From contig MU006094.1 in the NCBI GenBank assembly GCA_010093705.1, forward strand, positions 172,020 through 236,019: a stretch of DNA of 64,000 bases, given 5' to 3'. The notes beneath the pieces are model-generated. The model was not told the origin of the DNA, searched no databases, and saw nothing but the letters and a program-made list of their open reading frames with translations. The position numbers and the translations under genes are program-made. This DNA comes from Patellaria atrata CBS 101060 (lineage: Eukaryota). This document shows, piece after piece, positions 1 through 64,000 of this stretch (positions are counted from its first letter, which is position 1; each line of letters begins with the position of its first letter).

Positions 1-3000
1 TGTGAAGCTCTCACAATCCACAATAGAAGATCTTCCGTGCGCGGTGAATTGGTTGAAGCATCAAACTCGGAGAAATGACAGCGTCTAAGATGTTCCAAGG
101 CATCTTCTTGTGAAGGATAGTTCCAATGCTGAGTACAGTGCAGGCATTCGAATAAAGCAGTTGTCGGTTCAGGAGTGGGTAGACTTGCTATGTTATTTCT
201 CTTCTCAGTCAGGTCAATAATCATCCAGAAATCATCTTGTCCGCGAGTCTCGCCTTGCATATAGTCATAGAAAATATTTTCAAGTAGCTTAAGTCAATCT
301 TAGTTTCCGATCATACAATGCTAAGATGGATGCTCACCACTGCTATTGTTTGATAAGAACCCCAAACCTTTCGTAGCAGTGTATGGGAGCACTGCAGTGA
401 AACGAAGAGGTTCGTTAATCCAAAAATGGTATGGAAAAGGCGATTCAGAAGACGAATCAGCTCTACCCGTTCGCGCTCTATTTTTGGATCCTGTGAGAGA
501 GGGTTATAAATGATATAGGAGTCGGTCGATCCACCCACACTAGAAGGCGTTTGCCCTTCGGGTACTATGTGCATAGTCTTGAGAGAATTCTCGCTTGTTA
601 AATATGGATACTTGGCTGTAAGTCCACTCAATTCAAACTCTTCAATGCTCTTTATAGCAAGATTTTTTGATGATGCCCTTTCTATTCGAAACCTGATGTC
701 AGTAAGTATACTTTGGACGCACTCGGATCTTTGTCTGCTTCGCTCTCGAGCTCGTTGAGCTACATTCTCTACGTTATAATGCTTTTGGGGTAATGCAGAT
801 GAATATAGCTCGACAGCAAAATCTAAGAAACGACGAGAGATATTGATATGACCCGTAAGTTCCTCACTTGTTGAGTAAGTACACGCAAATGCACCTGAGG
901 AGCTCTTGAGGTATGTATCCGAATTTGGAGAGATCGCCAATTCGAATATTTTCTCCCTTCGAAACGCACTAAGGTCTAAATTCTCATCCGCTAAACCTTT
1001 CAAGTTGTCTTCTGGTAACATTCTAGGTGGGACTAAGAAGTCGAAAACATTGAAATGGCAATCTGGGGTTTCATGGCGACTCTGTCTTCCCTCTGTTGCG
1101 TGGTCCTGTGAGTTACTGGGTACGGCATTTCCCACTGACTGCTCTTTTAGGATTACGTAGTGATAAGCCAATCTTTGGAAAAGGAACGAGTGACAATATC
1201 GCCAGCTTTCATCAATATTGTAACTATATTGTAGCTGTATTGAACATAATAGGTCTTTCATACGCGTAGACTCGGTCATCTCTGACTCCGTTGATCTTGA
1301 TGAGACGTTGAAGTGGGACGCATTCAGTCTTGAGAGTTCCGATCGCACTTTCATCTGATGAGCGTGAACTTGATACAGGAAAATGTACCAGATATCTGTA
1401 CGGGCCTGCGATAAGACCGTCCTGGTATTATCCCTATGGGTCACAAATTAATTTTCGAATACACAGGAGAGGAAGAAAAGCAAAATAGGTCGCCCATGTG
1501 CAATAAAACATGATTTCGTGAATTTTACCTTTGTCCCGTTCCCACCCAAAACCCGGCACTCTCTTCTACTTCTTTCATCTTCATAGAGTACAATTCACTT
1601 TCGCATCGAGCGCGATTCGGAGGATAAGGCACGTTTCCGCACAAAGCGCAGCGCGGTAACCAGCTCCAGATATCGAAAGGCCAGCTTGTGTCGATCTCAA
1701 CGGCGTCAAGGTCATCGTAGAGGTTGTCGTAAGGTAGCGGCATTGAAGAGACCCATGGTAATCTTGTATCAAATTCATTCGGAGTAGCCAAAGATAACAA
1801 ATTCTGGGATCCTTCCTCTCTTTCGGATGGTAGATCGCAGTCAAACGTGCCATAAATTCTGGTGGAGAACTCACTCTGAGAAGTATCGGGTTGCGAGTAT
1901 AGGTGATAACCAAAAGGATCTAGTATATAAGGTATAGGTGGTGACGGACGTGATATAAGCTACAGTAGAATATTTGAGAACAAGAGACGTTATCAAATAT
2001 AACAAGACTTACCAATATATTTATGATTCTAGATCCTTGAGTTTGTAACAGCAACGGCCATGTCCGAGGTGAGATAACCTTCCCGGATTCTGACATTAAA
2101 TCTTTGTGATCAAAGAAATTATCGAATTGTTCACCAAAATAGGAGGCCACAAGATCCGCAAATTCCTACGACATAATTAGTGGCAGAATGCTGAAAAGAA
2201 ATGGTGGAGGACAACACTAAGCATGGTGAAAACTCAGTCTACAAAACACTAACGTTTAGTCGGAAGATGTTGCACGCATGATTATGATATTGTTGATCTA
2301 TCTAGCGTTACTTCGTCGACGGATGTCCGTAGACGGAGTCTCGCACAAAGCGCGATTATATCTTGAGCGGAGGTTTACTTCAAAAGGTGCTCGTGCCGTT
2401 GAAGAAGTGGTATAGAAAAGTTATCACTTTCCATGAAATACAATAGGACTAAATGGCACCACACACTCATCCAAAGGCAGAATGCGCTCTATATATTGGG
2501 TTTGATTAAAATTACAACTTACAGAGTAGGTGGGCATTAGCATTATATCAAGAAAGACCTGACGATTATCCGCATCTACAACTCTAGCATAGACAGGTAA
2601 CTGGTCGGAAGCAGGTTTGGTTGGCATGAACTTTACGTTCACTCCCATAAGCCCAGTGTGCCCTCTCAGTGGCAATTCTGAACAGGTAAATATTGTATCT
2701 AAGGTAGATAAGAATAGCTTAACCCAGAAGGTAAAGAATGAACTCACAGGTGTCACCGGATCTGATAAGCATCACCCAAAGTTGAGGAACGAAGATAGTA
2801 TCTGTATGCTCCGAATTATCATATCTGCGAAATGCAAGATCCATATCGCGATTCTGCAATGGCTCGTCCGGATATAGTGCTTGGAGCAGGGTCCTTGTGT
2901 GTTGAGAACTACCCCCACTACTCTGGAAAAGGTTTTTAGTAGATTGGAATGATAGATAAGGGAATGAGAAGAAGGTTGCTGTATTAACAACACTTCCAGT

Positions 3001-4371
3001 ACTTTCGGTCCCCGAGTCATTCTCCGTCATAAAAGCGCCCGGTTCCATAAAATCACCAGTCATACCTTCTTTCCAGAACTTACGACGAACCATTTCCAAG
3101 TGTTTCCGAGCGAGGATGGAGCAATTCTTAGCAGAATATTCGAATACAAAATGCTTTTACAGTCAATTTACAAGGCAGAGCGACTAGATGAATAGTATAT
3201 ACCTGGAACTCATCAAAGTTCATGATGCTCCTTTGAAGATGGCTACCGCAGTTAGGACACTATCAAGTGATTATTATATGGGACTTTATCCGAAACTTAC
3301 AGCCATCTTGTCTGTATGCTCTGTACTGTAGCGTCATTAAATGGAGGCCCATCATAATGAAAAACATCTATGTATTGGCCAATTGACCAAGTTTCTGTTG
3401 ATGTGGCGAGTGCGACAATATCCAATCTTTCAATACCCTGCTTATTCCATAATACATTATTGGTAGGAACTGAAACACGAGATATTATATTTGCGTTCGA
3501 GGTACGAGACGTATCTCGACTTGATCTTTTCGATAAAAACAATTCAAGGTCATTAGGCGGGGTTAAAGCAACGGATTTTGCTTCGTTATCACGTTGTTCG
3601 CCACTATTGTATTCGATAATGGGTCGATGTTCAAAATTAACTTGAATGGAATTGATCGATCCTCAGTAAATAAAAAAAAGAGGGGGGGAAAGAGGGGGTA
3701 GGTACCTCTCTTAGAATATCGATTGACAGATATATTGGGGGTGGAAGACGAGGCGGAAAATGGGTTTTTGTCAATAGACCAGGATCTCGACGGGTGCGAT
3801 TCGACTTTATCGGCGAATTTGACTGTAGTGGATACTGAAATAATGCACAGTTAATGATGTATAACATCACACGAGGTGGCTGAATACTAGGTCTCTGCCC
3901 ACCTTGGTTTTTGCTCTTTGATTTCTGGGTACTCTCCCCGCTATTTAAAGAGCGTAAAGGCGCTTTGATCGGGAAAGGAAGTACACTGATTGTTTCAGGA
4001 CTTGGTGGACGACCTGATTGAGGACTGAGTTGAGGACTAGGTTGAGGACTAGGTTGAGGACTAGGTTGAGAACTGGGCTGAGGACTAGGCTGAGGACTAG
4101 GTTGAGATCTAATTTGAAGACTAGGTTGCAGACTTTGTTGAAGATCGGATTGAAGTGATAGTTGCGAAGTTCCCCGAGGACTAGTTTGAGGGACAGGTTG
4201 AAGAATCGATTGTGGACTATTATCTGGTCCCAGTAAGACTTGATGAGACGAATCGGCGCAGTAACTCATACTCAGGTCTTCAAAGATGGCTACCGATTCC
4301 TCGTCGGAGTTGTAATCGGTAACAAACGCTGCTCGAGAGGATTCTGGAATGCTACGCGTAGTCAATAACAT
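1..4371 (-). CDS. Large multi-exon hypothetical protein that runs off the window start; resembles N-terminal parts of fungal CorA-like-domain proteins
   Basis: Chain of minus-strand ORF pieces (3637-4371, 3297-3542, 2719-3099, 2424-2756, 311-1444) separated by GT..AG segments. Motifs FFSFPY, RTLLQALY, VPQLW and, below ~290, a CxxC..HL...H stretch (ECLHCTQHWNYPSQEDALEHLRRCHF). Exons between ~1450 and 2420 could not be resolved, so decay is possible. The family call is from memory. Confidence 0.45.
4019..4106 (-). repeat. 12-bp coding tandem repeat encoding (PSPQ)n
   Basis: About 7 copies of TGAGGACTAGGT-like units; translation QPSPQPSPQPSSQPSPQPSPQPSPQ. Confidence 0.85.
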
Positions 4372-4973
4372 GGTTAATGTACCTTCACTGGAGAAAATTC
4401 ATCGCACCTGGACATCTTGAGCTTAAGTTCGTTAGCTACTTAATTCGATGGATGTTTGATTTGTGCCTGAGATTTCCTTCCAATTGAGTGAGTTAAGAGA
4501 AGACTGATAAGGCTGGAACACGAGGAAAAGGTCAGCAACACTGATGTTTGCTCATCGAAGTTGCTCAAGTACTGTAAGACGTTCGTCCTGAGGGCTTCAA
4601 CCAATGATGTTCAAAAGTTAGACAGGGAATATGTATCGCAAGGCTGTGCCGAGCGGGCTGCAGGTGCGCGAGGAAGAAAGTATTGCAGTATGTGGTGCAG
4701 CATACCAATCTAACAATACACATCACAATCGACGCATATTGGTTCATCCTATGCATGGGAGCGTAGAGCCTAGGGTTTGGAAAACACTGAATTCTTCCGG
4801 ATTTCGAGAGCCATTGCCGACGTTTGCCATCTCAGCCTTGTCCAGCTATCCTTCTAATAAACAATCTGTCGTCAGCATGCGGCTCGTTGGACTCCCTGGG
4901 ATACTATCCTTGTACGATAACCTGATGTTTGCAGCTAAATAGTTAAGATTTTCGGGGAATGATGCTATAGAAA

Positions 4974-7571
4974 TCATATCGGCAGCCCTTCTCCATCATC
5001 CTTCACTTCAGAAGTACCAGCCAGAGTGCCGTACACCCTCACCGGGACCGCAACTTCGAAACTCTCCACAAATAACCTCTCTACCGGGGCCCAAATCTCA
5101 CCTCGATCATCTCTACTCGCTTCTTCAAGTAGTTCTCCCCATTCTGTTTCATATCCAGCCTCACTCGTAAGTCTTGGAGTTACGAACTCGATTCTAACCT
5201 TCCACTCGAGGCTTATTCCGCTAGTGATAAATTCTGGAGTCGCATTTGGTGGGATTGTGGGCGAGAAACTTAATCGACGAGCGAAAAGAGCATTTTCGGA
5301 AGCCGATGCATGTATTCTCCGCGTAACACGATGGATGCTAGATGCGGAGCGCAGTGCTATAGCTGGATCGACACGTTCAGAAGTCTCTAGAGCAAGGGAT
5401 ACGGAATAACAAGGTATATCAGCATTGGTGAAATCTACCACCGCGGAAATTGTCTCGCCTAACCGGTATGCCGGACGGGCAAGCATGATGACGGCAACGC
5501 GACGGCCGCTCCGGGCAATTTCGAAGCGGTTCGTACTCTGGTTTGAGGATGTGCTTACGTTACTACGCAGGATAGCTAAGTCAATGGCTTCTTTCATGGA
5601 CTGAGGCTCTTCAAGCACGGAGAGACGACGGGGTCCACTTTCAGTAGGGGACAGGAGGCCCATATTGGGGTTTTGAGGTGGTCTCTCTAAGAGCTTGTCG
5701 GCATAATCTAGAAATTCTGAAAAGCCCTGTTCCGGTGTCGGTGCAGGTTTTGTAAAGCTTTTCTTTTGCATAATATTAGTTCTCGCGGGCTCATCAATAA
5801 TAGCAGTTTGAGCTTGGTCACGAAGGATAATGTATGGCGACATCAAATCGTGACCGAGTATTTCTCCTCTACCTTTATTAAATTAGCAAAGAGTGCACAA
5901 AGGAAGGACACTATATGTACCTGTAACACTACCCAAGATTCGAAAGGGGATGTTAACATGCTTAACATGTTGCTGATCCCGACCTGAACTTGGTCGTTGG
6001 GTCCCGATAGTGAGATGATAGGAGATCTTAAGGGCTCTACCCTTGTGAGTTGGTGGTAGCCCTCTCGGTAATGTAAAGCTATAGCTATAGCTGCGACTCT
6101 CTCCAGGAGCTAGCCTTAGGTCGACAAAAAGTATTGACTGAGGTGTCGATAGAAGAGGAACTGTCTTTGCACTCGCGATTCCCTTCATCTCTCGCATACT
6201 GCTCAACTCACCACCGCCTAGCAAGCCGCCCAGAGACTCGCCAATATTTCCCCATCCGAGAGCCCCAAACAACCCGCTATCTCTTTTTGACCTTTCCACG
6301 CCAACAACACCTCCACCTGCCTGGCTCCCTAAAACACCTTTGCGTTTAACTTCCTCAAACGGTGCTTGATTGACAAGGGATCCATCTAGGGTGAATGATC
6401 CCATAATTTGAGCATAGCCCATCATCAATGTTTCTGGCTCCCGTCTTATATTTGACGCATTTAAATGTGATTCTCGTCGTGAATGCCCGTCTCCACCAAG
6501 TAGTCTCACTGATGAAGCTGGAACATATTCCGAGGCTAATGTTTCACTCGAATGGTTACTCATAGAATAAAATTCTACGCTACTGCGAGGGGTTCCGTTC
6601 ATGCTTGACCCAGAAAGAATTCGAGCCACAGGGGACAGCGTTTCTGTGTGAGCAAGCCCAAGTCCAATTGCGGAACTTGGGACGGGCTGCTCTCCCTGTG
6701 TTTTGGATGAGAATTTGTTGGTGAGAGTTCCACCAGGGGATACTGCGGAATCCAAGACTTGGGGCTCGCCGAGGTTAACAGTATCTGAGGGCGGCTCAGG
6801 AGGAAATTTGAACGTAGATGGGATAGGTCCAGACAACCCTCTTGTTATTACCGGTATACTAGGAGTATTCAGTGCAGTCGATCTACCTTGCATACGCCGA
6901 CTAGGTTGAGGGGGCAGAGAGACCTCATTTTGGGAGTCTGGGAGCGAAAATGGTGCACTATTGAGCGGTAAAGATTTAGGAGGAAATCGGAAGGGGGGCG
7001 ATGCTAATGAAAATCAGATATAATATCAGAATCCAAAGCAAAAAAACTGACCTTGCTGTCCTATAAACGGGCTTGTTGCGACTTTACCAGGTACAACCTG
7101 TAAGCTTGCAGAACGGCCATGACCTCGCATTGGCCTTCGGGCAGTGGTTGTAGATATACTCCTTGCATGACCCTCATCACCGATTATATCAGTACCCATA
7201 GAAAGTATAGACAGCGACCTGCCATGTCTATGTGCACATGTTGGGGGTACATTCTGGGTAGGAGGGGCTGGTGGATGGCCATTAACGGCGCTTGGTGTAC
7301 TCAATGAGAGTGTAGGCCGATGGCCATGCTCTGGTACGGAGGGTACTTGGGAAATAAAGGAGGAATTCCTGGATATGGCGAGCTTTGGAGTATTTTGTGA
7401 TGCAGTGAATTTACGCTGACGCTCTCCGTTCGATTTGGATCCACGAACTGGCGACCTTGAAGACCCCGGTAGAGGCGCTACATTCTTGAATGTTATTGTG
7501 CATTGAATTTCTTCGCCTGCAAATACAGTAAACTCTTTCCATTGAACAAATACTCGAATATCCGTAGACAT
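4974..7571 (-). CDS. RGP1: Rgp1-family protein (Ric1-Rgp1 Ypt6/Rab6 GEF subunit), about 3 exons
   Basis: ATG 7571 MSTDIRVFVQW..VFAGEEIQCTITFKN; ETLMMGYAQIMGSF; PLLSTPQSILFVDLRL; LPRGLPPTHKG; YRLGETI; ATPEFITSG. Introns at ~7004-7051 and ~5870-5920. Confidence 0.88.
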
Positions 7572-7977
7572 GATCGAGACGAAAAGGTAGATGGCCGTCC
7601 CGTAGCTCTCCGCGAAGAGAGGACCTCGAGGTTCATTAGCGGAGATAGTCACACGAGATGTGTCTTGAGGCTCGCATCCTCAAATCAAAAGATATAGTCT
7701 AAATGATAGCAGTCGAATTTCCAGTCATTGAGGCTCAAATACAAGCGACACCGCGGCCATGGGTTCGGTGTGATTTGCAGTGCTAGAGGATTGACGTTGA
7801 ACTTAGAATTATCAATTTGGTAGCTAGTCAAAAAGCGGTCATAGAAATACTTTCACATGACGAAAAGAGTCAATCCTTGAACGAAGGTTTCAACTAGATA
7901 TCAGATACTATTGTTATACACATGCAAGAATTGATATCTTGAACCTCTATAATACAGTGATGCAGTCCATTTCGGTC

Positions 7978-8925
7978 CTAATCGCTCTCACCCCACGGGA
8001 TATGCGCGTTGTCTTTGGGCGGTCGCTTTGCGACATTTGGCTGCTGCCGTGTCCTATGCGTCTTCCACTTAGGCGGGCCTCCGAATTCGGATTTGCCAAT
8101 ACCCTTTATTCTCCATTTCTTTGGAGGTTTGGTCCCTAGTTCCGCTAAATTTGTCCATACCCTCTCTCCACGCTTCTCCCAGCGTTCCCTTCTATCCTCC
8201 TCTTCCTCTGCCGATGGCCTCCACTTGCTTTTCAGAATCCGTCTGATCGCGTCAGGAGATATTTTGAATTCTTCTGCGAGAACAGGCGTAGTGAACTTGT
8301 CCGGATATTTGGCGTGCAATGCACGGATCCCCTCGAGTGCGTCAGGTGAGAGTCGTTTTCGTGGTGCCCAAGACTCATCTTTGAACTTTTTATGAAGGCC
8401 TTCTTTCTGAATTTGCCATGGTTCCCTTTTAAATTTTCTAACGTGGGTATTGGTGTCGGGCGATACTTTGGTTGGCCGGGATTTCTGAATTGGACTTTTC
8501 TTCGCATTGGAATCCCGACGTTCTTTCGAATGCTGGACACTTGGGGAAGTCTGACTTGATACTACTAAGGAACTCGAGGTTTGTAAACCGTCATTGTCCT
8601 TCGTAGAGGTCATGCTTGGCGGTGATGGCACTTCTGATTTAGATCTGCTCTCATCAGACACGCTACGCTCAGGGCGCCCTCTCAAGAGCTTCCTCCCATT
8701 CTCTTTCGAATATCCTTGTGTATCCTCGACTATCAGTTCGTCTCTCAACTGCGCAAGAGCTGTATGCGAGCACCGTCGTGGGAAGTTGTATGGTTTGGCG
8801 ATATGTAGTTGACGGCCGACACGAGCAGGCTGGGTAAAGAAGTGAGTAGCAGTCCGAGCAGACAGAGTGCTCGAGGAACTAATGAAGAACTCTAACACCC
8901 GTGTTGAGCAATGCAGACAAAACAT
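7978..8925 (-). CDS. RRG9: Mitochondrial Rrg9/neugrin-family protein
   Basis: [51 protein letters not shown] motif; N-terminus resembles a presequence; single exon. Confidence 0.88.
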
Positions 8926-9344
8926 ACGTAAGAGGATTGATCGTGTTGGGATGAAGTGAATTGAACTGGGACAATACTTTTTCCTTCATTAAGGTAAGGA
9001 ACCGAAAATACTTTGCCAAGAAGTTACTGGCTCGCGCGCATATCGATATCTTTAGAGAGCCGAAATTTTATATCGTCATCAGCACATATTATGCCAAATT
9101 ATCTACCCGATTTTGGCGTGTTATGATTAAATTTTAGCTCAACTTATTTTCGGAGTGTGGTAGTATTATTTTCAACTATTTATCTCCTCAGCGTGTATCC
9201 GCATATCACTTGGGAAATCCAAGGTATCTTCATCCGAGGCTAGATGGCTAATGACGCTATCGATGGCGGTATTCTGTTACATCTATCCCTCTTTGTCTTC
9301 TTGCTATCTATTTTTCATTTTACTTTCCCTGAACTACCAAGATT

Positions 9345-10878
9345 ATGGCGTGGCCAAATCCCTTTCGTAGACGTACCGAGAAAACACGAACGTACAGTAT
9401 TCGCGCATATCTATAACAAGTAGTTCGTTTGCAGCTGACTAAAAAAAAATAGGTGTTGGGGGTACACATTTGATGTCACAGATGATCACCTTACACCGGA
9501 GCAGACTTACCCTCTGAAATATACATATGATGTTCTTGCAGAAGAATGTCTTCGTAAATTGGATGAAATATCTCCTCCTCCAAGATCAGCCCTACCTAGG
9601 AATAATGACCGGTACTCCGATAAGGCGAACACGATACGATCTGAATTGAAGGATATTCGTACGGAAGGCAATGATGAACCTTCCCCCCCTCCTCCACGAG
9701 ACCTATACGCTCTCCTTCAAGATCATGCGGAGACAGATCCCAAACTCAAACAGCTCTGGACTCAGGTCAGTACGGTACCAGAATGGGTCGATTGGGCTCA
9801 AATCGGACGGGGCCAAGATGTCTTCTATCGTTATGGTGGTACCGCACTGACTGGCCTTGCTTATCAGTCATTGCTCGGTGGAATGGGTGCCGCAAGGGTA
9901 GTTGAAACTTTGGCAAGGACAGGTGGTTTCTCGACAAAGGTCGCCCGTCATAGACTATTTGAGACCACTCAACACATCCTACAATGCACAAAATCGATCG
10001 ACTCCTTACAACCAGGTGGTGAAGGTTTTGCTTCGACCATTCGAGTTCGCTTTCTACATGCAGCGGTTCGAAAGCGAATTTTGACCCTTGCAGAAACGAG
10101 ACCGGAGTATTATAGCGTTGAAAAGTGGGGAGTGCCCATTAACGATCTGGATTCTATGGCCACTATTGCTACATTCTCTGCGTCCCTCATCTGGATCGGC
10201 TGGCCACGTCAAGGAATCTTCTTACGTCGACAAGAAATTGACGATTATGTTGCTCTGTGGCGATATATAGCATACGTAATCGGCTGTCCAGCAGACATGT
10301 TTGAAGCACCCGCCAAAGCAAAAGCAGTGATGGAGACACTTCTCTATTATGAAGTCCAACCTACGGAGACCTCGAAAATATTGGCAAGCAATATAATTAA
10401 GAGCTTACAGGATCGAGCGCCGAGTTTTGCTTCCGCAGATATGCTCGTTGCTGGCGCACGCTGGTTGAACGGTAACGAACTGATAGACCGACTAGGGCTA
10501 CCAAGGCCAGGGCTGTACTACTGGGCTTTAATGGCTGGTCAATGCCTGTTTTTCATGTTCATGTGTTACTCTTACAGACTGGTGCCTTCATGGGATCGGG
10601 AGAGAGTCAAATGGATTAAGAAAATATTTTACCAGATCATCGTCGAAAGTAAGTTCGGTCTCAAAGGCAAGGTATCCGCGTTCGATTTCAAGTATGTTCC
10701 GGAGTATTCGACCATTACGGAGATGGGTGAGTCTGAAAAGGCCGAACTCAAGTACCCAGGAGTTGAAAGAAGAAATTTAAAAGCATTATGCATCGGCCTT
10801 GGTGTATTATGCTGTGGAGTCTTTTGTACTGTCAAATTGGCCACCGGATTCTTCCATATCGTTGGCCGTCCATGGTAG
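9345..10878 (+). CDS. ER-bound oxygenase, MpaB/rubber oxygenase (Lcp)/DUF2236 family
   Basis: ATG 9345, intron ~9392-9452, then WGYTF; VPEWVDWAQIGRGQDVFYRY; RLFETTQH; VRFLHAAVR; WGVPINDLD; LWRYIAYVIG; C-terminal TM segments. Confidence 0.8.
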
Positions 10879-11245
10879 AATCCTCAGTTCCTCCTATAGC
10901 TTTGTTGTAGAACATGTAACACCTAATTCAACACTGCTTAACCATCTTGTGTACCCACAATATGCTCAGCGTGGTAGAGAGCCACTCATATTCAATTTGC
11001 CGATCAGTATCATTAGCACTAGTTCAAATGTAATCCTGTGCCGAGCCGACTTCAGCTGCTTGAGCTGCTAGTTTTGATACTTGATCCCACTAATCATCAA
11101 GTCTGATTCCTTTGTGAATATTCCGTCCAATGCGGTCGTGCCTGTCGTGTCATAGTATTAGATCTCTCATTGGGTGGAGCAATCATAACATTTGAGTTGC
11201 TGCTCAGACGTGGCATCTCTCTCCACATATAGGAGACCGGAGGGT

Positions 11246-11749
11246 TCAAGTCGGTCTTGCTATAGGGGACTGCTCATTGTTATCATTCTGTGTTTGCGAT
11301 CCATGCGCAGGCATCGTCCATATGTTATCCGTAATGCCTTTAAACCATGTTCGTATCTGTGGGTAGGTAAGAAGGATGTATGATTAATTGATAATGAGTC
11401 CTTACAGGATCAAACGGTGTCCTCTCACTCTTCCAATCCAGAAATAGCACGCCGTATACTAATACGACTTTTGAATATGTTAGTGTGTATTGCTTTGCAG
11501 ATGCTATTAGTTCACCAACTTACAGCCGCTGAGACCCCATTGCGCTAGTTTGACACCCTTGTTCCATTGAGGTCTTGCGTATTTCAGCTTGGCTCTCCTC
11601 CTATATCTTCTCTCCAGACGAAATTGATGTTTATGTGATAATTTGTCGAAATTCGGAGGCCAGACCTTCTTTGCTGGATATGGATTGTTTTCGAAGTCAA
11701 ATAACGGAGGGTCCTGCGCTACGGCTCGCAGTATTCTGGACGGATACAT
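11246..11749 (-). CDS. Small conserved fungal membrane protein, probably mitochondrial, 3 exons
   Basis: ATG 11749 MYPSRILRA..NNPYPAKKVWPPNF..KHQFRLERRYRRRAKLKYARPQW; spliced to VVLVYGVLFLDW and a last exon 11356-11246 ending in TGA. Confidence 0.7.
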
Positions 11750-12002
11750 GATTGAATATATTTCTTGATGATGGATGCAAACGATGGAGCTGTACAGACA
11801 GGACAGACAAGAAATCTCTTCGATTTCTGGTTCCTGACTAGGCACGCTCACCGCCCGCCCCGCCTTCACCCCACTACACAACACCCGACCTGACTGCTCA
11901 TTCTTTACTTCTGTTCATAGTCTCGAGTAGGCTAACTTCTACCGTATCGCTCACTTAGCTTTTATGCTCTTTAGTGCCCTCTTTCTTCTCTAACTTCGCG
12001 AT

Positions 12003-15000
12003 ATGTCTGACGATAGCAATGGGTCCGGTGTGCAGGCCTTCCTGGCCACCCTCAAGCCGAGCGATGACAAGGCAATGAAGCTAGAAAATACAGAGAAACG
12101 GGATACACAGATTGCGAATGAGTATAAGGCAGAGAAGAAATGGGAAGAAAGCAGAATCTTCGAGTACAACCCACCAACGCCGGAACAACTCTCTTCAAAG
12201 GAGGTCCCTCCTGAGGGTGAGGTGGTGACAATGGCGTACCCGTATATGAATGGTAAGATTTGCCAAATTCTTGACGATACGCACGGCTGACTATATATTA
12301 GGTATTCTACATTTGGGTCACGCTTTCACGGCTAGCAAGGTCGAATTTGCCGCGGGATTCAAGAGAATGCAGGGAAAGAATATTCTATATGCCCAGGGTT
12401 ACCACTGCACTGGCATGCCCATCAAAGCATGTGCAGATAAACTCGTGCGCGAAATAGACCTATTTGGACAAAACTTCGAGCGGTGTACTTTAAAAGACCT
12501 TGTTGAGGAGGAGCTAGAAACAGCGCCCGCCCCTACGCAATCTGATACCAAAGAGGATGTTACGAAGTTTGGGTCGAATAAGAGCAAGGCAGCGGCAAAG
12601 AACATAAAGACGAAGTATCAATTCCAAATCATGTTATCGATAGGCGTACCATTAGAAGAAATTCATAAGTTTGCGGATCCTCAATACTGGCTAGAATACT
12701 TTCCTCCCAGGTGTAGAACTCACCTACAGAGATTCGGCGCAAGAATAGATTGGAGGAGGCAGTTTGTGACAACAGACGCAAATCCGTACTACGACGCATT
12801 TGTGAGATGGCAAATGAACCGCCTTAAGGAGCTAGGTAAAATCAAATTCGGGAAGCGTTACACCATATACAGTCCAAAGGACGGACAACCATGTATGGAT
12901 CACGACCGAAGCTCAGGAGAAGGCGTCGGTGTCCAGGAATATACTGCGCTTAAGCTCCTGGTAAAGGAATGGCCTGAAGCAATCCAAACTAAGATATCCA
13001 ATTCCCTTCCCGGTGATGCCAAAGTCTACTTTGTCCCGGCTACTTTACGCCCTGAGACAATGTATGGTCAGAATTGTTGTTTTGTAGGACCAAATCTCAC
13101 ATACGGTATATTCAAAGCAGCAGAAAACGAGTATTACTTCCTCAGCCCACGAAGTGCTAGGAATATGGCGTATCAGGGGCTCTTTCCGGAGTGGGGAGTT
13201 TTCCCTCAAGTTGCTGAACTGAAGGGTAAAGACGTCATTGGAACCCTCGTAAATGCACCCCTCTCAGTTCACAAGGACGGTGTTAGAATTCTACCTATGG
13301 AAACAGTGAAGGATAGTAAAGGTACTGGGGTTGTCACCTGTGTGCCTTCAGACAGCCCGGATGACTACGCGACCATTATGGATCTTACTAAGAAAGCTGA
13401 TTACTACGGAATCAAGAAAGAGTGGGCAGAGCTAGAAATCCTCCCCTTGATTGAGACACCATCATATGGAAATCTCACCGCCAAGGCACTTGTGGAGAAA
13501 TTCAAGATAAATGGACCTAAGGATACAAAGCTAGCCGAAGCGAAAGAACTTGCTTATAAAGAGGGATTCTACCAGGGAAAAATGATCTATGGCGAGTTCT
13601 CTGGACGACCAGTGTCAGAGGCAAAGAACCTTGTTAAGCAGAAACTTATTGATTCGGGAGATGCGTTCAACTACGGTGAGCCGGATGGACAAGTCATTAG
13701 TCGAAGTAGCGATGTATGCGTAGCAGGCCTCCTTGATCAGTGGTACCTCAATTACGGAAGTGACGATGCTGAGTGGCGGGATACAGTCCTCGATTGGGTG
13801 AATAATGATCTCGAGACATTTCAGCCTGAAGTAAAGCATCAGTTCCAGCAAACTATAGACTGGCTTAATCAATGGGCATGTGCTAGGACGTATGGCTTAG
13901 GTTCGCAATTACCTTGGGATCATACTTTCCTCGTCGAGAGTCTCAGCGATAGTGCTATATACCCCGCGTACTATACGATTGCGCATTATCTACATAAGGA
14001 GATGTTCGGGAAAGAACCGGGTATCCTTGGAATCAAACCCGAGCAAATGACAGATGATGTTTGGGATTTTGTCTTCGCACGAACTGATGAGAAACCGCAA
14101 ACCGATATTAGCGAAGATGCTCTACAAACACTCAGACAAAGCTTTGAGTACTATTATCCTACAACATTCCGGGCGTCTGGGAAAGATCTTATTCAGAACC
14201 ACCTTACATTCTACTTGTATGTTCATACTGCACTCTTTCCGCGGAAGTACTGGCCTAAGGCTATTCGCTGTAACGGCCATCTGCTCCTTAATGGCCTGAA
14301 AATGTCAAAGTCAACCGGCAATTTCCTTACACTCGAGCAAGCTATTGAGAAGTTCAGCGCCGATGCGACACGTGTAGCTCTAGCTGACGCTGGTGATGGC
14401 ATGGAAGACGCGAACTTTGAGGAATCTGTAGCTAATGCGGTCATCCTTAAGCTATATACACTACGCGAGTGGTGCGAGGAGATGATCCGTGACGCTCGGG
14501 TTGTCGAATCAGCTGATCAATACGCTAAGGTTATCGCCGAGGAGAAGCTCAAGAGTTATGACATAGTACAGCGGACAGGAGAGAGATTGATATGGGATGT
14601 CCTTTTCGAAAACGAAATAAACTCTTTGGTACGCGAGACGGAGAAGTCTTACACGGCGTCTTGGTATAAAGCTGCTCTGAAATCTGGCTTCTATGATTTC
14701 ACGGCTGCTCGAGACTTTTACCGAGAGGCTACAAAAGCTGCTGGGGTGGGAATGCACAAAGATGTTATTACCCGATATGTTGAGCTACAGGCCCTTATGA
14801 TCCAGGTTCCCGCACCACATTGGGCAGAGCATATCTGGTCTGAAGTCCTCAAGAAGGATACCTCATCTCAAGAGTCAAGATGGCCTTCTGTTCCGGAACC
14901 GGACGCAAAATTGACAGCGATAAGGGAATATGTCCGTACCACATCATCCAATATTACGTCCGCAGAGGGTTTGCAACAGAAGAAGCTGGCCAAAGGCAAA

Positions 15001-15465
15001 AGCACATCATATGCTGTTGATAAGGACAAGAGATTGACTATATTTGTTGCTAAGAGCTTTCCCGCCTGGCAGGATAAGCTAATTGACCTCGCTCGCGGTG
15101 CTTTGGAAGGTCTTTCTCTCGATATCAAGAAGATCGTCCCAAAGATTCCAAAACCGGAGACGAAGCGAAGCATGCCGTTTCTTCAATCTCTCAAGAAGTC
15201 ACTAGACTCTGGTGTCTCAGCTAATAATACTTTCAACCGGTCCCTTTCGTTCGACGAGCTAGAGATACTGAATCAAATGGTGCCAGGACTCAAGCAGACG
15301 GTTAGGCTATGTAAAGAAGTGATACTCGTCAGTGTTACGGATGAAGGTAAATCAGGAGTGGTGGTGGGGCAAGATGGCAAGGAGGGTGAGAGAAAGAAAG
15401 AGCTTCCTCCTCAAGCTGCGAGCGCGACTCCAGGTAGTCCAACGTTTGCATTTGAAAACATCTGA
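12003..15465 (+). CDS. CDC60: Cytoplasmic leucyl-tRNA synthetase
   Basis: YPYMNG|ILHLGH (HIGH motif split by an intron at ~12253-12301); KMSKS; CP1 editing motifs TLRPETMYGQ and GTGVVTCVPSDSPDD. Confidence 0.97.
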
Positions 15466-16431
15466 AGGCCGGTTTTGAAGATGGGAGTTGTGGTGGGATA
15501 TCTTGTGACAGTGTGGAATGGGAAAAAGAAACCATAGAATAGCATACCCAAAAAGATTAGCATTAAGGTTCACAAATTCAGATAGGGACACTGTAGCATA
15601 TATGAGCAGGGGTATAAATGTCTACTTACTGTAAGTTAAAATTACATTAGTGTAAGTCCTGCAAGTGAGAGGGCCTTTTCGTTTTACCTGTCTACTTAAT
15701 AGTTCCACACCTAATCGATGTATCTCTTTTTTGTCACTGTTGACACTCCTAAATGACTAGTGCGCGTCCTTTGTTTTTAATGCCAGACAGCCCAATGTTA
15801 AGTTTTGTCACCTCTGCCTATAGATAAAAGGTCTGTGTGTGCACGGCGTGAAGTGATTTTCTATAGTCTTGTTCATTGCATACAACGGAGTCAGGGGCCA
15901 TATCTCAACATCAACCGTACAACGAGCGAGGAGTACCACAACAACTTTAGCAGAGTCACGCTGAATATGAATTGTGCTTTCTATTAGTGGTTTTAAGTCA
16001 CGATAGTCATTCACTAGGTAATGGGTATTTCGAGGGTCTCCGGTCTTGGGTCTCTTCACCTTATGGTTTTGTCACATGATATTTCATCTCCGGGACAACG
16101 ACGCGTCCTGACATTCAACGCACTTCCAAAATTAAATCAGAAGACGTGATCCGTTTGTACCTCGTTTAAGACAGGCTGTCTATTTAATTCCACTACTGCC
16201 TCTTGACTTCTTCCACCTTCAACTGCACTCATTCCTCACAACTGCTGCTGCCCTGAAGGACTCTCTACTTCATCAACCAGAAGGTATCACCAGTAGAAGC
16301 TCGATCAATTAACATCCAAGCATTTCTCATCAAGAAAGCTTTTCATCTACCTCTAATTTCATCTCACGCTCTCCTCGAGTTCTTCGCTTCACCTCAACCT
16401 GATCTCGTACCGCGTTCTTACCAAAACAAAC

Positions 16432-18019
16432 ATGTCAGACCACGTGGAAAATATCTCCAACTTATCATGCCATGCAATCATTCATCGAGAAAGTAACGGT
16501 TCTGATGAGTGGATTGACCTAAGTTCCAATCAACTAAGTGGTAGTGCAGTTAGTGAAACCTCAGCTGAATCGTAAGTACGCTGAGTCTCACTTCACGGCC
16601 CTACTAACGAATGAAGCAGTGAGCAAGTTTCTGCCGGAAATGAATATGAAGAACAGTCCGAACTTTCGGCGTCTCAAGAGGGTCTTGCGCAGCCCGAAAG
16701 GTCCGACGAGACGCCAAATAGCCCTCCCACCATGTCCGAATCATCGGGCATCAACGAGCCCGATAGTCCTCCCACCGATCCCTATTTCACCATACCGCCA
16801 AAGCCTGCGAATAAGGCAATTCCTGGGTATGGGACAGTAGTCGAGTTCATCCCGGACTCCTGGCTTCTGGCCACGCCCCCAGCATCCGAGACCTCCCTAT
16901 TGAAAATCGGGGACGACAAGCCCTTCGAACATGAAGAAGGCGCAAGCATGTGGGCGTACAACATGAATCTCCTATCCGACCTCCGTAACAAAGAATATGC
17001 CGACATCCTGGAGCGTGGGGGATACGATTATTTCTCCAGCACGGAGAGCGCGTTCGAGTTCCGGATCCTCCTCGAGAACCAGGGCGTGCGCCGTCGCAAG
17101 CAGATCTTCGACGAGCGCATCGGCATCGTAAGTTCCCCCGTATCCTGATTTTCTGTACAGTGCTAATGTATAGTTACAGTCGTGCCCCCCGAAGTACGCT
17201 GAGCGCGCCAAAAGGCGCCATGGGGAATGGAAAGCGCTGGGCTACGACCTCAAGCCCATCCCATGGGCCCCCGACGCACATCCCACGATCCCATGGTGCC
17301 CTCTGGACGAGCAGCGCATCGCCCTGTACGCCATGAGCTCGGACTCACGCTCCGAGGGTCAGTACGCCGCCGTCACCGACGGGAAGCGTCCGGGATGGGC
17401 CTTGGAGAGTGCGGTCGCTGTGTCGGAGTGGCTGGATAGCCTCCCAGACGAGCCCCTCGACGACGAGGACGACATACAGGAATATAACGGCCCGCCTTCC
17501 TCGTGTCTCGTGGAGGACGGTAAGCAGTTTCGTTTTTTCGAAGATGTATTGCATGGGATTCGGAGAAGGGGGGGGCGGTGGGGGGGTATACAGGTCAGGT
17601 GCCCTGGTAAGGGAGTCACTGTCAGGGATGCCAAGAGGTGGCTGGCGGAAACTAGACGTGTTCTTGCTGGCGAATCTGGTTTCGGTAGAGAAGATACAGG
17701 CCTGAATTATCCCAATTTCGAATCTCATTTTCGATGGACTCCCCCTTTTTCCCCCCTTTTCCCCTATCCATACCCCTATACACCTCCCCACCAGCCTCAT
17801 GATTGAACCCCACTAACAAACCCCACAGAATCCGAAACCTACTACCCGGACACGGCTATGCGCGCCTGGTCCCCGGCGTACCGCTCCCGCCGCGTCTCGG
17901 CCCCCCTCCGGGACGAGAGCGAGGCCACGTCCAACGACGCAGCCGTGCCCGTCATGCTGCACCGCAGCGTCGGGGGTGGGTACCGAATCGCCCTCCCCGC
18001 TGGGTATCTTGATATTTAG
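16432..18019 (+). CDS. Hypothetical multi-exon protein with an acidic Ser/Pro-rich N-terminus; 3' structure uncertain
   Basis: ATG 16432 in AAAC context; canonical introns at ~16572-16619 and ~17128-17172 join the ORFs 16732-17148 and 17333-17806. The gene ends either at 17806 or in a further exon after CTAAC..CAG at ~17829 (stop at 18019). Confidence 0.5.
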
Positions 18020-18124
18020 GGGTGCTGGGTGGAGAAGTGTGGGGTCGGTGTTGTGGTTTGCTTCGGTATGGGTGTCTTTTGGTTTGGTTTTGTGTGGTTT
18101 TGTGGCTTTGGTGTGACTTTCTGG

Positions 18125-18141
18125 GTGTGTGTGTGTGTGTG
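18125..18141. repeat. (GT)n microsatellite
   Basis: About 8 GT units. Confidence 0.7.
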
Positions 18142-18695
18142 CTACGGTCATATGAGGATCTTTGTGGGCTTCTGAGGAGCTGTTTTTCTGGCTTTTTGGG
18201 GACTTGTGGGGTGTTTGTACGGTTGGCGGGATCATGGATCGCTGTCTTTAAGTTTTGAGAGTCTTTTTGATAACTCTATGGAGTTTGTACGATGGGGAAA
18301 AGTGATTTTTTGCATCTTTGGGTTGAGTTTTGCTTTGAGTAGATAGTATCGTCTTGAAACCAGACCATTTCCGCTGATATCACACTTGTATGTGCTAATT
18401 CGTCATATGTCTATTACTTGAGTCTACTGTGATGATCTGAACTACCTGATACTCCTCCATTTAGGCCATTATCATGTTGTTCTCATTGTACCGAACCCTC
18501 TTTTCGCTCCCCCCAGTTCCGTTCCGCCTTACCCTTTTTTAATATCTGCCCGTTAGATGTCCCAGAACTTCTCCCTCCAATCTCGCCCTTCCCTTACGAA
18601 TCATCCATATTCATGTCCCATACACCCTGTTTCGCCGCCAATTTCCATACTATCAGCGCCAAACATCCCTACTAGACCCTCTCCACCCCTTCCAC

Positions 18696-20447
18696 CTAAC
18701 CAAGTAATCCCCCCTCAGCCTCCCACACCATTTGTCCCGCAATCCATGTCTGCAGTACCGTGCCATCATCTCTAAGGACGACAAAGTCCGCGCGGCGTCC
18801 CTCCAACAATACCCCTCTGCCCCCATCCTCCGCATCGATCCCCATCATCTTAGCCGGTGTCTCTGTGACCGTACGAACGGCTTGTGAAAGCGTACAGCCA
18901 GTCCAAGCCTGCAGATTTCTCATACCGGTGGAGAGTGATATAGTAGAGCCGACCAAAGTCTCGTTAGACGATAAGCGTTGAGGAGAGGAGCCGGGAGGAT
19001 CGCGTGGAGGTTCTGTGCTTAGCTGGGTGTGAGCGGAGGAGGAAGGGAGGGATTTGATGAGAGTGGCTCTATCCCCGCATTTGCGTTGCCAGTGGTGGAT
19101 CTGTGCGTTGGGAGGATATGTGCCGTCGGGGAGGCCGGCGAGTTCGACGCTATCGGTGATGAGGATGCAGCGGGTGGGTGCGGTATTGTAAAAAAGGGAG
19201 ACGGTGGCGGGGTGGAGGTGTTGGCCATCGGGGATGAGAGAGAAAAATGGTGGGTGTACGGTAGACGTTGGGGGAGAGGGAGAGGGAGAGGGAGAGGGCA
19301 GGGATATTAGACCTGCGAGTCCGGGATCACGGGAGTAAAAGGGAGACATGGCGTTTAGCGTGTGCGTTAGACAGGTTGCTCCACAGCGGAGAGCGGAGAG
19401 ACCGGTGGCATACGACGCGGAAGAGTGGCCGAGAGAAACGCGGATCTTGTGAGATAAGTGATTCCAGAGGAGAGAGGTGGATTCAGGGAGCTCTGGGGCT
19501 ATGGTGGCGAGTTTTATGTTTGGTAGATTTGAAGCGCCATATATTTCGGACGGTGGGACAGAGGGGAGAGCGAAAAGTGAAGGATTGTGTGCGCCGTGTT
19601 TTGAAGGTGAAAGGTAGGGGCCTTCGACATGGGCTCCGAGGAGAGATGCGCCATGTTCGAAGGTTCGCGGAGTGAGATGGGGAAGAATCTGTTGAATGGT
19701 TTAGAAATGTAGAAGCATGATCAGGGTGCATGGATATATGAAATCTCTATTATCATGTAAGATTGTATTTAGTGTCAATTTATTAGAGGAGACTGATGAC
19801 TGATGCCGAATGATTAAAAAAAAAAAATAAGAAAACTAATAAGTGATGTACATATAGGAAAAACCATGAATCCCGGTAAAGTTGTTTCCCTATCTGTCAC
19901 GATATTCCTTACTCATTGTACGCCTGACTATATAAGAGCTTCTGGCTTGAGCTGTATAGACTGAGGTAGTGAGAGTCCAAGATAACCAGATTTCTGCCGT
20001 ACGCAACCATACGTACAGCAAGGGCACAATGACCTAATACCGGGTACTCTAATCAAAGGGGAAATATATAGGACTAAAGAGAGCTTGAGATTGATTTGAG
20101 TGATGAAATACCTTCTGGTAATCTTCAGCAGACACAGTGGGTATGGTCACCCAAAACCCAGTAACTCCTTGAGTGGCATAGTATCTCGCAGTTTCTCCGA
20201 GCTTTTGTGCATACTGCTCTTCGTTCTCGAAGTTAGTGAAATGGAAGCCATTGACTCCGTTGGTTTGAAGTTCCAAGAAGCCGGGAGCAATGATGCATCC
20301 TTCAAGATCGACAATCTCGCCGCCTATATAGCCTGTTCTCTTTAAGATGGTTCCTGTTTCTTCAGAAATCACCAGATGGTCCTCAACAACTTCCCCATTG
20401 AGACAATAGCTACAATTTGTGAACGTAGTAAACCAGCCAGCGGGCAT
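18696..20447 (-). CDS. N-acetylglucosamine-6-phosphate deacetylase (NagA/Dac1-type amidohydrolase), 2 exons
   Basis: Exon 1 PGFLELQTNG. After the intron 19689-20111 the frame reads LLGAHVEGPY..GAH..TIAPE..VSLGHS..THTLNAM..DGQHLHP..LITDS..TLVGS..TPAKMMG..GRRADFVVL. Confidence 0.9.
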
Positions 20448-21187
20448 GATGACACGATCGTGGAAGATAGCAGGAGAAGGTCAAGCGAGCAGTACGAAGT
20501 CAGGAACAGTTGTCAAATGATGCTCACGTCCAGGCCAGTAGGTCTATCGTGAGGTTACAACATTTATTTAGCCGTAAATAGGGGATTAAAAAGAGTGAAT
20601 ATGGCGATAGAGTGTGGATGATGTTAAGGTAAAAGGTGGGAGTAGGAAGGTCATGATTCCCACAGGGATGGCTCGGACGCTTGTGAGAGCTTGCTTATGT
20701 TGTAGATCAGCCGAATATCTAGATCCCATCGTCCCAGGGATCTGTATACACAAATCTTAGGCATGAAATCCTTCGTATCTCTCTCGCGTTGAGATATAAG
20801 TTGAGTTATTAGATTGAGATGAAGAAAGATAGGTCACCGAAGGTATAAAAGAGATTTACTCAACACCTTAGGTAGTCCTAGTGTATTGATAGCGTGAAGC
20901 CAGTCCAACTTGGTTGCAAGTTCCATGCAGAGGTGACGTAGTACTACTGCTTTCCGCGTTGAAGCCACAGCAATCCATTTCCAGCTTGATCAACATCACC
21001 AATTCCCTGCTTTAATACACCAGAACCCAATACGCGGAAGATTCCACTCTCTTATTCCCCTCAATTCTTCCTTCATCCTCTTCTCTCTCACAGATAACTC
21101 TTCAACTTCCTCCTCTGAGCCGGCAAGAGTGAGCTTCTATACCAATTTCCCATCCTCTCACCCCTACCTGCCGCGCAATCTTTCATC

Positions 21188-24100
21188 ATGGAACAGCAAC
21201 ACAAACCCGGTCATTATTCCGGAGCCAATCCGGTACCAACGGTAAAGAAATTCATAGAAAATCTCGACAAGGATAAGAGACATAGAGATGAAGAAATTGA
21301 TCGTGCAGAACGGGAGAGTAAGCTTGGAGGAACTGAAGTTCGACCCCACAAACCTACGAAGGCTGGTGTCGAAGGTACGCGGAAGAAGGTTACCGATCCC
21401 ACAACTGGGAAGCAGGTCGTTATCGAGGATGTCAACAAGGAGATGATCAAGCAGGTCGAAAATCCAACGGTTAGCAATTCTTCCCCTAAGCATTTTGAAA
21501 GGTGTATTTTAAACACATCATAGCTCTCCATACCGAACGTAAACCTTGGTAAAAATACGACCGTCAAAACGGACCCCTCACAGACGAGCAACGAATATAA
21601 ACACAACCAAGATATCACAGCTCCCCCAGATCCAGTTGCTGAAGGCTCTACCTCTGATGTTCCCATTCATGGAGAGAAGACCAACGTCCTATTCCACCCT
21701 ACCCCCTCCGTGAGCTATGAACCAACTTTTAAGTCTTTGGAAAAGCAAGCTGGAGTTGTATGCATTGGCTTATTCATTGCTATTGTCGTTCTTGGAAAGA
21801 TGTTTGGTGGTGCTCTGAAAGGACTTATTCCCCTGGGCATGTGCATCTCATCAGGTGTTTGGCTCTGGATGAAGGAGGTCGTTCGAAGTGGACGAGAGGT
21901 TGAATGGGACAGTGAGAAGACCAGAGGGATGACAGTAAGCACCGAATATCACAATCTAGTTCAATGTTTTTTTTTTAACATTCCAATCAGGCAACAGCAA
22001 ATCTCCTACCAGAATCAGTAGAGTGGATGAACACTTTCCTCGGCATTGTCTGGGGTTTAGTGAATCCCGACATGTTCCAAGGGGTTGCAGATACTCTGGA
22101 AGATGTCATGCAAGCTTCCGTACCAGGGGTTATCGAGCATGTCCGCGTTGCAGAGATCAACCAAGGGAGCAACCCAATCAGAATTCTCAGCTTACGTGCC
22201 CTGCCGGATGACCAAATGAAAGAAATGAAGAAAACTATTCACGAGGAGAACAAGAAGACGAAGGATCCTCAGGAAGCTGCCGCAGACGAAGAAGGTGGTG
22301 ATTTCTATAATCTGGAAGTCTCATTTGCATATCATGCTTTACCTTCCGGAAAACGTGCGACAGCCTCCGATAAAGCCAGGAATATGCACATGCAGCTCGT
22401 TTTCTACTTGGGTATTAAAGGGTTCTTTGGTGTGCCGCTTCCCATTTTCGTCGAGCTCCAAAGTCTCGTCGGCACTGTTCGATTACGATTGAACATGACC
22501 CCCGAGCCACCATTCTTAAAAAACCTAACATTTACACTTATGGGGCTTCCTCAAGTAAGCGCCGGATGTATTCCTATGGTTGAGAAAGGTGTCAACATCC
22601 TCAACCTCCCTCTGATCTCGAACTTCGTTAATTATGCTATTGGGGCTGCCGCAAGTATGTATGTTGCTCCAAAGTCGATGTCTATTGATATGAGGGCAAT
22701 CCTCCAGGGTGACGATATTACCAAGGATGTCCAAGCACTCGGTGTTATGTGGATCCGCATTCATCGTGCAGTCGGTCTCAGCAGGCAAGACAAGCGTGGC
22801 AGTGATCATGGAGGCAGCGACCCATATATCACATTGTCATTCTCGAAATATGGGAAACCAATGTATTGCACTCGTGTCATCACAGATGATCTGAACCCGA
22901 TCTGGGAGGAGACTTGCGCACTTTTGGTTACTCCAGAACTGATTAAAGCAGACGAAAACCTCAGTGTTGAACTTTGGGACTCTGATCGTCATAGTGCAGA
23001 TGATATTGTCGGCAAGATCGAGTTGTCTATGCAGAAGATGATCCAACATCCCGGAAAGATGTACCCCCAGGTCTCCAAATTGGCGGGTATGGACGCTGAT
23101 AGTTCGATGCCTGGAGAACTTCACTGGGAGGTTGGCTACTTTGGTAAGCCTCAATTCAGACCCGCTCTTCGAACCGATGGCAAGAACAAAGCTCTTCCCG
23201 ATGCTCTCAAAGATAAACCAGAGTTTCAGGATGAGAAAGGTGTTACGAACACTGAAGCCGACGACGCTGTTCAGCACACTCCACCGGATCCACTCTGGCC
23301 TAGTGGTATTTGCAGCGTTATTGTTCACCAAATTGTTAATCTTGAACTTGAAAATGTCAAAGGTAGCAATGGTAACCGCAAAGGCAGAGAGTATGAGCCT
23401 GCTAAACCATACGGTGAGAATACCGAGGAACAAGGGAAAAATCTACCTACAAGCTACTGTACCGTCCTATTGAATGACGAGCTGGTTTATCGTACCCGTT
23501 CCAAGGCTGTCAGCAGCCAACCTATCTTTAATGCCGGTACCGAACGCTTCGTTCGTGACTGGAGATCCGCCATCGTCACCGTCACAGTCCGCGATCAACG
23601 CAACAGGGAACATGACCCTATCCTCGGCGTCGTCCCCCTCAAACTCTCAGACATTCTTGAAACCAGCTCCCAGGTAACTCGCTGGTACCCTCTTGACGGC
23701 GGTATCGGCTTCGGCCGCATCCGCATCTCCCTTCTCTTCCGCAGCATCGAAACCCGACTACCGCCTAACCTTCTTGGCTGGGATGTCGGCACCTTTGAGT
23801 TCGTTTCCGAGCGCATCATTGCGACCGGCTACCCACATGCCGCCAAACTCAAACTCCGCACCGGCGGTAGCACGGGTAAGATTGACCGCCGCACGGGCAA
23901 GAAGCTCGACGAGGGTGATGGATATGGGTGGGATCTTAAAGGAGACGAGCAGAAAAATGCGATGCGCTTACCTGTTAAGTATCGTTATAGGAGCCCGGTG
24001 GTGTTTGAGTTTCATGTGTCAGGGAAGAGGAAGGCAGATGCGTACGCCGTTGTTTGGCTGCAGCATTTGATCGATAATGAGGAGACGGGGATCAATATTC

Positions 24101-24987
24101 CAATTTGGCAAACGAGTTCACCGGCGAGGTTGACGCAGAATTATATCACGGAGCAGAATTGGAAGAGCGAGCCCGGCCTCGAGGACCTGAAAGAGGTTGG
24201 ACGACTGCAGTTCAGAGCCAGATTCAAAGCAGGCATGGACGAGAGCCACGAGCGCTTCATCACGGATAACGATACCCGCGAAACGTACGAGACGTGGGAA
24301 GCCTGTCTCGCAGAAGGCGTCCGCACCCGCAAAGTCGAAAAAGAACTCCCAGAGCAGATCCAAGAGTTGCACGAAGCCTCCCTCACCGAAGGCCGCGACG
24401 TCCTCAAAGATGCTTCCGAAGAGGAAAAGCGAAAATGGTTGTCTAAGAACGGGATGGATTGGTCCGGCGCATTTGGCCACGACCCGAAAGCGTACCTTGA
24501 CACCAAGGGCCGCAAGAAACGCGAACCGGGCGTCGACGAGCCGTTGCATGATCCGCATCACCCTTCCGATGACAGCGATAACGACGATGAAGATGCTACC
24601 TCTGACTCCTCCTCCGACCTCGGGATCCAGGACGCGGATACGGCCGGCAACGCGCAGAACATGGACGGCGAGAAGCAGGGCTCTAGAACCGGCGATGACG
24701 GTGGTCCTGCCGCAAATGGCGGGTCTGGGGATAAGGCCGAACAGAAGGAGGGGAATAAGCAGAATAAGCGCACCGAGGAACGCAAGCATAGGGGGCTCAT
24801 GCAGTGGAAACCGGCTCGCAATGCGAAGTTTGCGAAGGATGAGGGATTGTTGGGGCTGAGGAAGTTGAAGGGGAAGATCACGGGTGGATTGCATGGGAGA
24901 CAGCCTGGTGTTGAGACTGGTGAGTGCTATCGTTGTTGGTATTTTGTGGACGTGATGCTGATATTTTTCGCAGAGACGGGGTCGTAA
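21188..24987 (+). CDS. Mug190-like SMP/C2-domain (tricalbin-like) membrane protein
   Basis: HYSGANPVPTVKKF N-terminus; TM hairpin; NLLPESVEWMN; C2 domains (SDPYITLSFSKYGKP, VELWDSDR, DHDPILGVVPL-like). Introns at ~21470-21523, ~21935-21990 and ~24920-24972. Confidence 0.85.
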
Positions 24988-25750
24988 TGTGTTGGCATTT
25001 TACATTGTGGGTGGAGAGAGGTTTGGCTATTATTATTATGAACGGTGACCGGTATGATAATGGCGGAGGGGGTAAGTTAGGGGGACGCATCCCACCCCAA
25101 AGAAAAACTACGAGATATCCATAATTCACGAAGCATGACGGGGGAACGGGAGGTTTCTTTTTTGCTTCTCAAATTTCAGGTAAAATTTCCTCACGAACCA
25201 CACCCTTTCTTGTAAAAACAAACTAATACCGTAAGAAAACTTGGCAAGGTAATGCACGAAAAAGAAAATGTAGATAATCTTTTTTTTCTTTAACATAATA
25301 CCCGTTACACTCCTCTACTTCTTTTTCGCATTTCGTGAGATTTATACTGGAAAACAGAAACCATCGTGATTTTAGCATTCGTAAACTGTCTCCTTCCGAG
25401 AGGGTGCCCATTTCGCAACTGCTTGAGATACATGATAACCCCTGTGCCGCAAACATGACGTGCAAACATTTTTCGTCGATGCCGTAAACTGATGGGAAAG
25501 GGAAGGACGCCGGTATGGAAGTGAAGAAAGTTGGGGCACCAGCCCAGTGCATGCATCCATCTGAGAGACAAAGGAAAAGGAACGGGGAAAAGGGGATGCT
25601 GAGGAGGCCGCCGCCGTGCCCGGGGTATACATGCAATGATGCTGATGGACGAACTGCACGCAATCTAAAACAGAAAGAAAAAAGAGCCCACAGAGGGATG
25701 GATGAAAGAGGTGATTACAAGAAAAAGTGGGAAAACACTGACCCCAGGGA

Positions 25751-28680
25751 CTACGGACTCTTCATCATGGCCGTAACGCTATTCCACTTCTGCTTCAGGG
25801 TCTCATGTTCGGAATTAATCTGTGATCAGAAATTAGTCTGAGCTCAATCCATCTCAATGGCATACTGAGAGTTGAGGCCAGCGGAGATCATATCACTCAC
25901 TTGTGCGTACTGCAGCTTCGTCTCGACGAGCACGCGCTCCATGTCCTGCAGCTGCTCTTCCAGTGCGCGGTTCTCGTTGTGCACTTCGATGTTGCGGGTC
26001 ATGACCGTTTCCATCTCACCCTGGAGGCGCGCGTGTACCTCCTCCGCCTGCGTGTCCACGATCTTCTGCATTTCCTCCACTTTGCTTTTCAGCGCTTCGT
26101 TATCGTCGGATAGGTTCTCGTTTTCCACCTTGATCTTGACGAGCTCCGACGCGAGCTGCACGTGTTCCGTGTCCGACTTCTCCGCGCGTTCTTCCAGCGT
26201 GCGGACCTTTTGGGTTAGGGATGTGACCAGCTGTTTGAGGGAGTCGAGCTCAATTTCCCGTTCCTTTTCGAGACGTTGTTTCTCTTTCCACTCGGCTGTG
26301 TACGCTTTGAGCATTTCCGGGGTGATTTTGATGGCGCAGGCGTCTTGGACGAGCATGTCGGCGCGGTAGACCTCCTTATCGACGCCGCCGGCGCTGCCGA
26401 AGAAGCCGGAGTCCAGGATGGAGCTTGCGGAGGGCGCTTTGTCGATGTAGACGTCGAAAAGTCTTTCCTTCAGGAAGGTGGTGAGGGCGGCCATGTCCTT
26501 CATTCCGAGCAGTGTCTGCGCGTTCTTCTGCATCAACACGATGCCAAACTTAAGGATGGCGCCTTCGAGGCCTTCGCTAAGGATGAGGTCGTAAATCCGC
26601 AGTACGAGTTGAAGTGGGAAACGATATGCGAAGAGGGTGAGGAACCACTGGGTGGCGTAAAGTTGAGGGCTCACACCTCTCCTGTGCAAGTGGCAGTAGA
26701 GAGCTGGGTCAAATTCTTCTAGGAGTCGTTCGAATTGGTATAGGTGGAGGTGAAGACCGGGCATATCTTGGATAAACATTTCTCGGAGACCGTATTTGTT
26801 CATTAGCCGCACCATAAGGCAGAAAGCTTCCTCTTCGGGCATCTGCAAGGGAGCACGTAAGTAATCACCACTAATTAGGAAGTCACATGAATGATCACAT
26901 GACTGGAACTCACGTTAAAGAGTAAAGGCATGGCGATGAAGTTCATGCCTTGGGCATACCCAACTTCCTGGTCAAATAGTGCATACGCTTTGCACACTCC
27001 GAATAGCCCGTCTTGGAGTCCTGCTGCCATGACATATTTGGAGTAACTTGTTCTGGCTCCTAAATCTCTCTTGATGACCTTCTCTAGCTTTGCTAAGGCC
27101 GCAGAATCTTCTCTGGCTTTCTTTGCCCGCTCCGCTGCATCCAGAGGTGGTGAGTTAGCAGCATTTGTCGTCCCATTTGTTGCAGTTGTGGCTGGTGTAG
27201 AATAATCGGAATGAATCGAGGATGCAGAGGATTTTATAGATTCCTTTTCCTTCGTAGCTCCACCGAAATGACTACTACTTTCGTGGCGTGAAATTGGCTT
27301 GATATTGTATTTTGATTGCTCTTTAGCTGTTCCTCTCACGACCAGCTCTTTATAAACTCCCTCAAGTTCTTCGTTCTTACTTTGAGCGAGAACCTGCCAT
27401 ACAACTCCCCTAATAGCTTGAGGAATGCCACTCGCTATAGCTTGGTTCAGTTCCTCAGGACTGGTTCGAGCAACTGCAGCTGGACCTTCGTATACGACGG
27501 ACTGCCACAGATCCCAATCAACAGGACCAGCAGATTCACTAGCTGCTATTCCGGACACTGTACCTGGAGCAAGATTCGGGTTGATTGTTGTTTGTCTACC
27601 TAAGGAAGGCGACATTGGCCCGGGACTGGACGCGCCGCGAGCCATATGTGGAGCGCCCTCTTCCTTGTCGTCTGAGACGCTCATCGGGCCGCCAATACCG
27701 AGACCAACGCTTGCGGAGCGGCCGATGAGACCAGCAAGAGCACCATTTTCGGTTCCACCAAGTGCTTCACTGTCGATACCGGCCTCCTCCCTCATCCGTA
27801 CGAGTTTGAACCTATCCCTGAGGCTATCCCGCCCAGACGTCCTTTGACTGCTGGGAGCGTCTGACTCATCCCCATTTGATATTTTACTTAATGTGAGCTC
27901 CGGATTACTACCGATTGTTGCTAAAGAGGATTGGGTGTTCCTTCTATCGTTGCTTGGTGCAGGAGGTAACGGCGGGGAGCTGACTTTCCGTTCCGAGCCA
28001 GTGGCTCGCGATAACCATGAAAATGGGCTAGTCAATTTTCGCGACGGAAGTGGTTGTGGAGTGGGGGCTACATGCCGTTCGGGAGGGGGTGGTGGAGGTG
28101 GAAAATTGTTCACCGGTAACGTTCCTGATAGGCCTTGTGTTGAGCCGGTTGAAGTCCGTAGAGGAACTTTAGGAGGAAGAGCAGGTGCGGATGAGGTGGA
28201 TGAGGACTGTGAGTGTCCTTTGCTTGCATCTTTTTCATATCAGCATGATTCTCTCGTATTTACAAATAAAAGGAATGATGATTCGTATAATGTTTATCTC
28301 CCTAGTATAGCTGGGTTGAGAAGGAATGAGGGAGCATAAACAAATTACGAACCTTCTTCTAAACTAACATCATCCATTGAGTGTACCGATATCCGGTGTG
28401 CTGTCAAGTTTGGTGACTTCTGGTCCTGCTGCTCTTCCCCTTCTGTATCACCATTCGAAAGGGGGTGTCTCATCTCTGGATCTCGAGACTCGTTTGTTGT
28501 AGTTGTTATGCCCGACTCTCTACGCGTTAAAGACCTTGTACGATCGGAAGATGTCGAATCCCTTCTTGTTAAGGAACGAGTTCGGGAAGAGGAGTCTCGT
28601 CGAACAGTGGAATCTGGGGCGTCCTCAAACGAGTCACTGTCCCTATCCGAACCATTCTCAGTCGAAGGTTTGTTATCCAT
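25751..28680 (-). CDS. GYP5: TBC-domain Rab GTPase-activating protein with C-terminal coiled coil (Gyp5-like)
   Basis: GIPQAIRGVVWQ; IKRDLGAR; VGYAQGMNF; LYATQWFLTLF. Four exons; the last reads INSEHETLKQKWNSVTAMMKSP with its stop at 25751. Confidence 0.85.
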
Positions 28681-30473
28681 GGTGAACGTAGCAAAGGAAA
28701 TTCTAGGAAGTCGTGTGATTGATTAATCCTCCCTACGTTATGAGGGTAGGCAGATATTCAATGTAGATGATGGTTGCTTTCAGAGAGCTTCGTGAGAACA
28801 AGAATCAGTGCAGCCCATGAATCATATCGAATTATTCCTCGTCTAGCAGACTTGTTCGTTTGTAGAGGTATTGTTGTTGTTGTGGTTCAGGAAACGGTTG
28901 CGTGGATGGTGTGGTTTACTGCAGTCCTACCTTAGTAGTGTCCTTCCTGAGTAATAATTGGCCTAGGGTATGAGTTCTCAGGGCGGGGACTTTTACAGCT
29001 TCAAGGGAAATATTGTAGCGAAATGATACCGCAAGCCGGGGCTTTGGGAGTCGTTTCAAATTAATGAGAGAGGAGGAACAAAATAGGGCCAAAACCTAAT
29101 ACATGCGGAGGTTTAAACAATTAAACAGGCTTGACAGGGAGTGTGGCTTCAACAAACAGTAACGCTGCCCTGAGATGTGGCGGCTTGAGAGGGCCAAGAG
29201 GGATCTTGCCGTCTTGGAGGTCTCCCCTTAGGTTGGAACAACTTTCCGTTACCTTCAATTATCACTCCAAATATTCTCTATAAGATTACAACAAATGGAA
29301 TGCACAGCTATCCGCAATATGAGAGCTTCGAAATGTCCTTTCACTTATTTCTGTATGAAATTACTGCATAGTACAGCACTGAGGTATAGAGTATACTCAT
29401 CAACTTTAAAGGCTTCCCAGTATGAAGCATCAGAGGGAAAGTCGTCCACATTATTTGTAACTACAACATCCACCTGACATGACACATGAAATAACAATGA
29501 TTTATGAGAAAGACTATGCTCGCTCTTTGATGCAGTGAAGCTTACCACGTGCTTTGGGTCAGACCAACGGGGACCGGAAACATCTTGAAGAGAAGCACAC
29601 AGTTCCAACACTGCGTCTCAACCCAATACGACGTGCTGTTAGCCGATGTGTCGTTTTGGGGTGAGAACTACCCTGTAAGAGCAAGGAGACAATTATCGAA
29701 ATACTCCTGTAGTACAAAGGACGAATGGAGTATATAGTATCACGAGTCTTGTCATACTTATACCACATCTCGTCCCTTTGTTAAATCAAAAAAGCATAGG
29801 AACGTGCGAGCGTTCTGCATTATCTATACATTGGACGCGTTGGAAGACAATTTTTGTACGGGATACATAGATCCCGTATCAGTCATATCATTAGGAAGAA
29901 TATTGATTCCTAGTCGTAAGAAGCGATCGTCTTATTCAACGTCCTCGGAAGCTTCTATACAAGCTCTCATATTTTAGAGCTCTGTAACTAAGCGTATTCC
30001 AGACCGCTTTGGAGCTGTGAGACAAAGATTACGATGCACTCAAGTATAAATTTTCGGTCTTTATACCGAGTTCTGTCGATTTATGGTTAAACAGGTCCTC
30101 TTCAAATCGAGTAAGCATGTTTAGTATTCTTCGTGTTATAAAAGTCTAACTGAACCCGGATGTTGTCTCCTTTCAATCATTGTCCGACATGCCTTATTGT
30201 GCATCTTTTTAAGGCTATCAGTCATACACCAGAGTGAATTGTCTCTTCTCGCCGTCGGTACAGATGGCTACTTAGAGATTCTGCCGCTGTTATGTGTGAC
30301 TTCGTGCCTTCTGATCTCGGTCCACGCCGTTTCACGAGCTTGGCGGGCCTTTTTCCATTTGAGCTTTATATGTCAAGTTGACCTCCCTGCTACCTCTCTT
30401 CTCTCACTTTGAATCTCCCTTATTCCAGCTGTCCTCTTTTCAACTTCGTTCTATTCGACCTGGGCAAAACACA

Positions 30474-32013
30474 ATGAAGGTAATAATTGTGGGAGCTGGA
30501 ATTGGGGGTTTGACCTGCGCAATCACTTGCCGACAGCAAGGTCTTGATGTTGTCCTATTGGAGAAGGCGCCGCACATTGAACCTGTAAGGAAGTTCCACC
30601 ATATTTATCGTCCAACTGAGGGACTTACCCACACCAGTTCGGAGCTGGCATTCAAATTCCACCGTAAGTTATAAAAATATCTCTAGGTCTCAAAGTCACA
30701 AGTTTGCGTGATCTAATGATATCTCATCAGAAATGCAACTCGAGCAATCAAACATCTAGGCATATTGGAGAAGCTCGAGCAGGCTGCACATTCTCTTGAA
30801 GGTGTTAGCATCAAGCGTTATGAAAACGGAAAGGAGCTTTTCAAGGCTGGGAGGAGCTGGGAAGTACCATGGCTGTAGGTTCTAATTCATATTTGATTCA
30901 TACTTAATTCATACTTCTGGACCTTGGGTTACTCTAACCTTTGGCTACAGTGTCATTCACCGGGTAGATTATCACAAGATCCTCTTCGACACCGCCGTAG
31001 AACACAGTACTAAGATCACTCTGGGCGCGGAAGTGAAGTCTGTTGACTTCGACAAAACCACCATCACCCTAGCATCCGGCGAAGTGGTCGAGGGAGATGT
31101 CATACTGGGAGCAGACGGTGTGCCAGCCACCCTCATACCAGCTCCAATTCTTCACTAACGACATCCAGGCATCTATTCCACCCTTCGCCCATTACTTCTC
31201 TCGGAACCTTCCCCACCTAAAGAAGCAGGAGATCTAGCTTACCGTGCCACCATTCCTGTAGCCGATCTTATCCTACTTCGTGATGAAACTGTCACCAAGC
31301 TCATCACAAGTCGGGTTGTGACCATCTGGTTCGGCCCCAAAACCCACGCAATATTCTATCCGGTACGTAAAGGGCAGGAATTCAACCTCATACTGGTCCG
31401 TCCAGATGATCTACCCGCGCACATCAACAAACAAGCGGGTTCGATCGACGAAATGCGTGGCAGCTTCGAAGGCTGGGACCCAGTCCTCAAGCACATCTTG
31501 TCATGCGTCCCCCACGTCCTGAAGTGGAAGATCCAGCACCTGCCTGAAATTCCAGCCTGGACTCGCAACCGTTTCGCTCTTCTCGGTGATGCATGCCACC
31601 CAACCCTGCCTTACATGGCACAGGGCGCTGCACTCGCAGCTGAAGATGCCATCACCGTCGGACTGCTCCTCGGCAATCTCGCCAAGACCGCCGACAATGC
31701 GACCCGAATCCCTGAGGTCCTCGCCCTTTATGAGAAACTCCAGCGCAGCCGTGCGGAACTGGTTAGTCGTGGCGCGTTGACGAATCAGAAGATGTACCAC
31801 CTGCCTGATGGACCGGAGCAGAAGTCGCGTGATGCGGAACTTGCATCTGCTGGCTGGGAAGAACCCGATCGCGCAAGGGAGTGGAAGTTCATAGATCGGG
31901 AGTTCTTGCGCCAATTGGAGGGTCATGATGCGTACGAGGCAGCGGAGAACGCATGGACAGCTTTTAAGAAGGGCAACGAGGGGATGAACGGGAAGGAGGT
32001 ACCTTCTCTCTAA
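30474..32013 (+). CDS. FAD-dependent monooxygenase (salicylate hydroxylase-like, group A)
   Basis: MKVIIVGAGIGGL; GAGIQIPPNA; VILGADG; LLGDACHPTLPYMAQGAA. Four introns. Confidence 0.9.
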
Positions 32014-32333
32014 GTTTCAGTCCTTTCGTTGATCAATGCCTCAGGAAGATGTCCTGAATCTTAATACGGTCTCTTTCTAAAATAGATAGCGTGAGTTAGG
32101 GGGAGCAATGGGTAGATTTTATGCTTGACGACTTTACCACTATAGTAGGTGTAAGAAATATAGCATCCTCCAAACTTGATCCCAGTTAGTGACTATTTTG
32201 CATGCATCGATTTTATTCGAGGTATAACTGGCACAAATTCCACCCCTCTCCAGCGGAATGCGGGGCGGAACCTCCGAACTCGCGCAAGCTGTCCACATGA
32301 ATCATTTATTCTAGGCCTCTAGGTACAAAGTAA

Positions 32334-32339
32334 GAGTCA
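32334..32339 (-). promoter_or_regulatory. Candidate Gcn4/CpcA response element (TGACTC) upstream of TRP5
   Basis: GAGTCA about 160 bp before the TRP5 ATG, with TGAATCA nearby (~32298). Cross-pathway control of tryptophan genes is established, but a 6-mer can occur by chance. Confidence 0.4.
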
Positions 32340-32496
32340 CCAAAATTCACTATATCTTCGTCTCCTTTGTTCGCCACAACTTTTCTGTCCTCAGATTTCT
32401 TCAATTGAGAGCAATTGACTTTGTATCTCAGTTTTTTCCGACCTTCAATTGACTACATTATCCTCAATCTGTAATTTACTCTAACTATACCCCACA

Positions 32497-34931
32497 ATGG
32501 ACGGCATCAAGAAGACGTTTGCGCAATGCAAGAGAGAAGGACGTGTATGTCGATTAAATTATTTACAGTCCTAATACTAGTCATTTGAATGCTAATTGAT
32601 CTCATAGTCTGCACTGGTCACCTATGTGACTGCTGGATACCCTACCGAAGCCGAAACGGCTGATATTCTACTTGGGATGGAAGCTGGTGGCGCAGGTATT
32701 GTCCAGTCTCAAAAACGAGGTTCTACATACGATGTGTTCTGATCAAGTTTTATAGATCTCATTGAATTGGGTATGCCATTTACAGATCCAATTGCTGACG
32801 GGCCTACAATTCAAAAGTCAAATACCGTAGGTACTACGTTGCCCCAGGACCCTCTTCGCCCCTTCGTCAAACTGGCCTCGTTACATCATTACGTATTATG
32901 CTTATACCATGTCTAGATTGCATTAAAGAACGGTATCACGACTGAAGGATGTCTACAAACGGTTCGCGACGCTCGGAAACGAGGTCTGAAAGCACCAGTG
33001 TTATTGATGGGCTACTACAACCCCCTCCTAGCATACGGAGAGGAGAAAATGCTCAAAGATGCTAGAGAAGCAGGTGTTAACGGTTTCATAATGGTGGACT
33101 TACCGCCGGAGGAGGCTGTGAGGTTTAGAAATTATTGCACGAAAGCTGGGTAAGTGTCTCCTCAAGGGGGTTTGCACGTTGCTAAAACTGGTCCCAACTT
33201 AGACTTTCATATATTCCACTTATTGCCCCTGCAACCTCAGAATCGCGGATGAAGCTCCTCTGCAAGATTGCCGATTCATTTATCTACGTAGTATCGCGCA
33301 TGGGCGTGACTGGTGCTACTGGAACCCTAAACGCACAGCTACCGGAATTACTCGAACGTGTCAAGAAATGGTCCGGTAATATTCCCGCAGCTGTCGGATT
33401 CGGTGTTAGCACAAGAGACCATTTCTTGAGTGTAGGAAATATCGCAGATGGTGTCGTCATTGGTAGTCAGATCATTAACACATTAGAAGCTGCGCCCTCA
33501 GGACAACGAGCAAAGGCAGTGGAAGATTATTGCAGTGAGATTACGGGAAGAAGACCAGGTCAAAACAACAACACAAGAGAGGTGGGCATTGTAGAGGCCG
33601 TGGGGGAGGCGAAAGAGCCAAACGGGGTTCACGTTGACGGTGTTGTCAAAGATGAGGACGTACCGGACGGTGCTGGCCTTGTTGACCAGATTGAAGCTCT
33701 TAATGTTGATGGTGATGTAAATCTTTCAGCAATACCAGCACGATTTGGGGAGTTCGGTGGGCAATATGTCCCCGAGTCACTGATGGATTGCCTATCAGAA
33801 CTTGAGAAAGGGTTCAATGAAGCAAAAGAAGACCCTAAGTTTTGGGAAGAATACCGCTCATACTACCCCTATATGGGACGACCGGGCCAACTACATCTTG
33901 CCGAACGTCTTACAGAGCATGCAGGTGGAGCGAACATCTGGCTCAAGCGAGAAGACCTAAATCATACCGGTAGCCACAAGATTAACAACGCGCTCGGTCA
34001 AATTCTTCTGGCACGCCGTCTCGGCAAGACCGAAATCATCGCCGAAACAGGAGCCGGGCAGCACGGTGTCGCAACCGCAACGGTCTGCGCCAAATTCGGC
34101 ATGAAATGCACCATTTACATGGGTGCCGAAGACGTTCGCCGCCAAGCACTGAATGTCTTCCGTATCAAACTCCTCGGCGCGCAAGTCATCGCCGTCGAAG
34201 CCGGTTCCCGAACCCTACGGGATGCAGTCAACGAAGCCCTCCGCGCCTGGGTCGTCCGTCTTTCCACAACACACTACATCATCGGCTCAGCTATCGGCCC
34301 TCACCCCTTCCCGACCATCGTCCGCACCTTCCAGTCCGTCATCGGCAACGAGACAAAAGAGCAGATGCAGAAACTGCGCGGCAAGCTCCCCGACGCCGTC
34401 GTCGCCTGCGTAGGCGGCGGCTCCAACGCCGTCGGCATGTTCTACCCCTTCTCGGACGACCCGAGTGTCAAGCTTCTCGGCGTCGAAGCCGGTGGCGACG
34501 GCCTCGACACGGACCGCCACAGCGCCACACTCTCCGGCGGCTCCAAGGGCGTCCTTCACGGCGTGCGCACTTACGTCCTCCAGGATAAGCACGGCCAGAT
34601 CTGCGACACGCACTCCGTCTCCGCCGGCCTGGATTACCCGGGCGTCGGACCTGAGCTGTCGGCGTGGAAGGATAAGGATAGAGCGAAGTTCATCGCTGCT
34701 ACGGATGCGGAGGCGTTTTTGGGCTTCAAGTTGCTCAGTGAGCTTGAAGGGATCATACCAGCGCTTGAGACGGCGCATGCAATTTTTGGCGCGCTGGAGT
34801 TAGCGAAGACGATGGAGAGGGGAAGGGATGTCGTTGTTTGTTTGTCTGGGAGGGGCGATAAGGATGTTCAGAGTGTGGCGGATGAGTTGCCCAGGTTTGG
34901 GCCGAGGATTGGGTGGGATTTGAGGTTTTGA
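32497..34931 (+). CDS. TRP5: Tryptophan synthase, fused alpha-beta
   Basis: Alpha: [37 protein letters not shown]. Beta: [54 protein letters not shown]. Four 5' introns. Confidence 0.97.
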
Positions 34932-35711
34932 GGGGGTTTTTTGGGTTAAAGTCAGGGTGTTGGTGGAGGTGTAGATGGAGGGTCGTGGGTCGTACATCGG
35001 GATTGGCGTTCCATAGGTCAGAGATAAAAAATTTAAGGTTAGATTGTGTGTGAAGAGGATGTGGTGAGGATTCGTTGTTCTATGCATGTGATACTGCTCT
35101 GCTCGCTTTGCGGTATGCGATCGTTGTATTATAGATCTACAGTGTTGATCTTGGGATTGGAAGGTGGGTTTCGCGGAATGCTCGTTTTGAACACAGTCCT
35201 ACGGTCGAAGTGTACAGTACTGTGGGGATTTACTGTACAGTGCGAGTACAATACGCCAGATACATACAAGACAGTAAGAATATTGGAGGTACATTGAGAG
35301 TGTACGAATATAATAGGGGAGCAGCGTACAAATACGGTTAAAGTAGAGAGTACGATTTTAAGTGTACAGTACTGTTAAAGAGTACAGTACGGCTGGAGAG
35401 TACAGTACGGGGAAGAATAGAGGATGTGAACAGTGAAATGGGAGTACTGTGTGATAAAGGAAAGTATTCTAAAACCGAGGAAGTACTCAAAGGTGAGGAA
35501 TGGTCATGACGGCCATTCAGTTTCGTGACTGTGCCACCAGACGCTCCAGAGATAATGAGAGCGAAAGGTGTACAATCGAGTATATTGATAGGGTATCGAT
35601 AATCAGTGCAGTCAATACAACATCTCTTTTCCAAACCCACCATTCTCTTCATAGTATCGTACCAATAAATTCTCACCAATACCCAAGCCTACACCGTACC
35701 CAGGAACACCC

Positions 35712-36191
35712 CTAATCCACCAAAAACTCCGCAATATCTGCATCCTCATCATCTCCAATCTTCTCCTTGATCCTCTCTTCCCTAACCCTCAACGCCTCCT
35801 TAACGACCCTCTTCTGCCTCTTCCTCGCGTTCCTGCCCCACTCCGCCCCCTTCGCAACGCGTACCTCCTCATCCCCCTCCTCATCACTACTCTCCAAATC
35901 GACCTCCACCTTCCTGCCCTTGGCATCCCTCAAATCGTTCGCCGAGATCTTCGGCTTCCCGTCCGGGGTCAACGAGTGGGCGTCTTCGGTGGACTTGTGC
36001 GATTGGGCGAGGTACTTGCGCGCGAGGTAGTCGAGGAACTTGCGGATGAAGAGGACGTACACGCCGACGATTATGACGAGCCGGATGTAGTCTTTCGCCG
36101 TCATGGTGTCGAAGGTGCGGTTGGCTTGGTGGACGAAGTTGGAGAGCCAGGTTGAGGGGGGGGTGATGCGGTCGGTGAGGGGTTTAGACAT
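35712..36191 (-). CDS. PGA2: Pga2-family ER trafficking protein
   Basis: DYIRLVIIVGVYVL; WGRNARKRQK; acidic C-terminus DEDADIAEFL. Confidence 0.75.
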   Translation of the reverse strand: MSKPLTDRITPPSTWLSNFVHQANRTFDTMTAKDYIRLVIIVGVYVLFIRKFLDYLARKYLAQSHKSTEDAHSLTPDGKPKISANDLRDAKGRKVEVDLESSDEEGDEEVRVAKGAEWGRNARKRQKRVVKEALRVREERIKEKIGDDEDADIAEFLVD

Positions 36192-36655
36192 TTTGGCGAT
36201 AGGATGGTAATGGGCGGTTAGTGAGATGGTTTAATTGTCCTGAGGGGCGAGGATCTCGAGAGAAGAGATGTCTAGTGGTGCTATTGTATGCTATGCTTTT
36301 GCGGAGGTTGCGGAGCGAGCGGAAAGTTTCTCACTCGCTATGTATGGCCGCAGTGACTAGCACAGGGCGAATTTTCTTAAGGGAATAAGTGCAGAAACAG
36401 TTTTATATACGAAAACTGACGAGGAACTTAAATTTGAGAAGGAATTGGTGCCATTGCGCTTCTGACTGCCTAAAGCGCATTTTTCATCAACCCACACTGT
36501 GAACCCCAGATGTCCGCTCCGACCACCGCGGAAGAACTCCGGCTCCTGTCATGTCCTCCTAGCTCCAAAGCGCGTCACCGTTTTAGGATAATTCTAAACA
36601 TACGTCTTCCCCTTCAAAGTATCCCCAAACCTCTACCTCCACCATACAGTAAACC

Positions 36656-37125
36656 ATGGCAGAAGCAGAAGAAGCCCTCAAAACCGAGGTGTGCCCATTC
36701 CCCTAGCCCATCCCCTCCCTTTTACCCCTACCCTATAACTATAAACACTAACACCCCTCCAGCGCCTCAAATCCGCCCTCTGGTACTCCATCGGCCAGCT
36801 CGTCGACCACACCACGCTCTCCTCCACAACCGCCACAAACGCAACCCCGCAGTTCATCGGCGCTTTGACGGAGCTGGTCTGGACGCAGATCGGCAGCGCG
36901 AGCCGGGATCTAGAGATGTTCGCGAAGCACGCGGGTCGCGCCACGGTTGCGACGGACGATGTGTTGCTGCTAGCGAGGCGAAACGAGGGACTTGAGGCGC
37001 TACTGAGGGGGTTTGTGGAGGAGTTGAGGGGGAAGGCGGGGAAGGGGAAGGGAAAAGAGAGGGCGAGGCCGGGACCTGGGGGTGGGGTGAAGAAGACGAA
37101 GGGGAAGAGCACGGCGCGAAAATAA
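36656..37125 (+). CDS. MHF1: CENP-S/MHF1 histone-fold protein
   Basis: MAEAEEALKTE|RLKSALWYSIGQLVD..ATPQFIGALTELVW..DLEMFAKHAGR..DDVLLLARRNEGL. Intron at ~36689-36762. Confidence 0.9.
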
Positions 37126-37541
37126 GGATGAAAAAGATATCCGTGTTAAGGGTTATTGGAGTCCCTGATGGTTGGTTTATGTGGAATTGGAGTACACTTG
37201 GCGAATCGGAATATGGTTGGCGTCTGATGAAGTTGCGATGGGTTATCCTCTCATGAAAATGAGGCTGGGTGCTGTCTAAATGGGAGCCATATGGTAGCTG
37301 GCGTCATGGCGTTGAGTAAGGAGCATTACTATGTCCGATGGAGCTGATATTAAAGTGAGTTAATACTTTCAAGCACCATCTCATATGAATCTATTTACAA
37401 TATCTTCCCCGGTGCGCTATATTTCATCCTAGTGTCGTACTTCATCTCACGCGTCTACTATACGCCCCAACATCTCACCGCAAACGCCTCGGTCAATGCT
37501 TTTCATCCTTCTACCGCAACCTTAACTACAACTCTCAACGG

Positions 37542-38849
37542 TTATGATCTCTTCCCAAACGCCTCATCAAAGCCCGTAAGAACAAGACGATATCTCACAT
37601 CCTTACTATTATAGACTCTTGTGACAGCCTCTTTGCATCCTTCCTCACTAATTGGGATCTCAGATATCCAACTCTTAATATTCTGCTTACTCGCTAGCTC
37701 AAACATACTAATCATCTCGGATCTATTCCCAATGTTACTGGCACCCATATAGCAACCATTCGGCGCAAAAGCCCGAGTTTGGATTTGAGGAAGCGGATTG
37801 TTCGGGAACCCAACCATGTGAAAGGTACCGTTCACCTTGAGTAAGGAGAAATAGTCGGGTAGATTGAACTTGTCAGTCGCGTCGGCGGTGTTGATGATGA
37901 AGTCAAGAGTGAATTTATAAGATTCAGCCCAGTTCTCACCTTTGGTGGATATGAATTCTGTGGCTCCTAGTGCCAGACTGTCATCTTTCTTACCGGGAGA
38001 ATGGGAGATAGCGTAGACCTCAGCGCCGAGAGCTTTGGCGAAGAGGATACCCAAATGACCCAGGCCGCCACTGACCACCTGTCAGTATCCTGCTCACTCG
38101 AGAGAAAACCGGGAAGTTGAAAGAGCATCAGAAAGGGGGCTACACTTACATCCCAACGATTCCAACTTTCTTTCCCGGTCCAGCTCCCAGCCTTACCAAC
38201 GGGCTATAAACCGTCAATCCCGCACAAAGCATCGGTGCCGCGAGATTCGTACCCAAGCCCTCTGGAATCTTGAACACAAAGTACTCATGCGCCCGTATAT
38301 GGCTGGAATAGCCGCCCTGAGATATGGTACCATCCGGATAAGGGTCGCCATAGGCGTCGATGGCGTTAGGGCAATAGTTCTCTTGGTCTGCCTTGCAGTT
38401 TGCACAGGTTAGGTCTGCGCCGACTTGAGCGCCGACCCCGACGCGGTCTCCGATTTTAACGTCCTTGACAGATTCGCCGACGCGGATGGCGCGTCCGATG
38501 ACCTCGTGCCCGACGCAGAGGGGGAGCGGGATGTCGGTGCCCCAGCCGCCGGAGATGGTGTGCACATCCGAGGCGCAGACGCCGCAGGCGTCGATGGCGA
38601 CGTCGATGTCGTGGGATTCAAAGGGTTTGAGTTTGAACTGGAAGAGGCGTTAGTGTGGTAAAGTACGAGGAGTTTTATAGATTTGTATGGAGAGGGAAGC
38701 GATAGATTAGAGAAGGGATTTTTATCAAAAGCTTGGGATTAGACTGGACGAGGAATCACTTCACATACTTCAGACTTCTTGAAGTTCCGCCACTTCCCGT
38801 CCGCGATATCTTCGACAACGAAGCCCTGCGCCGTCTCTGGGTAACCCAT
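37542..38849 (-). CDS. Zn-dependent NADP(H) alcohol dehydrogenase (ADH6/cinnamyl-ADH-like)
   Basis: ATG 38849 MGYPET; ACGVCASDVH; GHEVIG; structural Zn region CANCKADQENYC; APMLCAGLTVYSPL; GIGGLGH. Two introns. Confidence 0.9.
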
Positions 38850-39624
38850 TTGGATAATTGTGCGGTGATCAAAGGTATTCCGAATGGTAAAACTAGATCT
38901 GGTATCTCAACTGGCCACAAAAGAAAAGCGGAAACAGAAAAATTTAGTCTTTTAGAGGGGGCAAAACTGCATTGCATTTTCCATTTTCCCACCCCCCTAG
39001 ATAGATCTCCCGCTCGACGTCCATCTACATCATCCTCACCAATGATCTGCAAGTCATGAGTAGGGCGTGGAAAATGCGGCGAGCTAGTGATACAAGCAAT
39101 CGGCAGCTAATATGGTTGCCTATCGCTCGCCGGAGCAGATATCACTTGGTGATCTTCGGTGTTTAGGAATTATACAGCTATTATTCAGGAGTTGATAGGG
39201 TTTGTCGAATAAGATGTTCGATCCCATGTCTTTGAATACCAAACTGGGTATTGTAAAGAAACACGGTCCTATAAGCGGATGGGATACTTGATATACAATG
39301 TGTTGCATGAAGTTGGGGGGTGGAGGGCCTGCTAGAACTAGGCGGATACAGTTTGACCCTCCATTCCTTGGACGAAATAAATAGTGGGCCACCAATCACA
39401 GTGGTAGAGAGATTTCTCTATTTTACGGTAGACGGCGCATCTTGAGGATATAACCACAATAACTGTTTCGTATTGCATGAGACTACTAACCTGAAAGATT
39501 TCCAACTAAGAAATCTTGAAGGTATCCTATTTCCTTGAAAGATGCATCCGTAATGCATGCCGCATGTATAACGGATCCAAGCACATCACGCCGTTTACCA
39601 AAGTCCAATAACATAAATCCTATC

Positions 39625-42600
39625 TTACTTTTTCGCCTTACCCTTGCCCTTATTGGCAGCACCACCTCGTCCTTTCTTCGGTCTCACGCTCTCCTCGCTA
39701 TCCTCGTCATCATCGTCCCGTGCTCGTTTCTTACCGTTGGCTGACTTCTGGGGTGCGGCTTTCTTCTTCTTCGGTGCCTTGATATATTTATCTTTAGAGA
39801 TATCGACATCCTCTTCTTCTTCCTCCTCCTCCTTCACATCGTCGATGACATCAGCTTCATCGGACTCTCCTATAGCTTCTTCGAGATCGGGCTTTTCCTT
39901 AGCGACTTTGCCTTTAGGAGCCGCGACATTGCTTGCTTTCATGAAAGGTAGTGGATGGGTTTGTTGGTTATATCTAGAAACACACGTTAACATAACTGAT
40001 TGAATAGATCAAAGTTACACTTACAGTCGAGTAAAAGTAGCCTTAGCTTGAGAGTCGATTTTGACTCCCTCTTGATTCATAGGTCCAACACCCAATTCCA
40101 TGATAGCATCAAAATCATCCTTTGTCAGGAAATAGCTATCCATAAGCTCAATCACTTCTGGAACCGCTTCTTTACCCTCTAGTTCGAGCTTCTTGACAAG
40201 TTGAGTCCATAGTAGTGGAATGTATTGCTGACGAACTTCATAACGATCTCCCGAAGCGCGTAGGCGCATATGGCCTTGGATTTCCTTGACTAATCTAGTG
40301 AATTTGCCTTCAAAATGTTAGCCATTAGTTCACCCTCAATAGAGTGGACACTGTTACCTTGACTACTATTCTTCCCCAACCATTGAGTGAATGGAGTGGG
40401 ACCCCCAGTCATACTGCCAGATATGAAACTTGCAGGTCTCACAAAACTGAAGATTGAATGTACAGGCATGAGACTCCATTGCTGTTGAGAACCGTGGATC
40501 ATACTGTCCACAAGATCACCATCACTAATGCTTGAGGCAGCTTTGTCTGAAAGCTCCAGAAGTTTCAATTTCTGCTCTCGTCCTGAATATCCATTCGCGC
40601 GTATAGGCTTCGTTGAAAGATAGTTCTCCTGAAGCATCAAATAGCTAAATTCGTGGTCGTTGAAGTATAGTTCACTCTTCTCGTTCAGCGTTGCTTTACT
40701 GCTCCCAGTGAACATACCTCCACCGAGGATCTTGCCGGCTATATCCCAAGGCCTTAGAACGATGTGCTTCTCCCATGCTTTTGACATTTCTTTTCCTTTC
40801 TCGAAATCTATCTGGTGTTCGTCAAGCTTAGCTGTGGATATCATATTGACTACTTGACGTATATCAGAGTTCGTGCCCTCGATCAAGGCATTCATGACAT
40901 TGACTGGAATCTTCAATTTTTCTCGGTAAGCAATAGTCATCATTCGAGCTCGAATCTGTTCCACTGTTGGTCGACGGAAAGGTAGATCGAAAACATTATA
41001 ATCAAAAGGCTTCATCTTCGGGAGCTTGCGGTCGTTACATATCATGATGATAGGGATTTGAGTTTTCTTGCAGATAGCGGCCATTGCACCAACACCACCT
41101 CGATCTCCAGCAGACATTCCGTCGACCTCGTCCATAATCAGTACCAATTTCTTCTTGGACGATTCAATCTTTGCATCGTCAGGAGCGAAATATCCAAGCA
41201 GCGAGGTCGTACTCAGAACACCTTTTAGCCCTTCTTCGACGAGCTTTTTACTTCTCGTGTCACTGGCATTATTTTCAACAACATCATAACCCTCTAGTTT
41301 CGCAACTAGATGGGCAGATGTTGTCTTTCCAACTCCCGGAGGGCCTGACAACATCACCGCACGATAGACTCCCGATCCGTCAAGTCCACCAACCTTGAAA
41401 TTGTGCCGCTGACTCTCTGGGAAGTTCCTAAGCCACCGCTGTAGTCTCTCTACTTGAATTTTGTTGCCGCATATATGCGCAATATCCGTCGGAGCATATT
41501 TTGAGGTCCAGAGTCTATTATCCACGGTAGGAGCAGACAGTTTCTGGGTCGAAGAAGCTCCTGACGATTTCTTGTCCGGTTGCTTGGCAGCTGCTCGTTT
41601 TGCAGCTTGTCGTTCTCTCTCTCTATCACGTCTATCCATCTCCTCAGCATCTTTTCTAATTGCATCTTCTTCCGCCTGCCTCTTCTCCGCCATCTTAACA
41701 GCAGCTTTGCCATCACCGCCGTTAGCAGGGAGTCGCTCAATGAGTGCTTTCAACCCATTTTCATCAATAGCCTTCAGCCCATGTTGCTTGATCACTTCAA
41801 GTTTCTTCGGGCCGGCATCATCGCCCAGGACTACATAACTAGTCTTTCTACTTGGGGCGCCCGTGACCTTGCCACCATACTCTTTGACAAGACGCTGACC
41901 TTCTTCCCGAGCAAGAGTTTTGAGCTGCCCTGTAAACACAAAAGTGAGTCCAGCTAGACAATTATCTGCACCAACGGGATTCTCAAATGTAGCCCCTTCA
42001 GTGGGTTCACGCCTAGGGGGTTCCCTGCCAGGTATGTAGATTGATTTGGAACCACCAGGTGGAGCAGGAGCTTCAACGGTAGGAATGGTGTCTAGGATAT
42101 CCTGAATCGCGGAATTTTCGGGTTCATCTCCCTTCTTAGACCTCTTCACCCCAGTCTTCTTTGTGGGTGTGTTCTTAGGCGTAGACTTCTTGGTGGGCGT
42201 GCCCTTTGGTGCAAGTTTCTTTGGGGACGCATCCTTGGGTGTCCTCGTCTTTTTGGGTTTGACATCTTCCTCATCTTCATCAAGATCGACAGATTTCCTC
42301 TTTCGACCCTTCCTAAGCCTATCAATGAGTATTCTCTCATCACCATCCGGAACGAGAAAGTCATCGTCGGGTGCTGTATCTTGCATGTCGACATCTTCTT
42401 TTGGTAGGTAATCGTCTGCATCCTTCGTGATTCGTGTTTGTTTGTCCCTTGGTGTAGTCCTTACGGGTAGACGCTTCGGCTCCTCGACATCAGAATCATA
42501 CACATAGTCGTCCTTCCGAGCCCCTTTCTTGAAGCTCGTAGTGAATACGTCATCACCAGCATCAATATCTGAACCAAAATCATCTTCATCCAACTCGATC

Positions 42601-43535
42601 TTTTTATAGCTCGTAGTATTTGCTTTTCGCGTTGACGATCTTCCATTGGATGTGGATGTCGATGCGGGGTTTTCATCGACCTTCTGTCCATTCCCTTTCG
42701 CATCCGTCTTAGAGTTTGTAGTAGTAAATATGTCATCACCGACGTCAATATCTGAACCAAAATCATCTTCGTCTAAGTCGGACTCTTTATAGCTCGTAGT
42801 AGGTTTCTTGCGCGTGGATTGTCTTCCATTAGGCGTCGATTTCGATGCGAGTGTTTCACCAGCCTTCTTCCCATTTCCCTTCGTATTCCTCTTAGGTGTG
42901 GATTTCGATGTAGACTCATTTGTGATCTTTTGGGCAGGCTTGACGGGCTCCGACCGTTTGGGTTTGTTCTTCGAACTAAAGAAAGCAGATGTGGTCGTTA
43001 CCTCTCCTTGAGGAGTCGTTTCCCTCTTCCTACTCCAACTATCAGCAAGATATATCTCATACAAGTAGATTGGTAGTAATCACAATGGCTTCTTTGCTGG
43101 CACTTTCTTCGGGGTAGTCTTCTTTGGCCTGTAACTGGTCAAACTACTTCCCAGACCCAGATTGGAGTCTCCGCTTACACTACTTCTTCCTCATCTTCGG
43201 AAGATTCAATGATCTTCTTCTTACCGCGTTTCTTGGGAGGTGATGCCTGCAAGCGTGACGTACGAGAATTAGCTTGTGCAGTTCTCAATAGAGTTTGATT
43301 AGACCGAGGTCTCGAGGACCTTAGTTTGGTCGGTGCCATATTGTTTTTGATGGATGATACGATTGGAGGAGAAGAAAGATGAGGGCAGTAAGGTAACAGT
43401 TCCGGAACGTAGACAGGACATGACCAACGAACGGTCGAAGACAACATAAAGATTATAACTCACCTCAACCTTCTTCGCTGGCGTCTTCTCCTGAGCCGGC
43501 TTACCACCAAAAAAACTTCTAATATCCGCAGGCAT
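39625..43535 (-). CDS. RFC1: Replication factor C large subunit
   Basis: MPADIRSFFGG; BRCT (CLAGLTFVFTG..GGKVTGAPSRKTSYVVLG); LWTSKYAP; Walker A GPPGVGKT; NASDTRS; DEVDGMS; RFC1 C-terminal domain. Five exons. Confidence 0.96.
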
Positions 43536-43667
43536 CTTGACAATTATCCAAACCAAAGCTCACAACCTTGATACACACTGCTCTCAAACTCTCGTATCAA
43601 CAAACTCTCTGCGGTATTTCGAAGGGGATGGTGTTAGTCCCGCAACACCGTCTCAATATGCTGTTGA

Positions 43668-43673
43668 ACGCGT
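43668..43673. promoter_or_regulatory. MCB element (ACGCGT) in the 268-bp divergent RFC1/MRPL16 promoter
   Basis: ACGCGT 133 bp upstream of the RFC1 ATG, with a second CGCG at ~43688. MBF control of replication genes is established. Confidence 0.5.
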
Positions 43674-43803
43674 CGATGACATGAGTTCGCGCACCTGGCC
43701 CGTGCACCAATTAACGTGCTTGGCATTTGCTACTCCCGTACCCGACAACCTCTATGAGAGCATTGTTAGAGGTGACTACCATCATACAGACGGCAGGTTC
43801 ATC

Positions 43804-44653
43804 ATGCCGCCTCCACGAATATCATCGAGTCTTCTGACTCAATTGAATGGGCTCGTCATATCGTGCTCGCGCGCTTCTCGTATGTCTCGGTTTAATGTCA
43901 ATTAGAAAAACTGTACCTAATACAACCATTCAGTACCTCCTAAATTCCTCATTCCAGCAATCTCTGCCCGCACCTTTACAACCACATCTCCATCCCTCAA
44001 CTGGCTAGCCCCCAAAGCAGGAGAGAACAAAAAGTCCCGCAAAGGCCGTCCACGCGTGCCTACCGGCGGCAGCGTCCGCGGCACCACTGTAGTATGGGGA
44101 GACTACGGTTTACGGATGAAAGATCACGACCGACGGGTTTCTGCCGCGCAACTCAAGAACGGGGAAGAGACGATCCGTAAGCGGTTGCGAGGGATGAAAT
44201 ACCGGCTCTACATGCGGGTATCAGCGAACATTGGCGTGTACACCAGTGGTAACGAGAGCAGAATGGGGAAAGGGAAAGGGACTTTTGATCATTGGGCCAG
44301 TAGAATTGCCGTTAGTAAGATTATTTTTGAAATCAAGGGGGATCTGCATGAACAGGTTGTGAGGGATGCGTTTAGGTTGGCGGGAAATAAGATGCCTGGT
44401 AAGTTTTTTTTAGAGAAACGATGGACATTGCACGAAGGCGATGAGTACTCTCAATGCTGATTCGAACTTAGGGCTATATGAATTCGTTAAGAAGGGTGAT
44501 CCGCCTGTTATGGGAATTACCAAATTGGGGAATGGTGTTACAGCTGAGTATCTGAAGAGACCTAGGCGAAAGCTACCACTGGAAGCAACGGTAGAGACGT
44601 TACCAGCTGCTTCCGGGTCTCCTGCTACAAACCCATCTCCGGTCGTTGTGTAA
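43804..44653 (+). CDS. MRPL16: Mitochondrial ribosomal protein uL16m
   Basis: Presequence-like exon 1; RKGRPRVPTGGSVRGTTVVWGDYGLR; RMGKGKGTFDHW; AFRLAGNKMPG. Two introns. Confidence 0.93.
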
Positions 44654-45253
44654 ATGTATTCTACATTGTATCATAGACTATCATCATAATTGAAGAGAGA
44701 GATCTATGGACACTACACATTTATTATCAAACAAAGTGACTACTGGCAAATATCTCTTCCCTTACCACGTTTGGCGCCGGTTGCTGTACGCTTGCTATAT
44801 ACTCTTCCAAAGACACTCGCACGAAGATCCCGATATCTGTCCAGTGTTTTGTACGATGTTGACATAGTACTGTGCAGTCACAGTCCATTGTACGGAGTAC
44901 AGTCTACGCAATACATTCAGCGGAGTTGGGGCCCATTTTCAGATCAAACGTAGAGTAACTTAAGAGCACCCTGACAAGAAATTGGATAATGTGAATTAAG
45001 AAATAGTTTTTATCGCATTCCTTAATGAAAACGGATTGAATCTAGTTCAGATCAACGTGCGGAGTATCCTGCTTTCGAATGGAGCTATCGTAAATGAACA
45101 TCTTATACCGGGATATAATACTGGATGCACAATCATCGAAGATTTCCCGAGACCGTTCAACACCGATCCCGCAGGGAATGCAATACAAATAAAATGACAA
45201 TCATTACGCTTTCCACTTCTTCTACTCTCCATGACATCGAGCTCTCCCATACA

Positions 45254-48200
45254 TCATCGTTGGAACCAATTGAACCGTTTTCGATCTGAGGCGGCGGCGG
45301 AAGGTTCAAGCATAATACTTCGTTCATAAAGTTCCTATCATGGGTTCTATTAGCAAACAAACCTTCAACATCCCTGAAACAGCAGAGTTGGAAAACATAC
45401 TATCAAACCTACAACAAGCTTCAAGACGAAAGTGATATCAGCAGAATGCTACGGTCTACCCTAGAGGGGGGCCACATGGAGAATGTCGAGGGGTTGTGAA
45501 GAGTACGTCGGACATCGCGGGATGCGGTCAACTTTTAACGACGCGGTGGGGTTGCTGGGGTGGATAAAGTAGTAGAGGGAAATTTAGACTCACATCATCG
45601 TCTTTAGCAATCTTTGCATCCAATACAAAACTCCTTACTTCATCGTTCCGGGGAAACGCGGGATATGGTATACCCTGTGCGCGCTGCACGCTTACTATCA
45701 CCTCCCCCATTATCTCGAATTTACGCCAGTTTATACGTTCCTTGTTACTGACAGCCCCAGCACTCAGACCGTCACCTCTATGGTCACCGAGGAGCGTCGG
45801 ATTACCCTCAGAAGCTGAAACCAGATCTCGTCGTAGCAAAGGTAGGTACGGAATACGCTCCGCCGAAGAGTTTTCCCATGCTAATCTGTAAGCGAAATGC
45901 GATTTCTGAGTACTCATCAGAATCTCAAGCTTCATAAAGTCCTTTTGTACCGCGGTAGATACGAGATCACGGGTTGCGCTTAGTCGATGTACAGCGGTTC
46001 CGTTGATACCGGCGAGGATAGCACCTAAAGCATTATAGTTGTTCAGTTCCCGAAGTTTCTGTAGTGTAATGTCAGAGATATCTTCGAATTGAAAAATTTA
46101 GGAGTGGAAAGTTTTACCCTTGCTACCTTCATAAACTTTTCCAACATCATCGCACGATGTTTGGGTTTATCTCGTAGTAATACGAAATTTGCGACCCAAT
46201 AGGCTAAATGATTGAAATGTTCAATCATCCTGTTGACATTCTCCAGACTCTTGCACCTCTTCTTCTGTTCACCAGACAGACTCACGTGACGTACTAGATC
46301 CCTGGGCCGTATGGACGAGAACATTATCCAGTCCATTCGAGTGAGTTCCCTCGCAATACTCTCATCAGTTTCGCCCATCATCTGGTGCCATTGTAGCTTG
46401 CTCAATACTACCCGCGGAATAGGCGTGAGAAGTTTAGCTTGCCGTTGCGCGGCCTCTACTGTGTTCAGCATCGTTTGTGACGTGCTTGTAGAGCCGGTGC
46501 TAGACCTCACAGTGCTAGGTGACAACAAGATACTCTGAGTACCACTCTCGCCAGTCTCGATCGAAAGTTTTCCAACATCTCTACTAAGTCCCTCATCTTC
46601 AGATGCATCTGACATGGTTGTTGAGTTGCTCAAGAAGGTTTTTGAGGTGTCTGATCTTTCTCGACCTTTATCGCAGCAAGCCCACTCAAAATCATCGTCT
46701 TCAACCACTACCTCCAGATCTGCAAGAATCTCTTTTGCCGCAAGGGAGTAAATTCTGACGCCAGACAACTTGCTCACAAAGTCCACTGCTTTTCTACGCG
46801 TCGATGGATGAGCAAAATCACCTGGATACAATTTGACCCATTCTTCCAGTATCGTTAGATGCCTTAGTTGAGCTATAGTCTTGAGCAACTTGGGAGACTG
46901 ATCATAGTCAACAGCATTGAAACGCCGAACAATAGCATCCAGCAATTGTCTAGGAGCTGCGAATTTCCGGAATAAAGCAAGAAATATTGCGGAGAACTTA
47001 GTGTCTGCTTTAGAAAGAGGTTGGCTTAATAAACGATCGACAAGCTGATCGAAGGTATACCCCTTTTCATCTGAAGGTTGATCTACTTCACTTTGCCTTT
47101 CCAGCTCAGAAGTTTCCCCTTCGGAATCATGAGATTCGTGTGTTGGTGACTCTTCAAGATCTAAAAATGATCTCTGTGGGGTGCCGTGCCGTTGGTTCGC
47201 AGTCTTGGAATTAGCAGGAAAGTGATTCTGGGCTTCTGCCTCGTACGGATTTGGCGTTTGTAGCTTTAGTTTCGTGCCAGAGAACTCAGAACTAGCTCTT
47301 TCATGTTTGTGAGCAGGAGAAGGACGTGGTACAGTGAGTTGGCGCGCTGCAGAAGAATTCGCACGATGTCTTGTAGCGGCATTTTTCGATTGTGCTGGTT
47401 ACGGTTTTTAGTGCTCTTACTGGTAAATAAAGGAATGTTATAAGTGTTATGCACCCCCCATGGTGTATATGAAATATTAACCGTCGACGGACGTACCTTG
47501 TCTTGCCGCAATAACAGCTCCAAGAATCATGGACATGCATTTCTGATGCGTCTCAGGAGCAGTGTGTGATACCTGAATAGCACTAACTTCACCGAGGAAC
47601 GACTTTGCTCGTCTTTCCACTGCATTAGGGTCGACCTGGCGTAGTGCGGGGTGATTGTCGCATTTACAAGAGACAAGAACAGAAGGAAGGGACGCTTTAT
47701 GGAAGGCCACTGGGACATCCGTAAGTATTTAACAAATTCAGGAGCGTAGTATATTCTCTCAGAGAGTGATATAAGAGTTCATGTACGTAGAGAGCGGAAC
47801 CTACTTAACATAGGAGGAACATGCTCCAAGCTTTCAGGGTTCATAATATCGTAGAGCGTTAATGCACCATCAATTCGTGGCATAGGCCTATCGTCAATGG
47901 CATCTGGCCAGCGGATGCGGTCATCATCTTCAATAGTCACATCATCAAATGGGACCTCGACTAGTCGCACAATACGTACGTCGCCTTCAATGGACAGCTT
48001 CCTAGCCGAAATTTTCGAGGGTGCAGAGGTTCTCAAGTCGAAAGCTCGTTGTATGAAGGAGGATTTACCAACTCCAGGTGCCCCTAGGACGCCAATATTG
48101 ATGTCTGTCATGGTTGCGCTCTCCTTACCCTATATCACATATCAGTCACCTGTTATTCAAGACAACCTCGCTATTGCGAACGAAGGGTATTGCTTACCGA

Positions 48201-48689
48201 CAAGTATGAATAGGGGCTCTCAAAGGGATCTGCTCCAGCGCCTGAGCGGGATTTTACATGAGTGGGGGAGAGTGGTCCTTCCCCGTCCGAAGAGCTTTCC
48301 CCCGAGCTCAAGTTTGTCTCTACCCGACCAATATGACTGGACTGTGTGATATCGAAGCGTTGGAAGAAGGGATCACCAACGATCTCGTCGCCTTCCCCAA
48401 ACTCATCACCGAGGAAATCATCCGCTAAATTTTCATTGTCGACACCTGAAGTCTGCGTACTCTGGACTAGAGGCTCTGAATATGCGCGACCCTTTAGGCT
48501 AGGACGTGAAGTTGATATCGGTCCGGAGGTGGTAAGGAGGGTATGGTCTGTGTCTTTGCGCAATGTCTGTTTGTAGGACTGTGAGCTTTTAGTTTTGTCT
48601 CTTTTGTGATGAGATTCTGTGGTTGAGGATTTAGTAGTGCTTCGAACCCCTTGCGCTCGATCAACGGCGGCTCGTCCTGATGCTGGCAT
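45254..48689 (-). CDS. RasGEF (REM + CDC25) protein with an N-terminal Ras-like P-loop domain
   Basis: GVLGAPGVGKS..LVSCKCD; FDQLVDRLL..FLALFRKFAAP; IARELTRMDW; NYNALGAILAG; IPYLPL; INWRKF; last exon ELYERSIMLEP..FNWFQR (45334-45254). The start codon is uncertain. Confidence 0.85.
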
Positions 48690-50822
48690 TTTGTGGGTGG
48701 GCCGCCGCCTACCCCGGATATTACTTGCTGCAGCTTGGTGCAACGTGATTAGACGTGCGAGAAGTGCTGACGACGCTGCTCGTCGCTCTCGCGATACAAA
48801 AGGCGTCGATGCTTCTCGACATTTGGTGTGAAGAGGGCTTCTATGAGACTTGGGCTATCGAAGCCCAGACGAGGGAGGTTGCGTTACGATGTTATCTCAC
48901 TGAGTAAGGTCTGTGAGATAGCAGCAAATGCTGTTCAGCTCTGTCTAATGCTGGCACATGAAGTTTGTACTACTCCTGCATGGAGTCTTGGAGCTGTGGG
49001 GCAGAGGGGTTGCAGTCTTCTTTTTCGCGTGTGAAGGTCGAGCTAGAACTACAGGATGATCAAAGCAACCGACTCGGCAAATGGTTCCCATGTTAAAGTG
49101 ATTTTCATGGTTTCGCGAACTCTGTTCCATCTTCCTACAAAGTATCAATATGTCCACAAAGATAGTACGATAGGCTGATCGATATGGTAAGTTTCTATTC
49201 AGGAGGATAGTATGCTCACCGCCAGCAAGGGTTCAGTGAGCCACGGGCATACGGTACTCTCAGGAGAGTAACGTGTCTTCTGGAAAGGTTCTTGTCCAGG
49301 CTTTTACAATAGGCAAAATAGCATCGAAGTATGCAAGAACATCTATTTGGATTCCAATAATAGGAAACATTTAGCTAATATTATCCGAAATTTAAGCCTA
49401 TTCCACACTTTAGTGCCCGCGGAATATATGGCCATTGTCCTGATCAGGACGTTGAAAATCTATATGATACATTGGTCTCCGTTCGAATTTCCCACCAGAA
49501 GCAGAAATAAGTCCATCAGAGTAGAAAGATGAATGAATCGAACTAGTAGAACGTTAAACATCTCACTGCGTCTTGGAGTATCTGTGAAGTATTTCATCGG
49601 AATATCAGCCTGATATATTATCTTTCTGTCTGGCTCTAGCTCATCATCTCACCTCCAGTCAAGCTAATGCATCATGTCATTTACCAGATTCAATATCATT
49701 CCGGCGGGTGTAGTCCAGTTCATTCGTTGCAAATCAAGGGGTCACAGTCCATGTTTGTTCTCGAGAAATCATGTAGGACCATGCTAGACTCTCTAGCCCC
49801 TTAATTCAACGAAATGTTCTGTTAGGATTCAGATAATGCAAGTGAATACCGTATCATCTGGACAGAAACAATAGGGCAAAGCCCTCTCCTACAGTACTAG
49901 GACTCTGATATATTTCTGTGTTGCATATGACATCCTGAGATTATCTTTCACTAAAGGGTTATATGTTAGACGAATATCATTTCTACAGCTTTCTCAAAAA
50001 CTTCGAATATTAGAAGTTGATGTTTACACTTACAACATCTGTCAGTATAAGAAGTCTTAGGTCCTCAAGGTCGTTACGGGAAGAATGGATGCCTTTCCAG
50101 ACTCTTAATTTTACAGGTTACGTTCAATCCAAAATAAGCATCGCTAATACTTCCAATCATTAAGTCTTTCGAATCATTATTTTAACTTCAGCTTATGATC
50201 ACTTAAGGGGGGCTAAGGATAACTGAAGAGACGAGTATAGGTGGCTGAGGCCTTTATACCTCCATCATAAGCAAATGTCGCGGCGAAGACAAGGGACTTC
50301 AATCAAGAACAAGACTGAGCAAGTGAGCATTTCACTCCAGCTCCCTAGTTCTTGGTATACTATCTGTGAAAATGTCATCAATCGGTCAATGAGCGGAGAA
50401 AAATGATCTTTATTCCATAAGTGAGACGCAGGTACATGTCTCTAAGATTTCTGTCGGAAAACAAATATTAACAGCGATGAACAGTAAAAAATCGAGGGAC
50501 GTTCCGTACTTCTATATCAGACGGTCCCCGTCCTAATCCCCTGGGACCAGAACATAAGTTGACACGTCACCCATGGCAACCAACCCACATAATCCTAAGA
50601 TAATCTAAGCCAGGAGGTAGGGCAAATAAAAAACATAAGAGTGCCGCTAAACAATGCGATTCAATGGAAATGGGGCACATTCATCTAAAAGGATTATAAA
50701 CATGCAAACCAAATCTCAAGTAGATATAATAGCAGCACTGTTCCAGACACAGTCAGGCCCACCATCAACTACCGTTACCTCTCAGTCACCACCGTCGTTC
50801 AGTCACTATCGTCGTCTAATTT

Positions 50823-51218
50823 CCATCGCCGTTCAGTTACCATCGCCGTTCAATTACCATCGCCGTTCAGTTACCATCGCCGTTCAGTTACCATCGCCGT
50901 TCAGTTACCATCGCCGTTCAGTTACCATCGCCGTTCAGTTACCATCGCCGTTCAATTACCACCACCGTTCAGTTACCACCACCGTTCAGTTACCACCACC
51001 GTTCAGTTNNNNNNNNNNNNNNNNNNNNNNNNNNNNNNNNNNNNNNNNNNNNNNNNNNNNNNNNNNNNNNNNNNNNNNNNNNNNNNNNNNNNNNNNNNNN
51101 NNNNNNNNTTACCACCACCGTTCAGTTACCACCACCGTTCAGTTACCACCACCGTTCAGTTACCACCACCGTTCAGTTACCATCGCCGTTCAGTTACCAT
51201 CGCCGTTCAGTTACCATC
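50823..51218. repeat. 17-bp minisatellite GTTCAGTTACCA(TCG/CCA)CC spanning an assembly gap
   Basis: About 11 units before and about 6 after the N run; degenerate copies extend back to ~50761. Confidence 0.95.
51009..51108. other. Assembly gap (100 N)
   Basis: Run of exactly 100 N, typical of a placeholder of unknown size. Confidence 0.99.
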
Positions 51219-53050
51219 ACTGTGCTTTACAAGTAGGATCGATCCTGCTAACCTCCGACTATGCCCGCGTGACCTGGTGCATCAGTTGGTTGTACAACTC
51301 AATTAGAAGGGCCTGGCTGGACGGATGATGTTAGCTATAGCACAGAAACGCCACCCACACCAATTAACAGCTGAAAAGGCCACGAAAGCCACTCAAACAT
51401 CTCACGTCCGTACATCTGATAAGGAATCCCTACCGTCCAGCACCCTAAAGTCTTCTAGGGAGCATAATAGCAACATTTTCAGGTATTGGGGCATTTCACA
51501 ACATTCGTTCTTGGGGTCAATCCTCACCACGCTTCAACAGTATGTATTGACCGATTACCTTAGATTCAAGTGTCCAGAAGAGTCCATCTCAGATTGCGCA
51601 CTTTACAAAGATCGGGTCATTCGATTCGAAAACCTTTTGGGAATATTTCCGTAGATCCAATTAATAACGTAAGTTGAGGGGTATTATCAAAGCTGTTAAC
51701 AGCATCCGACTTCCGATCTTTTGATGGTATGTGATAGCTTTATACTTAGAAATGCCTGTTAGATTCCCTAGCTCAAACTGGGGTGATATGTAGTATTTTA
51801 CTCGTCTACGGTTTATACCTAGCATCTCTTCAAAATGCTCATAGAATATCGTGGAACTCTATGTATAACGGTTTGGTTTCAAAAAGTGCAAAAGCAGTTG
51901 GTTTCAAATGTAGTGCACTAAGACTAAATTGAATGTTGAACTCCTACGTCAGTACTATTAAAGGTCATTTGGAGCAATATAAAACGGCTGGTGAGGGCAT
52001 GTCGGCGAGTGGTAAAGACGTACTCTTTATATAGTTAGCATTCCTAGGGCTGACCTAAATCAGGTTTAGTTCCGTCTCATAAATCCCTCTAACTAAATTC
52101 GCATTTCACCCCAACCGCACATCTTGCATTCTTGCGGTGTAGAACTTGACATTATTCGTTAGGTTGCACCTGGCCGTTGTCTATGATCTTTTGTCGGGTT
52201 TCATTCACGATGGGATTCTGTACAATAATAGGTCGGAATAGATAAACTCGTAGGTCGGTGAGATCTAACTATAAGTACACTGCTGGCTAAGACCAATGCC
52301 GTAACTACCTTAGCATGCAGAGACTTCCGGGAAAGATCTAGTCTCTCACAGAACAACGCATAGATTCAAATCGTGCCCGAAAAACAGAGGAGTGTACGCC
52401 GGACCGGGGGAATCCCTTTATGGTATGTCTGACCCCTCACGCAATCCTTTACGCATATAATCGGTTCGCGGCCAAGGCGATATCCACCTCACTGGAGAAG
52501 AAATAAAAGGAAATCGACATCTTTATGTACAAATACAGTGGAGCGCCTGATCTCACCATCTGAATCCCAAAGAACTTATGGTCTGCATGAACATACCACA
52601 ACCAATAGACCATGTGGTCCTTATGAACACCATGACAATGCGTCGGGATTAGCAATGCATCTACTCCCCGAGTTCGCCGACCTCATCTTTCTTTGCTTCC
52701 TCCATTACAGCGCAGTTGGGCTGTATTGCAACTGTGTAGGGTGATTCGTCCAGGTTGCCACTCCAATAGATCTTAACTGCAAATGCCTCAGTGCACAAAA
52801 GCAACCCTTACGTCCGTTACTCGACCCTATGGTTACGTACAGTACAGTGAGCAGTATGCGAGTAGATTTTATAGTTCTAAGTGCTCTCAGTTATGGTGTA
52901 ATGCATCCTTTAAATCACTATATCACTTCCCCTAGTTCTATCCCCTAGCTTCACATATCTTAGCCACTTTTAGTTTCATATACCCCTTGATCATTCTTAT
53001 ATGTGCAGTTCTTTCGACAAAAGAGATAACTTTTATTGTCATCTTTAACT

Positions 53051-54108
53051 ATGTTCACTCCTCTCGAGACAACCCTGGGTGCAATACTTCTACATCAAGC
53101 ATCGTCTCTTCTCTTATTCAATAATGGAAAAATTCTGGGCATGTCAGGAATCCTAAGGGACCTTCTATCCGGTGGTTCTCGTACTCATATCCTTTTTCTG
53201 GTTGGTATGGCAACTAGTCTTGTGTTCTTGAAAATCATGTTACCAGTCGCGATACCTCCAAATTACACTACAACAACTACAACTCAGGGTTCTCTAGTAT
53301 GGACGTTACTGTTAGGAATGATGATAGGTTGGGGAACGAAGGTATATTTTGACCCAAATCTGTGTTCCGAATCCACCACATCCACTTATATCTGACCCCA
53401 TTTGTTCAGAAATCGAATGGGTGTACATCTGGTCATATGCTTTGCGGACTACCTCGACGAAGTGGGAGATCATTTGTTGCTGTCGGTATCTTTTTCCCCT
53501 TTGCTATTGCTACATTTCACTTAATGAACCCCCTTTTACAAAATGACGTGTGCGGTTCGGACATAGCGTGCTACCACCCGACCTATCCTTCATTTGGGGA
53601 TGCGGTGAAGTATATTACGGTTACTATTACGTCTATCCTAGCCAGTCGTATCGCTCCAGATATATGCGCAAAAGGAAAAGAGGGCAAGATAATCGCCCCA
53701 TATATAACCCACGCTTTTTCCGGCTTCCTCTTTGGACTTGGCCTGCTGATATCTGGCATGTCGAATCCAGTGAAGGTGCAGTCATTCTTTTTCATAGTCA
53801 GTAGATCGTGGCAGCATTTCGACCCCTCTCTCGGATTGATCATCATTTTTGGCATCATTCCTTCCTTTCTACTCAACGAATACCGAGGATTCGAAAAAGC
53901 TCCACGGTATCTCCCAACATTTTCGTTTTCTTCTCAAACCATTAAGGACGTCGATTTCTCCTTCGCAGTCGGTGCCGCCGCTTTTGGAACCGCTTGGGGC
54001 ATGAGTGGAATTTGCCCGGGACCGGCAACTCTGAAAGCAATGGTGCAGCCACAATGGGGTTTAGGTTGGCTTACTGGATTCATCGCTGGCACATGGCTTT
54101 CAGGCTGA
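53051..54108 (+). CDS. YeeE/YedE (TsuA-like) sulfur-compound transporter family membrane protein
   Basis: MFTPLETTLGA..NNGKILGMSG; GWGTK|..NGCTSGHMLCG; FGLGLLISGMSNPVKV; FDPSL; FGTAWGMSGICPGPA. Intron at ~53342-53409. Confidence 0.88.
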
Positions 54109-54777
54109 GGTAACTCGCTCTGGGCTGTTGACATATGATGTTCGGCTAATAGGTATTTAGGATTATAAATCCAGATTCTAAATTGATCATCGCTCTCTAC
54201 TACTTGAAATGAGCCGATCCGGATTCCGCGATTCGGTGAATGCTATCTTTTCCCCGTCTTGGGTGGCGTTCCTGGTCTGCAGAGTAACTACCCGCCGAAT
54301 GCGAATTCGTACAGTCGGAGACACCATTAAGTGCGTCTGTACAGTAGCCGGAATTCCCACGACCGAGGAAGAAATAAGTATGAGATGAGCTACGCCATAG
54401 ACTTTACATTATTTACTACCTTAACCCGTGATCATATATGTCACGTGTGAATCATCGGTAACCTATCTGGCAATAAATCTCTAACTTGCACATGGCATTC
54501 ATTGTACCTCTTCACCAGTAACCTTGTCGGAGGCCAAGACTCAGAACTTACATTTTTTGACCACACTCCATCGCCAGTTTTATACATTCCAACAAACTTG
54601 AATTTCTACCTCGCTTTCTTTCTACAAAGTATTATACGATTCTATACACCTTTTCGAATCGAATCCGAGTATCCACTCCGATCTTCTATACAACACTCAG
54701 GGCAAACGACTCACAATCCAGCATCATAAGAGAAGATCAAGTCATCCAAAGATAAGAAGAGGTCGGAAAAGCGTTTT

Positions 54778-55254
54778 ATGACCTACACCTATCTGCGAAG
54801 TTCTAAATACTTTCAAGCTGCTACCGATAGGGAGTTATCAAAAGAGCTTCCCGCAATTGAAAGCAACTTCTTCGATTTGTATAAGATATGTAGATACGTG
54901 GTCGTGTTATTCGTTAGCATCTTGCTCAAGTTGAGAGAATATTTTAATCCTACGATCAAGTCAGAATGCAATTCTAGAGAGGAAGAAGCGGTCTGGTTCG
55001 TTGATTGCATGCTCAGATTTCTCGCCACATCTGAGTATGTAGATGCTGCTAGGAAATTGATTAGGCGCGTGGACTACTCCAAGTTGGACTATCTGGATAC
55101 CATAGAGTTAGTAGCAATAAACGAACCTTCTGCTGAGGATCTCAACCTATGCGATGGCAGTTTGAGGTTGCTTTATATGGCGTCAGCAGTTTGCTCTGCA
55201 ACAGAATGTATTTACGTTACGGTAACGCAAACGGAAAAGGAAAAGAAACAGTAG
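54778..55254 (+). CDS. Orphan ORF (158 aa), possibly an exon of a lineage-specific gene
   Basis: Open frame with protein-like composition; no recognisable motif. Confidence 0.25.
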   Translation: MTYTYLRSSKYFQAATDRELSKELPAIESNFFDLYKICRYVVVLFVSILLKLREYFNPTIKSECNSREEEAVWFVDCMLRFLATSEYVDAARKLIRRVDYSKLDYLDTIELVAINEPSAEDLNLCDGSLRLLYMASAVCSATECIYVTVTQTEKEKKQ

Positions 55255-55960
55255 GGTAAGAAGTCGTTTTAATGGACAATCTAATGTTTCTCTATCAGTG
55301 TCACCTTCGACGCAATATATCAGGTAGCCTCTGTTGTAGAATAATCTCTTTATACTTACCTCGATTCAAATATATTGTTCTTCACTGTCCTAATCGCATA
55401 CTAAGTGACTGAAACTCTAACTTCCTTTGCATATGGACTTCATCTACAAAATAAATTCCTTTGTATAACTACTCGGACTGTAAAGCGACTCTTTCTTATA
55501 CCTATTGTGAGAACACCCCTCGCGTACTATATGCTGATCTATTCATCTTCCTTCAACTTTACAGCGCTGAAATAACTGAGTCTACGGGATTCCCAATTAT
55601 ATATAGATGAGTATCAAAATTTGCTAAGATATGGTGGTCTAAATATCATATAAGAGAATTGAGGACATATAAGGGATCTGACCACACCGATAGTGAAAGA
55701 CTTCTTATAGTTCACGCTCAAAACTTGCCAGTAGTAATCTAATAATGGTAAAGATGCCTAAAACTACCAAACTTAACAGGGAGAGTTATATCATTTCCAT
55801 AATTTCATCCCGCCCATTTGAAGGTTCATCATCAGCGGATAATCTGTGTGACAGTTCTCAGTTCGTTCTATAGCCTATTCCCTCGTCGCTACGTTCTAAG
55901 TTTGCACTCGTTTCGCCTCGCCTAAGTGAAAATCAAACAAGACCCTTCTATACCATGACG

Positions 55961-56176
55961 GAAGAATCGGCATTCATATAAATCCACGCGGTGGTCAAGT
56001 GATGTGGGCCTGAGGCTCACATCATGTCACCCAAGCGTCGTGGTCTCCCTGGTGCCATAGGTTCGATTCCCGGCATTGCCATTGTGTCAAAATGGGGGGA
56101 GGGGTTTCAGGAAAGTGCCCTGAGGGAATACGGAGGGGGGCGGGCCGTATTAGAGGATTCTTTCTTTTTTTTTTTT
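55961..56176 (+). ncRNA. Candidate Pol III structured ncRNA (tRNA-type internal promoter, not a canonical tRNA)
   Basis: A-box-like TGGTCAAGTGA (55992), perfect B-box GGTTCGATTCC (56060), oligo-T from ~56165, and several hairpins. The acceptor stem and T stem do not pair. Confidence 0.55.
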
Positions 56177-56921
56177 AACTTTTTTTTTCCCTAATAATGT
56201 TATGGAGCCGATGGTTGGTGTAATACTGTATAAAACTTCGCGTACCTCATTCATAAGTAGTCAATTGGTAATTTGCTTTTATGCTTCACGGTTGGTAGAA
56301 TTCTTCGATACGAGTCCGGTTGTGATAATCTTTTTAAGACAGATATGTTGAGAGGAGGCGTGGCTTTTAAGAACCTCGAAAAGAGCAATAGGAAACGGAA
56401 ATAATCGTAACGTGAATGCTTTAGTTGAATTACGAATACTTAACTTCACAATCTTAGCATAGCACTTACTGGGAAACTATAAAGGATTCACGGAGCTTTT
56501 CAGTGGAATCGTTGGGGGGTAAATACTCGCTCTACGATATACCAATTGCAAGGGGAGGGGGATGAAGAAAATACTAAGATACAGCCCTTGCATAACACAA
56601 CAACTTGAATCGGGGAGAGTAGTAGAAAAGGATATATTTAGACTCGTTGGGTAGAACCAATTACACTGTCCTAAATAGAGAAACACAGGCAATTCTTGAG
56701 TTGTTCCGCATGCTACAAAATAAGAAACAAAAAAAAAAAAGTTACGATAAAGGAGGTGCATATAAGAGTCACGCTTATTCACTTGTAGCTTAAGGTGGGA
56801 CCATCCCTGCAACTAAATTCGACATAACCTCAGTCCCAAGCTCAAGACAACAACCAACCATTCAAACAACAACCCTCATCTCAACCTCAATCCCCCTTAA
56901 ATAATCTCATCTACGTTCAAG

Positions 56922-57617
56922 ATGATACTACGACAACCAACCACCCTCCCTCTCCGCCTCGCCTCCACAACCCGCACCTTCACCACCACCCCCTCCGCCC
57001 AAAGGTACAAGCCCATCTTCCCACCCTTCTCCAAACCCCCCCCGCGAGTCCGCGAACCCCCCCTCATCCCAAATGACCTCGCAATCCCCCCCTATCCCCA
57101 TGGCCCAAACAAATGGTTCAAACAATCCAACCACGGCCTCTACGGCGGCCTGACCCGCCGCACCGGCAACAACGTCTCCTCAAAAACCAAAACCAAAACC
57201 CGGCGCAAGTGGCTGCCGAACGTGAACTACAAGCGAATCTTCTCCATCGCGCTGAACCGGCGCGTGCGGGTGCGGGTCAGCACGCGCGTGATGCGGACGA
57301 TTGATAAAGTGGGCGGGCTGGACGAGTATTTGCTGGGCGAGAAGAGCGCGCGGGTGAGGGAGTTGGGACCTCTGGGGTGGGCGTTGAGGTGGAGGGTGTT
57401 GCAGACGCCGTATGTGAGGAAGAGGTTTAGGTTGCAGAGGGAGGCGCTTGGGTTGCCGGATCCGGAGGTGGAGATGGGGGTGAGGGCGGAGGAGGTAGAG
57501 GCCCAGGTTAGGAGTTTTGATGAGAAGTTGGATCAGGAGGATCGGGAGGAGGGGTTTGTGCCGGGGACCGATGTTGAGTTGAAGGCTCGAGGCGAACAAG
57601 GCGCTGTGCCGGTTTGA
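56922..57617 (+). CDS. MRPL24: Mitochondrial ribosomal protein bL28m
   Basis: WFKQSNHGLYGG..GNNVS..KTRRKWLPN..MRTIDKVGGLDEYL..ELGPLGWALRWRV; N-terminus resembles a presequence. Confidence 0.92.
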   Translation: MILRQPTTLPLRLASTTRTFTTTPSAQRYKPIFPPFSKPPPRVREPPLIPNDLAIPPYPHGPNKWFKQSNHGLYGGLTRRTGNNVSSKTKTKTRRKWLPNVNYKRIFSIALNRRVRVRVSTRVMRTIDKVGGLDEYLLGEKSARVRELGPLGWALRWRVLQTPYVRKRFRLQREALGLPDPEVEMGVRAEEVEAQVRSFDEKLDQEDREEGFVPGTDVELKARGEQGAVPV

Positions 57618-57892
57618 TCTGGGTCGTGTCGTTGGTGGTAAAACTGCTACGGGGTTTGTATTATAGGAGGTATGAGGGTGAAATATATAGCTTGACCTGA
57701 TCAAAAGGATGCTCGTGGTCATGAAAGGGACACATTCTGTATAATACAATCATTCCGTCTACGTACATGCGATGTCTCGCGTGTCCGTGTACTATGTATC
57801 TGTCATCACTATGAACATCCCCCAAACTAAACCTCCAAGATTCATTCCATCAAATAATTACAAGCATATGCAGTTACAATCGCTCAAGGCGC

Positions 57893-59096
57893 TCACCGTC
57901 CAGTTCTCTGCCTCTCAATCTCGGCCCTAAATGCATTTCTACCTTCCTCGGTTGGCGTACCAACCAAGCTCCCTAGATCCTCATCACGAGCATAACCACC
58001 TTGAGGTTGTCCGAACTCTCCGCGTGGAGGCGAGGGAAGATCATCCCTGTACTGGTGCTCCCTTGAAACCTCTCGTTCCTGCAATCTGATCGCACCCTTC
58101 TTTCCCATACCCAATCTCTGTCTTCGACTCTTACCCGACGCATAGCCCCTATTACGAGACATGATATTGCCCAATCCGATGGTACGAGTCTTACGCATAC
58201 CGAAGAGAAGACCAAACATGACCAAGAACAAACCTCCAAGACCGATAGGCAACCCAACTTTCAAGCCCATGTCGTTGGGATCGATATGGTTCTCTGGTGG
58301 AGGAGGGTAGTGGCTTGGGGGTTCGTGTCTGAGCTCGACGGTTGGTCCTGTAAACCAGGTGGCCACCTCGTCGCGACCGTCCTCGAACTGAACGGCTAGG
58401 AATGTGAGGTTGAACCGGGTGTAGCCGTTCAACCATTTACCTTCCATTTTTACTGTTGCGAAGCCGTCGCTGTGCGGGACTTCTCTTGATTGCCATGCTT
58501 GGGTTTGAGAGGAGTTGTCAAAGTTGAGTGCAATGGCGACGGTGGAGTTGTCGTTGAAGAAGGCGGGATTCCAAGTTACTGTTGAATGTGAGTAAGACGC
58601 TTCGCAATGGATAATGTATGCTAACCATAATATATTTTACCAACGTAAACCTCAGTGTTGTTTGTGGGTTGACAGAATGGCTTCGCGTTCGGATCTGTAC
58701 ATCGGATTGATTCGTCGGTGCTCACAAGTGGAGCATTGGTAGGTCTGGGTGTAGGACTAGCAGTAAGCTCAGGTTCTGCAGTTTCTGACCTATCTCCAGT
58801 CACAGTCGCACTTGCGGATTCTGAATCGGACTCGGTAGGTGTAGGGATCTCTACTTCCACGGTTGTGGTTGTTCCATTAATAACCGTCTGAACAAGAGCA
58901 ACTGTAGGACCCTCAGTGATTGCAGTGTCGGTTGTGCTAGGAGATGCTATGATACATTATCAATACTCTGACACGTCAATTGGGTCAACAAAGTCTTACA
59001 GTCTTCTTGTCTGTACTCCAATGGTCCTGCAATTGCACTCAGAACGAATGGAGACAAAGCAACCAGAGCGGTAAAGCTCCCAGTAGTAAATAACAT
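57893..59096 (-). CDS. Type I membrane protein, DUF4448 (Psg1/Ykl077w-like), 3 exons
   Basis: Signal peptide from ATG 59096; Ser/Thr-rich stalk; PFCQP..VGKIYY|VTWNP; TM VGLPIGLGGLFLVMFGLLF; cytosolic GYASGKSRRQR. Confidence 0.72.
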
Positions 59097-59825
59097 GCTG
59101 AAGACGCTCACGAAGACGCGATAATTGAAGAAACGCAAAGCTTCTAGTAAACCAATTGGTCAACACAACGTTCAAGCAACTCTTAGAAAGACAAAAAGAA
59201 GGTGGAGCTTGAGGAGAGCAAGCAACGGTTAGGTATGAAAGACGGGAACCTGGAAAGCTTCAACAAGTCAAGATTGAAAGGCTTGAATGTTTTGCAGCGC
59301 CATGAACAGGTCAACACCGACATCTTCTGCCCAATAGTCTCTTGAATTCTCAGGGGTAAAGGAACGCGAACCTTGAATGAAGCTACAAAATAGTTCCAAC
59401 AAATCAAATATAAGCCGAATCTTTACCGGTAGTTTGGAGTGAACTTGGTGAACTTGATCTGAGCGCGGTACTTTCTCGGCTAATGATTGGTTGTTTTCCT
59501 TTTGGTCGATGATGTTTGCCTAGACTGCAATTAATTGCTTGATGCTTACCCGGCGAACTCTTTTACTCTTGTTTATCTTAAAACTTCCACTTCTTCACCC
59601 TTTCTACCTGTTACAGGCATCGCTTTCTCCTTTCAAACTGTTGATACCTATTGTTGTTTTAATCGCATGAGCTACGTCTGCTGTAATATTTAAGTTGCTT
59701 CTTGTCCCTCTTCGTGACACCAGTTTCCTTCTACTATCTCTCCGCTGCCACCGCACTTCCTGAACGAAGGCTTGTTCCGATTCTTTAAGATACCCTAAAT
59801 AACATCCTCAGAAGCGCTTGAAATC

Positions 59826-60741
59826 ATGCGTCTCCAAAATACACTTCTCCTCGCGCTACCCGCTGTAGCAATTGCTCAAGGTCAGGTCCCTCTCGGAGAC
59901 AGAGTAAAGGGACTCGTGGATCAAGTACAAGGCTGGGTTAAGCAAGCGGCAGGCATCGCGTCTTCCGCGGCGCCTTCAATTCCAAAATCGACCGATGCTG
60001 CTGCTGCAAAGGTTGCCGATGCGATAGATGTCCCCCACCTTACTCTACAAAACTGGAAGTCCATCCTAACTCCGAGCGCTTCCGGCACGAGCTCAGGTCC
60101 CGAGGAGTGGATGGTATATGTAACCGGTGGGAACACAACCTGCTACGGGATGTGCGGCAATGCTACGGCAGCTTGGAATGTATAGAATACTGCCACCCAA
60201 AATCATGGTAAAAAGAACCACTAACGATATCCCAGAAAGCCGTCCCCCAATTAACAGCTCGTCCCAATGGACCAAAGCTCGCCGTACTAGACTGCGAGAC
60301 TGACCAAGTCCTTTGCAACTGCTGGTCCGCAGGTCCGCCTACGGTCTGGCACTTCCTCCTCCCGCAACCTCTTCCAGACCAATCCAAGCCGGCGACCACC
60401 GTGCGCATCATCGGCGTTAACCGCGCAAATGCCACAGCCTCTGACATCGTGAAGATCCATACCGAGAAAAAGTACCTCGAGGAGGAACCGTATGAGGGCA
60501 TCTTCCACCCCTTCGACGGTACCTTCGCCCAATATGGCCTTAGCGTGCCAGTTGCGTACATTCTGTATGCTTTTGCTAAGATGCCTAACTGGTTGCCTAT
60601 GCTTGTTATCAGCATGTTTAGCAGAAAACTCATGTAAGTCCCCCCTGCTATGTTTTTCTGATTCACCGTGTTGACTATCCGAATAGGAGCCGAAGGATGA
60701 ACAATCAAGCTGGCGCCGCTGGTGCTGCTCCCGCGCAGTAG
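59826..60741 (+). CDS. Secretory-pathway thioredoxin-like membrane protein, 3 exons
   Basis: Signal peptide; LTLQNWKSIL..EEWMVYVTGGNTTCYGMC..AWN; LDCETDQVLC..W; C-terminal TM. Stop TAG at 60739-60741. Confidence 0.65.
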
Positions 60742-62617
60742 GAGAATATGCCATGATGTCGAGACCGGCGTAGTCTCCGGAGATGTGTGAATGTTGATAT
60801 ACCTTCAGAGAGAGATCATTTATGAAAGGGTTTAGGGGTCTGCTGTACGGATTTGGACAGCGGTTACGACAGAGTACGGCACGGGATGAATGGTCTCGAA
60901 TCATTCTTATCATTGAAAATTCTTATTATTTTGATTTGCATTTCTCTGGTTCGGAGGTGGAACTTTTTCACTGCTTTTACGACCAATTCTACTCGTAGCA
61001 TCTTTTGAAGAACTGATCCGTCCACCCATACGTCTTGGGAAAAATAGGTGCACCTCATACAGTCAAAATCGGTTTGCGATACCGATCTTCATTCCACTCA
61101 GTTCGAACCGTGGCATCCCCAATTACAAACCCCCCGGAACCTAATATCACATATCGGTTCCTGACTGACTGAGGCGGTGTTCCCCCACCAGTCCCGCGCC
61201 CCCTCCCTTACCATCTTCCACCATATGAGAAATGCCACGTGAACGAATATACACAGTTGAATTGATATCCAGTTGTGATGTACCGTACGTGGTCTATCTA
61301 ACGGAGGTAACTTTCGTAATTTATGTGGGAATGTGGGGATGTTGGACGGTATTGTACCATCGGGACTACTAGCGACTATGTAATCCCTTTTTTTTTTGTT
61401 TGGGGGGGCCTATGGTTACCTTACTCACCCCCTGTACGAATGAGATCAGATTAGGTGGAATGTACAGTACAGTACACAAGCCATTGATACCCTGATCCCA
61501 TCTGAACAACAAAAAGGTTAAAAGTAGTTACAAGCTTAAGGTAGGATATGAGTCGTTCAGGAACTGAAGCCAGAGCCGAATATGACGGCCGAGGGGAATT
61601 CTATTGGAACTGGCGAGAGTACCGATGAGCAGAAACTGTGAACTGTGAGGGATGGCGATTGGTATGGCTTGAGACCGTAGCGGTCACTATAGAAGTAAGA
61701 GTCCGTTCTGGCAATCCATCGACGTCCTGGTGATACAGGATTTCTACAGTCTCTAATGTAAACGTGTGGTAGTATGGTTCTGGGGTTCCGTACGTTTCGA
61801 TTTTTACCGTATGGTGGGGTCGGAGTTAGGTTGAGAAGGGAGCGCACGGTGGGCGAACAATTGCATGAGTGGGAAGGGATAGGGGATAGGTGGAATGTAC
61901 GGTTGAGAGGAGGATGAAGTTGAGTGAAAGATAGCCCTGAGGTCGGTATACAGGGAAATGGATGTACGAGGAGATGGTAAGATTGTAAAACAATCTGCAG
62001 GTCTGTACTATAAACGACAAGAAGCCGTAAAAGCCACCGCAGGTCATGAATAAGACCCTCGTCCTTAAGACATTGTCACAGCGAAGAGCAAAGTCACAGG
62101 AAAACAGATCAGAGGCGAGATGATGAACACAGCGAACAATAGTCGATTACCATCCTCGACGCCGTGGAATAGTACGCCGTGGCCAGAAGACTAAAAAGAA
62201 AAAGCGACCCTACTATACACACACAGAGTGACCCTGGAAAATTAATGTGCAAACACCGCGTCCTCCCACCTCCTCCAAAAAGAGAAACCCCAATCGATAG
62301 ATATAAGACGGAGCGAGATAGATAAGATAGACAGAGACGCCACGCTGATATTCCCAATATAGATAAACGAGGTGTATAAGATAGGTACGAGAGATGCCAG
62401 AAACCCCAGGAAAGAGAAGAAATAATTGCCTAAGAGGAGTAGAAATGATAATGAACACGTGGGAATAATATGTAAAATGAAATAGAAAATAGAAAAAGCA
62501 ACGCGCATAAAGGGATATCGGTAAAGACGATCGGGCAGCGAGGATGGGTTATAAGTATCCAGAGTAGCTGATTTTCTCCACATCTACGACCCAATCTTTT
62601 ATATCTTCGCACCTTCT

Positions 62618-64000
62618 TCACTGATTTCCTTTTATTCTTTTGTTCCCTCCTACTCTTGGACTTGCCTTGACCTTCCCGCCTGTGCCATTGACCTCACCGC
62701 CCCCTGGATCATCTCCTTCTAATTTGATGGCGCTCTGTCTCCGTTTCTTATTATTGACATTAGGACTAGTATTCGCGCTTGCGCCTGCAGAGCTGCTTGT
62801 ACCCTGCTGACTACCTTGTGCAACTAGACCAGGGGCCGACATATGCGTGTGAGCAGGTGATGGTGTATGCTGCTGACCAAGGTGATTATTCATTAGATGT
62901 GGTGAGCCATTTATGGCTGGGTTTAGTTGGCCTGGGAGTGCTAGGTTGGCCATGTGAGGTGACATATATTGGTTTGGTTGCTGACCAGGTGGTAAATTGG
63001 GATTTGGAGTCCTCGCCCCCGACTGCATATGCTGCTGTTGTAACATGCCTGGATTACCGTTGGGTGGCATGTTCATCTGAGGTCCTTGGCTTCCGGGATT
63101 CTGCTGGTTCTGCGGCTGCTGTGGATAACTGGCGACCAACTTATCCACTGCATCATACGGTGTCAAACCGTCATTCTGTACTTGAAAACTAATCAGATCT
63201 CGCATCAAGAACAAAGTCTCGCAGATCTACATGAGATTTGTTAGTGAAACTGATCTTATATTTATGAACTAAAGGTCACTAAAAGAATGCACCAACCTCA
63301 AGGAATCGAAGAACCCTTTCGGGTACGGTCCACGCTGAAGATGGCGAGTCTGGAAGATCTGTCTGGCTAATACTTGGTATTATTGGCATCTGTTCTTGCT
63401 GGCGTGCTTGATTTCTCTGCCGTCCGCCGGCAGTTCGGTTCATGCGAGGTGATTGTTGTTGATGTAAAGCATCTTGATTTAGGAGCTTCTCTAGAAGCGA
63501 ACGAGGGATATAATGCTGATGCTCTAACATCTCAAAATTCAAGTTTGTTATGAGATCCTGTTGGTTTAAAGTTGCATGCAATTTCCCGAAATATATGACC
63601 TTATCGAGTATATCAGAACATCACTTTTCAAAAGGAGAATTCAAAGCTTACATGCGTTCCATCACCATACCAATGGATGAACTTTGCTCTTTCTGCAACC
63701 ACAAAGTGTTGCCCCTGTCCAAAGTCTTTCTCATTCGTACCCTCAATTACTAGCTGAATGCTTTCCACTCCGCTTTCACATTGGGTATAGAAATACCGTG
63801 GTATAGCTGAGCTCGGAATGTCGAACTGTTTGGTCCTACCCAGCTTGCTATTTTTAATAATGAGTGCAAAAATGCTCTCGTCAGAAAAGAAGTTATCTAC
63901 TAAAGTTTTCCAGGGGCCAATTTCGTTATGGTGTTCTTTGGCTTTTAATCGACCTAGATGGTCTGCAAATGAGAACAACTTTAGAATTGCGGTGCCAGCA
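62618..64000 (-). CDS. LIM-domain-binding (LDB/SEUSS-type) transcriptional co-regulator, PtaB/Mfg1-like; 5' end lies outside the window
   Basis: LLFSFADHL-like..W..LVDNFFS..KQFDIPSSAIPRYF..AKFIHWY; VLRFLE|ICETLFLMRDL; Q/P/N-rich tail SANTSPNVNNKKRR..KASPRVG. Confidence 0.8.

Follow-up and report, generated by a model that had tools for sequence, protein, structure and literature searches.

In Neurospora crassa, the 5S rRNA genes are dispersed, and an upstream TATA box is conserved among them. The AfuSINE2 elements of Aspergillus fumigatus have been described as low-copy families of 140–493 bp with degenerate A and B boxes, none of which, in the description given, folds as a cloverleaf (PMC5063351). 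As described, these elements were defined with target-site duplications (TSDs) of 4–14 bp, and transcription was demonstrated for five of the eight families (PMC5063351; Kanhayuwa & Coutts 2016). In Yarrowia lipolytica, 13 dispersed tRNA-Trp-RUF70 genes that RNA polymerase III (Pol III) transcribes have been reported. According to the same account, the leader of RUF70 is a functional tRNA released by cleavage, and the 70-nt RNA, which shows compensatory changes, was detected by Northern blot; the leaders of RPR1, snR52 and ZOD1 in Saccharomyces cerevisiae are presented there as having A and B boxes with no tRNA-like fold (PMC2566860). For tRNA genes, upstream TATA-like elements have been placed at about –34 to –29 (PMC3082873).

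The unit described here lies in a stretch of 64,000 nucleotides (64 kb), which is referred to as the window. With roughly even confidence, and judging from the sequence, we read positions 55944–56189 on the plus strand as one of a small family of dispersed, promoter-complete Pol III units (TATA, A box, B box and oligo-T) that would be derived from tRNA genes and would produce an RNA of ∼190 nt. The island is not a one-off structured RNA but belongs to a small family of tRNA-derived repeats, elements of a kind for which there are earlier descriptions from fungi.

Promoter architecture and identity of the unit

The unit is flanked, by Pfam, by a DUF6691 gene upstream (53353–54105, plus strand) and a Ribosomal_L28-family gene downstream (56901–57614, plus strand), the latter fitting the MRPL24 neighbour named in an earlier note on this DNA; a Psg1 gene on the minus strand follows next. 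No ORF of at least 80 aa overlapped the unit. The G+C content of 55978–56160 was 57%, compared with 39% in each 500-nt flank, in agreement with its earlier description as a GC-rich island in AT-rich intergenic DNA. The features of the unit are given below, of which the TATA-like box, the two internal boxes and the T runs were read directly from the letters.

55944–55952, plus strand: TATA-like CCTTCTATA, proposed TFIIIB/TBP site, a function suggested by the sequence
55972–55985, plus strand: start zone, with the onset of family homology, from the boundaries of the copies and the branching of the contig graph, and the predicted Pol III start
55984–56043, plus strand: long hairpin with imperfect pairing, located between the A box and the B box; its 26-nt arms are 73% complementary
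55992–56002, plus strand: A-box-like TGGTCAAGTGA
56060–56070, plus strand: B box GGTTCGATTCC, exact, where TFIIIC is proposed to bind
56071–56160, plus strand: G-rich 3' domain, GC skew +0.39
56127–56151, plus strand: terminal hairpin AATACGG/CCGTATT, whose arms are exact 7-mers and whose fold is not above that of shuffled sequence
56165–56189, plus strand: T12 run (56165–56176), AAC and T9 run (56181–56189), proposed Pol III terminator

The A-box-like site, the exact B box and the T runs from 56165 that had been pointed out earlier were all found in place; judged against the consensus forms, both boxes of an internal Pol III promoter are present in the tRNA-related head of the unit. The two boxes were spaced by 68 nt, start to start, and T12 began 95 nt after the B box; within 55978–56164 no T run reached five letters, T12 starting at 56165. 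These results established the anatomy of the unit. GGTTCGATTCC occurred exactly once within the 64-kb window, and when up to one mismatch was allowed, 2 matches were observed versus 1.53 expected, which indicated that the B-box motif by itself was not beyond chance. The other near-B-box in the window was located at 14029 on the minus strand, inside a class I tRNA-synthetase ORF. A script scan of the window that called for a strict A box together with a B box and a T run returned no units; even the present one was missed, its A box ending in GA. A scan for bacterial-type promoters and terminators, which is not applicable to a fungus, returned nothing. From the positions of the A box and the TATA-like box, we infer that Pol III would start near 55975–55985. 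An onset of homology near the predicted start is also expected of a retroposed SINE.

It was found that ARAGORN predicted no tRNA over the window, whether introns were allowed or not. At the 80% threshold, a 'tRNA-Asp' with a 6-nt intron was called at 55998–56081, which was regarded as noise because 122 calls were obtained in the window at that threshold. No Rfam family matched in the window at the gathering score. In the E-value mode over 55800–56350, up to E = 10, no tRNA, U6, 5S, SRP or RNase P model was matched, and the three matches that were obtained, with E values of 0.67–9.2, were far under the gathering scores. The identity of the unit as a tRNA gene was ruled out by the lack of ARAGORN calls and of an Rfam tRNA match. 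Thus, checked against Rfam and a tRNA detector as had been proposed, the unit was identified by neither as a known RNA. The earlier reading of a tRNA-type Pol III promoter that is not a tRNA, with a failing cloverleaf and no signature of U6, 5S, SRP or RNase P, agrees with these results, the A and B boxes and T12 being present with no tRNA or Rfam match.

Folding of the unit

The long hairpin proposed in the earlier note at 55984–56043 was borne out by folding. The segment folded with –31.5 kcal/mol and a z-score of –4.30, and none of 200 shuffled sequences was as good. The perfect core of the hairpin comprised 12 bp at 55999–56025 with a 3-nt loop, and the core segment 55996–56028 gave a z-score of –4.43. 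The further helices of the same proposal fared differently. The fold of 56044–56104, which covers the helices enclosing the B box, CCATT/AATGG and CTCCC/GGGAG, was at chance level (z = –0.26), and so was that of 56104–56160, covering TCAGG/CCTGA and AATACGG/CCGTATT (z = –0.12). The z-score was –0.07 for 56078–56168 and –2.17 for the opposite strand of 55978–56168. For the whole of 55961–56170, the z-score was –1.08, and 24 of 200 shuffles folded as well. Only at the long hairpin is folding above the level of shuffled sequence.

The pair AAGAATC/GATTCTT, which had been thought to close the whole molecule, was confirmed as an exact 7-nt inverted repeat. As a closing helix it was not confirmed: its 5' arm (55962–55968) lies upstream of 55970 and 55973, where two other copies of the unit (see below) stop matching, and hence outside the shared unit, and the whole fold was near the level of shuffled sequence. 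Two further contigs begin at 55978 and are thus uninformative on the sequence upstream. A MITE was also considered and rejected: of the 7-nt terminal inverted repeat (55962/56156), the 5' arm falls beyond the shared unit, and no duplication flanks it.

The first reading of the locus had been a unique, undescribed structured RNA gene transcribed by Pol III. The complete Pol III-type architecture and the lack of an Rfam match would suit such a gene, but the unit is present in multiple copies, the fold of the whole molecule is at chance and the presumed closing helix is outside the shared sequence. We therefore regard a single structured RNA gene as exceedingly improbable.

Copies of the unit and their variation

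Other copies of the unit were found in contigs, probably of DNA, from two runs (X1 and X2) of one sample in one study, which contained 0.98–0.99 of the sampled words of 55000–58000. The contigs were aligned to 54000–59000 at 80% likeness, which gave 17 pieces for X1 and 20 for X2, and the results below hold among the pieces listed. Positions 56156–56194 were masked in these alignments, and the 3' tails of the other copies would fall there. The contigs of the locus itself matched the stretch exactly and broke at 55972–55999, the behaviour expected of a contig graph where a word is repeated. Among the pieces listed, the unit only was matched, with 83–89% likeness, by at least four other contigs, whose loose ends were unrelated. 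Those of X1 were as follows.

Record 3, 7519-nt contig: matches 55944–56151, with 27 changed letters and 8 gaps in 208
Record 6, 170-nt contig: matches 55978–56151, with 21 changed letters and 6 gaps in 174
Record 5, 5428-nt contig: matches 55973–56057, with 13 differences in 85
Record 7, 7430-nt contig: matches 55978–56033, with 6 differences in 56

All four records were at single-copy depth (311–351). The result for X2 was like that for X1, with one further contig over 56049–56081. The summed depth was 2517 at 55975, 2253 at 56002, 1603 at 56007–56030, 972 at 56059–56119 and 2522 at 56135. With a single-copy depth of 297–334, the summed depth corresponded to about 7.5–8.5 copy equivalents, which indicates that ∼8 copies have the two ends of the unit and that fewer align across its middle. 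These results established the multi-copy status of the unit, against the premise of a single gene that had been implicit in the earlier note, and suggested that it is one of about eight dispersed copies. Positions 56171–56337 were covered by the contig of the locus alone, so the shared sequence ends at or within the T runs; for the same reason, a poly(A)-tailed minus-strand element to the right of the T run was rejected. No second copy was found inside the 64-kb window by blastn with a word size of 7, matches of T or A runs aside, and pattern scans of metagenomes for relatives returned 0 loci.

The TATA-like box lies ∼40 nt before the A box and ∼25–35 nt before the strong shared sequence begins, a distance within the range of the TATA-like elements reported for tRNA genes (PMC3082873). 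The pattern CCTTMTATA matched twice in the window when both strands were searched (128 kb). The second match, CCTTATATA at 1924–1932 on the minus strand, was discarded as a candidate, there being no Pol III-like unit downstream of it. In the loose ends of two other copies, CCTTATATA was found to end 18 and 21 nt before the boundaries at 55970 and 55973, which places it at the same position in both, while CCTTCTATA at the present locus is one base closer. The alignment of a third copy, record 3, extended exactly to 55944. The loose ends at 55970 and 55973 were otherwise unlike each other and the window, and no alignment by eye was possible for the spacers that separate motif and boundary in the two loose ends and in the window. 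The basis of this comparison is 30-letter consensus strings of the loose ends of two contigs, one alignment end and the present copy, that is, three or four of the ∼8 copies. Retroposition could not carry the motif, because a Pol III transcript would start downstream of it. The recurrence at a fixed offset of a box outside the transcript thus favours a family of genes of the leader-promoter type over retroposed SINEs, and in our judgement there is about an even chance, on sequence grounds, that the copies are duplicated or selected small-RNA genes of this type and not retroposed SINE copies. If the TATA-like box were family-wide, the copies would be maintained as working Pol III genes and not be retroposon debris.

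The chief rival to a gene family is a classical tRNA-derived SINE, in which Pol III transcripts of a master copy would be reverse-transcribed by a LINE enzyme and the present copy would be an old, decaying insertion. The ∼8 dispersed copies in unique contigs, at 83–89% likeness, are what such an element would leave, two of them stop matching at 55970 and 55973 near the predicted start, and the middle of the unit decays freely. Its size, low copy number, degenerate boxes and lack of a cloverleaf are also as described for the AfuSINE2 families (PMC5063351). Against this, no TSD abutted this copy. No direct repeats of at least 5 nt exact, or of at least 8 nt with one mismatch, joined 55950–55985 to 56160–56205. 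The sole 8-mer common to the flanks, CATTCATA, occurs at 55971 and 56248; the second occurrence is misplaced, with 58 nt between it and the T runs, and is in DNA covered by the contig of the locus alone, and a match of this kind arose in 642 of 5000 shuffles (13%), i.e. at chance level. There was no A-rich tail at this copy, the 3' end on the promoter strand being the oligo-T terminator T12-AAC-T9 and not an A-rich or LINE-like tail. The upstream motif at a fixed offset in other copies, in a small sample, also speaks against copying by retroposition. A scan of 22 of the window's 52 long ORFs detected no reverse-transcriptase domain, a weak argument, as the partner could be anywhere in the genome. 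We consider a classical SINE possible, although not probable. Of the three options in the earlier note, an undescribed Pol III RNA, a pri-milRNA or a SINE head, the best fit is the last, with families of Pol III units counted alongside it; neither a TSD nor an A-rich tail accompanies it here. The pattern named there for an ordinary SINE, many dispersed copies with TSDs, was likewise found in part, as dispersed copies and no TSD at this one.

Differences were assigned to individual copies by means of the contig depths. Those within ∼30 letters of the ends of a piece are unlisted, and the listed total equals the stated total for record 6 only; the unlisted differences near the ends number at most three in record 5 and at most two in record 7. 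The divergence among the copies was about 15% overall, and 18 of the 37 listed differences were transitions, which gave no signature of RIP as their origin. All 21 substitutions of record 6 fall outside 55978–56001 and 56120–56151, and record 3 has no listed difference within 55976–56001; the A-box block is identical in these two copies, which are the two that can be judged. Position 56002 was G in four contigs of X1 and five of X2 and is A in the present copy, indicating that the family A box ends in GG and that this copy is the odd one. In the B box, T was changed to C at 56062 in one aligned copy, and the others showed no listed difference. A variable patch at 56082–56097 was heavily changed. 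The 3' block 56120–56151 contained zero listed substitutions, near-end differences being unlisted except in the fully accounted record 6. At 56135, in the loop of the 3' hairpin, all five other contigs lacked two bases.

A further alternative is a silent relic. In that case an old tRNA gene or element would have been duplicated and its copies would be dead, the boxes surviving by chance and no transcription taking place. The A box of the present copy without the terminal G of the family, the B-box change in another copy and the variable central part would be in line with decay of this kind. The exact B box and the intact T12 are not, nor are the A-box block that is identical in records 3 and 6 and the 3' block without a listed substitution, compared with ∼15% divergence overall. 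A TATA-like box kept at a fixed offset is a further point against dead duplicates, and we judge this explanation unlikely.

The helices were followed through the copies as well. Among the four copies phased by depth, the long hairpin was kept in two (records 5 and 7) and broken by uncompensated indels and mismatches in the other two (records 3 and 6). The stem changes in records 5 and 7 were all transitions by which pairing on the plus strand is kept as G-U or A-U. By our own arithmetic, the chance that four transitions in Watson–Crick pairs all keep pairing is ∼0.06, and records 5 and 7 probably share these changes by descent. CCATT/AATGG was lost in both copies aligned there. Positions 56071–56119 could be aligned in only two or three copies, in which TCAGG/CCTGA was kept without covariation. 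The pair 56053–56075 is T-A here and was T-G, apparently C-G, and C-C in three other copies; it is the sole pair with a possible double change, and one copy is mismatched there. From variation of this extent among the copies, no conserved RNA structure can be claimed.

The hairpin raises the question of a Pol III pri-milRNA, in which the stem between the boxes would be cut by Dicer into small RNAs, as in Neurospora. It alone folds above chance, and two of the four phased copies change its stem by pairing-keeping transitions only. In Neurospora, milR-1 to milR-4 have been described as Pol III products with T clusters, milR-4 arising from a tRNA-containing transcript; as described there, the T run is immediately downstream, compared with ∼140 nt past the hairpin in the present unit (PMC3547838). 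A perfect core of just 12 bp with a 3-nt loop, indels in the stem of the other two copies, and the small number of pairing-keeping changes, probably shared by descent, also weigh against a milRNA precursor, which is very unlikely.

Predicted transcription and relation to known systems

Under the favoured reading of a family of promoter-complete Pol III units, TFIIIC would bind the B box at 56060–56070 and the A box at 55992–56002, and TFIIIB would be placed on the upstream TATA-like box at 55944–55952. Pol III would start near 55975–55985, pass through the long hairpin and then the G-rich 3' domain, and stop in T12 at 56165. The predicted product would be an RNA of ∼185–195 nt with an oligo-U end, in which the hairpin between the boxes would be the only convincing fold. 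The RNA would not be processed as a tRNA, because its head cannot form a cloverleaf. Transcription of the unit, its start site and whatever function the RNA may have are, like these steps, inferred from the sequence. The body of the RNA shows little sign of selection, which counts against a gene family: the hairpin is broken in two of four copies, CCATT/AATGG is lost, one B box is mutated and the A box of the present copy is deviant.

A more far-reaching proposal, which we put forward tentatively and regard as doubtful, is that one or several selected families of promoter-complete Pol III genes descended from tRNA genes make hairpin RNAs of ∼190 nt, that 55944–56189 is one working gene among them, and that they form a lineage-specific class and possibly a source of milRNAs. 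If true, such a class would be comparable to RUF70 or to the small RNAs related to SINEs in animals, and filamentous fungi would hold lineage-specific Pol III small RNAs that are missed by current annotation.

Like the 5S rRNA genes of Neurospora, the units would form a dispersed Pol III family whose flanks are unrelated apart from one element, a TATA-like box at a constant distance; the RNA is a different one, and the internal promoter there is of type 1. Compared by description with AfuSINE2 as reported (PMC5063351), the unit is likewise short (∼190–245 bp), low-copy and dispersed, with a tRNA-related head carrying A and B boxes, a body unrelated to tRNA and no cloverleaf. It differs from that description in its oligo-T 3' end, in the recurring upstream TATA-like box and in that no TSD was found here. 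With the Pol III milRNA loci described in Neurospora crassa (PMC3547838), it has in common the filamentous ascomycete host, TATA-like elements, a hairpin and a T cluster, and milR-4 is linked to tRNA genes in that account; unlike in those loci, the hairpin here is between the boxes, with ∼140 nt from it to the T run further downstream. In contrast to that of RUF70 as reported, the head is no tRNA, and the downstream part is without convincing covariation. The plan of the unit is nevertheless like that described for RUF70, RPR1 and snR52, in which a tRNA-like 5' module with A and B boxes is followed by a non-tRNA RNA and then by the sole terminator; it is a multi-copy dispersed family, as RUF70 is, and its head is without a tRNA fold, as are the leaders of S. 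cerevisiae (PMC2566860).

The tRNA-like head and G-rich 3' domain of the unit

When ARAGORN was run at an 80% threshold, it proposed a fold resembling tRNA-Asp(GTC), containing an intron of 6 nt, at 55998-56081, within the tRNA-derived Pol III-type unit (55944-56189, plus strand). Its acceptor stem was GTGATG/CATTGC, and its register differed from that of the A-box-like site at 55992-56002 proposed in the earlier note. The proposal is noise-level at this threshold; as a clue, the fold hints at a possible former tRNA-like register of the unit's head. The 3' domain (56094-56144) exhibited a strong G skew (GC skew of +0.39) and contained runs of G6, G4, G3, G6 and G3, a sequence in which an RNA G-quadruplex is conceivable.

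Contig alignments on either side of the unit

Contigs of the same organism, from two runs of one sample (X1 and X2, probably DNA), were aligned to 54000-59000.

55837-55900, repeat fragment of 64 nt, matched on the opposite strand by another contig (X1 and X2)
56686-56758, contig-graph break, with overlaps at 56686-56715 and 56729-56758

The repeat fragment lies ~75 nt 5' of the unit. Among the matches listed, it was matched by one further long contig (32.9 kb in X1, 17.4 kb in X2) with 9 changed letters, and both sides carried loose ends, that is, contig sequence unmatched to the window. It is a second small repeat fragment, unrelated to the Pol III unit. The break coincided with a low-complexity A-rich run 5' of the Ribosomal_L28 gene, and the depth there was slightly raised (361 versus 297).

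Two split coding regions in the window

50651-51328, open reading frame of tandem proline/serine-rich units, with an N run at 51009-51108
4977-7013, minus strand, Rgp1-family gene in two adjoining open frames (profile match)

The units of the first frame are ~17 aa each and QLPSPFSYHRRSVTIAV-like, and the frame is split by the 100-N assembly gap. No Pfam match was found in the pre-gap half (50651-51008 scanned). The frame with its gap probably represents a coding tandem repeat that has been collapsed. In the Rgp1-family gene, 5886-7013 corresponded to profile positions 1-167 and 4977-5882 to positions 168-414; the split is probably a frame change over a short intron rather than a break.
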